NCBI GenBank assembly: GCA_038861545.1 | Contig: JAWCCZ010000003.1 | Coordinates: 32,001-96,000, forward strand | Reading direction: 5' to 3' | From: Thermofilaceae archaeon | GTDB lineage: Archaea; Thermoproteota; Thermoprotei; Thermofilales; Thermofilaceae | Length of the DNA: 64,000 nucleotides | In this document: positions 1-64,000 of the stretch, in pieces | Layout: each line of letters opens with the position of its first letter | How positions within the stretch are numbered: the stretch's first letter is position 1 | Notes under the pieces: generated by a model | Database searches by the model: none | Told to the model about the DNA's origin: nothing | The model's input: only the letters and a program-made list of their open reading frames with translations | Translations under genes and position numbers: made by a program

Positions 1-105
1 GGAGAGAAATTCATCACTGCCATAGATGCTATATCTGGTAAAAGAATGGGTGCGAATGAGTTTCTTGCACATAGATCTGTGGTCAAAATTGTAGCTGGAC
101 GCTAA
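1..105 (+). CDS. 3' end of a TGS-domain GTPase/ATPase (YchF/Ola1-like), partial
   Basis: Frame 1 reads GEKFITAIDAISGKRMGANEFLAHRSVVKIVAGR*, resembling the C-terminal TGS domain of archaeal YchF; truncated by the window edge. Confidence 0.6.
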   Translation, partial: GEKFITAIDAISGKRMGANEFLAHRSVVKIVAGR

Positions 106-135
106 ATCGGGCCATTACTCTTAAAAATCCATACA

Positions 136-1011
136 GTGTCCGGCAGCAGAGGGTGTGGGCGAGTGTCGCTCATCGAACTAAAAGACATTCACTTCAGATA
201 CGCAGGTAGTGATGAATACTCATTAAAAGGCATATCCTTCTCTGCTAGCAGAGGTGAGTATGTACTCCTCGTAGGACCTTCTGGTTGCGGTAAGAGCACC
301 TTGTTGCGCCTTCTTAATGGGTTAATTCCTCATTTTTATGAAGGTGATTTGGAGGGACAGGCTGTAGTAGCTGGCTTAGATGTACGGAATACACCTACTC
401 ACATATTAGCCAAGCATGTCGGGATGGTTTTTCAAGATCCCGAAAACCAGCTTTTCCTTTCAAGTGTAGAGAGGGAAATAGCCTTTGGCTTAGAGAACAT
501 GGGATTACCTAGAGCAGAAATTAAGAATCGTGTTGAGGAAACTCTAAGGATTTTCGGACTAAAGGAATTACGGTATAAAGCCCCTTATGAGCTAAGCGGC
601 GGGCAGCAGCAAAAAGTGGCTATAGCCTCAGTTATGGCTATGGAACCCGAGATACTTGTGCTGGATGAGCCTACAGCGAATCTTGATCCCTTAAGTGCTT
701 TAGAAGTACTTTCACTCGTAAATGTGTTAGTTAAGGATGAGGGAATACTTACGATAATGGTAGAGCATCGATTGGAGCTTGCGCTTGGGTTTACATCACG
801 CTTAGTTGTAATGAATAATGGACAGTTGGTGTTTGACGGGGATCCTCGCGATGGTGTTGTTCGCGCTCATCGCTTGATTGGTTACCCTCCTGTAGTCATG
901 ACCTATAATTTAATGAAGCGAAGAGGCTTAGCTGAAAACACCATCCCTTTAACTCCTGAAGAACTAGCTGAAGAGGTGATCAAGGCATGGCCAAAGAGGA
1001 AGCAATCGTAG
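136..1011 (+). CDS. ecfA: ECF transporter ATPase (EcfA/CbiO)
   Basis: GPSGCGKST, FQDPENQ Q-loop, LSGGQQQ, LDEPT; start may be the GTG at 163. Confidence 0.93.
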   Translation: MSGSRGCGRVSLIELKDIHFRYAGSDEYSLKGISFSASRGEYVLLVGPSGCGKSTLLRLLNGLIPHFYEGDLEGQAVVAGLDVRNTPTHILAKHVGMVFQDPENQLFLSSVEREIAFGLENMGLPRAEIKNRVEETLRIFGLKELRYKAPYELSGGQQQKVAIASVMAMEPEILVLDEPTANLDPLSALEVLSLVNVLVKDEGILTIMVEHRLELALGFTSRLVVMNNGQLVFDGDPRDGVVRAHRLIGYPPVVMTYNLMKRRGLAENTIPLTPEELAEEVIKAWPKRKQS

Positions 1012-1841
1012 TCGAAAACGTATATTTCTCATATAATGGATTTGAAGTTCTTAAAGGAGTATCGCTAACTGTGAAGACCGGAGAAGTACTAGCATTAATG
1101 GGAGGAAATGGAGCTGGAAAAACCACGCTAATAAAGCAGTTTAACGGTTTGCTGAAACCGCAAAAAGGTAGAGTGCTTGTCTTTGGTACGGATACCCGGG
1201 AGGCAAGCGTTGCCCAATTAGCTAGATGGGTCGGTCTTGTATTTCAAAACCCGGATCATCAGCTTTTTTCAGAAAGTGTTGAAGAAGAAATACTATTCAC
1301 TCTAAGGAACATGGGATACCCGGAAAACCGTGTAAAGGAGCGCTGCGAATATATTCTCCGGTTATTTGATTTAAACAAGTATGGGCAACGATCACCTTAC
1401 ATGTTGAGTATTGGCGAAAGGAAAAGATTGGCGATAGCCACTGTTGTGAGCTATGACCCAGATGTGTTAGTCTTAGATGAACCAACAGCTGGGCAAGACT
1501 ATTTCAATAAGAACAAGTTAGCTAGACTAATTAATATGATGAAAATGAAGGGAAAGGGCATCGTGGTAGTCACACATGATATGGAATTCGCTACTCAAAT
1601 AGCAGATAGAGTGGCTTTGATGGCAGATGGGAGAATAGCGAAGGTGGGGTCAGCTAGAGATGTACTTACTGACAGAGAGAGTTTAAAGGTTGCTAGGTTA
1701 CTACCGCCACAAATCACGTGTACGGCGGCGCTCTTGATGCAGAGGGGTTTTACTATGTCACGGATACCTATACTTCCCGGAGAGCTTTACTCTGAGCTTA
1801 CAAAGCTACTCAATTCGAGAGGAGAGGGTGGTAACTTATGA
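987..1841 (+). CDS. ecfA: ECF transporter ATPase (second EcfA subunit)
   Basis: GGNGAGKTT, FQNPDHQ, LSIGERKR, LDEPT, VTHD. Confidence 0.93.
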   Translation: MAKEEAIVVENVYFSYNGFEVLKGVSLTVKTGEVLALMGGNGAGKTTLIKQFNGLLKPQKGRVLVFGTDTREASVAQLARWVGLVFQNPDHQLFSESVEEEILFTLRNMGYPENRVKERCEYILRLFDLNKYGQRSPYMLSIGERKRLAIATVVSYDPDVLVLDEPTAGQDYFNKNKLARLINMMKMKGKGIVVVTHDMEFATQIADRVALMADGRIAKVGSARDVLTDRESLKVARLLPPQITCTAALLMQRGFTMSRIPILPGELYSELTKLLNSRGEGGNL

Positions 1842-2614
1842 GTGGAGTACTCGACATTTTCAGGTTCAGACAAAAAAATACGTTCTTGCATTCGCTTGAC
1901 CCCAGAGCAAAGTTTACAATTCTGCTAGCTCTTAGCGCCGCTTCTCTTGCTTTATCTGATCCATTTAGCCTTTCAGTTCTCTTGTCCGTTGAAATCATAC
2001 TGCTTAAAATAGCAAAATCGCTTTCAGAATGGGTTAAGTCATTAAGAGGCCTAGCCTCTATGGTGGTTTTAATATTTATACTAAACTACTTAACTTTACC
2101 TTTCAGTAAGCTATATGTCTCAGTTGCGATGTCTTTAAGGTTTCTGAGCCTCGCAACGGCTTTCTCGGTTTTCTTTTTAACAACAACCCCCGATGAAGTA
2201 TCTACTGCGCTTGAAGTTTCTGGAGTTCCTCGTGAATACACGATGATGTTCACAATGTCATTGCGTTTTGTTCCATCACTAGCTAGAGATCTACAAACAG
2301 TATCTGATGCTCTCAGATCTAGGGGTTTAGAGTTAGATCGTGGCGGTTTAAAAGAACGATTGAGGAATTACACATATCTTCTAGTTCCATTAATAGTCTA
2401 TGAGCTAAAGAGAAGCCTTATGGTTGCTGAAGCTTTAGAAGCTAGGGGTTTTGGAGCCATCAAAAAGGTTGAACCTTTTTATGAACTTCGACTCAGGATA
2501 AGAGATTACTTTGTATTAACTCTCAGCTGCTGTGCTGTCTTAATGGTAGTTATCTTACATTTAACTGGAATTTACTCATGTTTCACCTCCAAGCTTACTG
2601 GAGTTATACCTTAG
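1838..2614 (+). CDS. ecfT: ECF transporter transmembrane component EcfT/CbiQ
   Basis: LDPRAK start, hydrophobic helices, SRG and EARG motifs; no S-component gene adjacent. Confidence 0.92.
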   Translation: MSGVLDIFRFRQKNTFLHSLDPRAKFTILLALSAASLALSDPFSLSVLLSVEIILLKIAKSLSEWVKSLRGLASMVVLIFILNYLTLPFSKLYVSVAMSLRFLSLATAFSVFFLTTTPDEVSTALEVSGVPREYTMMFTMSLRFVPSLARDLQTVSDALRSRGLELDRGGLKERLRNYTYLLVPLIVYELKRSLMVAEALEARGFGAIKKVEPFYELRLRIRDYFVLTLSCCAVLMVVILHLTGIYSCFTSKLTGVIP

Positions 2615-2789
2615 GCGCAAGAACTAGGAAAACACTCTTAAGTATGAGTTTTCGTTAACAGTTTAAAATACATCCGAATTTTATTTAACTTTTGATGGAA
2701 GAAGAAATATATTTTTCATTATCGTATTCGCTATCGATTTTGGGCAATTCTAGGATAAAACTTTTACTACAGAAGATTATGTAGGATCT

Positions 2790-3725
2790 GTGCCTAAAGT
2801 TCTTGTTTGTGATCCGTTACCGGAGAAATTCATCGAATATTTGAAAGAGAAGGGCTTCGAGGTAGACGTGGTTCAAAGTCCCCCACCAAATATTTTATGC
2901 CAAATAATTATTGACTATGATGCAATAATCGTTAGAAGTGCGACAAAGGTAACCGCCGAAGTAATAAAGGCTGGTAAGAGGCTAAGGTTAGTAGCAAGAG
3001 CGGGGGCTGGAGTAGACAACATAGACGTAGGAGCAGCGTTAGAGCAAGGAGTAAAGGTGGTGAATACGCCTGATGCTGTATCAAATGCAGTAGCGGAGTT
3101 GACTTTATGTCTCACGCTTTCTTTGATAAGGTCAGTGCCCTCAGCCATCAAGAGTTTAAAATCCGGCAAATGGGATAAAAAAATCTTCATTGGAAGAGAG
3201 TTAGCAGGGTTAACTGTCGGTATAGTAGGCCTAGGTAATATTGGTACCCTCGTGGCAATGAAAATGAAAGCCCTCGGCGCAAATGTAATCGCCTATAGGC
3301 GCAACGTGGATAAGCTGAAGAAGGATTCAGAGAGGCTTGGAATTGAAGCCGCCAAAAGCTTGGAAGACCTACTTAGCAGAAGTGAGCTAGTAACTCTACA
3401 CGTACCTTATGACTCTAGTACTCATCATCTTATAAACGATTCTAATATTCGACTAATGACCCGGACTTCTTACCTCATAAATACATCTAGGGCTTGGATA
3501 ATTGAGGGAAAAGCTCTATTAGCTGCTCTGAACGATGGACGTCTAGAGGGAGTAGCTATTGATGTACATTACAACGAACCCCCCTGCGAAGATTGGGAGT
3601 GGAAACTTATAAGACATCCACGCGTAATAGCAACTCCACATATAGGAGCACAAACTAAAGAGGCCAATGAAAGGATTGTAAGGCAGTTAGCCGAAAAAAT
3701 AATTGCTGAGTTCGCTGAAGCTTAG
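2790..3725 (+). CDS. D-2-hydroxyacid dehydrogenase (D-3-phosphoglycerate dehydrogenase-like, no ACT domain)
   Basis: RAGAGVDNID, GLGNIG Rossmann motif, INTSRA, TPHIGAQT. Confidence 0.88.
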   Translation: MPKVLVCDPLPEKFIEYLKEKGFEVDVVQSPPPNILCQIIIDYDAIIVRSATKVTAEVIKAGKRLRLVARAGAGVDNIDVGAALEQGVKVVNTPDAVSNAVAELTLCLTLSLIRSVPSAIKSLKSGKWDKKIFIGRELAGLTVGIVGLGNIGTLVAMKMKALGANVIAYRRNVDKLKKDSERLGIEAAKSLEDLLSRSELVTLHVPYDSSTHHLINDSNIRLMTRTSYLINTSRAWIIEGKALLAALNDGRLEGVAIDVHYNEPPCEDWEWKLIRHPRVIATPHIGAQTKEANERIVRQLAEKIIAEFAEA

Positions 3726-3764
3726 CGTGCAATTTTTAAAGGGAGACCTTTGCTCTCTATAACT

Positions 3765-4292
3765 ATGGGATATTACAAGTACATTTCCCAGCTATGGAAG
3801 CGCTCGTTAAATAAGCCGTTGGTTGAATTATACAGGAAAAGATTAGTTGAATGGAGACGACAGCAATCGATAGTTAGAGTTGAGAAACCTACACGTATAA
3901 ACCGGGCTCGAGCCTTAGGATATAAGGCTAAGCAAGGCTTCATTGTTGTTAGAGTTAGGGTTCGAAAAGGCGGTTTAAATAGGCCTAGACCCAGCTCGGG
4001 GAGAAGACCTAAAAGAATGGGAGCAGTCAAGTATACTCCTCATAAAAGTTCACAGTTTATAGCTGAAGAAAGAGTGGCCAAAAAATATCCTAACTTAATT
4101 TTGCTTGGGTCATACTGGGTCGGTGAAGATGGTAAATATGAATGGTATGAAATAATCATGGTTGATCCTGAAAATCCATGCATTAAAAGCGATACCGAGA
4201 GAAATTGGGTAAGTGGGATAAGTAAAAAAGTTAAATATAAATCCAATAAAATAAAAAGAGTTCTTGATAAAATAGAGAAGAGAACCGGATAG
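3765..4292 (+). CDS. rpl15e: 50S ribosomal protein L15e
   Basis: [27 protein letters not shown]; ATG 3765 preferred to TTG 3750. Confidence 0.97.
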
Positions 4293-4298
4293 ATTCCT

Positions 4299-4748
4299 GT
4301 GAAGCCCTTTATAAGTTCCTTGGAGATATTTACTCTTTGCCATGCTACCGAGAATTCGGAAAAAGTGAAAAGAAGTATTATGAATTTGTTACCCTTTTCA
4401 ATTAAAACTTTATATGAAAGTTTAATCGATGTAACTTTACTTGAGGGTCATTACGGAAATCCGATATTTTTTCTTAAACTTAAAATAGATAATTCTGTCC
4501 ATGCAACTTTGATAATTAAGCATTTAATGAAGAATTTAGACCCTTCAGATATTTTGAATTTGGAGACGGCAATTGATTTACATCAGGATTCGAGTGGTAA
4601 CCTATACTTAAGGTTTGACAAGCAACAAGCCTATCTTGGACGGGTTAAATTGAATAAAGGTGATGATGTAATTAAGATAAAAATAAGATTTAAGCCGTTC
4701 GCGAGGCAGGAATTTAAATCGAGAGGGTTAAGGGTTTTTTTAGAATGA
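4299..4748 (+). CDS. DUF54 family putative RNA-binding protein
   Basis: HATE, GHYGNPI, LYLRFDKQ motifs; conserved rpl15e-RNase P-psmA neighbourhood. Confidence 0.85.
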   Translation: MKPFISSLEIFTLCHATENSEKVKRSIMNLLPFSIKTLYESLIDVTLLEGHYGNPIFFLKLKIDNSVHATLIIKHLMKNLDPSDILNLETAIDLHQDSSGNLYLRFDKQQAYLGRVKLNKGDDVIKIKIRFKPFARQEFKSRGLRVFLE

Positions 4749-5494
4749 AAAAAAGAAAGTTCTACGACCTTTTTGTAAGCGCCGATTGTATCACAGATGG
4801 AGTTCTCGATTGCTTAAAAGGACTTGGATTTAGCGGCGTTGGCGCGGTGGTTAGTATAGGGCGGTTAATGTCATCACCAGGTCATTCAATGGAATTGATT
4901 GAGTCTTTAAGACGAAGAGGTTTAGAGTTAGATATGGATATAGCATCTAGGTTAACTATCGATAAGCCGTTTGATGAGGATTTAATAAAGAAGATTTTAA
5001 GAAAATATAGAAAAAAATTTGAGATAATATCAATTCAACCCTTAAGGAGAGGGATAACCGCTTTTGCCTGTAGGGATACAAGGATCGATATTCTGACTCT
5101 TTCACTAGGCACTAAAATATTCAGAGGCGATATCGATTATATTAGGATGTATGATAAGAGGGTTGAAATCACACTAAGATTGCTCCAGCAGGCGGATATC
5201 CATGGAAAAGCTAAGGTTCTAGCTTATTATCAAGACATATTAAGGAAACTTTGTAGGAAAAAAATGTCTACTATACTTCTGTTTTCTTCAGGAGCCCAAG
5301 ACCGAAGGGAGTTACGCGATCCTAGGATGATGGCTTCAATACTCCATACACTAGGCTTGAGTTACGATGAAGCATTGAATATTATTTCAACATATCCAGC
5401 AAGGCTTGTAAATGAGAACAGAGATAAGCTGAGAGGATTAGTGCCGGCGAGGGGAGTTAAAATATTAGAAGACGAAAATATAACCAAGTATTAA
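4745..5494 (+). CDS. rnp3: RNase P protein Rpp30
   Basis: ACRDTRIDIL, SSGA..RDPR motifs; next to Pop5 and psmA. Confidence 0.85.
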   Translation: MKKRKFYDLFVSADCITDGVLDCLKGLGFSGVGAVVSIGRLMSSPGHSMELIESLRRRGLELDMDIASRLTIDKPFDEDLIKKILRKYRKKFEIISIQPLRRGITAFACRDTRIDILTLSLGTKIFRGDIDYIRMYDKRVEITLRLLQQADIHGKAKVLAYYQDILRKLCRKKMSTILLFSSGAQDRRELRDPRMMASILHTLGLSYDEALNIISTYPARLVNENRDKLRGLVPARGVKILEDENITKY

Positions 5495-5581
5495 TTAGAA
5501 CATAGTTACATTCAATTTGCTATATGAAAGACATAGGTGATATTTAAAAGATTTTTCTACCACCTTTAGCTCGCTTATAGT

Positions 5582-5881
5582 ATGGTTTACCGTTATATGG
5601 TACTTCGAATTCAAGAAGCCAGTAACCTAGTTTCGGAAATCAATAACGCAGTACTAGAGTTATGGGGTGTTAAGGGATTAGCGGATACGATGCCTGAAGT
5701 GGTTCACCTGGACTTAGTAAACAGTATCGCAATCCTTCGCGTGAAAAGGAGGGGTCTTCACTTAGTTAAAGCCGCTCTTGCCGCATACCGCAAACAACTG
5801 GCGATTATATTAAAAGTAACTGGGTCTTATAAAAGGGCATTAAAGTTTGCAGAAAACATAAGCAAAAAACCAAGTTTTTAA
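5582..5881 (+). CDS. rnp2: RNase P protein Pop5/Rpp14
   Basis: RYMV, LWG..G, ILRV, VTGS pattern; synteny. Confidence 0.8.
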   Translation: MVYRYMVLRIQEASNLVSEINNAVLELWGVKGLADTMPEVVHLDLVNSIAILRVKRRGLHLVKAALAAYRKQLAIILKVTGSYKRALKFAENISKKPSF

Positions 5882-5883
5882 GC

Positions 5884-6627
5884 ATGCTATACGGTACTTC
5901 TATGGTGGACGAGATGTTTACACCTCCAGGAGTGGGCTATGATAGAGCAGTTGCATTATTTTCACCTGATGGAAGACTCTTTCAGGTAGAGTACGCGCAT
6001 GAGGCTGTTAGAAAAGGGTCAACGACTATAGGGATCAAAGTGACTGAGGGAGTTGTTCTAGCTGCTGAGAAAAGACAACCCTCTAGGCTGGCTGAAAGCG
6101 CGGAGAAAATCAAGAGGGTTGATGAACACATAGGCCTAGCTTTTTCAGGTTTATTCGGAGATGCTAGAGTATTGATAGATGACGCTAGAGTCCACGCGCA
6201 AATATACAGACTCACATATGGTGAACGGATACCAGTAGAATTGTTAGCTAAAAGGATATGTGATATAAAGCAAGTTTACACGCAGCACGGAGGCGTTAGA
6301 CCTTTTGGTGTATCTTTTTTGATAGCTGGCGTAGATAGGCATGGACCGCATTTAATAATGACGGATCCTGGTGGAAGTTATATGAGCTATAAGGCTGAAG
6401 CCATAGGTGCGGGAGCTCAAGCAGCAAAAGACTTTCTAGAACAGACCCACAGCGATAATGCAGATCTTGAAGAAACAGTATTATTAGCGCTAAAAGCACT
6501 CGATAAGGCAATTGAAGGCGGAGTAACACCCCCCAAGGTGGAGATGGCTGTAGTTACAGTAAAAGATCAAACTTTTAGAATATTATCACAAAATGAAATT
6601 AATGAATATTTTAATAAAATGCGCTAA
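5884..6627 (+). CDS. psmA: Proteasome alpha subunit
   Basis: YDRAVALFSPDGRLFQVEYA, GGVRPFGVS. Confidence 0.97.
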   Translation: MLYGTSMVDEMFTPPGVGYDRAVALFSPDGRLFQVEYAHEAVRKGSTTIGIKVTEGVVLAAEKRQPSRLAESAEKIKRVDEHIGLAFSGLFGDARVLIDDARVHAQIYRLTYGERIPVELLAKRICDIKQVYTQHGGVRPFGVSFLIAGVDRHGPHLIMTDPGGSYMSYKAEAIGAGAQAAKDFLEQTHSDNADLEETVLLALKALDKAIEGGVTPPKVEMAVVTVKDQTFRILSQNEINEYFNKMR

Positions 6628-6674
6628 AATAATGGTGTCTTATTGTTAATACTATATTTATAAATCGAGTTAAA

Positions 6675-8567
6675 ATGACACATCAACAAAAAAGAGAACG
6701 CATTAGAAAATTCATTAAAATATTAACAAAAGTAAGCATTTCTCTTTACTGGTGTGACGTTTGTAACGTACCTTTGTTAACACGAATTTGTGGAAAGTGT
6801 AATCAAGAAGGTAGAATTGTTTTCTTGACATCGCCTGCAGACGCTAGGCCAGCGTTGGGGGTAGAGCTCTCCGATTTTCGAAAGGCAGTTGAAGCCGAGG
6901 TAGACGGCGAGTATCCCTACCCGTGCCGCAAAGTAGTTCTCTTTAACAAGGTTTCCTATCCAGATGCGGCAGATGAGGTAGTGATTGACGGTTACATTGT
7001 AGGCCACCGCTACTATGATCTTGAAGAAAAGATATGGAGGTTTAAGCCTCTCTACGTAGGCGCCTCTGATATTCTGAGAAAAAAGACGGGCTACTACGCT
7101 ATCGTTAATTTAGCTAAATTAACTAGAAATTACGAGATTCATAAAGATAAAATATTAGAAGCTAGTTTTCCTCCTCAAGGAGAAAAACATTATGTTGTTC
7201 TAGCTACAACTTCAGGATATGAAGGCATCGGCGTAGTTACAGGACCCGGACGAATACGTGTACTTAAAAGCTGGTTGAGAAAAAACTACAGATGGAAGGC
7301 TAGAGACCCCGATTGGCAGGAAGTTGTCGAAGCAAATGAAGCAAGGCTTGTCATTTTAGAGCAAGATGCGGTAGATTTCATTAGAAAGATAAGTGACGAG
7401 ATGGGTTTACCGGCCTTAGTTTCCTTTAGCGGAGGAAAGGACAGCTTAGTAACTTACCATTTAATTGAAAAAGCATTAGGTAAAGTTCCAATACTTTTCA
7501 ACGATACTGGTTTAGAGTTGCCAGAGACCATAGAATACGTCAAGGAATTTGCTAAAAGTCATGGGGTGGAGATTATTTTCGCAAATGCTAACAACGCATT
7601 TTGGCGTGGGCTAGCGGTATTAGGTCCACCCGCCCGCGATTATCGATGGTGCTGCAAGATTTGTAAGTTAGTCCCAACTGCCGGTGCAATAAATAGCTTT
7701 TTTAAGCAAGGAGTACTAAGTTTTGTGGGACAACGAAGGCTAGAATCCGCAGCGCGCGCTGCGAGTCCTCGAGTATATAGAAACAGATGGCTCCCCCAAA
7801 CAGTAGTTGCAGCACCTATTTTAAACTGGAGCGCGCTTGAAGTTTGGCTTTACATATTTAAGGAAAAATTAGAAGTTAACCCTCTATACTCGAATGGATT
7901 CGATAGGCTCGGTTGTTGGCTGTGCCCAGCTGTAGAGCTTGGCGAGGTTGAGTACCTCAAACGCAGTCACCCTGAGCTTTGGAGTATGTGGGAGGAGAAA
8001 CTTAAATCCTATGCAGAGAAACATGGTATCCCTGAAGATTGGTTACGCTTAGCTTTATGGCGTTGGGTACATCCACCTGGGGACATTTCCCGGTTGGCTA
8101 AGAACGTTTTAACACACGTGCTGCGAGCTCGTAGGGTGAAAATATGTTCTAGACCCGATTCCGAATACGTTGCCGTGAAAAATCCCTTGCACCAGGTTGA
8201 CGCTTACATGCTTAGTAACACACTAACCGCACTAGGTGAAGTGCGTATACATGATTTCGCAACATTATTTATCGATGGAATAAAAATTACCATGGTTAAC
8301 AAAGGCGAAGAGTTAGAAGTATATTCCATGGGATTGCTTGGAAGAGAGAGATTAGCTAAATCCGTTATTAGGGCTTCACTATGCGTAGGTTGCGGCTCTT
8401 GTATGCTCTGGTGCACACGTTCCGCAGTAAACATCAGCGGAGGAGTTCTTCATACAGATTTATCACTTTGTAACCATTGCGGCATATGTAACGATGTGTG
8501 CCCTGTTGCCGAGTACACACTCCGAAATCTAAAATTTAACGTTCCTCAAGAGGGGATTGACAAATAG
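6675..8567 (+). CDS. PAPS-reductase family protein with N-terminal Zn ribbon and C-terminal 2x[4Fe-4S] domain
   Basis: WCDVCNVPLL, SFSGGKDS, RWCCKICK, RLGCWLCP, C-terminal CxxCxxC clusters. Confidence 0.85.
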   Translation: MTHQQKRERIRKFIKILTKVSISLYWCDVCNVPLLTRICGKCNQEGRIVFLTSPADARPALGVELSDFRKAVEAEVDGEYPYPCRKVVLFNKVSYPDAADEVVIDGYIVGHRYYDLEEKIWRFKPLYVGASDILRKKTGYYAIVNLAKLTRNYEIHKDKILEASFPPQGEKHYVVLATTSGYEGIGVVTGPGRIRVLKSWLRKNYRWKARDPDWQEVVEANEARLVILEQDAVDFIRKISDEMGLPALVSFSGGKDSLVTYHLIEKALGKVPILFNDTGLELPETIEYVKEFAKSHGVEIIFANANNAFWRGLAVLGPPARDYRWCCKICKLVPTAGAINSFFKQGVLSFVGQRRLESAARAASPRVYRNRWLPQTVVAAPILNWSALEVWLYIFKEKLEVNPLYSNGFDRLGCWLCPAVELGEVEYLKRSHPELWSMWEEKLKSYAEKHGIPEDWLRLALWRWVHPPGDISRLAKNVLTHVLRARRVKICSRPDSEYVAVKNPLHQVDAYMLSNTLTALGEVRIHDFATLFIDGIKITMVNKGEELEVYSMGLLGRERLAKSVIRASLCVGCGSCMLWCTRSAVNISGGVLHTDLSLCNHCGICNDVCPVAEYTLRNLKFNVPQEGIDK

Positions 8568-8712
8568 GACATTTACCGTATACCTTCTTATGACATGTAG
8601 GACAATATAGGACTTCACATTTTGAACATTTGTATAATTCATCTCCTCTATACAGTTTTTTACCACAGCGGATGCATCTACCTATTACCAACATTTTTGG
8701 AACGTAAGCCAC
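8536..8712 (-). CDS. Small 8-Cys zinc-finger protein (C4C4 RING-like), 58 aa, not in ORF track
   Basis: GTG start with GGTGA SD-like motif; MAYVPKMLVIGRCIRCGKKLYRGDELYKCSKCEVLYCPTCHKKVYGKCPICQSPLEER*, four CxxC pairs. Confidence 0.8.
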   Translation of the reverse strand: MAYVPKMLVIGRCIRCGKKLYRGDELYKCSKCEVLYCPTCHKKVYGKCPICQSPLEER

Positions 8713-8974
8713 TCAAATCACCAGCGCGCAAGAGGCTTCGCCCCCCATTATAAACATTAGCGCGCTGATATCACGCCTATACTTGACTAGAAATGGAAAA
8801 GTGTTTAAGTTTAAGCGCTTTATACTTATTGATTTTTTTCTCGGCCAGCTTCTTCATAAAATTATTAAACGGCTGTAATAGTTTTCAGCTATGTAGACTA
8901 GATATCCGTCTCTGCATGATATGTGTACACGCAGAAGATAAATACCTGCTTACATATATCAGCAGGAACCGAAT

Positions 8975-9262
8975 ATGCCGAAAAAGCGGAAGAGCAGAGG
9001 GCGGCACAAAGGCGGAAAAGGCAAAGAAGATATAGTACAATGTGACGAATGTGGCGCGCTCATACCTAGATCGAAAGCCGTTAAAATTACCAGGCGGTAT
9101 TCTCCAATAGACCCTCAGCTGGCTAAAGAGTTGAGGAGTAAGGGCTCTATAATTCCAACATACGAGGTAACTAAGTATCTCTGTATAAATTGCGCGATCT
9201 TCCGAGGGATAATAAAGGTAAGGGCTGAAGATGAGCGGAAGAAAAAAACAATATCAGGCTAG
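8975..9262 (+). CDS. rps26e: 30S ribosomal protein S26e
   Basis: MPKKRKSRGRHKG, CDECG..IPRSKA, CINCAI. Confidence 0.96.
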   Translation: MPKKRKSRGRHKGGKGKEDIVQCDECGALIPRSKAVKITRRYSPIDPQLAKELRSKGSIIPTYEVTKYLCINCAIFRGIIKVRAEDERKKKTISG

Positions 9263-9274
9263 AATTCCAAGCAA

Positions 9275-9895
9275 ATGGATCTAACACTTAGGTCATCGGA
9301 TATAAAAAGGGTTTTTGCTGTAAAGGCATCGCTCGCTTGCTCTGGTGGAAAAATTAACGCTAAGGCACTAGCCTCACACGGCAGGCTGGATGTAGTAGCT
9401 AGGGCTATACTAGCAGCTCTATCTTTAAGAGCTGGTACTAGGTTAGACACAGTTTTTTATGCTACCCTCGAAGGATTACCTCACCCGCCGATAACTATTG
9501 AAGTTAGAGGTTGGGAACTTAAGCATCCGATAGGAAGTGAAGAAGATATTGGAAATTTACTGTCAAGGCTTTTCTTGGGTCATCACATTGAAGGGGTGGA
9601 TGCTTGGGAGATGAGTTTTAAGGAATTAGTTTCGGAGTTGGTGAATTCGTTTGGGTCAAAACAAGTTATTTACCTACATGAAGCAGGCGAAGATATATCC
9701 AATCTAAGCTTAGAGGGTAAAATAGCAGTATTACTCGGTGATCATAAAGGCATCGATAGGAAAACTGAAACGTGGATTAAGTTCCTGGGAATACGTTGGT
9801 TTAGCCTTAGTCCTCAACCGTACTTTACCGAGCATTGTATTTCTTTTATCAATTATCTGTTAGATGAGGGCATACGTTTACTGAAGCGTTTTTAG
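9275..9895 (+). CDS. trmY: TrmY-family SPOUT methyltransferase (tRNA pseudouridine-54 N1), paralog A
   Basis: GRLDVVAR, YLHEAGEDI, LGDHKGI, SLSP, HCI. Confidence 0.82.
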   Translation: MDLTLRSSDIKRVFAVKASLACSGGKINAKALASHGRLDVVARAILAALSLRAGTRLDTVFYATLEGLPHPPITIEVRGWELKHPIGSEEDIGNLLSRLFLGHHIEGVDAWEMSFKELVSELVNSFGSKQVIYLHEAGEDISNLSLEGKIAVLLGDHKGIDRKTETWIKFLGIRWFSLSPQPYFTEHCISFINYLLDEGIRLLKRF

Positions 9896-11472
9896 AACAA
9901 CAACTTCGGTCTGATTTCTATCTCAACACCAAGCCTTCTGGCGGCCCGCTCGATTTTCCTACGAGGTTTCCCTACTACGTAATTATAATATTCTTCGTCG
10001 ACCAGTACAATTACTTTGTTGCCTTCAATAGAAGCTATTTCAATATTACCTTCAGGGAAATATTTTTTCAAGATACCAGCTAAGCGGGTCTTAACAACTT
10101 CTTCTCCGCGAACGGCGCCTCTTCCCTTTATGGGAACTACGAAGGTTCTATCTCCGAAGACATACAATTCATATTCTGGTTCTCCCGACAAGTAATCCTT
10201 GACCACGACTACTGGTCTAGCTAGCTCAGCTTCTCTAAGACCATGTGGGACTTTTACTACAGTCTCTAACTCATAAACCTTCTTTACCTCGCCTTCAGCT
10301 ATAAATATCACCGTGTCAATTATAGAAGGTATCATACCTAACTCAATTCTACCTATAAAACGCTGTATAGCATCTATGGGACTGGTCGCGTGCACAACCC
10401 CGACCATTCCTACACCAGCTAGCCTTAAATCAGAAAAGAGTTCGAAGTCGCTTGTGTTCCTCATTTCATCAAAAAATGTGTAATCTGGCCTGGAGAGCAG
10501 AAGAATATCGTGGAGCTCCTCAGAAGAGGCATAGTTTTTAGAGTACTGAGTTACATCGCTAGGCAATTGCATGTCACGAGGCGATTCTATAGTCTTCACA
10601 ATTTTACCTTTCCTGCGGTAGTATTCTGCTAACGCTTGGGCAAACGTGGTTTTACCCATACCCGGTGCACCGGCAATAAGTATACCCTCTGCCTGTTTTT
10701 CGAGCCGGTGCATAAGTCTGGGAGGAAGACTATAATCCTCTAAGCTGAGCCTTACTAGGGGTCTTACTGCAGTCACCTCCAAACCATCCGATAACGGGGG
10801 TCTAGTAATCACTATCCGGTAGCTGCCAACCTGTAATATTATGGATCCTGGTTTATCGCTTTCGATGAAAGCTGAATGATTACTTTTAGCATACTCTAAA
10901 ATTTCCTCTATAATATTTTCTAATTCCTCTCGGGTCATTAATTCCTCACTCAGTTGCACAAAACGCCATTTACCTGGTTTACCTACTTTAGCACGAGGCT
11001 GAACCCCCTCTTTTAGATGGATAGACATAGTATCATTAGAGAAAAACTGATCTAGCACAAATCCCTCACCTTTAGTTGGTTCGAGATGCAACGTTTGAAT
11101 GCCAGAACTTTTAGCAGCTTCCGCACAAATCTGGTCTGATGTTATTAGAGTGGCGCTAAGCTCCATTGCAAGTTCTCTAATTACTTCATCAGGTGAAAGG
11201 TCCCTTAACCATCTTAGCCCTTCTGGAAGATCTCTGACGTATTCAACACTAATAGAGTCTCTTTTAGCTATTATAAGCTCTCTGATCTGACTTAGTTCCC
11301 TTAATCCTACGAACCCCCTGTGGCTCCCCTCCCGAGCTAATCTCTCAAAATACGAAATAACAAGTGAATGAAGAATTAATCTACCAGTGATACTCCCTTC
11401 TTGCAATGCTTTTCGTAAAGCTCCAGTGGCTATTACGGTAGTATCAGCGATGTAAAGCTCTTCATCAGACAT
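9892..11472 (-). CDS. PIN-domain/VirB11-like ATPase with KH-like tail (PINA family)
   Basis: N-terminal ADTTVI PIN, GAPGMGKTT, RPDYTFFDEMR, GVVHA. Confidence 0.9.
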   Translation of the reverse strand: MSDEELYIADTTVIATGALRKALQEGSITGRLILHSLVISYFERLAREGSHRGFVGLRELSQIRELIIAKRDSISVEYVRDLPEGLRWLRDLSPDEVIRELAMELSATLITSDQICAEAAKSSGIQTLHLEPTKGEGFVLDQFFSNDTMSIHLKEGVQPRAKVGKPGKWRFVQLSEELMTREELENIIEEILEYAKSNHSAFIESDKPGSIILQVGSYRIVITRPPLSDGLEVTAVRPLVRLSLEDYSLPPRLMHRLEKQAEGILIAGAPGMGKTTFAQALAEYYRRKGKIVKTIESPRDMQLPSDVTQYSKNYASSEELHDILLLSRPDYTFFDEMRNTSDFELFSDLRLAGVGMVGVVHATSPIDAIQRFIGRIELGMIPSIIDTVIFIAEGEVKKVYELETVVKVPHGLREAELARPVVVVKDYLSGEPEYELYVFGDRTFVVPIKGRGAVRGEEVVKTRLAGILKKYFPEGNIEIASIEGNKVIVLVDEEYYNYVVGKPRRKIERAARRLGVEIEIRPKLLF

Positions 11473-11661
11473 TTTAGGACAGACCCTACTGAAATCTTTT
11501 TAAGTTTTCCGATACTTGCGCCTGCCTATTATGCCAAGCATCCAGTATAGCATGCGAAGCTATTTACGCACGTAACACGCACGCGTTACCATCGGCTTAT
11601 TCTCATCATACATTCTTCAAAAGGTGATTCCCCATTATAGGCGAAGCTCCATTCTAATTAT

Positions 11662-12003
11662 ATGGCTAATCATCGATTTAATCCTGATATATATAGGGAC
11701 TATGATGAGCTACAACAAGCGGTTCTTGAGGCCCTTCTCAAACTTATTAAAGCAACAAAGGGCTCGATGCTAACTTTTAATGCGAAAAAGCTAGCTGTTG
11801 TAGCAGGCCTCCCCACGCATCCAGTGGTACTTACCCTAATAAAGGATGTTGTAGAACAGCTGCAGGCTAAAGGTTTTGTTCAAAGAATATCCCAATCCAG
11901 CCACGGCGTTAAATATGCAATCACGCAAGATAGCCCATTATGGGTCATAGCTAAAAGTGGTGGGCAACTATTAATTCTGGAATCATTGGTAAAGGTGCAG
12001 TAG
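11662..12003 (+). CDS. Putative winged-helix DNA-binding protein
   Basis: Helical core followed by LQAKGFVQRI..GVKYAI wing-like hairpin. Confidence 0.55.
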   Translation: MANHRFNPDIYRDYDELQQAVLEALLKLIKATKGSMLTFNAKKLAVVAGLPTHPVVLTLIKDVVEQLQAKGFVQRISQSSHGVKYAITQDSPLWVIAKSGGQLLILESLVKVQ

Positions 12004-12102
12004 GGGATGGAGTTAATGGCTTAAGCGTAAGTTTATGTAAATATCTGCAGCATAAGCTACCACTACAGAAAGGCTAAAAATTACCGCAGAGTTATAATAA
12101 AC

Positions 12103-12480
12103 GTGGATGGGTTGTCCTCGTTTGAAAGAAAATTATTACAAGGGGAGGCTAATACGTGGCTTAAAATCCTCGAGGCTCTAGCTACATCACGGGGTTTCGT
12201 AACGCCCTCTGTTCACGCTATAATTTTTCTTAGAAATATAAAAGAGCTTGATCAGAGAAAATTAGTAAAAATAACAGACGACGTATTCATCGGCGATGGT
12301 GTAATAGTTGTTAAACATACAGAAGTTCCTTCACTACTAGCTCAACGATTAATCATCGGTTACTATTCGCTATGTCTGTTAGCTGAAAATGACCATTTAT
12401 ATATTGATAAGGTCACCGAGCTTGCTAAAACCGACCTTTGGCTTTTTCTAACGCTTCTTTCACAACGGTTTTTTGAATAA
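12103..12480 (+). CDS. Hypothetical protein
   Basis: 125-aa ORF whose stop overlaps the next start codon; no motif recognised. Confidence 0.6.
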   Translation: MDGLSSFERKLLQGEANTWLKILEALATSRGFVTPSVHAIIFLRNIKELDQRKLVKITDDVFIGDGVIVVKHTEVPSLLAQRLIIGYYSLCLLAENDHLYIDKVTELAKTDLWLFLTLLSQRFFE

Positions 12481-13526
12481 TGTACACTATGCAAAAAACG
12501 GTTACTAAGTTGCTTTTAACAACAGTGCCAGGCATCGAGGATCTTTTGCTTGAGGAAGTTACCAGATACTTAGCTGGGAAGACGGATATCGAAATGGGAC
12601 GAGTACTTTTTTCTTGTACAAAAGCATTAACTACAAAAGAGCTCAGCTTTTTAATTTCACAATTAGCGCTCGTCGAAAAAGCATATGTAATACTAGTAGA
12701 TACTCTAGTAGATGACTTGAATGACGTTAAGGCCTCCATAGAAGGGATTTTGGATACACTGAAGGAACTATTATATCCCTCAGCGAGCTTTGCGGTTAAA
12801 GCAGAAAGAGTTGGAGAGTTCAACTTTACGTCGATTGACCTAGCAAGAGAGGTGGGTTCTATGATTCAAAACATAATTTTTCATCCACCCGTATCTTTGG
12901 ACGACCCAGACATGCTCTTTTATGCAGAGGTTGTAGAAGGGAAATTCAGATTCGGAATAGACCTTTCTCCCTTTGTGAGCCTGAGAGACAGAGGCTATAG
13001 GGTATACGTGCATCCCTCGACACTGAATCCAATAGTAGCACGTGCACTTTGTAGAATCGCGCGGCTCAGGGATGGAGAATTTCTTCTTGATCCTATGTGT
13101 GGCGGCGGAACAATACTCATAGAGGGCCTGTTAGAAGCACGGGCATTAGGCTTGGGATTAGATATAAGAAAAAACCATATAAATGGGGCTAAACTGAATG
13201 CGCGACGTGCAGGTGTAAATGCGGAGTTCGGGGTCGCGGATATAAGGATGCTCAGTAGTACTCTCAGACAAGTTGTGGACGTAATAGCTACAAACCCACC
13301 TTATGGGATTCGTGAAAAGGCCGTTGGAGGATTAAAGAATGTTTATGAATCGCTTTTCAATGGAGCTCGAGAACTACTCAAAGAAGGGGGTAGGTTAGCG
13401 TTATTAAGTCCATTAAAAAATACAGTCATAAATTTAGCTGAAAAAACGCCCAGCTTAGTACTTATTAGCTGTAGGCAGATCGCTTTAGGTGGACTCAAGT
13501 CTTACATCTTCCTTTACGAGCGTTAA
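12480..13526 (+). CDS. trm14: THUMP-domain tRNA guanine-N2 methyltransferase (Trm14-like)
   Basis: TTVPGIED, THUMP domain, LDPMCGGGT, TNPPYG. Confidence 0.85.
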   Translation: MYTMQKTVTKLLLTTVPGIEDLLLEEVTRYLAGKTDIEMGRVLFSCTKALTTKELSFLISQLALVEKAYVILVDTLVDDLNDVKASIEGILDTLKELLYPSASFAVKAERVGEFNFTSIDLAREVGSMIQNIIFHPPVSLDDPDMLFYAEVVEGKFRFGIDLSPFVSLRDRGYRVYVHPSTLNPIVARALCRIARLRDGEFLLDPMCGGGTILIEGLLEARALGLGLDIRKNHINGAKLNARRAGVNAEFGVADIRMLSSTLRQVVDVIATNPPYGIREKAVGGLKNVYESLFNGARELLKEGGRLALLSPLKNTVINLAEKTPSLVLISCRQIALGGLKSYIFLYER

Positions 13527-13582
13527 TGGAGGGTCCCCGCTCCATGGGAAATTTTTTTAAAAGCTATAAACTGAGAGGGACT

Positions 13583-14044
13583 GTGGTTAACGCCAAGTAT
13601 ATTCCACCGCGTATCTTCATCGAAGAACTAGCTAGGTACCTCAAAGAGAATGTCAAGGAAGTTCAGCCTCCGGAATGGTCATTATACGCTAAAACTGGAA
13701 ATTATAAGGAACGAGTGCCCGACGATCCAGATTGGTGGTATAAACGATGTGCCTCACTACTACGAAAGCTTTATGTCCATGGCCCAGTGGGCTTGGAACG
13801 GCTAAGAGTTTCATATGGCGGAAGGAAAAATCTTGGACATAAACGCGAGCATTTCTCGAAGGCTGGAGGCTCGGCCATAAGAAAAGCTTTGCAACAACTC
13901 GAGGCCGCAGGTCTTGTCATGAGATTAGAGAAAAAGGGGCGTGTCTTAACACCAAAAGGTAAAGCGCTTCTTGATACTCTGGCGTATAATGTATTTAAAC
14001 AGTTGGCTGCTGAGAAACCAGAGTTGGTAAAGTACATAAGCTAG
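13583..14044 (+). CDS. rps19e: 30S ribosomal protein S19e
   Basis: PPEW..KTG..KER.P, WWYKRCASLLRK, LQQLEAAGLV; GTG 13583 preferred. Confidence 0.96.
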   Translation: MVNAKYIPPRIFIEELARYLKENVKEVQPPEWSLYAKTGNYKERVPDDPDWWYKRCASLLRKLYVHGPVGLERLRVSYGGRKNLGHKREHFSKAGGSAIRKALQQLEAAGLVMRLEKKGRVLTPKGKALLDTLAYNVFKQLAAEKPELVKYIS

Positions 14045-14068
14045 GCTTTCCATAATATCAAATTAGGG

Positions 14069-14431
14069 GTGTGTAGTATGGAAGAATATGATGAGGAGCT
14101 TGAAGAAATTAAAAAGCGGAAAATGCTCGAGTATCAACGAAGACTAGCTGAAGCTGCTCAGTCTGAGGAGGAACGAAAGTTAGAGGAAGCAAAGAGACAA
14201 GAGTTCTTAAGAAAGATTCTTACTCCAGAAGCTAGGGCAAGGTTAAATAACTTAAAGATGGTTAAACCAGAGCTAGCTGAAGCTATAGAAAACCAATTGA
14301 TCCAACTGGCCTATAGCGGAAGAGTGCCCACACCTGTTACAGATGACTTATTAAAGGAACTATTAAAGAAAATTACCGATGCGCAGAAGGAGCTAAAGTT
14401 AAAATATATTAGAGGAAGTTCGCTGAGGTGA
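14069..14431 (+). CDS. PDCD5/TFAR19-family DNA-binding protein
   Basis: ILTPEARARLNNLKMVKPE; conserved between rps19e and rpl39e. Confidence 0.92.
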   Translation: MCSMEEYDEELEEIKKRKMLEYQRRLAEAAQSEEERKLEEAKRQEFLRKILTPEARARLNNLKMVKPELAEAIENQLIQLAYSGRVPTPVTDDLLKELLKKITDAQKELKLKYIRGSSLR

Positions 14432-14437
14432 AAAGCT

Positions 14438-14590
14438 ATGGCTCGCAACAAACCGAGCGCGATGAAGAGGAGACTAGCTAGCGCTATAAAGAGAAATTAT
14501 CAGATCCCCATCTGGGTAATGGTGAAAACCAGACGCCGAGTTGGCAGGAAAATACGGAGGAATTGGAGAAGAAGTAGGATGCAGTTATAG
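14438..14590 (+). CDS. rpl39e: 50S ribosomal protein L39e (not in ORF track)
   Basis: MARNKPSAMKRRLASAIKRNYQIPIWVMVKTRRRVGRKIRRNWRRSRMQL*. Confidence 0.96.
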   Translation: MARNKPSAMKRRLASAIKRNYQIPIWVMVKTRRRVGRKIRRNWRRSRMQL

Positions 14591-14600
14591 GTGAAAGCTA

Positions 14601-14879
14601 ATGAGCGAAATTGAGAGAGTATATGTAATTCCTCTGAAAAATGTCTACAGGGTACCGCTTACCAAAAGGGCTAAGGTAGCTATACGAATAATAAGGGAAT
14701 TTCTAAAACGACATGTTAAAGCTGAAATTATACGCATTTCCCCTGCAGTCAACAACCTTGTATGGTCACGGGGAATAGCCAAGCCTCCAAGGAAGCTGCA
14801 AGTGAAGGTCAAAGTAACCACCGAGGAGGGAGTCAGGGTAGCTGAAGTTGAACCTCTGGAGAGGGCCGGTAGTTCTTGA
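14601..14879 (+). CDS. rpl31e: 50S ribosomal protein L31e
   Basis: ERVYVIPL, KRAKVAI, VWSRGIAKPP. Confidence 0.96.
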   Translation: MSEIERVYVIPLKNVYRVPLTKRAKVAIRIIREFLKRHVKAEIIRISPAVNNLVWSRGIAKPPRKLQVKVKVTTEEGVRVAEVEPLERAGSS

Positions 14880-15550
14880 GTGTCGAGATAGTCTACGCCT
14901 TTGGTAACTCTAACATCGGAGTTTACGTATCAGCAAGTGATCGTTTTGCTTTGTTGCCTCCTGAAGCCCCTGAGAAGCTAGAACGTGTGCTTGAAAGAAA
15001 CTTAGGCGTGGAAATTATCAGGGTTACTATCAATAGCTCCCCCCTTCTAGGAGTTTTATGCGTTATGAATAGTCATGGTATCTTGCTCGGACGCTTGGTT
15101 AGAGAAGGTGAAATTAATATATTAAAAGAAAAACTTAAAGATTATTTAAAATTAGAAATATTAGAAGAACTAAAAGAGAATGCAATAGGTAATTTAATTC
15201 TAACAAATGATAGAGGAGCTATTGTGAGTCCGTTAATACCTCATAGTATGCTGAAGAAGATTGCTGATGCACTGGATGTTGAAGTTGTCCAGAAGGACTT
15301 TGGTGGGTCTAACCTAGTGGGAGCTATGGGGGTAGCAACGAACAAAGGAGCTCTTCTATCCCCTTTGATGACCGACGATGAGGTAGAACAAGTATTAGAG
15401 ATACTAAAAGTACTAAAGGGCGGAATCGGTACTGTGAATAAAGGAAGTGTATTTGTAAAAGGAGGAATAGTTGCCAACAGTAAGGGCGCAATAATAGGTT
15501 ACGAGACGACGGGTATAGAAGTCATGAGAATTCATTCATCTCTTTTTTAA
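14876..15550 (+). CDS. eif6: Translation initiation factor 6
   Basis: GNSNIGVY, IGNLILTND, GTVNKG, ANSKGA repeats; follows rpl31e. Confidence 0.95.
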   Translation: MSVEIVYAFGNSNIGVYVSASDRFALLPPEAPEKLERVLERNLGVEIIRVTINSSPLLGVLCVMNSHGILLGRLVREGEINILKEKLKDYLKLEILEELKENAIGNLILTNDRGAIVSPLIPHSMLKKIADALDVEVVQKDFGGSNLVGAMGVATNKGALLSPLMTDDEVEQVLEILKVLKGGIGTVNKGSVFVKGGIVANSKGAIIGYETTGIEVMRIHSSLF

Positions 15551-17332
15551 GCCCTCAATGCTGATTCGTGTACGATACTCGTCCTTAACTTCGTCAGGTA
15601 TTAGATTGGAAGGTTTATAGATGGTAAGTGGTCTTATAAGGTGGGTCACATTATTTGAAAGGCAAAGGCTGCAGATACCTCTTAATCCCTGAGCTACTGT
15701 ACCACATAACTCACAAACAGTAAATTCCAAGTGAAAAGTAACCCTAAATATCCCTCTATTCATAGCTAAACACAAAGTTTTGATTAAAGTTTCCGAGAAT
15801 AAATGTGATTTCGATGCTACCGGCCATACGGATCCTCCCTGAAGCACTCCTTGAGTTGCCCCTTCCACCGAAGCCCATTCCTCAAAACTTCTCTCTATTG
15901 AGAGTACACAACTACTGAGTGGATTAAAGAGCTTTGTCCGAGCATTTGAATAAAGTTTTTCGTCAGGCATTGATGCTGAAACATCAATGTCACTTATAGA
16001 ACGCGAAATTGACTTCCAAAATCTGTTAGCCAGTTCAATTAAATTACTTAACCTCAAGTCTCGATGATGCATTCTCATCGCAGCTTCGAAACCAGTGAGT
16101 GCTAACTGTGGACTCAAAACTTCATAGTTTTCAACTAAACCCTTTAAACGTGACACAATGCGGCCCGTGTTAAAGTGTGCGCTAAGCATTAAACATTCCT
16201 GAGCTACGTGTTCTAGGATATTGTAAGCATCTAAACCGCTCTGCTTAACTTCAACATATAAAGTAGTAAGAGGAACTGCTACTCGGATAGGCAAAATATA
16301 GGCTTTCTCCGCATCAGGCACAGGAGCCTCGGCCAGCGATATACTAGGTATTCTACCCCCTCTGCTTATTATAGAGCAGACTGGGCTATTAATTACGGTC
16401 AGCCAGTCAAGTATGCTTTCGCTCCATTCGTTAAAGTCATGAATGACGACTCCCAACCTCCTAAATCCATCTATAGGTGGCTCATTTGGATCTATTACTA
16501 CCGTAACTTTCCCAGGAGGAATTAAATTATCTATAGTTTTTAACTCCTCCTGATCTACTTTATCTATTAACACGACTATCTCATCAACGTAATCTATTAA
16601 ACGTGCAACTGTTTTTGTGATGCTATTCCTTAACTGTAAGAAAACTGTTTGAGCTCCCGTCAATGTGTAAATGGGGTTCCTTACAAAAACCAATCCTTTA
16701 AGTTGATAATCGTAAAGTGTTTGAGATATATTACGCAGTGTTTTTAAACTAATTATGTTTTCACATAACTCTTCACGAAAGCCAGAATATTCGCGACTAG
16801 CGTATGATCTGGCTAAGGCTTCGCTCACTTCAGGAGGCAAACAAATATAATCGCCTATTTTCCCTATAAGTTCTATTTCCGCTAAAAGCCCTAGAATTTC
16901 TTCACTAACTGGTTCACCTGAACTTGAAAGTTTTTCCCAAATTCTTGCTATAACTTCTTCGCTTTCATTACTGTACCCGACACCCGATTTGCGAGCGATT
17001 TCTGAAAAAGAAACGCTCTTCGGGACTCCTCTATAATCAATTAAAGTCGACTTCTTCGATTCTCCATACAATCCTCCCAGCTCACGAAGCCTGGTTACAA
17101 TCCATCTTCCGATGCTAGTCAGTTCATACAACCCTTTTTCATTTACATTTATCAACCCCGCATCTCTAAGTTTTCTGATGTGAAAGTTTAGTTTACCGCC
17201 AGTCAAATTTAATTCATGAATAAGATCGGTGAAGTTACTCGAACCTTTTGATGCTAAATGCAAAAGTATGCGAATCCTTATTTCATGTCCAACACTTTGT
17301 AAAACCCTAGTGACTTCTCTGTTTACTTCCAT
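15536..17332 (-). CDS. ArsR-type HTH fused to ATP-cone-like region and degenerate class III ribonucleotide reductase (NrdD-like) domain
   Basis: N-terminal HEIRIRILLHL..LNFHIRKLRDAGLI; C-terminal QGGSV, CELCG..CSLC and IRPLTIYKP..KDEYRTR aligning to the NrdD Zn site and Gly-radical loop but without the Gly. Confidence 0.72.
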   Translation of the reverse strand: MEVNREVTRVLQSVGHEIRIRILLHLASKGSSNFTDLIHELNLTGGKLNFHIRKLRDAGLINVNEKGLYELTSIGRWIVTRLRELGGLYGESKKSTLIDYRGVPKSVSFSEIARKSGVGYSNESEEVIARIWEKLSSSGEPVSEEILGLLAEIELIGKIGDYICLPPEVSEALARSYASREYSGFREELCENIISLKTLRNISQTLYDYQLKGLVFVRNPIYTLTGAQTVFLQLRNSITKTVARLIDYVDEIVVLIDKVDQEELKTIDNLIPPGKVTVVIDPNEPPIDGFRRLGVVIHDFNEWSESILDWLTVINSPVCSIISRGGRIPSISLAEAPVPDAEKAYILPIRVAVPLTTLYVEVKQSGLDAYNILEHVAQECLMLSAHFNTGRIVSRLKGLVENYEVLSPQLALTGFEAAMRMHHRDLRLSNLIELANRFWKSISRSISDIDVSASMPDEKLYSNARTKLFNPLSSCVLSIERSFEEWASVEGATQGVLQGGSVWPVASKSHLFSETLIKTLCLAMNRGIFRVTFHLEFTVCELCGTVAQGLRGICSLCLSNNVTHLIRPLTIYKPSNLIPDEVKDEYRTRISIEGLKKR

Positions 17333-17344
17333 GATATATAACTC

Positions 17345-18703
17345 CTACTTCCAAAATTCTTCTTTAACTAAGTAATATAACTCTTCCTCATCTTTAAACC
17401 ATTTTTCAAAACCCTTGGGCTCCTGGGGAAATTCAGAATAAATACTCCGCGCTTTATCCATATAGTTCTTCAGTTTAGTTATTTGAGATAGGAGACTCGG
17501 TTTTCTAAGTAACCTGATAGCCCCCACAAGCTTAGTAATGACAGCAGCTACAAGCTCACCTCTATAGCCGAGAGAGGATAACTCATCATCACTTACCACT
17601 CCACTTTTAACTATTAACTCAAGGTCATCGTTAGTTAATCCTTGTACGTATATCCTTACTACATCCAGCATTGCCTGTTTAATCCCATATGCATCCAAAT
17701 ACGCTTTTTGATATGGCCAAAGGTATTCCATGTCGGTTCTTCCATTTTCAAGAGCGCTTATAGTAACCTTAGCAGCATGATAACTACTAACAAGCGCAGG
17801 CCCTATTCCGCCCCCATGGAGCGGGTTAGCGGTATAGGCAGCATCACCGACAGCTATGAACCCGTTCCAAATGACACATGGTGCTAACCGTCTTGTTGGA
17901 ACAAGTCCACCCCCCTCATGTAGCACTTTACCTTTAACGCGTGTCAACTCACTAAGCAAATGTTTCTCAAACATTATACGGGGATTTGGAGCGCCTTTTC
18001 CTGCCTTGACACCCAGTCCAAAGTTTACAGTGTATTTATCTTTTGGAAACCACCACCAGTACCCTCCTGGAGCCACTTCAGCATTCAATATTATGTATGC
18101 TAAGCTGGGGTCCTGTTCTTCCTCTATTGATGCTATTACTCGATAGGCTACGTTGAAGTCTTCAAGGGGAGCTTTGTATGAAACCCACCACTCAGGTGGT
18201 AATTTTGTTCGTACTGCTGCCGTAGCACCTGTAGAATCAACCACAATTTTTGATTTTACTTCTATTAAACCTTTTTTACCGGTAACTAAAACCCCGTTCA
18301 CACGCTTTTTCTCAATTATTGGTTTTTGCACTTGATGGTCTGCTAGGAGCTCTGCACCTGCATCAAGTGCCATTTTCAAGAGTCTTTGACCAAAAGCCTT
18401 CCTATCTAAAGCGTAACCATTTCCCCATGCGGTGATATAATACTTTCTGCTAGGAGAAAAAACGCGAACTCCTTTTATAGTTCCTGTCGCATCTAATCCA
18501 ACTCGAGGGTTTTCTAATCCAACAGCTTTAAAGTGATGTTCTCCGACAGCGTCTCCGCAGACTTTCTCGCCAACCCTATCCTCGCTTTTAGTCTCAACCA
18601 AAATAGTAGAGAAACCAGCTTTAGATGCATGATAAGCAAAGAACAGGCCGCTAACACCTGCACCTGAGATTACTATATCATAATTTACTTTCAAGCTCAT
18701 CAA
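17345..18703 (-). CDS. Geranylgeranyl reductase family FAD oxidoreductase
   Basis: GAGVSG, KVCGDAV, PGGYWWWFP, VGDAA..NPLHGGGI. Confidence 0.92.
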   Translation of the reverse strand: MMSLKVNYDIVISGAGVSGLFFAYHASKAGFSTILVETKSEDRVGEKVCGDAVGEHHFKAVGLENPRVGLDATGTIKGVRVFSPSRKYYITAWGNGYALDRKAFGQRLLKMALDAGAELLADHQVQKPIIEKKRVNGVLVTGKKGLIEVKSKIVVDSTGATAAVRTKLPPEWWVSYKAPLEDFNVAYRVIASIEEEQDPSLAYIILNAEVAPGGYWWWFPKDKYTVNFGLGVKAGKGAPNPRIMFEKHLLSELTRVKGKVLHEGGGLVPTRRLAPCVIWNGFIAVGDAAYTANPLHGGGIGPALVSSYHAAKVTISALENGRTDMEYLWPYQKAYLDAYGIKQAMLDVVRIYVQGLTNDDLELIVKSGVVSDDELSSLGYRGELVAAVITKLVGAIRLLRKPSLLSQITKLKNYMDKARSIYSEFPQEPKGFEKWFKDEEELYYLVKEEFWK

Positions 18704-18728
18704 CCCCCCTTTACTGTAGAAGCTTTTA

Positions 18729-19091
18729 TTACTGCTGTGTTTTATTGGCGCGTTTTAGCCATTCTTCGACTACATCTACACCATAGATTTCCTTTAAACG
18801 TCTTCTACCATCCTCTGTAACTCTTAGCGGAGACCAAGGTGGATCCCAAACAAGCTCAATACTAATATTCTTCACACCTGTTATATTTTGTTTAATTACT
18901 TCTTCTATAAGGGAAGGAAGGTAACTCCCAAGGGGGCAACTTGGAGCCGTCAAAGTCATTTTTACCTTGACTTCGGAATTGTTAACCTCCAAGTCGTATA
19001 TTAAACCTAAGTCATATACATTGACTGGGATTTCAGGATCATAGACTTTTTTTAGCGCCTCTATTACTTTATCTTTTAAACTCACATGCAC
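18729..19091 (-). CDS. DUF59/SufT-like Fe-S cluster assembly factor
   Basis: VYDPEIPVNVYDLGLIY, MTLTAPSCP, VWDPPW. Confidence 0.93.
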   Translation of the reverse strand: MHVSLKDKVIEALKKVYDPEIPVNVYDLGLIYDLEVNNSEVKVKMTLTAPSCPLGSYLPSLIEEVIKQNITGVKNISIELVWDPPWSPLRVTEDGRRRLKEIYGVDVVEEWLKRANKTQQ

Positions 19092-19213
19092 TGCACTCCT
19101 ATAAGCATTTATTATTTACGTGCATCAAGCTATGGCTACAACTATAACCCTAATTGGGAATCGGTTTAAAAGGAACTGCTTAAATTTAAAAGCTGCTAAA
19201 ATACAGCTGCGCG

Positions 19214-19927
19214 ATGAGTGAACCAGTTAAATCAGGCGATGTGGTACTACTTCACTATACGCTAGTGCTCAAAGACGAGAACAAGGTTCTCGAAACAACC
19301 ATAGAGGAGGTTGCCAAAGAGCAGGGAATTTACAGCGATAAAGCCACATATAAGCCCACTCTACTAATAATTGGTGCTGGTGAAGTTCCTGCGGGACTAG
19401 AAGAAGCAATTACTGGAATGAATGAAAATGAGGAAAAGGAGATAGAGGTTCCACCCGAAAAAGGTTTTGGAAGAAGAGACCCGGATAAGGTGAGAGTGCT
19501 ACCAGCCAGGCTATTTTCGTCTCAAGGTGTTATACCTAGAGCCGGAGAGGAGGTAGAAATAAGGGGTGAGAGAGGAACTATCGTGAGCGTAGGCAGCGGT
19601 AGAGTTATTGTGGATTTTAACCATCCCCTAGCAGGAAAAAGTTTGCTTTACAAGGTGAAAATAGTTAAAGTAGTTAGGAACGTTGAGGAAAAAACTAGGG
19701 CTTTATTGGAAAAATACATAGGAGTAGTTGAGGGGGTTGAAGTAAAGGTGGAAGGTGATGCAATTATACTCAATATACCATTTCACCTGCTGCATTCCAG
19801 TGATTTCATAGAGAGAATCGAGCGATTCGCTCGAGACCTTGAGAAGCATGTAAATGAAGTCACTACGTTAAAGCTGGAAAGCACCATGTTGCGGCGAATG
19901 TCAGAAACTCCGGTGCAACAGACTTGA
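19214..19927 (+). CDS. Long-type FKBP peptidyl-prolyl isomerase (SlyD-like)
   Basis: GLEEAITGM, PPEKGFG, VDFNHPLAGK. Confidence 0.93.
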   Translation: MSEPVKSGDVVLLHYTLVLKDENKVLETTIEEVAKEQGIYSDKATYKPTLLIIGAGEVPAGLEEAITGMNENEEKEIEVPPEKGFGRRDPDKVRVLPARLFSSQGVIPRAGEEVEIRGERGTIVSVGSGRVIVDFNHPLAGKSLLYKVKIVKVVRNVEEKTRALLEKYIGVVEGVEVKVEGDAIILNIPFHLLHSSDFIERIERFARDLEKHVNEVTTLKLESTMLRRMSETPVQQT

Positions 19928-20994
19928 GAATATTGGAGTGCGATGAAAGCCGAAGAATAATCAAGTTTCAGTTGGAAACTCTTGAGGATCTATACTTTAT
20001 ATCTTTAATTATAGATCCAGAGGATACTATTACAGCATGGACCACTCGTCAAGTCAGGATATCGAGAGGTGATGGTTCAGAAGAGAGGGGCGAGAGAGTA
20101 CGCGTAAAACTAACATTGAGTGTAAAGAAAGTTGAATTTCAAAGATTTTCTGATGTACTTAGGGTTTTAGGAGTAGTTGAGGAGGCACCCGAATGGCTTT
20201 ACGCTAAAGGGTCGTATCATACAATAGGTCTTAAGGTGGGCGACGAGGTTTTACTTTGTAAGCAATTTATAACAAAATATCATAAAAGAATCCTGGAATT
20301 AGCAGTTACACGTACAAAGGTCGCCGGTGTGTTAAGCGTTGACTTCGAGGAACTCGCAACAGGTATTCTCCGCCCTCAGGGGCTTGAAATAATCTCTGTT
20401 ATAGCCCTACCTAGAGCGCGTAAGGAGGGAAGTATCAGAGAACATCTGGAGATTTCATTGTCGAAGCATTTACATTCTATTATTAAACAATTAGAAGTGA
20501 AAAATGTTGGTCAAATAATAGCTGTAGCTCCTCAACTGGTTTTAGAAGTATTAGGTGAACAGTTGCACGGGCTCAAGATACCGGTTAAATTCCTCAAAAC
20601 CACCGAAGGTGGTTTAGCAGGCATATATGAATTATTAAGAGATGATAGGTTTAAAGAAATGATAGAAAATTTAATTTTTTCAGTATCACGTGAAGCTTTA
20701 TCCGAGTTAATAGAAACCATTATGAAATCCCCTGCTAGGGCAGCTTTGGGCATTGAAGAAGTCAAACAAGCTCTTCAAAGTAATTCTGTTAAGTTGCTGT
20801 TAGTAAGTGACGAGATATTTTTAAGCGATAAGAGAGAAGAAATAATAGGTATACTCAGATCGGCTTCCGATGTGGCGAGAGATATTGTTGTAATACCACC
20901 CTACGTAGAAGGGGCTGATATGTTAAGACGCTTCGATGGGATCGCTGCAATTCTTTACTACGATGCAATGTTTCCCTCAAATAGGGTACGCTAA
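19924..20994 (+). CDS. pelA: Pelota/Dom34 ribosome rescue factor
   Basis: ETLEDLY, EFQRFSDVLRVLG, GSYHTI, FDGIAAIL. Confidence 0.9.
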   Translation: MRILECDESRRIIKFQLETLEDLYFISLIIDPEDTITAWTTRQVRISRGDGSEERGERVRVKLTLSVKKVEFQRFSDVLRVLGVVEEAPEWLYAKGSYHTIGLKVGDEVLLCKQFITKYHKRILELAVTRTKVAGVLSVDFEELATGILRPQGLEIISVIALPRARKEGSIREHLEISLSKHLHSIIKQLEVKNVGQIIAVAPQLVLEVLGEQLHGLKIPVKFLKTTEGGLAGIYELLRDDRFKEMIENLIFSVSREALSELIETIMKSPARAALGIEEVKQALQSNSVKLLLVSDEIFLSDKREEIIGILRSASDVARDIVVIPPYVEGADMLRRFDGIAAILYYDAMFPSNRVR

Positions 20995-21079
20995 TTGTTC
21001 CAAATCGCTTCAAACACATAAAATTAAGATTAATCTCTATGTAGCGTATAACCACTTGAGGGGGCAAATAATCGCAAAG

Positions 21080-21188
21080 TGGTGCGGGGGCCGGGATTCG
21101 AACCCGGGCAGGCCTCCGCCAGCGGAGCCTCAGTATAGGCCTGACCTTAGTCAGTCCGCCCCCTTTGTCCTAGCTCGGGCACCCCCGC
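21080..21188 (-). tRNA. tRNA-Leu(GAG), 21-nt intron at 30/31 (21135-21155), CCA encoded
   Basis: Class II cloverleaf GCGGGGG..CCCCCGCACCA; BHB central helix GGGC/GCCU; mature loop CUGAGGC. Confidence 0.92.
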
Positions 21189-21287
21189 TAAACCTAGCTA
21201 ACCAACCCAGGTAATAAATTTTCGCTAAGTTAAGAATGTACTGCTTGTAACAGTATTTACGCTATGTTTTTAATTAAGTCTCTTAAA

Positions 21288-21710
21288 ATGGGCTTGGTGA
21301 AAGAGTTGAGTACAAGGCCCGTTGACGCTGGCTCTCTTAAACCAGGGTCCTTCATAGTGGTAGATAACGAGCCATGTAGAGTGTTAGAGGTGGAAAGGTC
21401 TAAGACAGGCAAACATGGGTCGGCTAAAGTTAGAGTAGTGGCGATGGGGTTATTTGATAATGCTAAAAGAACCCTGGTAGTACCGGCAGACTCTAAAGTA
21501 GAGTCACCTGAAGTTCGTAAGTTTGCAGGTCAAGTACTGGCTGTAATAGGTGATAACATAGTACAAGTGATGAATTTAGAAGATTACTCAACATTCGAAG
21601 CTCCGATGCCTGAAGATCCCGATTTGAAAGCTAGAATTGAGCCGGGTGGAGAAATAGAAGTATGGGAAATAATGGGACGTTATAAAATAACGCGTACTCT
21701 TAAACGCTAA
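21288..21710 (+). CDS. eif5a: Translation factor aIF5A
   Basis: SKTGKHGSAK hypusine loop. Confidence 0.97.
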   Translation: MGLVKELSTRPVDAGSLKPGSFIVVDNEPCRVLEVERSKTGKHGSAKVRVVAMGLFDNAKRTLVVPADSKVESPEVRKFAGQVLAVIGDNIVQVMNLEDYSTFEAPMPEDPDLKARIEPGGEIEVWEIMGRYKITRTLKR

Positions 21711-21761
21711 TGTGCACCGAAACTATTATTAGCATGCGCTATTACTGTTACTAGAATTAAA

Positions 21762-21808
21762 GTGATGAGCCAGGCTAGCTGAATAATGATCGGGATCTTG
21801 AGTGCTGA
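21762..21808 (+). ncRNA. Box C/D methylation guide sRNA
   Basis: C GTGATGA, guide GCCAGGCTAG, D' CTGA, C'-like ATGATC, guide GGGATCTTGAGTG, D CTGA; D guide complementary to a tRNA-Leu(CAA) anticodon arm. Confidence 0.8.
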
Positions 21809-22155
21809 GATCTCTTGTTAAAAACCTCTTTGATTTCCAGCAAACCTGAACACAGCATGTGGAACGGCATTCAACAGCGAACACTGGACGCAGTTTATAC
21901 GGGTGGGCCAATATATTTCGGAGCGAATCAGAAGTTTCCAGAAAGTGGTACTGGTACAACTCTAGTCTTGGCCAATCATTATAACACTGCCATACTTTCA
22001 CTGACTACAATGATATCACAATGCAGATTGCACGATATCGCAGGTTACTTGAATAAAACCGAGGTTTTAGGTGGCTAGCTTATGCTATACGTTTATTAGG
22101 GGTACACTTCTCTCGTGTACTATTAATGATATAAAAAATTTATAAATTCTATATA

Positions 22156-22707
22156 TTGCACCTTAATAAGAGTCTGCTTAAGGCGTCCCTGATGGAAGGC
22201 GTTAAGGAGAACAAGGTCGGTTGTACCAGCATAGACGAGCTTTTTCAGGGGTTAAGAAGGGAACCTCATAATTTGCTTGAAGCGCTTAGAAGGGTGCAGG
22301 CTCGTCACGGGTACCTGCCGCTTGAGGGGATTAAGAAAGCTGCTGAGTATGTAGGAGTCCCATTAGCTCAAGCTTATAGTGTCGCTACATTTTACCATCA
22401 ATATAGCTTAGAGCCAGTGGGTAAGTACAGAATACTTGTGTGCATGGGTACTGCTTGTCATCTTCGTGGTAATAATTTAAACATAGAATTTCTGCGTACT
22501 ATGCTAGGATTAAAATCGGGTCAGAAAACTACAAGTGACGGTATTTTTTCGGTAGAGGAAGCTCGTTGCTTTGGTTGCTGCGGGCTCGCCCCGGTCGTGG
22601 TAGTTCAACATTCTGGCGGTAAAAACGAGATAGTAGGTAGGGCAAACGCGCGAACGCTAAGGGCAGTTATAACGAAATACAGGAAGCTCGAAGGGGGTGC
22701 GGACTAA
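22156..22707 (+). CDS. HydC/NuoE-like [2Fe-2S] subunit
   Basis: YSVATFY, VCMGTACHLRG, RCFGCCGLAP; start may be ATG 22192. Confidence 0.92.
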   Translation: MHLNKSLLKASLMEGVKENKVGCTSIDELFQGLRREPHNLLEALRRVQARHGYLPLEGIKKAAEYVGVPLAQAYSVATFYHQYSLEPVGKYRILVCMGTACHLRGNNLNIEFLRTMLGLKSGQKTTSDGIFSVEEARCFGCCGLAPVVVVQHSGGKNEIVGRANARTLRAVITKYRKLEGGAD

Positions 22708-24696
22708 ATGTCATGGAGTTTATTAGATAAATGTTGTGAAAAATGCAAACATTCACTAGAAACCCCGTGTCCAGATGTTATAGAGTGTTCGTTAAATGGT
22801 CCATTATGTCACAGTAATGAAGAATGTGTTCAGAAAAGAAAGGTTAGAATTGAGCAGCTGCATTACGGAGAAAAGGGGGCTAAAATCAAAGTACCATGGA
22901 CAAGCTGCACACTTGCTACGGGTGCGGAGGCAATCTACCAGGTAGTTGTTGACTACATCTCAAAAAAAGGATTAGATATAACCGTGTCAATCTCCGGTTG
23001 CTATGGTCTTGATTTTATCGATCCTTGGATTGAGTTTACAGCAAAGGATATGCCCACAGTCGTCTACGCTAACGTTAAAGAAAGCAGCGTGCCGAAGCTC
23101 ATAGAAAAGTACTTTGTAAATCGAGACGTTAGCGGGGCTTTTGCGCTTAAAGAGCGAACCGGCAACACTAAAGGCGAGGATCAGATACCCTTGCTCAGCG
23201 AGTTAGATTTCTGGAGGAAGCAGTACAAATGGGTTTCTCGAAACTGTGGCATAGTCAATCCAGAGTCGCTTGAAGAATACATAGCTTCAGGCGGCTACAA
23301 AGGGCTTAGCAAAGCTCTAAAAATAGGGCCGGATGCCGTTATAGATGAAATTCAGAAAAGTGGATTGAGGGGGCGAGGTGGCGCAGGTTTTCCAACAGGC
23401 TTAAAGTGGAGAATAACAAGACAGCAACGCGCTACACCGAAGTATGCTATAGCTAATGCTGATGAGGGCGATCCAGGCGCGTTTATGAATAGATTGCTAG
23501 CAGAGTCTGATCCCTTCAGAATTGTAGAGGGGTTAACAATAGCTGGCTATGCTGTTGGTGCTAGCAGGGGCTTCATTTTCGTGCGGGCTGAAAAACCTTT
23601 AATGGCTAGGAGATTACAGAGAGCAGTTGAAGAGGCCAGAAAGTATGGCTTACTGGGTATGAATATTCTTAGCTCGGGCTTCAATTTCGATATAGAAGTG
23701 ATACTCAGCGCTGGAGCTTTTGTGTGTGGTGAAGAAACAGCGCTTATCGCCGCTATTGAAGGTAAAAGGGCTTGGCCTCGGCAACGGCCACCCTATCCAG
23801 CTGAAAAAGGATTATGGGGCCAACCTACAGTGATAAATAATGTAGAGACACTAGCTCATGCGGCTACGATTATGGCTGAAGGTGCAGAGAAGTTCTCTGC
23901 TTTAGGTAGCGATAAAACAAAGGGTACGAAAATGTTCTGTGTTACTGGGACGGTCAAAAGAACGGGTGCGTATGAAGTGCCAATAGGAGTTACTATCCGA
24001 ACCCTTGTTGAAGAGTTAGCGGGAGGCGCGCCAGAGGGGGCAAAGATTAAAGCAGTACAGATAGGAGGGCCATCGGGTGGCTGCATACCAGCTTCGCTCT
24101 TAGATTTACAAGTAGATTATGAAACCCTACAAAGCGCTGGTGCTATAATGGGAAGCGGAGGTGTAGTCGCCATTAGCGATGAGAACTGCATGGTTGATGC
24201 GGCCAAGTTTTTCCTAACATTCACATCGGCAGAGTCCTGCGGAAAATGTATACCTTGCCGAGTGGGGTTACGAGTAATGTGGAGCATTCTAGATAAAATA
24301 ACGCATGGCAAAGGTCAAGAAGGTGATTTAGAGATCTTAAAACAGCTCGCCGAGACTGTTCGAACCACAAGTTTGTGTGCTCTAGGAGGGACTGCACCGA
24401 ACCCAGTACTTTCCACGCTCCGCTACTTTATGGATGAGTATGAAGCACATATCAAAGAAAAAATATGTCCTGCAAATGTATGTGCTACACTGATTACTTA
24501 CTCGATAGATGAAAATATATGTATAGGTTGCGGGCAATGTGCAATGAATTGTCCAACAAACGCTGTATCAAAACTTGTAAGCGGTAAGTACTCTATAAAT
24601 CAAAATTCATGCATTAAATGTGGAACTTGCTATATAATTTGCCCAGTAAGGGCTGTGAAAAAAGCTAGCGGTTCAGGAGGTGGTAGAAATGGTTAA
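22708..24696 (+). CDS. HydB/NuoF-like FMN- and NAD(P)H-binding subunit with C-terminal 2x[4Fe-4S]
   Basis: GLRGRGGAGFPTG, NADEGDPG, GAFVCGEETAL, ESCGKCIPCRVG, CPANVC, two CxxCxxC. Confidence 0.94.
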   Translation: MSWSLLDKCCEKCKHSLETPCPDVIECSLNGPLCHSNEECVQKRKVRIEQLHYGEKGAKIKVPWTSCTLATGAEAIYQVVVDYISKKGLDITVSISGCYGLDFIDPWIEFTAKDMPTVVYANVKESSVPKLIEKYFVNRDVSGAFALKERTGNTKGEDQIPLLSELDFWRKQYKWVSRNCGIVNPESLEEYIASGGYKGLSKALKIGPDAVIDEIQKSGLRGRGGAGFPTGLKWRITRQQRATPKYAIANADEGDPGAFMNRLLAESDPFRIVEGLTIAGYAVGASRGFIFVRAEKPLMARRLQRAVEEARKYGLLGMNILSSGFNFDIEVILSAGAFVCGEETALIAAIEGKRAWPRQRPPYPAEKGLWGQPTVINNVETLAHAATIMAEGAEKFSALGSDKTKGTKMFCVTGTVKRTGAYEVPIGVTIRTLVEELAGGAPEGAKIKAVQIGGPSGGCIPASLLDLQVDYETLQSAGAIMGSGGVVAISDENCMVDAAKFFLTFTSAESCGKCIPCRVGLRVMWSILDKITHGKGQEGDLEILKQLAETVRTTSLCALGGTAPNPVLSTLRYFMDEYEAHIKEKICPANVCATLITYSIDENICIGCGQCAMNCPTNAVSKLVSGKYSINQNSCIKCGTCYIICPVRAVKKASGSGGGRNG

Positions 24697-25342
24697 AGTA
24701 AAAATTAATGGAACAATTATCGAAGTTGAACCTGGGACCTCAGTACTAGCTGCGGCTGAGAAAGCGGGTTTAAGGATTCCCCACCTTTGCGCAGTCAAAG
24801 ATATTTATGAAGGTGCTAGCTGTAGGCTATGCTTAGTTAAAACCCCGACGGGACGTCTCTTTCCAGCCTGTGCTTACTATGTATACAGGGATGAGGAATT
24901 CATTAGCGATTCACCAGATTTGAAGATGACAAGAAAAGCAAATTTTGAATTTATTCTTAAGTTCCATAGAATGGAGTGCTGGCTTTGCCCACGCAAAGGT
25001 AACTGCATGCTAACCGAGTTATCAAAGGAATTGGCAGTCGAAGGAATCCCTGTATGTGCAGAGTGTCCTCTTTCTCCAGAAGAATGCCTGCTAACTAAGG
25101 GCGTGTCCTGTCTTGGACCGATTACAATATCCGGATGCAATGCAGAGTGTACCGAGAGTGGAGGACCATGTTGGGGCTGCCGTGGCCCAGTATCTAGAGC
25201 AGATGTGATTGAAAACGCAGTTTTACGCTATAGGGAGCTAGGGATAGATACAGACACAATTTTGAGAAAAGCTGATATTTTCTGGAATTCGCTCCCCGAA
25301 TTCGAAGTGGTGAAAAAGGTGTTTAACACGGTGAGAGTGTAA
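24680..25342 (+). CDS. Chimeric Fe-S subunit: HydA/NuoG N-terminal half plus [NiFe] small-subunit C-terminal half
   Basis: IPHLC..CRLC..PAC [2Fe-2S] and HRMECWLCPRKGNC, then VCAEC..CLL..CLGPIT.SGC.A.C....PCWGCRGP. Confidence 0.85.
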   Translation: MVEMVKVKINGTIIEVEPGTSVLAAAEKAGLRIPHLCAVKDIYEGASCRLCLVKTPTGRLFPACAYYVYRDEEFISDSPDLKMTRKANFEFILKFHRMECWLCPRKGNCMLTELSKELAVEGIPVCAECPLSPEECLLTKGVSCLGPITISGCNAECTESGGPCWGCRGPVSRADVIENAVLRYRELGIDTDTILRKADIFWNSLPEFEVVKKVFNTVRV

Positions 25343-26625
25343 TGAATGGCCAGAATAGCAGCTTAGTTATAGAAGAAATCCCAGCAGTTGCTGGACATGT
25401 TGATGTATACGTTGAGGGTAAAGAAACAGTTGTCCGAGTTAAGTTTAGTGTTACTCAGGATCCCAGGTTCTTCGAACGTTTTCTTAAAGGACGACCAAGC
25501 GTGGAAGTACCGTACGTAATGTCACGTATATGTGGTGTTTGCAGCATTGTACACTTAACTTGTTCAATAGATGCTATAGAAAAAGCGCTCGGCGTTGAAC
25601 CGAGTGAAGAAATCCTCAAACTTAGGAAGCTAGCTAAGGGCCTAGAGGTAATCCAGAACAACTTAGTACATGTTTTAATGTCTTTGCCGGATTTCACAGG
25701 TTGCAACGATGTTGTAAGTTTTTCCAAAGGCTACCAAAACATTTTCAATAAGTTGATGAACACTAATAGGCTAGCACTAGAAGCTTACAAAAGGATCTGT
25801 GGGAGATTCGTTCACACTCCAACTCTAGGTGTTGCAGCGCACAGTAAGCCGGTAAGCAAGTACGAGCTAGAGTCAGCGGGTAAACTGCTTCATACAGTAG
25901 CTAAAGAGCTTGAAGAGATGGTCAGTGATTTGGCAGAAATATGGAGGCCTCTTGCGGAAGGATTTAGCGATCCGGCGCCTACTTACTGTGTTTTAAATAG
26001 CGATGAAGAGTACCCCCTATTTAGCCCGAGCTTATTGTTTTCTGACGGAGTAACAGTCCCCGTCGAGAAATATAGTACTGTTATAGAGGAGTTAAGATCC
26101 CCCTACTCCAACGCTCATTATACCCTTTATAGAAACGGGGCTTTTTATAGTGGATCCAGGGCAAGGATTCAAGCATATTCAAAAATTATCGGCAGCGAGA
26201 TCTCGGCGATAACGAAAATGTTGAGTATAGATCCCAGCAATCCATTCGATAATGTAAAAGCGCAATATATAGAAGTAGTTTATTTATCAAGTTTCTTAGG
26301 TGATTTGGCTTTTGATCTAGCCGAGGAATTCCGAGGAGGCATAAGCCCCTCTCACGTCGCATACTCTAGTGGAAGCGGTGAGGGAGTAGCAGCTGCGACT
26401 GCTCCGAGAGGTGTCCTTATACACCATTATATCGTAAAGGGAGGTAAGCTAGAAAGCGCAAATATCATAACTCCTACAGTTATTAATGCAAGACATATGG
26501 AGGTAGCCGGTGAAGCTTTAGTTCGAAGGCTTGTGGAATGTGGTGAAAGTGAAAAAAGCATAAAAAGTATGGTAGCCGCGCTTGTAAGAGCTTACGATCC
26601 ATGTCTACCATGTGCTGTCCATTAG
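25342..26625 (+). CDS. [NiFe]-hydrogenase large subunit (group 3-like)
   Basis: L1 SRICGVCSIVH, APRG, TPT..N, L2 YDPCLPCAVH at the very C-terminus. Confidence 0.92.
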   Translation: MNGQNSSLVIEEIPAVAGHVDVYVEGKETVVRVKFSVTQDPRFFERFLKGRPSVEVPYVMSRICGVCSIVHLTCSIDAIEKALGVEPSEEILKLRKLAKGLEVIQNNLVHVLMSLPDFTGCNDVVSFSKGYQNIFNKLMNTNRLALEAYKRICGRFVHTPTLGVAAHSKPVSKYELESAGKLLHTVAKELEEMVSDLAEIWRPLAEGFSDPAPTYCVLNSDEEYPLFSPSLLFSDGVTVPVEKYSTVIEELRSPYSNAHYTLYRNGAFYSGSRARIQAYSKIIGSEISAITKMLSIDPSNPFDNVKAQYIEVVYLSSFLGDLAFDLAEEFRGGISPSHVAYSSGSGEGVAAATAPRGVLIHHYIVKGGKLESANIITPTVINARHMEVAGEALVRRLVECGESEKSIKSMVAALVRAYDPCLPCAVH

Positions 26626-27918
26626 GTGATGAGTATGAAGGTAGCATTTTTCTCATTCGGAGCATGTGAAGGTTGCAGGTATAGGATGGTGAACGAGCTT
26701 TCTAGGATACTCAGTATAGATGGTATTGAAATAGTAAGGGAGCCCTTACTCGGGTTAGCTTCTGAAGATGAGTACGATATAGCTGTGGTGGAAGGCGCGT
26801 TAACCTCCCACGATATGGAAAAATGCAAGGAAATCAGGAGTAAGGCAAAGTATGTAATAGCTTTAGGAAGCTGTGCATACCTTGGCGGAATTACTACATT
26901 AGGGTATAAGTATGGTTTTCAAGCTGAAGAATACATTAAGAGGGGTTACAAAGAATCCATTCCACTTCAGCGAGTAATAGGCGTTGACAACTACGTTAGA
27001 GGTTGTCCCGCCAGCATTGAAGAACTAGCTAATGTTCTGAGGGAGATAATTACTTCCGGTGCATTGCCTAGATATGAGAGAAGGTTCGAGTTTGAAAAAA
27101 TCTCAAGCATCGTGTTAAAAGATGAGTTCCTTAAATTAGATACAGGTAAGTGTATCGTCTGCGGAAGATGTGTTGAGATTTGTTCCCAGATAAATGTGCA
27201 CGCACTAACGCAAGCCTTTCGGGGATTCCGAGTGATCGTGAGCACTCCTGGTCAACTGAGTTTCCTCGAAGCCGGTTGTATACATTGTGGGCTTTGTGCA
27301 GCTATTTGTCCAGTAGGAGCTGTGACTTATAGAAGTGACATAGAGGCATCATTGAAAGCCATCCGCTCTGGTGCTAGTGTAGTAGCCGAGATCACGGCTC
27401 TAGATGCGGCAGCTAAAGCTCTTGGTGTAGAGACTGGGCAGACGGTATCTTTGCTTAAGCAACTTGGAGCGTCTAACGTTAAAGTAGTGGATCCAATAAA
27501 TTTAGTTACGAATAAAGTTGGCATAGTGCCATTCAGTGTAGCTGAGGAAAGATGGATAAAAGTTATCTATCCTCAGGCTAGCGAATACCTTCTTCAACGA
27601 CCAATACTAAATGCTCAAGGCGTTCTGCTAATCACTGCTTGTGCTTCCAGGAAGGAAGAGCATACACCAACTTTAACGGCGCACGAGTTAACCATCTTGG
27701 CAAAAGGATGCGGCTTAGTCTTAGAGGATCTGCCGGCAGTTAATTTTGATTTTCAACCCGCTTCTAGATCAAACCTAAGAGTAGTTAAAGGTCCAAGCGA
27801 ATCTACCGAAGCTATACAAGAATTCTTAGAATCACCTACCCATACGTTAGTAGTGCAACTTTGCCCTATGGGTTGCGAAAAAGGATCTGGCATTCCATTT
27901 AAATTGCTTAACAGATAG
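26626..27918 (+). CDS. Chimeric Fe-S subunit: [NiFe] small-subunit N-terminal half plus HydA C-terminal half with degenerate H-domain
   Basis: CEGC, VEGA, LGSCA..GG, VRGCP, then KCIVCGRC, CIHCGLCAAICPVGA, ITACASRKEE, LTAHEL, LCPMGCEKGSG. Confidence 0.85.
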   Translation: MMSMKVAFFSFGACEGCRYRMVNELSRILSIDGIEIVREPLLGLASEDEYDIAVVEGALTSHDMEKCKEIRSKAKYVIALGSCAYLGGITTLGYKYGFQAEEYIKRGYKESIPLQRVIGVDNYVRGCPASIEELANVLREIITSGALPRYERRFEFEKISSIVLKDEFLKLDTGKCIVCGRCVEICSQINVHALTQAFRGFRVIVSTPGQLSFLEAGCIHCGLCAAICPVGAVTYRSDIEASLKAIRSGASVVAEITALDAAAKALGVETGQTVSLLKQLGASNVKVVDPINLVTNKVGIVPFSVAEERWIKVIYPQASEYLLQRPILNAQGVLLITACASRKEEHTPTLTAHELTILAKGCGLVLEDLPAVNFDFQPASRSNLRVVKGPSESTEAIQEFLESPTHTLVVQLCPMGCEKGSGIPFKLLNR

Positions 27919-27993
27919 GTAAAAATTGGAAAATTTTATTTATCAGTATTTAACTCAAAACTCATTTAGACACAATATCGAAGGGGGATTCTC

Positions 27994-29379
27994 GTGGTGG
28001 AGGGCTTCAAACAGCTACGAAGCGCGCCGCGCGGCTTCAAAGTCAGTATAATAGAAGGTGCATTGACTGTTTTCGGGTCCTCGTTAATCGGACCCATGGT
28101 AACGCCGCTTCTGATACGCCTGGGAGCAGATGCCGGCGTCATTGGTTTATACACCGCATTGGTCTCTACAACTACACCTCTGATGCAAATTTTAGCTGCT
28201 TTAATCTTAGATAGGTTTCGTGAACACCGGCTTCTTATAATGACTTCCTTCGCCGGAGTTAGCAGAATCTTATGGTTTGGTGTCCTATTAACAATTTTAG
28301 GTGTTTGGGGAGATCTCTGGACAGCCATAGCTTTACTCGGTCTTTCTAATGCCATAGGGGTTTTATCTAGCTTAGCATGGACGGATATAATGGCCGACTT
28401 AGTCGAGGCTAGGGAGAGAGGGCGTTTATTCGCAATTAGGAATACGTTGCTTGGCCTCATTAACTTAATGAGTCTCATCTTTGCAAAAGCTATATATGAT
28501 CGGTTAATGTATCCACAAGGATATGTGATAGCCATTACACTTGGGGCCTCTTTCATGTTAGCTGCAACGCCTTTACTTTACCTCTATGGGGATCAAGTTA
28601 AGCCTAAAGGTATTGGCTTAGGATTAAAAGGCGTTGCAGCGGCCTTTAAAGACAGGCAAGTACTCAAGGATTCTTTCTCCCTATCGTTCTGGAACTTTAC
28701 GGTTAGCATGGTAGGCGGAGTATGGAATTACCATATGTACGTGGCCTACGGAGCTGACGAAATCTGGTTTACTACTTTGAACTTAGTAGCCGGGCTAATA
28801 GGTATAGTAGCAAATCCTCCATGGGGATCTTTTTATGATAGGTTTGGTCCGAGAACTACTTTCATCCTATCTGGTTTGGGAATAGTTGCGGTACCCATTC
28901 TATTTCCCTTTTTACCAAGCCTAGCCAGCCAAGCAGCGTTACAAATGTACTCTACATTTGTATGGAGTGGATTTAACTTGGCTGCGTTCAATTATGCTCT
29001 GTCCTATGGATCTGAAGCTCGACATTTATACATAGCAGTTTATAACACAATTCCTTCATTGTTTTCTGCCCTCGGTACACTGACAGGAGTCCAAATCTAT
29101 GATAGGGCAACAGTTTGGGTATTTTTTATCTCTGGAGTTGGAAGAATATTTGCATTAACTGTTCTGTATCAGACCTCCTCATCAAGAGGGTTAGCATATG
29201 AGGAACTAAAGGTTCTCAGCAATCTTTATCCTATTTTTTTAACTACACGCGCATTAGCGGTTTATGCTTATGCGGAATTCATTCTGGCATTAAAATTACT
29301 CTATGCTGCTTTGCTAACAGTACTAGTACTCTCGGCACTAGCCGGACTATTTATAATACTCAAGGTAATAGCCCTATAG
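27994..29379 (+). CDS. MFS transporter
   Basis: About 12 hydrophobic helices, ERGRLFA, YDRFGPR. Confidence 0.88.
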   Translation: MVEGFKQLRSAPRGFKVSIIEGALTVFGSSLIGPMVTPLLIRLGADAGVIGLYTALVSTTTPLMQILAALILDRFREHRLLIMTSFAGVSRILWFGVLLTILGVWGDLWTAIALLGLSNAIGVLSSLAWTDIMADLVEARERGRLFAIRNTLLGLINLMSLIFAKAIYDRLMYPQGYVIAITLGASFMLAATPLLYLYGDQVKPKGIGLGLKGVAAAFKDRQVLKDSFSLSFWNFTVSMVGGVWNYHMYVAYGADEIWFTTLNLVAGLIGIVANPPWGSFYDRFGPRTTFILSGLGIVAVPILFPFLPSLASQAALQMYSTFVWSGFNLAAFNYALSYGSEARHLYIAVYNTIPSLFSALGTLTGVQIYDRATVWVFFISGVGRIFALTVLYQTSSSRGLAYEELKVLSNLYPIFLTTRALAVYAYAEFILALKLLYAALLTVLVLSALAGLFIILKVIAL

Positions 29380-29387
29380 GTGGAGAA

Positions 29388-30128
29388 ATGCCGGGTGACA
29401 GCATAGATATCATTAATGTTTTATTGAATGAGCTTAGAAAGATAGGAGTAGAGTACTTAACCACCGTAATATTCGTACTTCCGCGCATACTGGGCATGGC
29501 TTTAATACTGATAGCTGGGTGGCTGCTAGGTAGACTGACAGGTAAATTGATAGCAGCTTTTGTGAAAATTAGTAAAGCTGATGATGCACTGCATGGAACA
29601 CCTCTTGGCGTTTACCTCAACAAAGCTGGATATTCCCTTTCTAGTTTGCTAGATCTAGTAACCAGAGCTAGTGTTTATATCCTCACCATCGCCTTAGCTC
29701 TCCGAGTATTACAGGTCCCAGAGGCCACGTCTGCTGCAGATGCTCTTCTCCAATTAGTTGGACGCCTCATCTTGGGTGCAATCATACTTACAATCGGACT
29801 CTTCGTCGTGGAAAAGGTGATAGGAGTTGTCAGTAGGGTCCTGGAAGGCAATCACGAAACGTCAATAGCGTTGGGAGTTACCCACGCTATTTTGTTGGCC
29901 ATAATTATTGCTGCGGCTGCCTCGAGCGTGGGCGTAGATTTGAGCCCGATCGTTGTGGTGCTTTCCTCAGTTGCTTGGGGGGTGGGCGCCGGAATCGGCT
30001 TCGCAATTGTACTCGTCACGCTCGCACTATTGAGAGAAGAGTTAAGTTATCTCTTTAAGGCATTTATTATGGCTCTGCGGTATCAATCCCGAGAACCGAA
30101 TAAACAATCCAGTAACGATTCAGGGTAA
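29388..30128 (+). CDS. Conserved TM-helix membrane protein (mechanosensitive channel/CmpX-like)
   Basis: LPRILG..ILIAGWLLG repeat-type helices. Confidence 0.65.
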   Translation: MPGDSIDIINVLLNELRKIGVEYLTTVIFVLPRILGMALILIAGWLLGRLTGKLIAAFVKISKADDALHGTPLGVYLNKAGYSLSSLLDLVTRASVYILTIALALRVLQVPEATSAADALLQLVGRLILGAIILTIGLFVVEKVIGVVSRVLEGNHETSIALGVTHAILLAIIIAAAASSVGVDLSPIVVVLSSVAWGVGAGIGFAIVLVTLALLREELSYLFKAFIMALRYQSREPNKQSSNDSG

Positions 30129-30181
30129 AAGCAAGCATAGATGAACTTGACAGTTAATATTTTCAAGTCCTAGTACTGTCT

Positions 30182-31255
30182 TCAGAGGTTAAGTAACGTT
30201 CGAGCCTCTTTTTCATTCAAAGCCCACGTCTGAATAATAATGCGTCCTTCGGGGAAAACCTCAAGTATATTTCTAACGTGTGCTGGAGGTACTGCAATTA
30301 TAAGTCCTTTTCCGCTTTCAAGAATCCTTTTATAGAGCCCGAACCACTTCGAGGAACCGCAATCGTTCCCACTCAGATCTTCCTTAGCTCCAGGGACCCA
30401 TTGTATTGCATGTAACTCCTGTATTTTGAGTAGCGCGTTGAGATGCTTTATTTGTTCGGGGCCGTCGAGATGATAAGCAGAGTAGTCAAGCTTTAAACAT
30501 TGCTCTTCTAGGTGCGGTTTTACGAATTTTTCGAAGGTAGCCGGTGAAAGCATGTATGATACATCACATTGAAGTGGATACCATCTTTGTGGGCACCAGA
30601 TCCCCATCCATGCAGATGTGCCTTCATGTTTTCCTTCACACATAACCGTATACAGGCTATTATAACATTCATGCCATAGCTCAGTGACATTACAAATAGT
30701 GTTAAGCAAAGCATCGGGATTCCTATAAACATCTTTGAGCAACTCGACTGTTCCACGAAGAGCAGCTATCACATCAAGAACTCCGCCAATATCTGTCATT
30801 CCAACTATAAAGCGCCCTAAGTGCATCTCAACAGCAGTCTTAGTTGCTAAGTAAACCCTGCGCCACCAGATATTTTCCTTATCTAGCTTAGATTCGGCAA
30901 TCTCTTTAAGGCTTACAGTGCCTCTACTTTGTTGATTTCCAAACCACATGGTATGGCTTTGGAACACCGGTTGTACGCCTAGAAAGGCTGAGAGCACACC
31001 CGCGCCAAAGTTGATCCATAAATTCGGATAAGCCGCTCCACCGAAGAAAGTAGCTGAGCAAAACTCTTCGAACCTTTTGACAACAACTATTGGATCATCT
31101 AGGTAACGGCAGAAATCCCAACCATCGTAAGAGTACCATTTTGCGGGATCCTTTGGAGCGGTAACTTGGATCACTGGTTTTCGAGTTTCCCCCTCCCACC
31201 ACGCTGTAAGGAGATTCTTAGCTTCTTCCCAATCTTCCTTGTAAAGTAGCTTCAC
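30182..31255 (-). CDS. UroD/MtaA-CmuA superfamily TIM-barrel protein
   Basis: GMTDIGG..D, LQCDVSYMLSP, YHLDG, IQWVPG. Confidence 0.72.
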   Translation of the reverse strand: MKLLYKEDWEEAKNLLTAWWEGETRKPVIQVTAPKDPAKWYSYDGWDFCRYLDDPIVVVKRFEEFCSATFFGGAAYPNLWINFGAGVLSAFLGVQPVFQSHTMWFGNQQSRGTVSLKEIAESKLDKENIWWRRVYLATKTAVEMHLGRFIVGMTDIGGVLDVIAALRGTVELLKDVYRNPDALLNTICNVTELWHECYNSLYTVMCEGKHEGTSAWMGIWCPQRWYPLQCDVSYMLSPATFEKFVKPHLEEQCLKLDYSAYHLDGPEQIKHLNALLKIQELHAIQWVPGAKEDLSGNDCGSSKWFGLYKRILESGKGLIIAVPPAHVRNILEVFPEGRIIIQTWALNEKEARTLLNL

Positions 31256-31433
31256 AATTTATCTGTAAATAAGTAGTATATAAGTGCGATAAACTCGATA
31301 CGAGCTCAGCAGTCCAGAAAATAGAAAAGTAAACGGTCATGTGCAGCAGTCCATTGCAATGGAAGCCGATAGCATTGCAGGCTGAAAAGTCAGGGTAACC
31401 CCCGGCTCACCTATGTGTTAAGTGCGAGCTCTG

Positions 31434-32570
31434 TTATCTAGTAATAGTAATTTCACTTAATTCTTCAAGGTATTTGTATCCACTCCCTTCTCTGAAATAC
31501 TTGTAGACCGGTTCTAATAGACCGCTGAGTTCCTCAGCAACAGCTAGCTTTAAATCAAGAGGATGTATTTCTCCTTTCGTGTAGGCATCAGCAAGCTCAT
31601 AAAATGTATTAAACTCCTTTACATTTCCAGATTTTTTACTGGGCACTCGGAAGAAATGTTTTCTCTCTCTGAATAGAATATATTTTGCAAGTTCTAACAC
31701 AGGATTTAACTCGACCTCTCTCGGTGGGCAGTACGCTTTTCTAAGTTTTTTAAAGACTTCATTAGGGGAATCATGTATAAAAATTGCACTTTCCGGTTTC
31801 GATTTAGACATCTTTACTTCTAAAATATGCTGTTCAAATGTATCTCTATCACCGCGTTCTTTAGCAAATAACATAGACTCTCTTGTCTGCTCATCCATAT
31901 TCATTCCAGTTAGTAGGTGATGGTGAATAGCCACCGGCTTATATCCGCCTATCGCCTCGCCCGCCTCTATAGCAATTACATGAGCTTTACGCTGATCCAT
32001 GCCGCCATGAGCTAAACTAACACCTAAACTAAATATATCAGCAACTTGCATCGGTACATATAGTAGTTGAGCAAAGCTAAGACTTTCACCAAGCTTCCTA
32101 CCCATAATTGTCACAGATCTCCTAATCCGAGATAGGGTCGTGTTCATAGAGACCTTAATAACATTAGTTAGATAATCGATTCCAAGCTTCTCGTAAAGCT
32201 CAGAGCCCATAATAAAGTGTGTTTTCTCCGGATCGCCACCTACGATTTTTAACGAGTACTTTAAGGCTTCCTTAAAGTAGCCTCCAGCAACCCGTCTAAT
32301 GGTATCCAAGTCACCCCCTAATTTCTTATTTATCCATGAATGATAATCAGCAAGGAAAATCGTGGTCTTTATACCGGCTTTCTGAAAATCTGCTACTTTT
32401 TGCATACAAAGCAAACCAGTTCCTAGGTGAATAAGACCTGATATTTCAAAACCTATGTAATGTATTAACTCACGCCCCTCTTCTAAATAACTTTTCAGGC
32501 GGTCTACCGTGAGAACCTCTTCGGTTGGTTCCCTTAGAATAAGCTTCATTACCTCTTCTAGATCCATCAC
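31434..32570 (-). CDS. tyrS: Tyrosine--tRNA ligase
   Basis: [32 protein letters not shown]. Confidence 0.96.
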
Positions 32571-32599
32571 CAGGTAATGTTTGGGAACTTTTTAATCTT

Positions 32600-33208
32600 T
32601 CAAGCTTCCTCGCCGTAAGGTGTGCGAGTATGAGGAGGAGGACTAACAAAAAGGTAGTGTCTTTGTTCACCCCTTAATTCCTCTAGTATCCTTTCCTGAA
32701 TAGATTTTAAGGGGTCTATCCTTATACGGTCATATATGTCCTTGAAGGACTCAAAAGGTTTCCGTCTCCGCTCGTCTAAGATTTTCCATAATAATCTTTT
32801 ACCTATGCCGGGTAAGAGTTCAAGTGAATGCATTCTAGTTGTAAGCGGTTCCGCCTTATTGAAGAAGTTAACAAATTCGTTTTCCCTTTGGATAACTATT
32901 TGCTTTACAATTTCTTGAAGCTCAGCTTTTGCGTTAGCTGTGAGTTCATCGTATGTGAGTCTCCTAGTAACCTTGATCAACTGCCCCTCAAGTTCCCTTA
33001 ATAGCGGGATTCTTTCACCGGGTTTCAGCTCTAAACCAGGCAAAGGTGCTAATTCTAAAAGCGTAAAGAATCTATCTCCGATAGCTTGTACTATGGGTCC
33101 TTTCACGCCTTCTCTCTTACCTCTACTGAGCGTTAGACCATAAGGTAAAAAATCTAGAATATAGACATATTCTTCATAAAATTTTTGTTTCCTTTCTTGG
33201 AATTTCAT
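32600..33208 (-). CDS. DUF655 family putative RNA-binding protein
   Basis: ILDFLPYG, FTLLE, RMHSLELLPGIGK HhH; next to rpo4. Confidence 0.92.
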   Translation of the reverse strand: MKFQERKQKFYEEYVYILDFLPYGLTLSRGKREGVKGPIVQAIGDRFFTLLELAPLPGLELKPGERIPLLRELEGQLIKVTRRLTYDELTANAKAELQEIVKQIVIQRENEFVNFFNKAEPLTTRMHSLELLPGIGKRLLWKILDERRRKPFESFKDIYDRIRIDPLKSIQERILEELRGEQRHYLFVSPPPHTRTPYGEEA

Positions 33209-33537
33209 AGATCTCTCCTAAACTCATTTATTTTATTAAGAATATTTTTAATATCTTCGCTTGAAAATATTCTTGAGGATGGTGCTAAAATAGTTCTTAT
33301 TTCATCTTCTGATTCAGGTGCGATATTAGCTAGCTGGACAGCTATTTCTTCCGGCAACCCTGCTTCTCGCAATTCCTTCACTAATTTAACCGCATTACTG
33401 GAGTTCATTTTTTTAAATTTTCTAGCGTAATCTAAAACTAGTACCTCAACGCTGGTTAACTCGTGTTTGTTACTTTCATTGAGTAAGATTTCAGCTACTT
33501 CGGGCAATGTAAGTAGTTTCTCCTTGATGATTTTCAC
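33205..33537 (-). CDS. rpo4: RNA polymerase subunit Rpo4 (F)
   Basis: LDYARKF, IAVQLANIAP...EIRTIL. Confidence 0.92.
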   Translation of the reverse strand: MKIIKEKLLTLPEVAEILLNESNKHELTSVEVLVLDYARKFKKMNSSNAVKLVKELREAGLPEEIAVQLANIAPESEDEIRTILAPSSRIFSSEDIKNILNKINEFRRDL

Positions 33538-33646
33538 TGCAGGACACCCCTCTTTAAGTGTGGCTTTTCTCTATTATATAAGTTTAAGTTAGTTACCATC
33601 TCTATTACTCGATAAATTTATAGAGATTAAAAATCTGCGGGTATGT

Positions 33647-33961
33647 ATGAGGCATTCAAAGGGTTACAGAAACAGGATGCGAAAACTTCTTCGGAAGACT
33701 CCACGTGAAAGGGGGAGACCTGGCTTAAGTAGATTATTGCATGAGTACAAGGAGGGCGACTTGGTTTGCATAGATATATGCCCTAATTATGTGGGAACCG
33801 CGCCACATAAGAGGTACCAAGGGAAAGTAGGAACAGTGGTGGGTGTAAGGGGGAAGGCATACTTGGTAAAAGTTAGGATAGGGGGTAAGGATAAAATTAT
33901 AATTACCACAAAGGATCATTTAAAGCCGATTAAGCGACAGGAAGTTTCGGCTCAAGCATGA
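33647..33961 (+). CDS. rpl21e: 50S ribosomal protein L21e
   Basis: HSKGYR..RKLL, PHKRYQGKVG, HLKP. Confidence 0.96.
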   Translation: MRHSKGYRNRMRKLLRKTPRERGRPGLSRLLHEYKEGDLVCIDICPNYVGTAPHKRYQGKVGTVVGVRGKAYLVKVRIGGKDKIIITTKDHLKPIKRQEVSAQA

Positions 33962-35270
33962 AATTACTTAATATCTCTGGTTCTTCTATCCACAAAATGT
34001 CGAGTTCTTCGACCGTAACATCAACTCCAAGCGCCTCAGCAACGCTTGGTCGCGTTCGTCCTTGATCCCCATGTATTAACTCTTTCACGTAAAGCCCACC
34101 TTGACAAGTAATCTCAAGCAGAATCTCTTGTTCTCCTAAAGCCATGGCTTTCAACTCATACACCATCTTCTTTCTTACTTTATCATTTTTTCTTCCTAAT
34201 ATCCTTAAAGGTGTCCGTTGGTTAATTAATAGATTTTTGAACTTGGCTTCTAACTCTTTAAGTGCTTGATCACTAATAGGTTGATCAAGTTTTACCCTGG
34301 CGGTGTATTTTTTACGCGCTATTTCTGAGAAAGCTTTAAGCTTAGGCACCAGTTTGCCATCGACGTATATTAACTTCTCCACTTCGATGAGTCCTTTGGA
34401 TAAGTTATTTATTAAATGCTCAGCCATTCTCAGGTCCACTGTTCGGACCTTGGGCGATATAATTTCAACAACAAACGGTCTTCCACTGCCAAGCGTTCTC
34501 ACATCAATGTCTTCTCTACCAGCAGCATGGAGTTTTGCACTTGTCGATTCGAATAACTTAATAAGTGGTGTAGTGATTAGTTCCTCTATGGATGTATCGT
34601 AGCTAATCCTCGAGTCTGGCTGGTGGAGCCAAGGGCTTTGCGGTAGTCCCCTTACTTTCTTTTTGTATCTACCGTATATGAACAACGGCCTTGGTTGTAC
34701 TATTACTTTCCATTTTTTCGCATCAACTATAAAAGTTAAGTCAGGCTTATCGAGCGAGTAAGATTTTCCGGTTAAAGATTGAATTTGCTTACCAATTTCA
34801 CGGGTTAACTCGCTTTTAATTGACTCTGACCTTTCAAGCCCGAGATTTAGCCAAAGGCTCTCTTCACGTTCAATTATTTCATGGGGTATTGAACATCCAA
34901 CTTGGAAAGTTTTATACTCGTACTCCTTTCCGGTCTCAACACACATAACTGCTAACTCGTTTACTTTATCCATCAAATTTTTGCATATGTAGCATTCAAC
35001 TTCTTTGATAGGTTCAGCCTTAATTTTAGCTAAGACTAAATGGGCCGCGTTAAAGCCTGAAAGTGCCAATGATTTAAGCAACTTTTCATTCCATTCGTTA
35101 ACAGTTGTATCATAAGCTTCCATTAGAAGTATAGTTTTTAAAGCGTGACCCCGCTCGGCGTTCGTCAAGCCGTAACCCATCATGCCGAAGAGTCTTCCTA
35201 GACACGAATTACACAACGGGTATTTTTGGACAACCTGTTTGGCTACAGCAACTATGTCAATTATCTGCAT
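33930..35270 (-). CDS. pus10: tRNA pseudouridine(54/55) synthase Pus10
   Basis: LCNSCLGR, HAAGREDIDVR, QRTPLR, GGLYVKELIHGD.GRT.PS. Confidence 0.96.
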   Translation of the reverse strand: MQIIDIVAVAKQVVQKYPLCNSCLGRLFGMMGYGLTNAERGHALKTILLMEAYDTTVNEWNEKLLKSLALSGFNAAHLVLAKIKAEPIKEVECYICKNLMDKVNELAVMCVETGKEYEYKTFQVGCSIPHEIIEREESLWLNLGLERSESIKSELTREIGKQIQSLTGKSYSLDKPDLTFIVDAKKWKVIVQPRPLFIYGRYKKKVRGLPQSPWLHQPDSRISYDTSIEELITTPLIKLFESTSAKLHAAGREDIDVRTLGSGRPFVVEIISPKVRTVDLRMAEHLINNLSKGLIEVEKLIYVDGKLVPKLKAFSEIARKKYTARVKLDQPISDQALKELEAKFKNLLINQRTPLRILGRKNDKVRKKMVYELKAMALGEQEILLEITCQGGLYVKELIHGDQGRTRPSVAEALGVDVTVEELDILWIEEPEILSNFMLEPKLPVA

Positions 35271-35787
35271 ATGATAACCTATCTAGGAGGATATTTAAAA
35301 CAGGTATTATCTGGTCGGGCCATTGCCTATCTACAGGACATTTTAGATACACCACGTTTGCCGTTGTCTTGAAAGCTTGGCCCCTATGAATAAAAGGCAT
35401 GATAAAAGCTACTGGGGTTCGAGGGGGATTTTCTAAAAGTTCTTTCCCGTACGGTGCGCAAAAGTATTTTACTGGAAAGTTAAGCAAGTATGATTCCAAG
35501 TTCCGCTTACTTATGATCACACCACTGTGTGCCACGCCGCGCCCTTCATTAATCACACGAAAAACCTTCCTTAGGATGCCTAGCAATGAACCCTCATCGG
35601 GCCTAACACTCTTCAAATGGCTAGTAACAAAATGTATCGCTACTTTATTCGTAAGGAAAACAACGTCGGCATCCTTACGTAGTCCGTGAGAAAGCATTAT
35701 ACTGGCGGATATGCAACGGGCCATTAAAGGCATATTCTCTGAAAATTCATTTTCGCTTTGAGCTAATAGAATAAAACGCCGCCGCAT
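35257..35787 (-). CDS. Divergent TrmY-like SPOUT protein, paralog B
   Basis: RCISASIMLSHGLRKD and RPDE retained, SAM-knot GDH motif absent; coupled to pus10. Confidence 0.65.
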   Translation of the reverse strand: MRRRFILLAQSENEFSENMPLMARCISASIMLSHGLRKDADVVFLTNKVAIHFVTSHLKSVRPDEGSLLGILRKVFRVINEGRGVAHSGVIISKRNLESYLLNFPVKYFCAPYGKELLENPPRTPVAFIMPFIHRGQAFKTTANVVYLKCPVDRQWPDQIIPVLNILLDRLSYADN

Positions 35788-37085
35788 TAGATACCTGGTA
35801 TTAGGCGTCCTCCTCGACTTCTACTCAGTTGTCTCAAAAGCTTCTGAGTCCTCCTATACGTAGTTAACAAGTTCTTTACATCCTTTATGCTTGTTCCGGA
35901 ACCCTTAGCAATTCTAATCATCCTAGACCTGTTTATAATATCAGGGTTTGCTAACTCATCTCCTGTCATCGAGTTTATTATAGCTATCCATTTTTTCACA
36001 TTTTCAGAGCTCGCTTTTTCTAATTCTGGTGTAATTTCATGCGATCCAGGAAGTATTTCCAAAATTTTCCTCAAAGGCCCCATTTTTGAAAGCTCTTCAA
36101 GTTGTTGTTTGAATTCAAATAAAGTAAATTTACCCCTGAGCAGCACATCGGGCTGTACGGTCAATTGAGCTTTACGCATACGATCCACCAAGGATTTCAG
36201 GTCTCCTATTCCAAGAAGCCTACTTACAAAAGAAGGCGGGTCGAAGGGTTCTAACTCCTCTAACTTCTCTCCTACACCTATGAACGCCACTCTTACACCG
36301 GTCTTCGCAATGGCGGCAAGCGCTCCCCCTCCCCTAGCTGAGCCATCCATTTTAGTAAGTATTATTGACCCCAAGGGAGCCACCTTATGAAATGCTGCTG
36401 CTTGAGCCCCGGCCTTTTTACCTATCGTAGCATCAAGGACAAGTACTACTTCATCCGGTTTCAATGACTCTGCAATATCCTTCATCTCATTCAGTAAATC
36501 TTTCTCTTCCTTATGCCGCCCAGCTGTATCTACTATTATAAGCTCAATACCTTTGCTTCTTAAAGCCTTTACTCCATTTAAAGCAACTTCAACCGGAGGT
36601 GCGCCCTTTAACCCATAAAACTCAACGCCAATGGAATTAGCTAGCTGACTTAATTGTTCATATGCTCCAGGTCTATAATTGTCAGCGCATATTAATCCAA
36701 CCTTAAATCCTTTCCCCTTATAATGTAAAGCTAACTTAGCGGCTGTAGTGGTTTTTCCAGATCCCTGAAGACCTACAAGCAGCAGGACTCCTCCTTTCCT
36801 AACTTTAAGTTCATGCTTATTTTCACCACCCAACACGTTCACTAATTCCTCATAAAGTGTACGGAGAAGCAGTTCCCGTCTTGAAAATCCTGGAGGTACA
36901 TCCTCCTTAAACACACGGTCCTCTACTCTCTTGACCAGCTCGAGAACCAAGTCTGGGCTTACATCCGCTTTAAGCAATTCTCTTTCCAGTTCTCTTAAAG
37001 TTTTTTTAACCGCTATCCTATCTATAACTGGTTCTCTCTTAATTAGCGAGACTATTTTAGATAAACCTTTCCTAAATTCCTCCAT
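35787..37085 (-). CDS. srp54: Signal recognition particle protein SRP54
   Basis: GLQGSGKTTT, DTAGRH, TKMDG.ARGGG, M-domain SRMIRIAKGSG. Confidence 0.97.
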   Translation of the reverse strand: MEEFRKGLSKIVSLIKREPVIDRIAVKKTLRELERELLKADVSPDLVLELVKRVEDRVFKEDVPPGFSRRELLLRTLYEELVNVLGGENKHELKVRKGGVLLLVGLQGSGKTTTAAKLALHYKGKGFKVGLICADNYRPGAYEQLSQLANSIGVEFYGLKGAPPVEVALNGVKALRSKGIELIIVDTAGRHKEEKDLLNEMKDIAESLKPDEVVLVLDATIGKKAGAQAAAFHKVAPLGSIILTKMDGSARGGGALAAIAKTGVRVAFIGVGEKLEELEPFDPPSFVSRLLGIGDLKSLVDRMRKAQLTVQPDVLLRGKFTLFEFKQQLEELSKMGPLRKILEILPGSHEITPELEKASSENVKKWIAIINSMTGDELANPDIINRSRMIRIAKGSGTSIKDVKNLLTTYRRTQKLLRQLSRSRGGRLIPGI

Positions 37086-37091
37086 CTTCAG

Positions 37092-37265
37092 TTACGGTGG
37101 GTTTGGTACTATTAGGTGAGCAATCATTACACACAACATCAAACCTACAGCTAAGGCAACGATGGCTTCGGGACGCAGTTTAACCCCTCCAACCTCTTCC
37201 TCGAAATAGGTAAGCAAACCTGCAGCGGATTGCGGCGCTCGTACTTTCTTTTTACCTCTGGTCAT
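37092..37265 (-). CDS. secG: Preprotein translocase Sec61beta/SecG (not in ORF track)
   Basis: MTRGKKKVRAPQSAAGLLTYFEEEVGGVKLRPEAIVALAVGLMLCVMIAHLIVPNPP*. Confidence 0.9.
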   Translation of the reverse strand: MTRGKKKVRAPQSAAGLLTYFEEEVGGVKLRPEAIVALAVGLMLCVMIAHLIVPNPP

Positions 37266-37393
37266 CAACTAGGGAAAGTTCTGCAGGTGATAAAACTTTC
37301 GATAGAATTAATGTTACACTGCCTTTTAACCAATGGATTTTCCCTATTTTAATTACTATTGTGCACCTGTTAAGCTGCCACTTTCAGTTAAAT

Positions 37394-37993
37394 TTATGGG
37401 GTACACTGTAAGTCACCCTCTACTATTTCAATCAATAATTTTCCAGGTATTAATTTAGGTGGTTTTACATTGCTTAGACCTAATGGGTCATCTATTATCA
37501 AAGTGAATCTATCACCTCGTTCGGTGACTTTTGCTATGAGTTCTCTATAATTCCTCGTGTACATGCCTAATGCCTCGAAAGATTTCGCGGTATCCATAAC
37601 TAACTGTAAAATTCCTTCAATATTTGTGATAACCATCTGCGCTGCGACACCAGGATCTAATGCAAAACCAAACTCTGGAATCTCTATAGAGGCAGTATTG
37701 CTACGAATGACGCGTGCATACAAATCATCTATGCAATCAACTCTATAATATAGCCTAACATGTTTTTTCAACTCTAAAGGTATTACATCAGAGTACCTGT
37801 AACCGCACTTTGAGCACTTTCTAGAGGTCAGTAGAACTTTTCCCACATCCGGCATATCATATATACTTTCTCTAACCATCATATTCGAATTACAAAACGG
37901 GCATTCAATTACAGATTCATCTGAGTAAACAGCATATGTTGCAATATTTTCTGGCGACTGGTTCGGAGTTTTCTGATCATCTCTCTCCGGCAT
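37394..37993 (-). CDS. ZPR1 zinc-finger protein
   Basis: CPFC..CSKCGYR, RVIRS, IPE.G, ITNIEG, DDPLG. Confidence 0.93.
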   Translation of the reverse strand: MPERDDQKTPNQSPENIATYAVYSDESVIECPFCNSNMMVRESIYDMPDVGKVLLTSRKCSKCGYRYSDVIPLELKKHVRLYYRVDCIDDLYARVIRSNTASIEIPEFGFALDPGVAAQMVITNIEGILQLVMDTAKSFEALGMYTRNYRELIAKVTERGDRFTLIIDDPLGLSNVKPPKLIPGKLLIEIVEGDLQCTP

Positions 37994-38467
37994 AAGAGGA
38001 GAGTGTATGAACTTGCCTTATAAGGTCTAACTTTATGGAGGACGAAAACGTTACACTCAACCAACCAGGATTTATTTTCAATCGCACTCAAACGACATAA
38101 ACTGGTTACTGGAGAAGAGTTGAGAGGTGGGTAAACCCTATGAAACATGCTTGCCGGGCTTACCCGAAGGAAGGGGTATTGTGACAAAAACCGGAGATAT
38201 AGCCGTTCTTTTCTTAGAAGTTAACAGCATCTAATGCATTATGGCAGCGAAGTACTAGTCTTACTGCTGGGAATGAATGGCCGGCTAGTTCTATTCGTAT
38301 TATAGGAGATATCTAGTTATAGATTATATAAATTTCTTAAACTATATAGTTTTTAAAATTAACAAAATATAGATTAGTTATAAATATATTAAAGGAGATA
38401 TCGGAAATCTAGAGAAGTTTACATTACTATTTATGTCAGAATCTTAATAACTTATATTGTTTATCTT

Positions 38468-39124
38468 TTAAACAACTGCCAGCAAATAAATATCGTCGGC
38501 TGCAGAATCTACCAAATCGGAGACATCTTCCAACATTTCAGCGATGCTTAGCAGTAGAATCATTAATGATGCCGAGATATTCGCCTCAAGAATTTTGAAT
38601 GTAGCCTCTCTGTATTTGGAATCGATGCTTGCCTCGATAACCGATATTCTTCCCCGTATCTCTGTAGCTTTACCACGTGTCAGGGCGTTAATCATAGCCA
38701 TATACTCATCCATCATTGAAATGAGCATTACTACCATATCTACTAACACTGTCTGAATATCCATTGGAACACTCCAAGACCTCGAGACAAGGTATTCCAC
38801 ACGGTAAGTTACACCCCCGAGCTTATCCAAAACACCTAACATTTTTGATGACACTCCGAGCCACTCCTCCTTACTGTATAACGAAGGCGCTACTGCAGAG
38901 AAATAATCAAGAAAACTTCGCTGAAGTAAAACAGCATTCTCCTTACTTTTCCTCACTTCTTCGAACAGCCATCTAACCGCCTCATACTCTCCCTTCCCCA
39001 AAGCGTTAAATGCATTTGATATACCCTTTAACATTTCTTTAGCTATTAATAGCTCGTTCCTCAATATATTAAGCAGCTTTTCATCAGCGGTTGCGGATTT
39101 CTTATTTGCAAGCTCGATACTCAT
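38468..39124 (-). CDS. DUF47/PhoU-like helical bundle protein
   Basis: All-helical; IEASIDSKYR, LEDVSDLVDSAAD. Confidence 0.7.
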   Translation of the reverse strand: MSIELANKKSATADEKLLNILRNELLIAKEMLKGISNAFNALGKGEYEAVRWLFEEVRKSKENAVLLQRSFLDYFSAVAPSLYSKEEWLGVSSKMLGVLDKLGGVTYRVEYLVSRSWSVPMDIQTVLVDMVVMLISMMDEYMAMINALTRGKATEIRGRISVIEASIDSKYREATFKILEANISASLMILLLSIAEMLEDVSDLVDSAADDIYLLAVV

Positions 39125-39402
39125 GCTTCCACACCAGCGATTGCCATTGGGGCTCGAACAGCTGCTATTGTGTTATCAGCCACCCCAAGATCCTTAAGTT
39201 CATCGCTATTACACCAAACCTCGCTCTCTGGCACGGAATCGAAAGCTAAAACATTAAAGATTAAACGTTTTTTTCCGCCAATAACAACTTCAATTTTATC
39301 TTTTATACCTAAATATTCCATGGCTTTAGGGTTCATCCTGGCCTGTCGCTGCGGTACTGTATCCTTCCTCCTAATACGCAATCGGCGTTCCTTTATCGTC
39401 AA
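39121..39402 (-). CDS. Stand-alone double-psi beta-barrel protein (Cdc48/VAT N-domain-like)
   Basis: Two internal repeats: DTVP..ARMNPKAMEYLGIKD and DSVP..VWCNSDELKDLGVADN. Confidence 0.65.
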   Translation of the reverse strand: MTIKERRLRIRRKDTVPQRQARMNPKAMEYLGIKDKIEVVIGGKKRLIFNVLAFDSVPESEVWCNSDELKDLGVADNTIAAVRAPMAIAGVEA

Positions 39403-40469
39403 GCTAACCCCGAACCCCTTGAGCTATGTAAATATAAACGTTTTACGCGTGTGCATAGCCCATCGTTTCTCGCGTGCGCAACTTTTACTCGGAATATCCT
39501 ATCTCTCTCGATAACGATGGCTTCCCCCTTCCTTAACCGCATTACAAACTGGCAAATGTCAGCTTGCCTCTGTTCCGCCGGAACCAATCGGTGCAGTCCT
39601 AAAACCTCAGCTTCTTTGGGTAGCATAGCGTGAACTATAATAACCTCCGCATTACTAATTACACCCCAAGCTACTTCAGAGGGATTCTGAGTTACAGCAA
39701 TTAAAATTTCTCCGTATTTCCGAAGTTCAAAGAACATCCGTTCTCCAACACTAGGTTCTGCGTCTAATCGCCTGTATGGGGCAACATTCCAGAATTCTTC
39801 AATTAAAGTTGCATGAATTGGTCTACTTGAAACACCTCTCGATATAGCCTTATCATAAATGTGTTTCAGAAGAAAAAGTGTGAAAAGTCTTTTAGCATAG
39901 ACACTCTTAAATAAGCTTAAGTCAATAACAATGTTATCGGTTAGAATATTACCTACATTTACTCTTCCGCTCAGTGCACGTCCTACTCGTCCTTCAGCGA
40001 GCGGAGATAGACGGCGTACTAAGGCCATTTTTGTTTCATAGTCATAAAAACTTCGTGTCGGTGTTTCTTCAACTGCCTTAAGAAGATCGACGAGGTTTTT
40101 AGCCCCTTTTGCACACGCATTCTTTACAGCTACTCTTAGTATGTATATCTGTGGTGCAGTTAAATGAAAAGTTGCATCAAAAAGATCGACGGTGACATCG
40201 ATGTTTTCAGCATCATTTATATTTGCATTCTCAAAAACATTTAACGAAAAATCATCACCTGGTCTAACGTATGTGAAGTTACTTAATTCATACTCACCCG
40301 CCCAGTCGATAACGAGAACAGGTAACCCCCTCTTGGTTAACTCCCTTATAACAACCTTTGCTGTGTTCGACTTCCCAGCTCCTGATCGACCGAGGATCAC
40401 TACATGCCCTTCTTCGATATAAATATTACCGCTGAATCTTCCCAGTTTAACTTTGATCTTTCTAGACAC
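39399..40469 (-). CDS. HerA/FtsK-superfamily (DUF87) ATPase, short form
   Basis: HVVILGRSGAGKS, VIDWAGEY, LIEEFW, ELRKYG, VTQNPSE. Confidence 0.85.
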   Translation of the reverse strand: MSRKIKVKLGRFSGNIYIEEGHVVILGRSGAGKSNTAKVVIRELTKRGLPVLVIDWAGEYELSNFTYVRPGDDFSLNVFENANINDAENIDVTVDLFDATFHLTAPQIYILRVAVKNACAKGAKNLVDLLKAVEETPTRSFYDYETKMALVRRLSPLAEGRVGRALSGRVNVGNILTDNIVIDLSLFKSVYAKRLFTLFLLKHIYDKAISRGVSSRPIHATLIEEFWNVAPYRRLDAEPSVGERMFFELRKYGEILIAVTQNPSEVAWGVISNAEVIIVHAMLPKEAEVLGLHRLVPAEQRQADICQFVMRLRKGEAIVIERDRIFRVKVAHARNDGLCTRVKRLYLHSSRGSGLA

Positions 40470-40497
40470 ATTTCGAAAGGGAAGATTTTAAGGCGGT

Positions 40498-41082
40498 ATG
40501 TACAAGTTACGGAATGTGATTGAGGGCTCGCTAAAGATTGGGGCGGAAGCACGCTTAATAGGAGGGAGAATTGTATTATTTGACAGGGTTAAAAGTCGGA
40601 ACATATATTTTAACGAGGGATTCTATGGTAAGTTCTTCATGATTAATAAACCTAAGGCACTAAATGTTGAAAGAGAACTTGAATTATCACTTCTTGATGC
40701 AGTTTATCTAACAGAGAAAAACAGGTTAACTATTCTAGATACTGAAGGTAGTAAAGTTGAAATTAATTATTTAAGGAAAATTGGAGAAAAAATATACGAG
40801 AACTTTAACGAGGTATACATTGTATATAAGGATCTAAGAGATAAGAACCTAGTTGTAAAGTCGGGGATGAAATTTGGTGCGACATTCGTCGTGTATCGAC
40901 TAGGGCCTGGGCTTGAGCATGCACCTTTCCTTGTACATGTGTTACCTTATAATAGCAAGCTAGACCCTATTGAAGTCGTCAGAGCAGGAAGACTTTCCCA
41001 TTCTGTAAGGAAAAGATTTGTTATAGCTTATGTTGACCCTTCCGGAAAAGTGAATTACTTACAATTCAAGTGGCTTATGTGA
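40498..41082 (+). CDS. endA: tRNA splicing endonuclease, catalytic subunit
   Basis: VYKDLR, SGMKFGA.F.VY, GLEHAPF, RLSHSVRK (Tyr/His/Lys triad). Confidence 0.95.
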   Translation: MYKLRNVIEGSLKIGAEARLIGGRIVLFDRVKSRNIYFNEGFYGKFFMINKPKALNVERELELSLLDAVYLTEKNRLTILDTEGSKVEINYLRKIGEKIYENFNEVYIVYKDLRDKNLVVKSGMKFGATFVVYRLGPGLEHAPFLVHVLPYNSKLDPIEVVRAGRLSHSVRKRFVIAYVDPSGKVNYLQFKWLM

Positions 41083-41169
41083 CCAAAATAAAGGTGTAAT
41101 GGGTAGAGAAAAAACATACTATAGGTTACCATCATTAATTAAAAATAACAAAATAAAAATTGAGTATTT

Positions 41170-42273
41170 TTACTCTTCGCCAGGTTTAAGCCTATTCCTT
41201 AATTTCTCTAGAACCGCAGGCAATGTCGTGTATTCCATTTCATCAGGTCCCAATCTATGAGGCATGAAGGGCCCATGTCTCCTTAAGTAATCGGCTATTT
41301 CCATGGCTATTCTCCTCGTATAATCGAAAGCTGGATCGTCGAAGAGGTCGTTGGGGCCTTCTAGGTACCCGTTGTGAAGCTGGAAACCAAGTGCTACTAC
41401 CCTCGGTGGACCATCAAACCTGGTTGGCTTAGCATTTTTCAATGCTACAGGCATTAGTGGACCATGATGGCTTCCTCTCATCCAGCCAGCTACTATGTGT
41501 GGAAAAGCAAAGGCCTCAAGTACTTCACCAACAGCAGGGAAGCCATGCTGAGTCCTAACTAAAAGCACAGGGTCATCTTTACCTACGTAGCGGCCAGCTA
41601 TCAAGCTTAGCCTAGTTACACTGGCTGCAGCACCAATTTCATTATCAGACTTCCTATACACTTTTCTGATCACATACCTACCAGGTGTACCGATTAATGC
41701 TAGAAGATCATATGCTTCCTCTGGAGTATTCATAATAACGTATTTATGCTCAATTACATCATAAACTTCGAACTTGAATCCATCGTGCATGCTTGGATCT
41801 ATTACTAGGCCAGCTGTGTTGAAGGGGTCAGCAAACATCTTGTAAAGTGGCATATTCCATGCGCCGGGTTCAGTTTTATCAGCCGCGAAGACTATTAGTG
41901 GCTCGCTTTTTCTCTCTTCAAAGCTCATTTCAGCTACTCCTGGACCCATGCCTTTTACGTTACCGCTAAATGTATCCTTAAGTAGATCTTGACCAGCTCC
42001 GTAGAGTTTTAATGGTTTGCTAACTTTTTCTGTAGCTTCAACAAATGTGTCCCATGCCAGCTTATGAATTTCGGGGTTGTTATCCCCTCTAGTATGTGTC
42101 ATAAGGAGCTGCAGGTCATCCCCACAATTGAAAACATGATAATCTATGATCAATCCTGTTTCCTCAGCTTCTTTCAATTTTTTCTCGGCATACTCTATTA
42201 ACTTAGGATGGACCGTGCTGTGTCCAACCCAGCCACCGATATCCGCCTTTATATGGCTGACAGTAACCTTCAT
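41170..42273 (-). CDS. fbp: Bifunctional fructose-1,6-bisphosphate aldolase/phosphatase
   Basis: IKADIGG, GDDLQL, YGAGQDLL, YVGKDDP, GWMRGSH. Confidence 0.97.
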   Translation of the reverse strand: MKVTVSHIKADIGGWVGHSTVHPKLIEYAEKKLKEAEETGLIIDYHVFNCGDDLQLLMTHTRGDNNPEIHKLAWDTFVEATEKVSKPLKLYGAGQDLLKDTFSGNVKGMGPGVAEMSFEERKSEPLIVFAADKTEPGAWNMPLYKMFADPFNTAGLVIDPSMHDGFKFEVYDVIEHKYVIMNTPEEAYDLLALIGTPGRYVIRKVYRKSDNEIGAAASVTRLSLIAGRYVGKDDPVLLVRTQHGFPAVGEVLEAFAFPHIVAGWMRGSHHGPLMPVALKNAKPTRFDGPPRVVALGFQLHNGYLEGPNDLFDDPAFDYTRRIAMEIADYLRRHGPFMPHRLGPDEMEYTTLPAVLEKLRNRLKPGEE

Positions 42274-42428
42274 GTATCTGTCCCTCGCAAGGGTTGCGCG
42301 ACCAACGACTTAAATATTTCCATTGTAGATAAGGAAAACGTTCTAAAGCTGATAACTCCGCACAAATATTCAAAGCTTCATAGAACTTTAAAGACCACAG
42401 CTTTGTAATGGAAACAAAGTCGAAGATG

Positions 42429-42531
42429 TGGCGCCGGGGCCGGGATTCGAACCCGGGACCTCCCGGTTAACAGCCGGGCGCTTTCGAGGCCAATACTGGG
42501 TTTCGGCACTACCGGGCTAAGCTACCCCGGC
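42429..42531 (-). tRNA. tRNA-Asn(GTT), about 26-nt intron in the D-arm (approx. 22/23; 42483-42508), CCA encoded
   Basis: GCCGGGG..CCCCGGCGCCA, anticodon arm CCCGG CTGTTAA CCGGG; imperfect BHB so junction could shift. Confidence 0.92.
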
Positions 42532-43120
42532 GTGAAGGTGACTTTCCATGGGATATATATCCTTTCAGCTTTCGTGTCTTATAAAAAGTATATACTAAGG
42601 CTTATACTATTCAACTTTTTAGTCAGCAGTCGCAGCTTCTCTAATGATTCTAGGCTTCTCGTTAAATGATTCACCACCGCTCCTTTTTCAATTCCGTAAC
42701 TTGTATACAGTACTAATTGACGCTCACTCTAATCGCCTGGTTTGATCCATACCCAGAGCATAGATTAGAGCATGTTCCTTAAATGCTTCAAAAGCGGTGC
42801 ATCCACTAAATATTTTAGTTCGTCGTTACTCCTATAATATGATTCCTCTATAAAAGTTCTCAATGGCTAGAATTATTTTCCGATCTAGAATGACGGCCCT
42901 TGAGATTGTTCCTAGACTCGACATCGATATAAAGCTGGATACTACTAGCTATGTAGTTTTATCCTCTGCTTTTTATTTTGCTATGTGTTAGAGACAAGTA
43001 TAAAGAAAGAGTTCGACCAGTAGTAATTGTATCAGTATATAAAATATTAAAATATTAGATTTATCTTTTAATAAATTACTTTTCAAAGAATTCTATTATT
43101 TATAACAAAGATTAAAATTT

Positions 43121-45493
43121 CTAACCAAAGAAGTCGAGTAAGGTTTGTTGACCTTTTTCTAATAATTGTTCATCTTTAATACCAAAATACTCGAGAATTC
43201 TAAGCGTAGCCGGCAATATTTGTCTTCTTATATAATAATCGGCATCAATTTCATTTACATTTCTAACCAGTACATATGGAATTGCTTTTTCAGATAATTT
43301 TTCTCCGCCTTTACCTTTGCTTATAATGAAGCCTATCTTACCTCCTTTAGGAACCTTATAGCCTGCTTCCATCAACTTTTTAGCTGCGATCACATGAGCT
43401 GTTTCTACTTCATAATCTTCAGGCGATTTTGTAAGAGTTTTCCATACAATTAATTTTTCAAGTGGTATTTTACCTGCATACAAGTTCTCTATAATTCCCC
43501 TGACATAGTTTACAGCTTTGCCAACGTCTTCCTCCCTGAGAATTATTTCTATTACTTTTTCCTGTACCTCTCTAGCCAGTTCAGCCCAGTCCCCCCTCAC
43601 TGCTTCCAGTCCAACGACGTCTATTCTACCGTTTTCTAGTAATCCACAGTACCGTTTTTTAGCCTCTGTAAAGAAAATCTTTTTATAAAGTTTATCAACT
43701 TTTATATCTAAATTAAGATTTTCATTAATAATATTAATCAATTTACTAATCTTATCGGGCTCATATATAACGAAAACGCTATCTGTGTCACCGTATATTA
43801 CTACTAATCCCAGATTCTGAGCCAGTTTTATTGTTTCACTAATAGTTTTTCTGCCCCATGCAGTAGTAGCCTCAGCCACTTGTCTTCTGTACCATCTAGC
43901 TCCCACCCAGCCACAGTACCCATAGGTGGCGTTCGCTATCACTTTGATGGCTTTCTGTCTCTCTTCGAGTATTCGATACTCGGAACTCTCCGGATCTAAA
44001 CCTTTCATCCTTTCCCTTACCTCCTTTCTAGCATTCAGCAGTCTTTCGAGCACTTTTTTGTAGAATCCCGGCGGTGTTTTTCTAAATGCATGCTTAACTT
44101 CCGGTGCAATGTTAATGTTATTCTCATCCCTTTCCTCCTCAGGAAGTAGTAATGTATCAGGAGAGATATTGTATTTAATCATTAGATTCGGGTACATCGA
44201 TGAAAAATCAAGGACTGCCACATTCTTATGAACACCAGGTTTAGGTTTAAGCACGATAGCCCCCTTATAGGGTTCATAAGGTCTCTCGGTTCTATTGGGA
44301 ATTAATTCGTCGAACTCAAAAGCTGCTCGCATAAGGTGCCATTCAACTCTGTAACCAACAGAGGCCGCTCCAACTTGGTCTAATGTTAGGCCAACTAGGC
44401 TAGAAAGCTGTACGGCAAAGGGAAGAAACTTCTCAGCTAGACCAAATGTACTATCTGCATCGTCCTTAGCATATTGAAAGAAAAGAGGCCGTTTATTTAA
44501 GTCATCCCAGTATTCGTGAACCTTAGATGCATCTATAAGTAATCTATCGCTCTTAGCTTTGACCCCCAAGTAATCGGCTACATTATCTAAAGTCTTAATT
44601 TTTATTTCAGAAATTTCATCAGCATAATCGTATAAGTCAACATTAGCTCTTCCCACTATTGAATAATGACCATACGCGCTAAGTGTTGGCTCGCCACCGC
44701 CTCTGGATATGTTAAGTTTTATTCTATGAGCCTTGCATCTAGTCAGAATGTACGGCCAATCGAATCGATTACTGTTATAGCCTACTATGACATCAGGATC
44801 ATACTCCAATAGATCTTTCACGAATTGTTGAAGTAAAGTTTTATCATCTTTACTGTCAGTAGTAAAGAGTCTTACATCCTCTTGGCCAGTAGCTACTGAA
44901 ATAACAATTATCGGATCCCTTTCCGGATTCGGTTCGCCAAATGGGTTATAGCATTCAATGTCAAAGGCATAGATTCGTAGTTGAGGTGGGTTTCCAAAAC
45001 CTATGTACTGGGGGCTATTTTCAGCTAAATAAACGGAATCTACACGCCATCCATCTTCATTTGATATCTCTTTCACCGTAATCTCGTGCCAGCTGCAAGG
45101 ATATACGCCCTTATCTATCATGTAACGCATGTAAAATCGGATATCGGATTCAAGCACATCATGTATACTTTCAATTTTCAGAAGCGTTTCACGAAGCTGT
45201 GGAACATCTCTTGGTGAGGTCAATGTAACTTTCAGAACTTTAACTTCTTTACCAAAATACTTCTTTTCGAGAAGTTCAATGTTAGAAATATTATACTTAC
45301 TGGATAGCGCATATATTCTCTCAGCTACTTGGTTTTCTTTCCCTTCAACTGGAAGTACGTACACATACGGCCTAAAGCTTCTATCTAAGACTACGACTCG
45401 CTTGCCTTCGCGGTCTATCCCCCATAATCTTACCTCAGGAACCCCTCCCACCATCTCATAACTAGCATCTAGTAACCAAAACTCTAATCTCAT
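43121..45493 (-). CDS. polB3: Family B DNA polymerase (PolB3-type)
   Basis: FDIEC exonuclease, DFSSMYP, KVIANATYGY, YGDTDS, C-terminal PIP box QQTLLDFF; no intein. Confidence 0.93.
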   Translation of the reverse strand: MRLEFWLLDASYEMVGGVPEVRLWGIDREGKRVVVLDRSFRPYVYVLPVEGKENQVAERIYALSSKYNISNIELLEKKYFGKEVKVLKVTLTSPRDVPQLRETLLKIESIHDVLESDIRFYMRYMIDKGVYPCSWHEITVKEISNEDGWRVDSVYLAENSPQYIGFGNPPQLRIYAFDIECYNPFGEPNPERDPIIVISVATGQEDVRLFTTDSKDDKTLLQQFVKDLLEYDPDVIVGYNSNRFDWPYILTRCKAHRIKLNISRGGGEPTLSAYGHYSIVGRANVDLYDYADEISEIKIKTLDNVADYLGVKAKSDRLLIDASKVHEYWDDLNKRPLFFQYAKDDADSTFGLAEKFLPFAVQLSSLVGLTLDQVGAASVGYRVEWHLMRAAFEFDELIPNRTERPYEPYKGAIVLKPKPGVHKNVAVLDFSSMYPNLMIKYNISPDTLLLPEEERDENNINIAPEVKHAFRKTPPGFYKKVLERLLNARKEVRERMKGLDPESSEYRILEERQKAIKVIANATYGYCGWVGARWYRRQVAEATTAWGRKTISETIKLAQNLGLVVIYGDTDSVFVIYEPDKISKLINIINENLNLDIKVDKLYKKIFFTEAKKRYCGLLENGRIDVVGLEAVRGDWAELAREVQEKVIEIILREEDVGKAVNYVRGIIENLYAGKIPLEKLIVWKTLTKSPEDYEVETAHVIAAKKLMEAGYKVPKGGKIGFIISKGKGGEKLSEKAIPYVLVRNVNEIDADYYIRRQILPATLRILEYFGIKDEQLLEKGQQTLLDFFG

Positions 45494-45592
45494 CTCATTT
45501 CAATGATCTTTTTAACCCTTTAAATTCAGCGCGGATACTGTAAAGCGCTTAACTTTACTCGAAGAACTTTAACAGCATACAAAGTAATGAAA

Positions 45593-46192
45593 TTAGACTG
45601 GGATGAATTCCTCTGATATACCGTTGTTGGTTATAACTAAAAGATCTATACCGTCGCCACTCATAGCGTCTCTACTGAAGGCAACTTTAATGGATTTTAA
45701 AGCTAAAGAGCGAGCCTCTTTAACATTGATTTCTTTTTTGTACTCGCTTTCAATAACACTTATCGCTAACTGCGCCCCGGTTCCCACAGCTGCATACTCG
45801 TCTTCTATAGCTGCACCTAGAGGGTCTAGGACGTAAACATGTGTCCCATCTTCGTCAATTCCCCCTATGATCATTTCAACTATGTAGGGAGCTACCCTGC
45901 TACTATTGTATAAAATTAGAGAGAGCAATTTAGCCAGGTTGTATACCTTTGGCTTTAAACTGCTTTCAAGTTCGTAAAGTCTCATCTCAGCTTCGAGCAT
46001 TCTGGCTAATGTCTGCATGTCTGCTACAAATCCAGCACTAGCGATACCTGCTCGATCCAGAACCTTGAAAACCTTTTTTCCAGCTTTGCTCATTAAGGTG
46101 TACCCATAAGTTACTCGCTTATCGGCAGCTAGGACCACTCCATCTTTAGCTTTTATCCCAAGTGCCGTTGCACCGGGATAATATTCTGACAA
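45593..46192 (-). CDS. psmB: Proteasome beta subunit (probably non-catalytic)
   Basis: GVVLAADKR, GTGAQLA, RDAMSGDG; GATA in place of GTTT. Confidence 0.92.
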   Translation of the reverse strand: MSEYYPGATALGIKAKDGVVLAADKRVTYGYTLMSKAGKKVFKVLDRAGIASAGFVADMQTLARMLEAEMRLYELESSLKPKVYNLAKLLSLILYNSSRVAPYIVEMIIGGIDEDGTHVYVLDPLGAAIEDEYAAVGTGAQLAISVIESEYKKEINVKEARSLALKSIKVAFSRDAMSGDGIDLLVITNNGISEEFIPV

Positions 46193-46263
46193 CTTAATCC
46201 CCTAATACCATTCGTACGCGCTCTTTAAAAAGTATATGCATAAAAGTATGCAAGCGATGGACT

Positions 46264-47286
46264 GTGTGTACATCGATCTTCACTGGAATACAAATAGCTC
46301 CTGCAAGTTGGAGAGAACTCTATGAAACAGCCAAACGTAGAGCTGCCAAAGTCGGAGTGAAGAAGTCAAGAAATCAGTTTAGAACGTTGAAAAGACTTGA
46401 AGAAGCTAGAATAAGAACAGCGTCCACATATGTAGCCAAAATTCTAAGAGATATTGCACTTACAAGCCCATTTCTAGAGTCCCTTCACCCTTTCTACAGG
46501 GAACTACTCAAGACAATTATAGACGAAAATGTATACCGACTTTGCCTGTCAAGGATATATTCTATATCAAAAGTTATAGATAAGCTAATGTATGAACATG
46601 TAAAAAGAGTTTTTCTCAGCGAAGATATCAGAGAAATTCGTCATTATCGGAAGGCTTTCTTCGGAAGACTAAGCTCGCTTCTTAAAGATTTAGATGATTG
46701 TTTCAAGGCACTCCGAAGTTGGCAAGCAGAGATACTAAAACTACCCACAATCGATGTAACCATCCCATCAATCATTATAGCAGGTGCACCAAATGTAGGT
46801 AAGTCATCCTTGCTTAGGTCGATTTCCAAAGCCTCTCCCGAAGTTAAACCTTATCCGTTTACTACAAAAAACGTGTACGTTGGACATCTAGAATTAGGTG
46901 AAGCAAAAGTGCAGGCAATCGATACTCCGGGCTTGCTTGATCGTCCTTTAGAAGAGAAAGGGCTCATAGAAAGAAGAACTATAGCGGCTCTTAGATTCCT
47001 GAACGGAATCGTAGTTTTTGTTTTCGATCCAACTATAACTTGCGGGTTCTCTCTAGATTATCAACTGACTGTATATAATGAAGTAAAGAGCTTGCTCGGG
47101 GAAACTCCGATAGTAATTGTTTCAAATAAGGTTGATTTAACATCGCCTACTCAAGCTTCTGAACTAGTAAAAATGTTGGATGAGGAGGCTAAAAATTTAA
47201 TTTTTATATCAGCTTTCTATAAAATTGGTATTGATTATATGCTAAGCGAGATTGAAAAATATTTCCCAACCACACGTAAAAGTTAA
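46264..47286 (+). CDS. NOG1-family GTPase
   Basis: LHPFY, GAPNVGKSS, YPFTT, DTPGLLDR, NKVD. Confidence 0.92.
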   Translation: MCTSIFTGIQIAPASWRELYETAKRRAAKVGVKKSRNQFRTLKRLEEARIRTASTYVAKILRDIALTSPFLESLHPFYRELLKTIIDENVYRLCLSRIYSISKVIDKLMYEHVKRVFLSEDIREIRHYRKAFFGRLSSLLKDLDDCFKALRSWQAEILKLPTIDVTIPSIIIAGAPNVGKSSLLRSISKASPEVKPYPFTTKNVYVGHLELGEAKVQAIDTPGLLDRPLEEKGLIERRTIAALRFLNGIVVFVFDPTITCGFSLDYQLTVYNEVKSLLGETPIVIVSNKVDLTSPTQASELVKMLDEEAKNLIFISAFYKIGIDYMLSEIEKYFPTTRKS

Positions 47287-47309
47287 AGGAGGCTCTTAAA
47301 GGATACTCT

Positions 47310-47822
47310 ATGCCAAAAATAGGGATAATCTCTGATACTCACGATAATCTTCAGGCTCTTGATAATCTCTTAAATAAGTTTGAGGAACGCGGAGTCAAGA
47401 GCTTAATTCATGCGGGAGATATAATAGCGCCTTTCACCTTAAAAAGAATACTTGAAAGAAACTTCGAGTTTAATGGAGTATTCGGCAATAATGACGGTGA
47501 GCTATTAACCTTATCTAAGATCGCAGAAAAGAATGGTGTTTTTATTTCTCAACAACCTTTAATTTTGGAATTTAGCAATGCTGAAATGGTGATACTACAC
47601 GGTGCAGGAGGTATACTCGAGACAAGGAAGTTCGTGGAGTCCTTAGCTAAAAGTGGTGACTACAACGTGATAGTATATGGCCATACCCACGAGTTAGACG
47701 TAAGGAGAATGGGTAAAGTACTTATAATAAATCCTGGAGAAGTATGTGGGTATTTATCGGGAATATCAACAGCTGTAATATTTGACCCAGAAAAATTCGA
47801 AACAGAAGTAGTTAAGCTCTAG
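47310..47822 (+). CDS. YfcE/MJ0936-family metallophosphoesterase
   Basis: SDTHDN, HAGD, GNND, YGHTH, INPGE. Confidence 0.93.
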   Translation: MPKIGIISDTHDNLQALDNLLNKFEERGVKSLIHAGDIIAPFTLKRILERNFEFNGVFGNNDGELLTLSKIAEKNGVFISQQPLILEFSNAEMVILHGAGGILETRKFVESLAKSGDYNVIVYGHTHELDVRRMGKVLIINPGEVCGYLSGISTAVIFDPEKFETEVVKL

Positions 47823-47891
47823 TCATAGACTAATGAGTGTATGGCTATACTAAATGTACTTATGAACTAGTCAAGCAAATAATTTTAAGGT

Positions 47892-48974
47892 TTGAAATTC
47901 GATGCTATGAGCAATGTGACGAGGGGACCCCATGAGATTGAATTACCTGCTAAGGTTATAACTGGAAGCGGCGCGTTATCGATGCTACCAGGGCTTCTGG
48001 AAAACTTTGGTTATAAGAGGATAGCGCTCTTCACTGGACCTAATGTAAAAACGATTTTCAGTTATAGAGTCGAAAACATGCTGAATAAAGCTGGGTTTGA
48101 ATGTCAGTCACACATTGTTAAAGAGGCTAGTAAACCAGAGGCAGAAATGGCAGCGTTATTTGCTAAAGAGGTAGAGGCAGATGCTATAGTCGCCGTAGGG
48201 GGTGGTAAAGTAATAGATGTTGCCAAATATGTATCCTATATTTATAGTATAAGATTTGTAAGCGTCCCTACAGCTGTATCTCATGACGGCATAGCTAGTC
48301 CAGCTATCTCGCTAAAGGATGTGGAAGGTTTCCCTGTAAGTAGATTTGCTAGACCACCAGTAGCGGTGGTTGCCGATATCGACGTGATTTCGCAAGCTCC
48401 TAAGAAGCTATTGGCAAGCGGTTTTGGAGATATAATAGGTAAGCTGACTAGCGTGCGAGATGCTGTTCTGGCTAGAAAAATTAAAGGAGAATATATAGGG
48501 GATTATAGTCTTGCGTTAGCTAAATTGAGTGCACAGATGGTAGCAGAGAACGCGGAACGGGTAGCCATGCAGGATCCCGAAGGTGTAAGTATTCTAGTTG
48601 AAGCCGCGATAAGTTGTGGAGTTGCAATGGCTATAGCGGGTAGCTCCAGACCATGTTCAGGTAGTGAGCATTTATTTAGTCATGCACTTGACATCGTGTA
48701 TCCTGAAAAGACTAGTTTGCATGGCGAGCAGGTGGGGATCGGAACTGTAATGATGGCGTATCTTCATGGAATTAACTGGAAACGCGTAAGGCAGTTATTA
48801 CGTATAGTTGGTGCACCAACTACTAATGAGGAACTCGATGTTCCTTGGAAGGCCATAGTAAACGCACTCATGATAGCCCATAGGGTAAGAGAACGATATA
48901 CTATCTTGGGTGAAGGAGGTTTAAGTGAATCTGCCGCATTTAAACTTGCAAAGGTGACCGGTGTTATCGAGTGA
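47892..48974 (+). CDS. egsA: sn-glycerol-1-phosphate dehydrogenase
   Basis: GGGKVIDVAK, SHDGIASP, SRPCSGSEHLFSH, LHGEQVG. Confidence 0.96.
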   Translation: MKFDAMSNVTRGPHEIELPAKVITGSGALSMLPGLLENFGYKRIALFTGPNVKTIFSYRVENMLNKAGFECQSHIVKEASKPEAEMAALFAKEVEADAIVAVGGGKVIDVAKYVSYIYSIRFVSVPTAVSHDGIASPAISLKDVEGFPVSRFARPPVAVVADIDVISQAPKKLLASGFGDIIGKLTSVRDAVLARKIKGEYIGDYSLALAKLSAQMVAENAERVAMQDPEGVSILVEAAISCGVAMAIAGSSRPCSGSEHLFSHALDIVYPEKTSLHGEQVGIGTVMMAYLHGINWKRVRQLLRIVGAPTTNEELDVPWKAIVNALMIAHRVRERYTILGEGGLSESAAFKLAKVTGVIE

Positions 48975-49720
48975 GCGGTAAGTTAGCTTTAATGCGGTAC
49001 ACTGATGCACACTGTCATGCGCACGAATTTCCGGTGGATGAATTAACGGCCTATCAGAATGAATTCGATGTAATTGTAGCTGTATCTGATGATTTTAAGT
49101 CTTCGCTGAGAACAGTTGCTTTAGCCGATAAATTTAAATTCATAAAAGCTAGCATAGGGATTCACCCCTGGTCTTTAGGAGAAATAAATGTCGAAGAGCA
49201 ACTACACGGATTAGAGAAGTTGATAGCCAGAAAGGAAATAATATGTCTTGGTGAGATAGGTTTAGATAGAGCATTCACTCCTCATACTATAGAAAGGCAG
49301 TTAACAGTTTTTAGACGGCTGCTACAACTCGCGAAGGACTATGATTTAGCGGTAAATCTTCACGCGGCAAAATCATGGAAGCAAGTTCTAGACGAGGTTG
49401 TTGCCTATGGCATTAAACGTGTGCTTTTTCACTGGTATAGTGGACCTCCTGAGATATTAGCCGAAATCTCTGCTAAAGGATATATAATATCAATCAATCC
49501 AACGGTTAAAGTTAGTAAAAAACACTTGATAATAGCAAAGCAAGCTCCTTTACAAACTTTAACTTTTGAAAGCGATGGTCCTTATATGTACAGGGGGATG
49601 GCTTTGAAGCCCAGCTTGATACCAGAGACCTTAAAGCTGATCGCTAAAGTTAGAGAACTCGATGTTCTAGAATTAGTAACTATCGTTAACGAAAATCTTT
49701 TTAAATTTTTAGGAATATAA
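48971..49720 (+). CDS. tatD: TatD-family hydrolase
   Basis: DAHCH, GIHPW, GEIGLD, FHWYSG, ESDGPY. Confidence 0.93.
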   Translation: MSGKLALMRYTDAHCHAHEFPVDELTAYQNEFDVIVAVSDDFKSSLRTVALADKFKFIKASIGIHPWSLGEINVEEQLHGLEKLIARKEIICLGEIGLDRAFTPHTIERQLTVFRRLLQLAKDYDLAVNLHAAKSWKQVLDEVVAYGIKRVLFHWYSGPPEILAEISAKGYIISINPTVKVSKKHLIIAKQAPLQTLTFESDGPYMYRGMALKPSLIPETLKLIAKVRELDVLELVTIVNENLFKFLGI

Positions 49721-49829
49721 TTATAGAGTTTCAGTATTATATTCGGAAAGGAGTTGTAAAGTTCAGTAAAACTATGTTTATCCATGTATTTTGTTAACAA
49801 CCAACGGAAGATTTTTAAGGCCATGAAGG

Positions 49830-49853
49830 CGCGCTTTTACGCGCAAAAGCGCG
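49830..49853. promoter_or_regulatory. 9-bp perfect inverted repeat just upstream of ssb
   Basis: CGCGCTTTT-acgcgc-AAAAGCGCG, downstream of TATA-like TTTTTAA (49812-49818). Confidence 0.4.
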
Positions 49854-49863
49854 AGATAAAAAT

Positions 49864-50280
49864 GTGAAAAAAAGAGAACCTGTAGAATTGAAAGTAAAAG
49901 ATTTGAGACCGAGTTCTAAATGGTTTACAGTTAAAGTTAAAATCTTAAATATGGGGGATGAGAAAAATGTATTCTCAAGGGATGGAAGTCAACATAGGGT
50001 TGCAGAAGCTTTAGTTGGAGATGAAACAGGAAGTATTCTCTTGACTCTATGGGATAACGATATTGATAAGGTAAGAGGGCTTATCGGATCCACAGTAGCG
50101 GTCAAAAATGGATACATAGTGTTATTCCGCGGGTCCATGCGGCTCGCGCTTGGTAGATTTGGAAGTCTTGAAGAAGTAGACGAAGAAATAACTGATGTTA
50201 ATGAAGAATTAAATATGTCTGAAAAGATGTATAGTCAAAGAGGTAGCTTTCGTTCCCGTAGGCCTAGAGGAGAATTTTAA
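49864..50280 (+). CDS. ssb: Single-stranded DNA-binding protein (single OB fold, crenarchaeal type)
   Basis: VKDLRP, VGDETGSI.LTLW, NGY..F.G, R/G-rich tail. Confidence 0.9.
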   Translation: MKKREPVELKVKDLRPSSKWFTVKVKILNMGDEKNVFSRDGSQHRVAEALVGDETGSILLTLWDNDIDKVRGLIGSTVAVKNGYIVLFRGSMRLALGRFGSLEEVDEEITDVNEELNMSEKMYSQRGSFRSRRPRGEF

Positions 50281-50319
50281 TATAATTTTAAATTTAACAA
50301 TATTTTTATATAAACTAAC

Positions 50320-51723
50320 TTACCATGAATATTCTTCTGAAATAATTACCGCCAAGTAAAAGTCGTTTACATTCGTCCCCGTCGGGCCTGTAATTATGTG
50401 TCCACCTACAGACTTAAAGAATTCGTAGCTATTATTATTGTCTAAGAAATTGGTTGGTCTAAGCCCTAGCTTAGCTGCTCTCTCTGCAGTCCTCCCATCG
50501 ACTACTGCACCCGCGACCTCCGTTGGACCATCAATTCCATCGCTTCCCATCGCGGCAATGGCTACTCCTCTTTCGCCAGCTATCTGGACTGCAGCAGAAA
50601 GTGCAAATTCCTGGTTTCTGCCACCTTTACCCTCCCCTTTAACTATTACCGTTGTTTCTCCTCCGCATAAAATGACAGCCGGCGAAGGGATTGGGGTAGA
50701 ACTGCGTTTAACTTCTAACGCTACTGCAGTTAAGAATTTTGCTGCCTCCTTTGCTTCACCCTGTAACATGCTAGTAAGGATTAGCGAATTTAATCCCATG
50801 CGTTTAGCATATATATCCATAGCTCGGAGCGCAATAAGGTTACTCCCTATTAGTACATTATATACCTGTTCAAAGCATGGATCACCAGGTTTCGGCGTCT
50901 CGCGGAGCTTCCCGCTTATCCCATTTTCGATAAGCTCGCGAATCCTAGGGGGTACTTTATCCAGAATTTCATAGCGTTCTAACACCATTCGCGCATCTAT
51001 AAAAGTGGTAGAATCGGGAACAGTGGGTCCTGAAGCAATTACATCCAATCTATCTCCTACGACATCTGAAATTATTAATGAAAGCACTGGAGAGGGGTTT
51101 GCGGCAGCTGCTAGTTGTCCACCCTTCAGCAGTGATAAATGTTTTCTAACAGTGTTAACTTCTGCGATTGTTGCACCTGATTTTAAAAGCAGATTGGTTA
51201 CAGTACTCAGGTCTTCTAACGAGAGTCCAGGGACCGGTAATTCCATTAAAGCTGAACCACCACCCGAAATAAGTATCAATAATGGTCTTCTTTCTTCTTT
51301 TGCCTTACGAGCCAGCTCCAGGGCTAGCATTCCAGCTTTGATGCTCCCTTCATCAGGACTTGGATGCCCAGCCTCTATTTGTTCTATTCTAGTAAGCTTG
51401 GTTTTTGGTGCGCCTCGCGGCAGGGTAGCTACGCCGCTCTTCACCAGATTACCCGCAAGTTCTTCAATAGCTTCAGCCATTCTACTTGCAGCTTTACCAA
51501 GAGCTATAACATAGAAACCCTCTTTAACATTCACCGCATAACTATTATCTACCATAAGGCTACACTCAACCAGCTTAACTTTTTCTAAAACTAAGCGTCT
51601 AGAGTCAACTGCTCTAAGACCTTCTAACAGCAAGGTCATCGCTATCTTACGTGCCAACTCGTCTTGACCATTCACTAAGTTTATGTTCATACAATAAATT
51701 AGAAAATTATTATAAAAATTCAA
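50320..51723 (-). CDS. Glycerate 2-kinase (MOFRL family)
   Basis: GKAA, HPSPD, LISGGGS, GGETTV, GGRNQE, TGPTGTNVND. Confidence 0.94.
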   Translation of the reverse strand: MNFYNNFLIYCMNINLVNGQDELARKIAMTLLLEGLRAVDSRRLVLEKVKLVECSLMVDNSYAVNVKEGFYVIALGKAASRMAEAIEELAGNLVKSGVATLPRGAPKTKLTRIEQIEAGHPSPDEGSIKAGMLALELARKAKEERRPLLILISGGGSALMELPVPGLSLEDLSTVTNLLLKSGATIAEVNTVRKHLSLLKGGQLAAAANPSPVLSLIISDVVGDRLDVIASGPTVPDSTTFIDARMVLERYEILDKVPPRIRELIENGISGKLRETPKPGDPCFEQVYNVLIGSNLIALRAMDIYAKRMGLNSLILTSMLQGEAKEAAKFLTAVALEVKRSSTPIPSPAVILCGGETTVIVKGEGKGGRNQEFALSAAVQIAGERGVAIAAMGSDGIDGPTEVAGAVVDGRTAERAAKLGLRPTNFLDNNNSYEFFKSVGGHIITGPTGTNVNDFYLAVIISEEYSW

Positions 51724-51815
51724 TCGCCTCTACTTTTGGGAGCATGTTTTACGTTACATCTTTGCATAACCAGAGGAACTTAACAATTTTAAAGGAGTGT
51801 AACAATAAGTAACCT

Positions 51816-52460
51816 ATGGGCCAGATAGAGTTCCGTGGAGTTAGAATTACTCGCCTGAATCATGCAGCTTTTAAGCTTGAAAACGGTGGAAAAGTAATTT
51901 ATATTGATCCTTTTCAGTTAACATCCTCTCCTAAAGACGGAAACATAATTATATGCACGCACGACCATTATGATCATTGTAGTATTGAAGATATTCAGAA
52001 GGTCATTAAGCCGAATGGAGTTATTATTGCATCCATAAATTGTGAGTCTAAACTAAAAATTTTAAGAAATGAGATTAAATTATTGAACCCTCATGACCAA
52101 CTTACTGTTAACCATGTAATAGTGACCGCAGTGCCAGCATATAATATTAAGAAACGCTACCATCCTAGGGATTACAAAGGTATTGGCGTCGTTATCGAAA
52201 TAGCTGGAGTGCGAGTTTACCATGCTGGAGATACCGATTTGATTCCCGAAATGGATTATCTCAGCGGTAAAGTTGATGTAGCACTGGTACCGATAAGCGG
52301 AGTATATGTAATGGATGTCGAAGAGGCAATAGAAGCTATTAAACGGGTAAGACCAGCTCTTGCCATACCGATGCATTACGGCGCTATTGTAGGGGGATCT
52401 CAGGATGCTGAGCGGTTCCGTCAGGGATTGCGAGGCATTTGCGATGTCGTAATCATTTAG
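51816..52460 (+). CDS. Metallo-beta-lactamase fold hydrolase
   Basis: THDHYDH, YHAGDT, IPMHYG. Confidence 0.92.
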   Translation: MGQIEFRGVRITRLNHAAFKLENGGKVIYIDPFQLTSSPKDGNIIICTHDHYDHCSIEDIQKVIKPNGVIIASINCESKLKILRNEIKLLNPHDQLTVNHVIVTAVPAYNIKKRYHPRDYKGIGVVIEIAGVRVYHAGDTDLIPEMDYLSGKVDVALVPISGVYVMDVEEAIEAIKRVRPALAIPMHYGAIVGGSQDAERFRQGLRGICDVVII

Positions 52461-52503
52461 AGCACATAATAAATTAAAACCTGAATCGATTGTTACATGA
52501 GCT

Positions 52504-52560
52504 GTGACGAAGGTCTGGAGCGCTGAGCTGTTAGGCAATGAGGATAACCAAAATTACAGA
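52504..52560 (+). ncRNA. Box C/D methylation guide sRNA
   Basis: C GTGACGA, guide AGGTCTGGAGCG, D' CTGA, C' ATGAGGA, guide TAACCAAAATTA, D CAGA; first guide complementary to a tRNA-Trp anticodon arm. Confidence 0.65.
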
Positions 52561-52714
52561 GGATGAGCGGCAAACAGTTCGAGTATCAGTTAGAATACCC
52601 AGTGAACAGTATAGGGCGCTAAAGAGCCTTGTAGATGAAGGGATTTACTCTTCTATATCAGACGTGGTTAGGGAAGCAATAACAAGGCTTGTGAAAGAAT
52701 GCTCGACTCCCTAA
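52538..52714 (+). CDS. Ribbon-helix-helix (CopG/CdrS/aCcr1-like) regulator, 58 aa, not in ORF track
   Basis: MRITKITEDERQTVRVSVRIPSEQYRALKSLVDEGIYSSISDVVREAITRLVKECSTP*. Confidence 0.82.
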   Translation: MRITKITEDERQTVRVSVRIPSEQYRALKSLVDEGIYSSISDVVREAITRLVKECSTP

Positions 52715-52731
52715 AGCATTCAAGGAAGCCA

Positions 52732-53475
52732 TTATACATAGAATGGTGGCATACTTTCTCTTCGGCTTTTATCAGATTCCTTAAGCATAGTTGTCATTTC
52801 AGCTTCCCTTGCTTTTATCTCCTCTATCAGTTTATCTAAATTACTTGTATTCACTTCAAGTTGAAAGAGCTTAGCTAAAGCTAGGACTACTCGTTTAGCT
52901 GCGAGTGGGTCAGGCTCTATTTGAGCAGTGTAACCCATAAGCACGTAGGCTTTCAGGCCTCGAATGCTAGCTAGAATTGGTAAGAGACCACATGCGCCAG
53001 TTATCACACCGCCCGGCGAGGGTTTTAAACCATGTTTAGTTAGTTCTTCGCCTATTTCTCTTCTGGTTGCCGCGAAATACACGTTCTCTTTCTCGCCCAT
53101 AGTGGTACCACATACTCCGACAACCTCTCTTCCACCAATCATCTGGAAATAATCGATCACTCGCTCTGCTATTTCGTACTGCATCCAGGTTACAGGTTGT
53201 GTCGGAGCTGTTAGAAACAACAAATCCCTTCCCCCGGTACTATAGTGATAAAAATCATATGTGGGGAGTTTAAGTATTCCTTCATCATCCACTAGGACTG
53301 CAATGTTTTGTTGAAGGAGCAACCCATCCGAGATTAGCTCAGCTATCTTACGTAGATTTAGTTCGCGAATAATATAGTCAACTGCTATTTTCCCCACTAG
53401 CCCTATGCCTGGTAATCCTTGAATTAATACGCCGTTCCTTAAAATAATTCTCTCTAATTCTCTTAGCTTAATCAT
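52732..53475 (-). CDS. PAC2-family proteasome assembly chaperone
   Basis: GLPGIGLVGKIA, ITGACGLL, PDPLAA, C-terminal FYV (HbYX). Confidence 0.88.
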   Translation of the reverse strand: MIKLRELERIILRNGVLIQGLPGIGLVGKIAVDYIIRELNLRKIAELISDGLLLQQNIAVLVDDEGILKLPTYDFYHYSTGGRDLLFLTAPTQPVTWMQYEIAERVIDYFQMIGGREVVGVCGTTMGEKENVYFAATRREIGEELTKHGLKPSPGGVITGACGLLPILASIRGLKAYVLMGYTAQIEPDPLAAKRVVLALAKLFQLEVNTSNLDKLIEEIKAREAEMTTMLKESDKSRRESMPPFYV

Positions 53476-53541
53476 CTTCCTTACCTATCGTTAATTTTAC
53501 CAAGTAATTAATTTTAATGTCCCACAGGGCTTTATCGTACA

Positions 53542-55056
53542 ATGAAAACTCCTCTGGTTCTAGGCATAGATGTGGGTACGGGTGGCTGTAAGGCTGTTGC
53601 ATATGATTTTGCAGGCAATCAGGTGTATTCCGCTTATAAAGAGTACAAGGTCCTTCATCCCAGGGTTGGATGGGCTGAACAGGATCCTCTGGATTGGTGG
53701 AGGATAACCCTTACAGTTGTGAGGGAAGTGGTGGATAAAATAGGAGCAGATAATATCGAATCGGTGAGTGTCACCTCGCAGAGGGAAGCATTCGCTCCAA
53801 TTGACAGAAGAGGTCAAGTAATAGCTAACGCTATTATATGGCTTGATCAAAGGGCAAGTAAACAGGAGAGATGGATCAAAGAGAAAGTAGGGGTTCAACG
53901 TGTACTTGAGATTACTGGATTACCTGTTGACCAAATGTTCTCTGCTGTGAAGCTCCTTTGGTTTAAAGAAGAAATGCCACAAAAATACAGTAAGATAAGT
54001 ACCTTGCTTTTTCCCAAGGATTTTATAATTTACATGTTTACTGGAATCGCAGCCACAGACTACAGTATGGCGTCACGCACAATGCTTCTTGACATCTGTC
54101 GGCTTGAGTGGTCAACAGAGCTCTGCGAAATGCTAGATATATCAATAGATATCCTTCCTCCGCTTAAGAGCTCATGGGAGGTTGTTGGAGAAGTTACTGC
54201 TGAAGCTGCGGAGCTCACTGGTCTACGAAAAGGAACACCTGTTGTTGCAGGTGGCGGCGACCGTCCTTGTGAAGCTCTCGGCTCCGGCACAGTTAGAGAA
54301 GGGGAAGTTAACATAGGTACGGGGACAGGTACATGTTTTGAAGCCCCTGTTTCACAACCAAAGCCGGATGCAAAGGCCAGAATTGATTTATGTGTTCATG
54401 TGGTACCTAAAACTTGGGAGTATGAAGTCGTCATACCTGCAACCGGTGAGTCGTTAAGATGGTTCAGGGACCAGTTAGGATGGTGGGAGGCTGAAGAAGC
54501 TAAGAAAAAAGGCATTTCAGTGTACAGCTTAATGCTTGAAGAAGCGTCTACCGTTTCGCCTGGAGCTGACGGCGTGTTATACTATCCTTACCTTTGGGGA
54601 GCAAAAGTACCTTACTTCAACCCTAATGCCAAAGGCGCATTTATTGGTTTTACTCATGCACATACTAGGGCTCATTTAATCCGAGCTGTGCTAGAGGGCG
54701 TAGCCTATCACTATACAGGCGCTATGGCAATTCTTCAGGAGCTAGGAATTAGGATTAGACGAGTCACTATGACTGGTGGGGAGGTTCGAGGTAGGTTATG
54801 GAATGAAATTAAAGCAGCAGCTTTAGGTTTAAAACTACTGATCCCAAAAGTTACTGATGCAGCAAGTTTAGGCGCAGCAGTACTAGCAGCAATCGGTGCT
54901 GGTTGCTTTGGCTCTTTTGAGCGAGCAATCGATTCAATGATTCACATAGCCGAAGAGTATATGCCTGATTCAGTACTAAGTAATAAGTATGCTGAGTTAC
55001 GCCGGGTGTATAAAGAAGTGTACCGGCACTTAGAGGGCGCTTTCGAGGTTCTCTGA
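53542..55056 (+). CDS. FGGY carbohydrate kinase (xylulokinase-like)
   Basis: GIDVGT, WAEQDP, WLDQR, TDYSMASRT, RAVLEGVA. Confidence 0.9.
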   Translation: MKTPLVLGIDVGTGGCKAVAYDFAGNQVYSAYKEYKVLHPRVGWAEQDPLDWWRITLTVVREVVDKIGADNIESVSVTSQREAFAPIDRRGQVIANAIIWLDQRASKQERWIKEKVGVQRVLEITGLPVDQMFSAVKLLWFKEEMPQKYSKISTLLFPKDFIIYMFTGIAATDYSMASRTMLLDICRLEWSTELCEMLDISIDILPPLKSSWEVVGEVTAEAAELTGLRKGTPVVAGGGDRPCEALGSGTVREGEVNIGTGTGTCFEAPVSQPKPDAKARIDLCVHVVPKTWEYEVVIPATGESLRWFRDQLGWWEAEEAKKKGISVYSLMLEEASTVSPGADGVLYYPYLWGAKVPYFNPNAKGAFIGFTHAHTRAHLIRAVLEGVAYHYTGAMAILQELGIRIRRVTMTGGEVRGRLWNEIKAAALGLKLLIPKVTDAASLGAAVLAAIGAGCFGSFERAIDSMIHIAEEYMPDSVLSNKYAELRRVYKEVYRHLEGAFEVL

Positions 55057-55108
55057 ACTTTTTCTCTCATGCCATAAGGTTTTTAGGTTTTCTCAGTTAA
55101 AGGTGCTG

Positions 55109-55209
55109 AGCCCGGTGGTGTAGCGGCAAGCATACGGGGCTTTGATTTCGAACCAATTGGTTCGAAAGAGTATGCCCCCGAGACCGGGGTTCGAATCCCC
55201 GCCGGGCTA
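55109..55209 (+). tRNA. tRNA-Gln(TTG), 29-nt intron at 36/37 (55145-55173)
   Basis: AGCCCGG..CCGGGCTA; BHB central helix GCUU/GAGU; mature loop CUUUGGC; CCA not encoded. Confidence 0.92.
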
Positions 55210-55297
55210 TCATTTTATGTTTTGTTATTATAACGAGTCATTACATCGATAATTTGAGCAGGAAACTTTACATTGATGTAGGTAATGGTTTCATAGT

Positions 55298-56362
55298 ATG
55301 TCTGAAATGGGTTTAAGGGAGGCTCAATGGTATGAAGCATTGGGCATAGAGAGGGTTAGGTGTAAGCTCTGCCCTTGGTTTTGTGTACTCGAGCCTGGAC
55401 GCATAGGATTCTGTGGTGTAAGAGAAAATAGGAATGGAAAACTTGTCACCTTAGTATATGGGCTGGCCTCTTCAATAGCAATCGATCCAATCGAAAAGAA
55501 ACCTTTGTATAATTTTTACCCGGGGGCACCGATAGTAAGTATAAGCACAGTAGGCTGCAATTTTAAGTGCCCGTGGTGTCAGAATTGGAGTATTTCACAA
55601 TTACAGCCTAGCAGGACTACTTTAGACTACTTAGAACCTGAAAAAGTTGTTAAAATAATGAAAAGGTATGAAGTACCATTTTTAGCTTTTACCTATAATG
55701 AGCCTTTCATATGGTATGAATATGTTCTTGACGTTGCTAGGTTAGTGAAAAGGGAAGGAGGTTTCAATGTACTTGTAACCAACGGTCATGTTAACGCGGA
55801 GCCGCTGGAGGAACTAGTTAAATATATTGATGCAGCTAATGTTGATATTAAATCTTTCAATAGTGAAACCTACTTAAAGATTATCAAAGGTAAGTTAGAT
55901 GCTGTTCTCACCACTACTAGTTTGATGAAAGAGAGGGGAGTTCATATTGAAACAACTTACTTAGTAGTGCCGAATGTTAACGATAGAATTGATGAGTTTG
56001 TTCGGATGGTTAAATGGCATCTAGATATTCTAGGACCCGACACACCGCTTCATATTTCACGCTTCTATCCAGCATACAAGCTTATCGATAGATCGCCTAC
56101 ACCAGTCGAAACATTGACGCTTTTTTGGAAAAGTGCAAGAAATGAGGGGTTAAATTATGTATACGTAGGCAACGTGCCGGGTCATAGCGGCGAATACACG
56201 TACTGCCCAAGTTGTGGTAAACCAGTTATCAAGAGAGTTGGATACGATATAACTGAATGGAACTTAACACCGGGAGATAATAGATGTAAATTATGTGGAG
56301 CTAAAGTAACTATAACAGGCTATAAATGGACAAGTCGGCACAGTATACATTATTACCTCTAG
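55298..56362 (+). CDS. amrS: AmmeMemoRadiSam-system radical SAM enzyme (PFL-activase-like)
   Basis: CKLCP..C..GFCGVR, DPIEKKPL, CNFKCPWCQNW, TYNEP, PLHISRF. Confidence 0.9.
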   Translation: MSEMGLREAQWYEALGIERVRCKLCPWFCVLEPGRIGFCGVRENRNGKLVTLVYGLASSIAIDPIEKKPLYNFYPGAPIVSISTVGCNFKCPWCQNWSISQLQPSRTTLDYLEPEKVVKIMKRYEVPFLAFTYNEPFIWYEYVLDVARLVKREGGFNVLVTNGHVNAEPLEELVKYIDAANVDIKSFNSETYLKIIKGKLDAVLTTTSLMKERGVHIETTYLVVPNVNDRIDEFVRMVKWHLDILGPDTPLHISRFYPAYKLIDRSPTPVETLTLFWKSARNEGLNYVYVGNVPGHSGEYTYCPSCGKPVIKRVGYDITEWNLTPGDNRCKLCGAKVTITGYKWTSRHSIHYYL

Positions 56363-56877
56363 CGAGGGAGCGTAACCCCTCTTTGACCCTGATACCTACC
56401 ATGGTATGGTACAGGTTCTCCCTCAATCCTGTAGAAAACTATATGCGCAAACCTTATCCCTCTTTTCAAAATTACTGGAAAAGCTCCTCCGTGAATCTCT
56501 AATGTTATTTCTCCCTCAAACCCACTATCTATAACCGTTGGAGGTATGCTGAGACCCAATCTAGCAAAGGTGCTTCTTAACTCTACAAGGCCAGCAACGT
56601 CGCAGGGCATCTTAACACATTCTAGAGTCGAAACTAGAATTTTCATGTATGGTTGGAGCACAAAGCTCGAGTCTAGTTTTAAGACCTTATAATATTCTCT
56701 TAGATCTGCCTCTGCCAGTTTATCGGGGTCTATTGGAAGGGGGTTATTCAATAAAACCGCCACCTCATCACCTATCCTGAGATCCACTCCATTTTCTCTA
56801 ACAAGTTCGGCGCTGAAGGGGTCTATTCGTAGATGCCCCTTTTCTATTAACTTCTTTATCTCCTCGCCTGAAAGCAT
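56359..56877 (-). CDS. dcd: dCTP deaminase
   Basis: ENGVDLR, LRSTFARLG, IDSGFEG.ITLE, YQGQ. Confidence 0.93.
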   Translation of the reverse strand: MLSGEEIKKLIEKGHLRIDPFSAELVRENGVDLRIGDEVAVLLNNPLPIDPDKLAEADLREYYKVLKLDSSFVLQPYMKILVSTLECVKMPCDVAGLVELRSTFARLGLSIPPTVIDSGFEGEITLEIHGGAFPVILKRGIRFAHIVFYRIEGEPVPYHGRYQGQRGVTLPR

Positions 56878-56937
56878 AGGACTTTAGCCTAAGTCAAGTT
56901 AAAGCCCTATCGCTTAAGCATACTGTTGGAGGGGTTC

Positions 56938-57792
56938 CTATCTTCGGATGAATATTACGCCTTCTCCTACACTTACACCCACCGTACTGGCCACGGGCAA
57001 GCACTTAGCTCTGAAAATATGTAGAACCGGTTTGTCGAACCTCCACTCCTCAAAGGATTCAAACGCAGCCATCCCTTTAGCAATAACTAGGTCACACTTT
57101 TCCAAAGCTTTCAAAGCCTCATCTGAAATTTCTCCGGGTAATGGACCAGCAGAATCTGTACCGGTTCCTATAACGTTAGCATAATCAGCGAAGCCTAATG
57201 CAACTGCTTCTTCAACAGTTACATCGTTCTGGTAAGGCAAACTTTTTGCTAAGACAGTGACCTTTAACCCAATACTGCTAAGCAGCTTAATTATTTCTAG
57301 GTCAATAAGTCCTTCCCCCGAATTATCCAAAGTATAAACAATATGTTTAGAGTTAATAACTAATTCATATGCTTCTTTACTTTCATCTAAACCGATTTTT
57401 ATATTGAATGATACATTTAATGCCTCATAGCCTGGAACACCGGGATCTAATGAGTTAGCATTTATCGATGCTATGAGTAACTTTTTGAAAAGTTCATAAC
57501 TTTCAAGTGAAACTATTTGATCTTTAAGTTTAGGAATAAGTATTTTTTTAACGAGTTCATTACTATCTCTTTTAAATATTAAGTATGGATCTTTATTATA
57601 TGTTAAAAACTTTACTAACCGAAATGTTTCATTAGCTAATCTAATAGTAGATGAGTGAGAATTTACTTTTTCAAGTAACTCGTGAAGTCTTGCTAAAGCA
57701 TAGATTTTTTCTTCCGGATCTAGTTCAGAGTTCAGTATTTCCCTTGCCCTTGCCGCATATATACATGGAACGCAAATAGGCCATATGCGCAT
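56938..57792 (-). CDS. DUF89/ARMT1-like damage-control phosphatase
   Basis: CVPC, DPY, DNSGE, NDVT, AKGM, AKC.PVA. Confidence 0.88.
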   Translation of the reverse strand: MRIWPICVPCIYAARAREILNSELDPEEKIYALARLHELLEKVNSHSSTIRLANETFRLVKFLTYNKDPYLIFKRDSNELVKKILIPKLKDQIVSLESYELFKKLLIASINANSLDPGVPGYEALNVSFNIKIGLDESKEAYELVINSKHIVYTLDNSGEGLIDLEIIKLLSSIGLKVTVLAKSLPYQNDVTVEEAVALGFADYANVIGTGTDSAGPLPGEISDEALKALEKCDLVIAKGMAAFESFEEWRFDKPVLHIFRAKCLPVASTVGVSVGEGVIFIRR

Positions 57793-57952
57793 TGCCGCAG
57801 AAGCAACAAAAGCCGTTTAAGCTTTACTTTAAAAACTCTAGTTAAGCTATACTGAGCAAATTCTCTCGCTTAGATACAATTTTAAATTGAAATAAATGCT
57901 AGTTAGTTTTCATCAAATTTAAAGCTTAAGATCGTTAAGAGAAAACGGATGA

Positions 57953-58064
57953 CGGGCCGGCCGGGATTCGAACCCGGGTCCTCTGGGTATCTTCCATCTA
58001 GTTAAAAGCCTCGACCGCAGCATTTGCTGCGCCCATCGCTCTGTCCAGGCTGAGCTACCGGCCC
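57953..58064 (-). tRNA. tRNA-Lys(TTT) with two introns: 23 nt at 30/31 (58010-58032) and 14 nt at 37/38 (57989-58002)
   Basis: GGGCCGG..CCGGCCCG; BHB helices CGAU/GUCG and CUUU/GAAG; 75-nt mature body. Confidence 0.9.
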
Positions 58065-58107
58065 CACTGCTCGAATTCCGCGGGTTTTTTAATTTTTATT
58101 CGTTCAG

Positions 58108-59832
58108 CTACTGGGTTAAGAACCTTACAGCGAATAAAGCTACTACCGCGTACACTAGCAGAAGTGTGGATGTAAAGAGAGCGGCAGGTATGGCTAAGGC
58201 TTCGGCCATATTAACTACTAAAACTGTCAGCATTTCATCTCTACCCATTACCATCATAGTAGCACCAGTTTCCCCTAAAGATCCTAGAAATGCTAGAACT
58301 GAACCAGCCACTATACCTTTTTTCAACACCGGTAGCGTGATCGTTTCTAAGCCGTCATAAGGCGTAGCACCTAAGGTTCTAGCTACATCCTCTAAAACAT
58401 CTACGTCTACAGTTTCGTATGTGGCCATTAAAGTCTCAAAAACAACGGGGGTTGTAAAAGAAATATGAGTTAAAACTGTTAGCCAGATGCTAGGTTCCGC
58501 TAAGTTTAACCCAGCTCTACCGTATAAGAGGAGTGAGGAGAGTCCTTGAGCGCTCGTTGGAACTATAAGGGGTATGCGTATAATCCCCCTGGTAATTGAA
58601 GCTAACTTGGAACGTCTTACAGCTGCGAAAAGAAGTATCGAAACATAAACTGCAGTTAACGTAGCAAGTGAGGCTACGAGAAAAGAGTTAGCTGCGGCTC
58701 TGAGTATCCTAGTCCAATACCCCGAGGGGCCGAAAACCTGGTAAAGTACTCCTCCCTCAATTTTACCTGTATAGGGGTCTCGTTCCCAATATTCGATTAG
58801 AACCTTTACTATAGCAGCTATGGGGGCCAGAGTTAGCAAAGCTAAAATTATCGTCAAAACCGACTTAGTTGTATACGCTATGTATTTTCTAGTGGCAAGG
58901 TTGCTCTCCAACTTTAATAGTACTTTTTCTACTCTGCTTGGTTTAACCTCTCTTCTTATTGCAACCTTTTTCGATATTGATTCCGTGGGCAGAACTAATG
59001 CGAGTGTTGATGCTATGAGGAGACTAGCTAGTAAGCTAGCTAAACCGAGTTTCATAGCTCCTGCAAGCCTAACAATAGCAACACTTGCGGTAATGTTAAC
59101 ACCGGCCACTATAATTGTAGCACCAGTCTCGCCGAGTGAGCGAGTCAACACTAATACCGAGCTTGACAGAAGGCTTGGCAGAATGATGGGTAAGGTAATC
59201 CTCCTAAACGTGGTAAGCGCTGAAGCTCCCAATGAACGCGAGACTAGCTCGTAGGTTTCTCCCAAAGTCTCGATCGTGGCAGTAAGCGGTCGTATAATGT
59301 AAGGGAGTGTTAAAGCTATATGGGTTAGAAGAAGTAGAGTCGGTACTTGAAGAAATGATATAGTGGAATTCTGAGGTATAAGACCCTCGCTTAAACCTAA
59401 AAAGGAAGCCAACCCTGAAGGGTTGCTCCACGTCATTAAAATAGCGAAACCATATGCAGATGTTGGTACCACAAGAGGTAACACAGCTACATCCTCTAGA
59501 AAACGTCTAGCTAAAATCTTTTTCCTAGCTAGAAAATAGCTGAGCGGAAGCCCGATCAATAGATCTACAATTAAAGTTGTTATTGCTAGTCTAAGGGATA
59601 GCTCTACGGATCGAGTTATAAATCGCCAGTAGCCTGCTCCTACGATATACTGGTTAAACGTCTCCCCCCATACTTCTTGCAAATCTATCAATACATAAAA
59701 CACTATGTAGAGGGGAGGAGCTAGTACGAGTAGGCTAACAATCGTTATTATACTAATTACATATATTTTTTGGATATTTTTCCTTATCTCTCGGTGCAAG
59801 TTTTTCAATATAATGGTTTTTTCCCTATACAC
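58108..59832 (-). CDS. ABC transporter permease with two fused TM domains
   Basis: Two EAA-like loops (SRSLGA, ARTLGA) and two LGETGAT motifs. Confidence 0.9.
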   Translation of the reverse strand: MYREKTIILKNLHREIRKNIQKIYVISIITIVSLLVLAPPLYIVFYVLIDLQEVWGETFNQYIVGAGYWRFITRSVELSLRLAITTLIVDLLIGLPLSYFLARKKILARRFLEDVAVLPLVVPTSAYGFAILMTWSNPSGLASFLGLSEGLIPQNSTISFLQVPTLLLLTHIALTLPYIIRPLTATIETLGETYELVSRSLGASALTTFRRITLPIILPSLLSSSVLVLTRSLGETGATIIVAGVNITASVAIVRLAGAMKLGLASLLASLLIASTLALVLPTESISKKVAIRREVKPSRVEKVLLKLESNLATRKYIAYTTKSVLTIILALLTLAPIAAIVKVLIEYWERDPYTGKIEGGVLYQVFGPSGYWTRILRAAANSFLVASLATLTAVYVSILLFAAVRRSKLASITRGIIRIPLIVPTSAQGLSSLLLYGRAGLNLAEPSIWLTVLTHISFTTPVVFETLMATYETVDVDVLEDVARTLGATPYDGLETITLPVLKKGIVAGSVLAFLGSLGETGATMMVMGRDEMLTVLVVNMAEALAIPAALFTSTLLLVYAVVALFAVRFLTQ

Positions 59833-60940
59833 CCGGGTTCCTCACCTCGATCCACGCGTCTAGCACCGCCTCTAAGACTTCTCCCCTCGGAGGATTAAGT
59901 GCGGGGTAGGGTATTTTCTCTATTACGCCATTACCGGGGTTGAAGATACGGGCATTAATAGGTACTAGAGGGTTTACTGGACGGAATCCATACTCTTGAG
60001 CTTTTTCCTGCGGTTGAGATTGTAAAAGGAATATCAGGAATTCTCTGGCAGCCAGGCGTTTCCAGTCATCAACCCATGGTGCCTCGATTAGAACTAACGG
60101 GTGATCAGAGTACAGGGTTCCATAAGGGGTATAAACTGCACTTAAAGATACTTTCCATTTAGCTCTGGATTTAGCTGAGCTACTTATTACTATATTCTCG
60201 TAGGCCGCGAAAAACGTTATTGCCGATGGACCGTTTTCTGCAGCCCAATCGCCGAAGAAACCAGTGGACTTACCATAATATACAGCTTTTTGTTCAATGG
60301 TTTTAACGAATTCCAACACCATAGGATTACGAACATCTTCTATAGTTAACTGACTCGGAGTCTTATTTGCTGCTTCACAGAACTCTAGCAATAGAGCCAT
60401 TAAACCGCTATTTGATAGCATTGGATCCGTGTGACCATATTTAAAATCAACACCAAGCTTAGCAAGTGTGTAGAGGTCTCGAAAGGTGCTAACTTTATAC
60501 TCTTCTACTAAGTGACTCCAACCAGCTATCACAATCGGACTAAGTACTACTGGGTACCAGCTACTGACTATACTACCACCGTGTATATCTTTCCATTTAC
60601 TTTCCAAGTAAGGTATCCAGATACTTGAGGCCGGGCTCCAGACATCGGGTCTAACACTGCCGCTAAGTATCAGACTAACGCTTTCATGCGAACCAGTCAC
60701 GTAAGGAACCAAGTTTAAACGAATACCATATTTTTCATAGAAGTATTCTTCAAATAACGGTTTAATCGTATTTATCCAACATTCTTTTTCGCTTGTATAA
60801 AGGAAAACCAAATCTATGCTCTCAGGCCTAGTTATCGAGGAGGTTGTCGCTTGTGATCCATAAGTTCTAGCAAATAAACTAGCTAAACCGAGTCCCAGTA
60901 AAAGCCCAGTTATAAGTAACAAATAACCGCGTTTTACCAC
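59825..60940 (-). CDS. Membrane-anchored substrate-binding protein
   Basis: N-terminal TM; TSEK, PDVWSPAS, HTDP..SNSG, YGKSTG, YEN, GFRP. Confidence 0.82.
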   Translation of the reverse strand: MVKRGYLLLITGLLLGLGLASLFARTYGSQATTSSITRPESIDLVFLYTSEKECWINTIKPLFEEYFYEKYGIRLNLVPYVTGSHESVSLILSGSVRPDVWSPASSIWIPYLESKWKDIHGGSIVSSWYPVVLSPIVIAGWSHLVEEYKVSTFRDLYTLAKLGVDFKYGHTDPMLSNSGLMALLLEFCEAANKTPSQLTIEDVRNPMVLEFVKTIEQKAVYYGKSTGFFGDWAAENGPSAITFFAAYENIVISSSAKSRAKWKVSLSAVYTPYGTLYSDHPLVLIEAPWVDDWKRLAAREFLIFLLQSQPQEKAQEYGFRPVNPLVPINARIFNPGNGVIEKIPYPALNPPRGEVLEAVLDAWIEVRNPGV

Positions 60941-61602
60941 GAAAGTCTCACCACAACTTCCCTAACTATGTCGCACGAGTCTTCGCACGAGTCTGCAGCG
61001 TTTTCTAGCGCATTTAGAGCCTCATAAAGTAGAACAACTATAGATGCAGGTAAGCTGGGAGTTGAAGTGGAGAGGTATTCTCTATCTTCAGCATATATTG
61101 CATCGATTTCTTCTTCCAGTTTCTCAACTTCATCAGCGGTGTCTAAAGCCTTCAATGGAGTAGTGTGCAGGAGCCTTACAGCTTCAAATGTTTTTTCGGT
61201 AATTGACTCAAGCCTCAATCCCATACTCATGTATAATTTCCTGACATCTATCGGAATATCGAATCGTCCTAAAATTAATAGTATCCTAGCGGCTTCAAGC
61301 GACCAGTCGGCAATACGGTCAAGCCGGCCCATTAATCGCAACAGGAAGGTACGTTCAACTGCATCCATTTCCCCCCCACCAGCCAATAACCTGGCAGTCT
61401 GTCTCCTGATCACGTCAGCTGCTTTCTCGAAGCTTTTTACGCTATTGTATCCAGCTTCAAAGTTGTCTTTCTCTTTCATCCAAGCTTCTAAGAGTTTTCT
61501 AAGCTCTTTTACGCATCTGAGCACTTCGTCCATATGTTGTTCCAACAATCGCAAGGCCCTTTCCCTTCTCCGTAAACCGAACCATTCCGATACACTACTC
61601 AT
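60934..61602 (-). CDS. DUF47/PhoU-like protein
   Basis: EKAADVIRR, LDRIAD, EEEIDAIY, LENAADSCED. Confidence 0.85.
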   Translation of the reverse strand: MSSVSEWFGLRRRERALRLLEQHMDEVLRCVKELRKLLEAWMKEKDNFEAGYNSVKSFEKAADVIRRQTARLLAGGGEMDAVERTFLLRLMGRLDRIADWSLEAARILLILGRFDIPIDVRKLYMSMGLRLESITEKTFEAVRLLHTTPLKALDTADEVEKLEEEIDAIYAEDREYLSTSTPSLPASIVVLLYEALNALENAADSCEDSCDIVREVVVRLSW

Positions 61603-62665
61603 ACTTTATCGCCTCAGCAAGACCTTCAGCTGGCATTGGGAAAACTATAGCATCTTCGGGCTTAAACGAAAGTCTTACTGTAACACCTATATCAACCCTT
61701 TCTGGTGCCTTTACCACCAGGCGTCCACCATGCTTCATCTTAATCACATATTTGTAAAGCTTGCCGAGAAATTCACGTGTCTCAACGATGCCTGACAGTA
61801 TTCCTTCTCGGTCAAACCGCAATTTTTCGGGTCTAACCACTAATATAACATCTCCATGCTCGATTTCTCCAGCAGCTTTGACAATCGCCGAGTTTACTTC
61901 TAGAATTACACTGGATCCGTTCCGGCCAACTGCTTTGCATTCTATGAAGTTGTTTTCACCTCCAACGAACCTAGCTACAAAAAGAGTTTTAGGCTTGAGG
62001 TATAGTTCTAGAGGCGTTCCTACTTGTTCGATTCTTCCTTTTCTCATTACTGCTACTTTATCTGCTACGGCCATTGCCTCTTCTTGGTTATGTGTTACGT
62101 GAATTACTGTTAACCCTAAACTTTTAGCCAGACTCCTAACTTCATGTCTTAATGTTGCCGCCGTTTTCGGATCCATTGATCCGTAAGGTTCATCCATCAG
62201 CAGCAATCTAGCTCCCGAGGCTAGGGCCCTGGCTATAGCGACCTTTTGTTGTTCACCTAAACTGAGTTCACGCGGGAGGCTCTTAGCCCTCAGCTCCATG
62301 TTAAGGGCTGAGAGAGTTTCTCTTATTATTTTCTCGAGGTTACCTGGCTGTCTAAGAAAGGCAGCATAAGCAACATTCCCCCGAACGCTCATGTGTGGAA
62401 AAAGAGCGATTTCTTGGAAAATTAATCCCACTCCTCTTTCTTCCGGCGGAAGATCATTGACCTTCCTATTAAAGATGATGATATCACCGCTGTCAGGAGT
62501 CTCTAATCCAATGATACACTTTAGTAAAGTGCTTTTACCTGAACCGCTTGGCCCAATTATGGCTGCATATTCTCCTTTGTTTATAGTGAGGGAAACCTTA
62601 TCAAGCGCTACTATATTTTGGAATTTCTTACTTATGTTAACAGCTTTTACAGCAATTTCACTCAA
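61595..62665 (-). CDS. ABC transporter ATPase with TOBE domain
   Basis: GPSGSGKS, LSLGEQQ, MDEP, VTHNQEEA; TTG 62665 with GGTGA SD preferred to 62746. Confidence 0.93.
   Translation of the reverse strand: MSEIAVKAVNISKKFQNIVALDKVSLTINKGEYAAIIGPSGSGKSTLLKCIIGLETPDSGDIIIFNRKVNDLPPEERGVGLIFQEIALFPHMSVRGNVAYAAFLRQPGNLEKIIRETLSALNMELRAKSLPRELSLGEQQKVAIARALASGARLLLMDEPYGSMDPKTAATLRHEVRSLAKSLGLTVIHVTHNQEEAMAVADKVAVMRKGRIEQVGTPLELYLKPKTLFVARFVGGENNFIECKAVGRNGSSVILEVNSAIVKAAGEIEHGDVILVVRPEKLRFDREGILSGIVETREFLGKLYKYVIKMKHGGRLVVKAPERVDIGVTVRLSFKPEDAIVFPMPAEGLAEAIKYE
62012..62143. repeat. Exact 132-bp direct repeat, copy 1
   Basis: Identical by eye to 63075-63206. Confidence 0.92.
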
Positions 62666-63743
62666 TTGTATCACCCAACTCCGAGGGAATATACTCGAAT
62701 ACAGGAATATAGTTAGGTAGAACCAATCCAACTTCATCGTGGACATGCAAATCTAAGCGCGGTTCTGAATCCACAATAAGGGTAGTATCATTTATCTCGA
62801 CCCATACTCTAAGTATTGAACCCATATATGATATTTCCTTAATTCTCCCTTTAACGTCGCCTTCTCGGCTTATTTTGATAGCCTCAGGTCTTATAGCTAC
62901 GAGGATCCTGGTACCAGGACTCAAATCTTTATGAAAGACCTTTACGTGCCCTATTCCCTCTACTTCAGCTATACCTGAATTCTCTTCTGCATTAATAAGA
63001 AGACCAGGAAGTAAGTTTGCATTTGAAACGAATCTCGCCACATAGGGGTTTACAGGATTAAAGTATACTTCTTCAGGCGTTCCTACTTGTTCGATTCTTC
63101 CTTTTCTCATTACTGCTACTTTATCTGCTACGGCCATTGCCTCTTCTTGGTTATGTGTTACGTGAATTACTGTTAACCCTAAACTTTTAGCCAGACTCCT
63201 AACTTCTCCTCTAACCTCTAAAGTTAACACGGCATCAAGAGCGGAAAGCGGTTCATCCAAAAGCAACAGTCTAGCTCCAGATGCTAAAGCTCTAGCTAAA
63301 GCTACTCTCTGTCTTTGGCCCCCTGATAGTTGATGGGGATAACTACCTGCCCTGCTCAGTAATCCCACAAGCTCTAATGCCTCCCTTACCCTGGGTTCTA
63401 TAACACTTCGAGGGTAACCCTTAATCCATAGGCCATAGGCTACATTATCCCACACAGTCATGTGAGGAAAAAGCGCGTATCCTGGAGGCATGTAACCAAC
63501 ATTTCGGTCTTCCGGTGAGCTTTCTACTACACTCTTGCCGTCAAACAATATATCACCGCTGTCAGGTTTTATAATACCAGCTAAGCATTTCAACAGCGTA
63601 CTTCTACCTGAGCCAATAGGGCCTAGTACAACAAAATACTCGTTACTTAGCACCTCAAAGGTCACCCCATTTAATGCTCCTATAAGTCCGTACTTTTTAT
63701 GAAGATCCCTTACTGTTACGCTAACTCCCATCACGACCTTCAA
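62658..63743 (-). CDS. ABC transporter ATPase with TOBE domain
   Basis: GPIGSGRS (Lys to Arg in Walker A), LSGGQRQ, LDEP, VTHNQEEA. Confidence 0.92.
   Translation of the reverse strand: MKVVMGVSVTVRDLHKKYGLIGALNGVTFEVLSNEYFVVLGPIGSGRSTLLKCLAGIIKPDSGDILFDGKSVVESSPEDRNVGYMPPGYALFPHMTVWDNVAYGLWIKGYPRSVIEPRVREALELVGLLSRAGSYPHQLSGGQRQRVALARALASGARLLLLDEPLSALDAVLTLEVRGEVRSLAKSLGLTVIHVTHNQEEAMAVADKVAVMRKGRIEQVGTPEEVYFNPVNPYVARFVSNANLLPGLLINAEENSGIAEVEGIGHVKVFHKDLSPGTRILVAIRPEAIKISREGDVKGRIKEISYMGSILRVWVEINDTTLIVDSEPRLDLHVHDEVGLVLPNYIPVFEYIPSELGDTIE
63075..63206. repeat. Exact 132-bp direct repeat, copy 2
   Basis: Identical by eye to 62012-62143. Confidence 0.92.
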
Positions 63744-63844
63744 GACAAAGGGTCTTCCCCCTTTTCAAATAAAATCATCTTTACATAATATATGTAGTTT
63801 ATAATAAATAATTACTTTTTCTGATAGTTAAAGGACGTACCTAG

Positions 63845-63947
63845 AGCCCCGGCCGGGGTTTGAACCCGGGTTCTCCGGCTCTCTTCGCCTCAGCTTGCAC
63901 TACGGGCTTACAAGGCCGGCGCTTTAACCAGGCTAAGCTACCGGGGC
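63845..63947 (-). tRNA. tRNA-Thr(TGT), 28-nt intron at 37/38 (63881-63908)
   Basis: GCCCCGG..CCGGGGCT; CCGGC CTTGTA|A GCCGG after splicing. Confidence 0.92.
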
Positions 63948-64000
63948 TGTGTGTTTATTCTTTCACTCAACTGGCTTTTAAGCGTTTCATGTATACATAC

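Follow-up and report, generated by a model that had tools for sequence, protein, structure and literature searches.

A winged-helix protein built on a catalytically dead class III ribonucleotide reductase is a candidate regulator of ribonucleotide reductase genes in Thermoproteota

The 64,000-nucleotide stretch of a Thermofilaceae genome analyzed here (the window) encodes a 598-residue protein in which a winged helix-turn-helix (wHTH) is joined to the body of NrdD, the class III ribonucleotide reductase (RNR). Judged from its residues, this body is dead for RNR chemistry and is not decaying. The protein belongs to one large Thermoproteota family, whose members are most likely dedicated regulators of RNR genes, because family genes adjoin RNR genes of two classes, are retained in genomes that lack an active NrdD, and are accompanied by conserved boxes in RNR promoters. 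A first-pass annotation of the sequence had proposed a pseudoenzyme reused as a nucleotide-pool sensor that controls transcription. The dead but conserved pseudoenzyme holds up, with RNR genes as its most likely targets, while sensing by this copy through sites inherited from RNR is not supported, as the ATP cone, the specificity-site hairpin, and the HxHD motif are all eroded in its clade.

The features of the gene are collected in Table 1. Against an orthologue from the same genus, the gene is under purifying selection (dN/dS ~0.15 overall and 0.12–0.17 in every domain), which bears out the earlier argument that an intact frame and a kept Zn site speak against decay. Its surroundings are a housekeeping region distant from nrdD, and close homologues of its product are named from Thermofilaceae and Thermoprotei MAGs. 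In four metatranscriptomes no reads mapped to this region, its ribosomal-protein genes included. The geranylgeranyl reductase family gene, found next to it only in the Thermofilaceae-type clade, is probably co-transcribed with it; the convergent eIF6-like gene is outside the regulator system. Two further genes stand in the same part of the window. One (11662–12003, + strand) encodes a 113-aa winged-helix-like protein with no Pfam match that is kept near the regulator in other Thermofilaceae. The other (9892–11472, − strand) encodes a 526-aa protein with PIN, ATPase, and KH-like parts, the ATPase being assigned by Pfam matches, which we take to resemble archaeal PINA.

Table 1. Features of the dead-NrdD gene and its immediate neighbors, in window coordinates.
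Feature	Position	Strand	Basis or remark
Whole gene: wHTH, ATP-cone-like domain, dead NrdD barrel, Zn site	15536..17332	−	598 aa, ATG start, no stops
ArsR-like winged HTH, residues 1–90	17063..17332	−	family matches and conservation
ATP-cone-shaped domain, residues 94–160	16853..17053	−	position and predicted fold
NrdD-type barrel, residues 166–535, shortened	15728..16837	−	structure match and alignment
Finger loop without Cys	16298..16360	−	Ala334 at thiyl column
Zn site, Cys540/543/554/557	15662..15715	−	kept in 211/213 family members
Former glycyl-radical loop	15608..15640	−	Thr570 (codon 15623–15625) at radical Gly column
Geranylgeranyl reductase family gene	17345..18703	−	12 bp upstream of the dead-NrdD gene, same strand
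eIF6-like gene, convergent	14876..15550	+	3′ end overlaps the dead-NrdD gene by 15 bp; name from sequence reading

The N-terminal domain is the clearest part of the protein. Residues ~10–85 match the Pfam families HTH_24, HTH_20, DUF7347, and HTH_5 above their cut-offs, with E-values of 1e-7 to 2e-6 (ArsR-like matches PF01022, E 2e-6, and PF12840, E 2.5e-7), in keeping with the ArsR-type wHTH that had been read at residues ~1–85. The NCBIfam model for ArsR/SmtB metalloregulators, NF033788, falls short of its cut-off (36.9 vs. 55 bits). Across 213 family members, His51, Tyr69, and Gly75 of the HTH are 99–100% conserved and, together with the Zn cysteines, are the most conserved columns, while the catalytic columns vary freely.

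The C-terminal region models as the ten-stranded RNR/PFL barrel, the fold that the first-pass annotation had singled out for checking. An AlphaFold model built on 86 homologues (pLDDT 93.7, pTM 0.91) finds class III RNRs as its best structure matches, among them 8p2s with a Z-score of 24.1, an rmsd of 3.2, and 417 aligned residues. Direct sequence comparison relates only the C-terminal part to NrdD, and weakly (PF13597, E 0.006, residues 485–569; NCBIfam PRK08271, E 7e-6). The connection is made by longer relatives, which match NRDD nearly end to end with E-values of 1e-70 to 1e-85; hhalign of the C-terminal half gives a probability of 99%.

Catalytic columns were read against 22 active archaeal NrdDs, using NrdD landmarks from PMC11226230 and 10.1101/2022.04.23.489257. 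The landmarks align in the order first proposed, and the absence of the radical Gly and of a finger-loop Cys is confirmed. Arg567 of the glycyl loop is kept, but Thr570 replaces the Gly and Ile571 the next Tyr, so the RxxGY motif is missing. The Cys nearest to the thiyl column, Cys319, is not conserved, and the β-A Cys column is Thr229. The triphosphate motif HxHD reads FxRN. The specificity-site hairpin is deleted, with ~30 residues missing from the barrel, and the span from β-A to β-B is 20–23 residues in the Thermofilaceae clade vs. 50 in NrdD and the long relatives. All three nucleotide sites of NrdD (cone, specificity site, and HxHD) are altered in the Thermofilaceae form, and the long forms exceed the 598-aa copy by ~150 aa in length. 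The PxE motif, which contacts substrate in NrdD, is kept as Pro456 and Glu458. The clade conserves residues of its own in the finger loop (Pro329, Ser330, Leu333, Ala334, Pro337, and Pro339), around the former active site, and in the tail.

Profile searches reach hundreds of family proteins of 600–800 aa. Long members match the ATP cone at the Pfam level and almost all of NRDD, and the model of one long relative matches NrdD at a Z-score of 38. Of the 213 members, only 29 have Gly at the radical column; a Cys close to the thiyl column occurs in 17, and many members end before the Gly loop. In a FastTree phylogeny with long branches, regulators and active NrdDs fall on opposite sides of one branch with support of 100. 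Within Thermofilaceae, a whole copy is present in 19 of 23 genomes, two more have pieces at contig ends, and in two incomplete genomes none was found. Searches of 32 genomes from two other families of the class, f4 and f5, gave no full-length match. Databases name members ArsR/HxlR regulators or “anaerobic ribonucleoside-triphosphate reductase”. The fusion was described nowhere in the literature searched, including work on RNR phylogeny, a search that most subscription journals lay beyond. A second NrdD-like gene with a cone and with neither an HTH nor an RxxGY tail occurs in six genomes (G004, G292, G315, G317, G319, and G321) and is perhaps another dead or truncated paralogue; in G004 (L239:1677-5928) it sits directly behind the regulator.

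Genomic context ties the family to RNR genes. In family f8, one copy adjoins nrdJ in all 13 genomes tested, directly upstream in 12 and divergently in one. The five f8 genomes checked further are all amoA-positive and contain no NrdD-like sequence other than the dead-NrdD protein. Among Bathyarchaeia, nrdD, glutaredoxin-nrdD, or nrdJ lies at most 1.7 kb downstream of the regulator in 18 of 63 loci, and the other 45 copies do not adjoin an RNR gene. One Thermofilaceae genome (L308) has nrdD two genes from the regulator. The set of 80 genomes was chosen partly on earlier matches and is unfit as an estimate of prevalence. Only one RNR was detected in the genome studied here, an intact nrdD with an nrdG-like radical SAM gene behind it (contig C4 of G000); searches of this genome found no NrdJ and no NrdR (no TIGR00244 match).

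Conserved boxes stand in the RNR promoters of several lineages. In Bathyarchaeia, a near-palindrome with the consensus TACAnAATTTTATAC is common to RNR promoters and stands immediately ahead of BRE/TATA-like elements. At 20 bits or more, nearly all of its matches in 726 kb are right behind the regulator gene, and most precede an RNR operon. In held-out nrdD-type promoters of other lineages (L246–L265), 8 of 20 score at least 8.5 with this box vs. 6 of 587 unrelated promoters, two of those six being RNR intergenic regions themselves. Two genomes with nrdD behind a true nrdR lack the box. The Thermofilaceae nrdD promoter instead carries ACTTTC(G/A), followed after 18 bp by a predicted TATA-like box. 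When this genome is excluded from training, the top-scoring site in its 1.63 Mb is that of nrdD (20.1 vs. 17.2 bits; box starting at about position 100091 of contig C4, minus strand), and 8 of 12 held-out promoters of the family score at least 17, the 99th percentile of the null being 12.6. The correspondence between box and gene is imperfect. A weaker box, AATTTCG (8.5 bits), occurs at the same spacing before nrdD in three genomes where the regulator gene was not found, and a further such genome has ACTTTCA at another spacing. Some genomes with the regulator gene lack the box, and in the T. pendens-like G153, which has the gene, it scores only 6.

Ammonia oxidizers have a different conserved block before nrdJ. 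A loose pattern drawn from it was rejected, as it matches genome-wide at about the background rate; in two held-out genomes, however, the strict form precedes nrdJ. Nor was one motif found that serves every lineage: the Bathyarchaeial model fails to score Thermofilaceae or ammonia-oxidizer promoters. Autoregulation through the Bathyarchaeial box is unsupported: among 104 promoters of the regulator gene the best score is 12.6 bits and the others are below 8. The boxes are lineage-specific footprints of orthologous promoters, and another factor could bind them; the Thermofilaceae box is a candidate site, to which we infer binding by the regulator.

Two side observations concern these promoters. 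The nrdD promoters of a different Thermoprotei lineage, also with the regulator (L217, L336, L337, L338, and L340), contain a TCTTAG direct repeat ~34 bp apart that ends ~10 bp before the TATA-like box. Family f18 includes two genomes (L264:1034-3603 and L265:967-3536) in which a bacterial-type nrdR directly precedes nrdD and the Bathyarchaeial box is absent. In one of the two, G061, the dead-NrdD regulator appears split into frames of 502 and 265 aa, and replacement of the regulator by NrdR is possible.

The following scheme is proposed. The family would have arisen once, from a duplicated ATP-cone-bearing archaeal NrdD that lost radical chemistry and gained a winged HTH. In the present genome, the wHTH is predicted to bind the box upstream of the nrdD-nrdG operon on contig C4 and to set the output of that promoter, a prediction that we consider reasonably probable. 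By analogy with archaeal activators, the fixed position of the box 18 bp before the TATA-like element tips the balance slightly toward an activator over a repressor. Counting against the scheme are the distance between the gene and nrdD in this genome, the imperfect correspondence of box and gene, the many Bathyarchaeial copies that do not adjoin an RNR gene, and the eroded sensing sites, which leave the signal of the regulator unaccounted for.

What the protein might sense is a separate matter. Long relatives may use the cone to read ATP/dATP and, perhaps, the specificity site to read dNTPs. In the 598-aa copy, which has lost those pockets, the barrel and Zn domain may be a scaffold, or a ligand sensor at a remodeled central pocket lined by the clade-invariant finger loop, Glu458, Tyr461, Arg567, and Tyr572. 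Such a remodeled ligand pocket in the Thermofilaceae clade is possible. A stand-alone 187-aa protein on contig C1 of this genome (L003:1129-1692, − strand) consists of a canonical ATP cone (PF03477, E 7.5e-11) followed by an unassigned C-terminal half. Most of the Thermofilales searched contain it, as do 12 of 21 f4 genomes, which lack the regulator. The protein could supply ATP/dATP control in trans, which is conceivable because the NrdD of the lineages that have it is without a cone. A fuller proposal is that Thermoproteota regulate RNR genes by a factor, perhaps an activator, that derives from the enzyme. Its Thermofilaceae form would have shed the classic allosteric sites and would either detect a ligand where the active site once was or receive its ATP/dATP signal in trans through the stand-alone cone protein. 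Taken whole, this proposal is speculative and rather unlikely.

The likelihoods given to the preferred reading and to the two alternatives taken up next overlap in part. The first of these, possible though on balance doubtful, is that the 598-aa copy is a full NrdR-like sensor, binding ATP/dATP or dNTPs at RNR-derived sites and thereby switching its DNA binding. The cone region is central to this view. Its predicted fold appears to be kept, with TM-scores of 0.58 to an NrdR cone and 0.56 to an NrdD cone in the Atlas, and 13 of the 14 clade members share D99, R101, and G102. Together with the surviving PxE motif and the Pfam-level cone of the longer relatives, in which dNTP sensing is plausible, this is consistent with nucleotide input. 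However, at the sequence level the region does not rise above controls (hhalign probability 0.6%; iterated cone HMM 1.2 bits), and stepping-stone HMMs gave no link from the Thermofilaceae cone to the family cone except through one clade member at 15.8 bits. The clade has D(Y/F)RG where 125 of 151 long members carry the VR(T/S) motif, and Asp99, Tyr100, and Glu111 take the place of the usual basic hairpin residues; the phosphate-binding residues are gone. The “degenerate ATP cone” of the first-pass annotation is thus upheld by position and predicted fold and finds no echo in sequence. Canonical nucleotide binding by this cone is doubtful and, with the shortened β-A to β-B span and the loss of HxHD, so is dNTP sensing by the 598-aa copy.

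Somewhat less likely is a broader or re-targeted regulator, in which the family would control wider nucleotide supply, such as pyrimidine synthesis, and the eroded clade may have other targets. Genes resembling pyrB/pyrI, named from their sequences, are close to several copies (L055, L060, L134, and L139), and at four Bathyarchaeial loci the box precedes a small unassigned gene or a contig end. Re-targeting would also fit the recognition helix of the 598-aa protein, which lacks a four-residue insert of the long forms. Against this, the box-plus-TATA model picks nrdD first in this genome, with no nucleotide gene clearly next. In three Bathyarchaeia that have no RNR at the locus, regulator and box are followed by a conserved 85-aa Cys-containing gene without a Pfam match (L133:5201-5458, L134:2902-3159, and L139:7536-7793), a possible further target.

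That the protein instead acts on active NrdD directly, as a partner or inhibitor in a mixed dimer with the HTH secondary, is improbable. All Thermofilaceae searched rely on NrdD, with no NrdJ match in any of them, and the GRD-like tail is conserved, as such a role would have it. Yet in the clade the NrdD dimer interface has lost its specificity-site portion by deletion, and the HTH is the best-conserved domain. Regulation of RNR genes is favored over partnership because ammonia oxidizers without an active NrdD keep the gene beside nrdJ, and hetero-oligomerization, raised in the first-pass annotation, is for the same reason set aside as the general role of the family. An active enzyme or a decaying pseudogene is next to excluded: for all the reductase label of its relatives and the RxxGY kept in three diverged ones, no member joins an intact Cys-Arg finger motif to RxxGY, the 598-aa copy has no radical Gly, thiyl Cys, or β-A Cys and is refuted by sequence as an RNR, and its low dN/dS extends to every domain.

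If regulation of RNR genes is the role of the family, an RNR has been turned into a regulator of RNR genes, and archaea without NrdR gain a concrete candidate regulator, with candidate sites, for the control of dNTP supply. The present window contributes the eroded form found in Thermofilaceae, together with its candidate box. This form is the end of a series of erosion and is useful for asking which parts are needed. Cultured organisms carry members, including the T. pendens orthologue ABL77958.1 and WP_007551497.1 of Nitrosarchaeum koreense. An annotation also needs correcting, as relatives in aerobic ammonia oxidizers are labeled anaerobic RNRs yet cannot form the radical.

Dead enzyme folds are already known as the basis of one-component regulators. 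The present protein resembles ArsR/SmtB-like winged-helix regulators in its N-terminal domain, and differs in that the wHTH is fused to 500 aa of RNR-derived sequence and scores below the metalloregulator cut-off. With class III RNR NrdD (P. copri 8P23/8P2S, T. maritima 4U3E, and T4 1H7A; PMC11226230) it shares the barrel fold at a Z-score of 24, the Zn site, the C-terminal GRD-like tail, and the position of the cone. Unlike NrdD, it has an N-terminal wHTH, lacks the radical Gly, thiyl Cys, β-A Cys, NxN flap, and HxHD, and belongs to a clade that has deleted the specificity hairpin. The archaeal factor aCcr1 of Sulfolobales, a ribbon-helix-helix (RHH) protein, binds and up-regulates an RNR promoter (PMC9976892). 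The dead-NrdD protein is likewise predicted to act at an RNR promoter, whereas aCcr1 is a small cell-cycle regulator with many targets and an unrelated fold. The closest functional parallel is NrdR, the bacterial RNR repressor composed of a Zn ribbon and an ATP cone (PMC9110341). Like NrdR, the family would be dedicated to RNR genes, an ATP cone occurs in the dead-NrdD family, and boxes are found in RNR promoters. In contrast to NrdR, the family is predicted to bind DNA by a winged HTH and not by a Zn ribbon, and it carries a whole dead NrdD body, for a length of 600–780 aa vs. 140–220 aa. The 598-aa protein itself has no NrdR match, an eroded cone, and a candidate box upstream of the TATA element.

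Follow-up and report, generated by a model that had tools for sequence, protein, structure and literature searches.

The closest described system is the group F [FeFe] / group 3f [NiFe] hybrid hydrogenase from uncultured archaea (Greening et al. 2024, Cell 187:3357, PMC11216029). It is encoded by genes for HydC, HydB, HydD, HyhL and a HyhS-HydA fusion, has been found in Thermoproteia, Bathyarchaeia, Brockarchaeia, Thermoplasmata and Lokiarchaeia, and has its exemplar in Thermoplasmatota UBA147 (PMC11216029). The artificially matured group F fusion Th1 was found to produce H2 (PMC11216029). Such hybrid hydrogenases are of interest for the kinship of the two hydrogenase families with each other and with the arm of complex I that acts as NADH dehydrogenase. 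In the Methods of the same paper the HydD cofactors were placed from 7T2R chain A and 5ODC chain E (PMC11216029); since NuoG-like and small-subunit templates were both used, a reciprocal split is implied there. Yet HydD is called 'NuoG-like', the medial/distal small-subunit half is unmentioned, and the text of the paper nowhere uses the words 'split', 'swap', 'proximal' or 'distal' (PMC11216029).

By gene set and domain architecture the operon studied here, which lies in a window of 64,000 nucleotides of Thermofilaceae DNA, is a further member of this published class. HydC, HydB, HydD and a group 3 large subunit are contiguous, and PF01058 at the N-terminus and an H-domain at the C-terminus occur in one polypeptide, as the class is defined. 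The definition also has all H-cluster Cys ligands conserved, of which only C339, C413 and C417 are kept here. The features shared with the published enzyme (PMC11216029) are the five contiguous genes, a four-cluster HydD, the fusion of N-terminal HyhS with C-terminal HydA, archaeal hosts that mostly lack HydEFG, and the prediction of a bifurcating complex whose converging cluster sits on the fusion subunit. The HydB of the exemplar carries a GltA/GltD-type domain, whereas that of the window lacks it, having instead a CCxxC prefix and, at its C-terminus, a 2x[4Fe-4S] domain. Also, the L1 motif is Cys-free in the window, whereas the H-cluster cysteines are stated to be conserved in the paper (PMC11216029). 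As the enzyme type is already described, these points leave the classification unchanged. The sequence-only reading of this DNA had tentatively taken the architecture to be undescribed, a claim that falls because the same five-gene group F/3f enzyme was already published (PMC11216029); that the architecture might be standard for a described subgroup was the outcome which that reading had itself named as counting against it. The explicit 'reciprocal swap' reading is a small addition to the published description.

The five plus-strand frames of the ORF listing abut or overlap (Table 1), and base composition is even throughout the region. The two chimeric frames (24680-25342 and 26626-27918) encode products of 220 and 430 aa. 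hydC probably starts at the ATG at 22192, which makes its product 171 aa long, like the homologues in two close relatives (loci L088 and L089); the true start of the second chimera is probably the ATG at 26635. At its N-terminus HydB carries a CCxxC prefix domain and a Bfu-type domain, and at its C-terminus a 2x[4Fe-4S] ferredoxin domain; its aa 4-52 match NF040902.

Table 1. Features of the hybrid hydrogenase operon, in the order HydC, HydB, HydA N-part / small-subunit C-half, large subunit, small-subunit N-half / HydA F-domain + H-domain (positions in the window)
Feature	Coordinates	Strand	Assignment and matches
hydC	22156..22707	+	NuoE/HoxE-like thioredoxin-fold [2Fe-2S] subunit; PF01257 E=2.8e-39; HoxE, NuoE model matches
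hydB	22708..24696	+	NuoF-like FMN/NAD(P)H subunit; PF01512, PF10589, SLBB, Fer4
First chimera ('HydD'), N-part, aa 1-121	24680..25042	+	HydA/NuoG [2Fe-2S] + His-ligated [4Fe-4S]; PF13510 aa 3-69, PF10588 aa 85-121
First chimera, C-part, aa 122-220	25043..25342	+	Medial/distal-cluster half of group 3 [NiFe] small subunit; ShyD match
hyhL	25342..26625	+	Group 3 (3b-like, '3f') [NiFe] large subunit; PF00374; ShyA E=3e-50
Second chimera (HyhS-HydA), N-part, aa 1-148	26626..27069	+	Proximal-cluster half of [NiFe] small subunit; PF01058 aa 14-140
Second chimera, middle, aa 149-240	27070..27345	+	HydA linker + 2x[4Fe-4S] F-domain; T. kivui HydA1 match
Second chimera, C-part	27346..27918	+	Shrunken H-domain; hhalign 99.9%, Foldseek HydA matches

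As judged from sequence matches, the two chimeras together amount to a single HydA and a single group 3 small subunit, both of which are divided at a domain boundary, with their halves fused crosswise. In the first chimera, aa 5-125 match positions 1-122 of the NADH-dependent [FeFe] hydrogenase A6 model and aa 121-201 match positions 156-237 of the 240 of the sulfhydrogenase small subunit ShyD (E=3.9e-18); among PDB sequences, aa 3-123 match T. kivui HydA1 2-122 and aa 123-215 match sulfhydrogenase I delta 161-256. The second chimera supplies the remaining parts, with aa 4-142 corresponding to ShyD 1-148 and aa 161-273 to positions 132-248 of the A6 model. Its N-part also matches MvhG 2-116 and A. 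mobile HydS 4-169, while aa 153-273 match T. kivui HydA1 residues 123-247 (E=5.6e-20) and the L3 motif (aa 386-425) aligns to residues 467-508 of the same protein. Comparison of aa 150-430 with group A HydA by hhalign gave a probability of 99.9%, and the best Foldseek matches of this chimera were 8a6t_A, 7p5h_A and CpI. The breakpoints are complementary, the cut in HydA falling exactly at residue 122/123 of T. kivui HydA1 and that in the small subunit at about 148/156, with the junctions near nt 25040-25055 and 27050-27105. Undivided group 3 small-subunit genes of 247 aa (loci L022 and L027) match the second chimera over their first ~140 residues and the first chimera over the remainder. The domain assignments and the complementary split proposed earlier are therefore borne out by the domain, PDB, hhalign and Foldseek matches; the ORF coordinates were exact, and the earlier junction estimates (near 25040 and 27090) agree with the alignments.

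The cluster ligands of both chimeras are kept. Among 20 homologues of the first chimera, C37, C48, C51 and C64, then H96, C100, C103 and C109, and in the C-part C126, C129, C136, C144, C153, C157, C164 and C167 are all invariant, which amounts to a HydD-type conduit with ligands for four Fe-S clusters (4 Cys, then His + 3 Cys, then 8 Cys). In the second chimera C14, C17, C83 and C127 are kept in 66-68 of 68 sequences and the eight F-domain cysteines (C176 to C228) in all 68. Thus the ligands of the [2Fe-2S], His-ligated [4Fe-4S], medial, distal, proximal and two F-domain [4Fe-4S] clusters are all conserved. In this locus and its relatives the halves have changed places, and both the [NiFe] wire and the HydA wire are spread over two polypeptides.

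A search for both fusions elsewhere, as called for by the sequence-only reading, recovered the five-gene order and both chimeras at 22 independent archaeal species-level loci, in Thermofilaceae, Desulfurococcales, Wolframiiraptor, Archaeoglobales, Sulfolobales, Ignisphaera, Zestosphaera and Nitrososphaeria; the thermoproteote host supposed by that reading is indeed of the Thermofilaceae type. That the chimeric ORFs were created by wrongly joined contigs or by errors in sequencing this metagenome-assembled genome has practically no probability left, since the chimeras and gene order recur in 22 species genomes from differing studies and assemblers and both junctions are identical in about 33 protein clusters. 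Also against this reading are the even base composition and two near relatives whose reading frames are intact at dS 0.3-0.9. The operon of the two close relatives comes from independent assemblies and has identical flanking genes. An assembly or frameshift artefact is ruled out by the conservation of both fusions, which extends to dozens of independent assemblies.

In the predicted pair of the two chimeras each half is placed against its complement. The pair scored an ipSAE of 0.80 against 0.00 for the best of 3 controls; of 80 solved complexes 58 attain the mark used, and of 110 mismatched pairs 2 do. At least 88% of contacts are shared between runs, with a partner pLDDT of at least 87. The modelled contacts are bipartite, residues 125-127 of the small-subunit N-half facing residues 150 and 167-169 of the C-half, and F-domain residues 172-177 and 228-230 facing residues 92-111 of the His-cluster domain. 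The interlocking of the chimeras that had been claimed before thus has the support of the model. This passing score may reflect likeness to solved HydA and small-subunit structures.

Among solved enzymes, A. mobile NiFe-HydABCSL (7T2R/7T30) is likewise a bifurcating [NiFe] enzyme on a HydABC scaffold; its HydB/HydC modules are alike, its HydS corresponds to the small-subunit N-half and its HydA to both HydA-derived pieces. However, this HydA is undivided (692 aa) and has no H-domain, the separate 179-aa HydS covers the small-subunit N-half only, there is no cross-fusion, and the C-half is not matched there. The best sequence and fold matches of the HydA-derived parts are in the [FeFe] HydABC enzymes of T. 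maritima (7P5H), T. kivui (8A6T) and A. woodii (7Q4V), which, unlike the window's enzyme, have no [NiFe] module and have a full-size H-domain with the relay Cys, Lys358 and the Met residues. The alpha and delta subunits of P. furiosus SHI (group 3b, 9E15/9NEZ) are closest to the large subunit and to both small-subunit halves, but there the small subunit is a single chain and the large subunit retains the RVEG glutamate. Of the group 3d Hox models, only HoxE and HoxU matched, to HydC and the HydA-derived parts. The complex I arm (NuoE, F, G, B, D) has homologous parts in the same logical order, i.e. FMN, [2Fe-2S], F-domain cluster, His-ligated cluster, NuoB/small-subunit cluster and NuoD/large-subunit site; it differs in having no metal H2 site, NuoG as one chain, and NuoI bridging clusters in place of the small-subunit C-half.

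Taken as a whole, the locus very probably encodes a soluble group F/3f hybrid complex of the HydABC/Bfu type with [NiFe] as the working site. Judging by solved HydABC, NiFe-HydABCSL and complex I, electrons would pass between the FMN of HydB and the [2Fe-2S] cluster of the first chimera and then to the F-domain clusters of the second, where the path would fork, one branch running through the His-ligated, distal and medial clusters (first chimera) and the proximal cluster (second chimera) to [NiFe], and the other to the H-like domain. With half of each wire coming from each chimera, neither module would assemble without the other. Such a complex may reversibly couple H2 to NAD(P)H and ferredoxin by flavin-based bifurcation or confurcation, although that it bifurcates, that ferredoxin is its partner and which way H2 flows are all inferences. 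That it is instead a non-bifurcating NAD(P)-linked hydrogenase of the Hox/sulfhydrogenase kind, exchanging electron pairs between H2 and NAD(P) uncoupled from ferredoxin, is improbable. The HoxE and HoxU matches to HydC and both chimeras, and a large subunit closest to NAD(P)-dependent sulfhydrogenases, are consistent with it. But HydB matches solved bifurcating HydB/NfnB over its full length (E=1e-176 to 1e-201), including the N-terminal domain and the 2x[4Fe-4S] domain at the C-terminus, both of which are missing in NuoF and in the beta subunits of non-bifurcating formate dehydrogenase among the same matches. The full-length matches are to 7t2r_B (the NiFe-HydB of A. mobile, E=2e-192), 7q4v_B, 8a6t_B and 9n5u_B, with the HydB of A. 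woodii and NfnB among them, and the gene set is that of bifurcating A. mobile NiFe-HydABCSL with extra domains. A NuoF-like subunit with extra N- and C-terminal domains is joined by a NuoE-like [2Fe-2S] subunit, as in Bfu-type modules; the link to a HydB/HydC flavin module proposed earlier holds.

For the H-like domain of the second chimera, turnover of H2 at both sites has to be weighed, since the group F/3f complex was proposed to work as a double hydrogenase (PMC11216029). The domain is kept under purifying selection, with an omega of 0.16-0.21 against 0.03-0.14 in the other domains, and its L2 and L3 cysteines (C339, C413 and C417), i.e. the bridging Cys and two further cluster Cys, occur in 67-68 of 68 sequences; also, Th1 evolves H2 and both sites were modelled in the paper (PMC11216029). 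Together with the H-cluster cysteines stated to be conserved there, Th1 indicates a working [FeFe] site in at least some family members, and relatives with Cys-Cys or Cys-Ser in L1 (P0071 and P0067) carry the same operon. In the window L1 reads P-F-S-V-A-E and is Cys-free, as in 63 of the 68 family sequences. S304 stands at the position of CpI C300; active A. woodii HydA1 also has Ser at this second L1 position (TSCSPGW), so S304 may be a normal ligand position and only the relay Cys be lost. Against turnover at the H-like domain, F303 makes the proton-relay position (CpI C299) hydrophobic in the Thermofilaceae branch, and Lys358, Met353 and Met497 of the H-cluster pocket are replaced by Arg, Thr and Gln. 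Also, the domain has about 190 aa instead of about 350, some 160 residues fewer than in group A, and it escapes detection by PF02906. This genome (92% complete) has HypD but neither HydE nor HydG, and no HydF scores above the cut-off; as lack of HydEFG is usual in archaea with [FeFe] hydrogenases, the absence is weak evidence. We consider it rather unlikely that H2 is turned over here both at [NiFe] and at a complete H-cluster supplied by an as yet unrecognised archaeal pathway.

Most likely the H-like domain carries a [4Fe-4S] centre held by three Cys and a Ser, with no or poor H2 catalysis. Somewhat short of an even chance, and hence tentatively, we place the dominant Ser-x-Ala-Glu branch, which includes the Thermofilaceae genome, between the double hydrogenase proper and scaffolds of the HydA/NuoG type without an H-cluster, as in A. 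mobile and complex I. Its H-like domain would no longer convert H2 and would be a conserved 3-Cys + Ser [4Fe-4S] or purely structural unit, the hybrid would be a [NiFe]-only bifurcating enzyme, and the split would go back to one event in which a permuted cassette (small-subunit C-half, large subunit, small-subunit N-half) was inserted into hydA. In most of the family the L1 cysteine(s) are missing, as are the [NiFe] relay glutamate and several residues of the H-cluster pocket. Should the H-like domain prove inactive, models of the physiology of these archaea with two H2 sites would have to be revised.

The [NiFe] site, which we take as the working H2 site in the Thermofilaceae branch, lies in a large subunit matching sulfhydrogenase I alpha over its full length (9e15_B, E=8e-40). 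All four [NiFe] cysteines are conserved, the metal-ligand motifs RICGVC and DPCLPC being kept in 20 of 20 sequences. The RxEGH motif reads A-V-A-G-H, with Ala for Glu, and this position is A, F or V throughout the family, as against R-V-E-G in the aligned sulfhydrogenase I alpha; the family-wide absence of the canonical proton-relay Glu makes the activity of the [NiFe] subunit itself uncertain. HyhL ends at the His of DPCxxCxxH (DPCLPCAVH-stop) and has no C-terminal peptide, and a C-terminal tail of 4-11 residues is present in other clades of the hybrid family.

Five ORFs were found on the forward strand exactly where the sequence-only reading had put them, and neighbouring ORFs either abut or overlap by 1-17 nt (see table). 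The G+C content is even over the whole operon region, and the operon is flanked by housekeeping genes: aIF5A lies on its upstream side, while an MFS transporter and a tRNA synthetase follow it downstream. By Pfam and NCBIfam, the first product is a [2Fe-2S] protein of NuoE/HoxE type; the second is a flavoprotein of NuoF type that carries a CCxxC prefix domain and, at its C-terminus, a 2x[4Fe-4S] domain. This second product, HydB, matches solved bifurcating HydB/NfnB subunits over its full length with E-values down to 1.6e-201. It may be added that the cysteine-rich 'NuoF prefix CCxxC' domain at the start of HydB (22708-22870; NF040902, aa 4-52) lies outside the span of the matched solved HydB structures.

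Coordinates of the five ORFs of the hydrogenase operon
ORF	Position	Strand	Source
hydC	22156-22707	+	ORF calling
hydB	22708-24696	+	ORF calling
chimera 1 (HydD)	24680-25342	+	ORF calling
large subunit (HyhL)	25342-26625	+	ORF calling
chimera 2 (HyhS-HydA)	26626-27918	+	ORF calling

The third and fifth products were compared half by half with the [FeFe] hydrogenase model A6 and the small-subunit model ShyD. Of the 220 aa of the third product, aa 5-125 correspond to positions 1-122 of A6 and aa 121-201 to positions 156-237 of the 240 positions of ShyD, while in the fifth (430 aa), aa 4-142 correspond to ShyD positions 1-148 and aa 161-273 to A6 positions 132-248. Solved structures divide in the same manner: residues 2-122 of T. 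kivui HydA1 align with the third product, residues 123-247 with the fifth, and the L3 region (residues 467-508) with the C-terminus of the fifth; relative to the solved structures, the cut in HydA is exact. Residues 161-256 of sulfhydrogenase I delta align with the small-subunit C-half in the third product. Also, undivided 247-aa small-subunit genes adjoin two related loci (L022 and L027), and their first ~140 residues resemble the fifth product and the rest the third. The halves are therefore homologous to HydA and to the small subunit as had been claimed, and the description of one HydA and one small subunit reciprocally split between two chimeras is correct in every particular.

Two other explanations were considered for these chimeras. 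An assembly artefact is rejected because the fusions recur: both were searched for in other genomes and were found in 22 loci of species-representative genomes, all with the order hydC-hydB-chimera 1-large subunit-chimera 2 and each chimera having its two halves in a single frame. These loci are spread over Thermofilaceae, Desulfurococcales, Wolframiiraptor, Archaeoglobales, Sulfolobales, Ignisphaera, Zestosphaera and Nitrososphaeria. The operon and its neighbour genes are also the same in two near relatives (84-89% identity) whose assemblies are independent. For the fusion protein there are ~33 cluster relatives of full length (426-470 aa), and a search among 1.84 billion proteins gives ~20 representative clusters at E<=1e-10. 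Chimera 2 might instead be read as a small subunit of FrhG type whose C-half is ferredoxin-like and to which a further domain was added, and a match of this kind does exist (E=2e-12). This reading is rejected since bifurcating HydA matches more strongly (E=5.6e-20) and the HydA match also continues past the 2x[4Fe-4S] domain on both sides, taking in the linker and the beginning of the H-domain. The HydA assignment of the C-terminal part of chimera 2 agrees with profile-profile comparison of the fusion family to group A HydA (probability 99.9% for aa 150-430, the alignment containing large deletions) and with an AlphaFold model of the fusion protein (pLDDT 80), whose top structural matches are HydA of T. 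kivui and T. maritima and CpI. It may be noted that the H-like domain of ~190 aa is below Pfam detection, PF02906 giving 0 matches in the genome that holds the window, and is recognised only through profile-profile and fold comparison.

The sequence-only reading thus had the anatomy right, but its suggestion that the architecture was undescribed was wrong, since a group F/3f hybrid with the same genes has been published (Greening et al. 2024, PMC11216029). According to that paper, whose authors proposed the names group F and group 3f, group F [FeFe] hydrogenases form complexes with [NiFe] hydrogenases; their hallmark is an N-terminal HyhS domain fused to a C-terminal HydA catalytic domain, and the fusion gene forms one contiguous stretch with those for HyhL, HydB, HydC and HydD, the last a conduit subunit with four clusters. 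The published set comprises 21 genomes. The window operon is this group F/3f hybrid hydrogenase system. The three [4Fe-4S] clusters of the fusion are described there as small-subunit clusters, and the words split, swap, proximal and distal have zero occurrences in the text. The Methods place the HydD cofactors from 7T2R chain A and 5ODC chain E (MvhG), and therefore the small-subunit-like part of HydD was used by the authors, if not discussed. In a literature search we found no work on group F later than the 2024 paper. Two points keep their interest: the reciprocal nature of the split is here spelled out, and in the family's dominant branch it is doubtful whether the H-like domain is catalytic.

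Among genomes of the family to which the window belongs, the fusion gene is present in 10 of 23, and it is found in 5 of 9 genera, a genus-wise patchy distribution that suggests loss or transfer; it is absent in all 8 genomes of one genus (g9), five of which are closed or nearly closed. Bathyarchaeia-type loci (L022:1-8287; also L026 and L028) have the chimeric genes directly adjacent, with no large-subunit gene between, and in L022 they precede an 825-aa HdrA-like/MvhD fusion, after which come a small and a large subunit of ordinary group 3 type.

The cluster ligands of both chimeras are invariant. Chimera 1 has four Cys at the [2Fe-2S] cluster, a His with three Cys at the His-ligated one and eight Cys that ligate the medial and distal clusters; chimera 2 has four Cys at the proximal cluster and another eight in its F-domain. 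A complex of the two chimeras was predicted with a score of 0.80 (best of three controls 0.00), passing a mark that 58 of 80 solved complexes reach, as do 2 of 110 mismatched pairs, though this indicates likeness and is not proof of binding, since structures of HydA and of small subunits have been solved. Contact agreement between runs was at least 88% and partner pLDDT at least 87. The predicted interface has two parts, as expected from the swap: in one, residues 125-127 of small-N contact residues 150 and 167-169 of small-C, and in the other, residues 172-177 and 228-230 of the F-domain contact the His-cluster domain at residues 92-111. By analogy with HydABC, NiFe-HydABCSL and complex I, a forked wire would have a stem running from the FMN of HydB through the [2Fe-2S] cluster to the F-domain clusters, from where one branch would reach the [NiFe] site by way of the His-ligated, distal, medial and then proximal clusters and the other would lead to the H-like domain. 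Because HydB matches its bifurcating counterparts full-length, we infer that the function is most likely flavin-based bifurcation or confurcation among H2, NAD(P)H and ferredoxin.

The large subunit keeps its four metal cysteines, but has A-V-A-G-H in place of the R-x-E-G-H found elsewhere, so that the proton-relay Glu is gone; it is missing in 20 of 20 family members examined, unlike in sulfhydrogenase I, which retains it. In Thermofilaceae and the L005/L006 clades the large subunit stops at the His of DPCxxCxxH, without a cleavable peptide, and short C-terminal tails occur only in other clades of the family. The window's genome has HypD and two further [NiFe] large-subunit genes (G000:C4:87849-88070 and G000:C1:543135-543344), therefore the hybrid enzyme is not its sole hydrogenase. 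HydE and HydG were not found in this 92%-complete genome and HydF gave generic GTPase matches only, which weighs little because HydEFG is usually absent in archaea with such genes.

In the L1 motif of the H-like domain, Phe occupies the position of the proton relay Cys299 (CpI numbering) and an invariant Ser that of Cys300, followed by x-Ala-Glu. The cysteines C339, C413 and C417 (CpI 355, 499 and 503) are invariant, and the pocket substitutions are Lys358 to Arg, Met353 to Thr and Met497 to Gln. L1 is without any Cys in 63 of 68 family sequences; Cys-Cys is found in 2 (P0071 and L027) and Cys-Ser in 3 (P0067 and the Thermofilaceae members P0014 and L002). A. woodii HydA1 (PDB 7q4v_A), a solved bifurcating [FeFe] hydrogenase, has TSCSPGW and thus also Ser at the position of the ligand Cys300, which bears on how L1 is read in divergent HydA relatives; therefore the Ser may be ancestral and the decisive change may be loss of the single Cys. 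The H-like domain is under purifying selection, somewhat relaxed relative to the other domains (omega 0.16-0.21 against 0.03-0.14). The forms retaining an L1 Cys carry an operon of the same make-up. A GAF-domain protein lies directly upstream of such operons (L090:2087-3873; L091:1-853; L092:2224-3387 and 9503-9997) and a HycI-type endopeptidase gene near those of L090 and L092; the window operon has neither upstream GAF-domain protein nor nearby HycI-type gene. The Thermofilaceae member P0014 (L002:7001-8272) has P-C-S-I-A-E in L1 inside a clade otherwise without the Cys, suggesting that the cysteine was regained or patchily retained.
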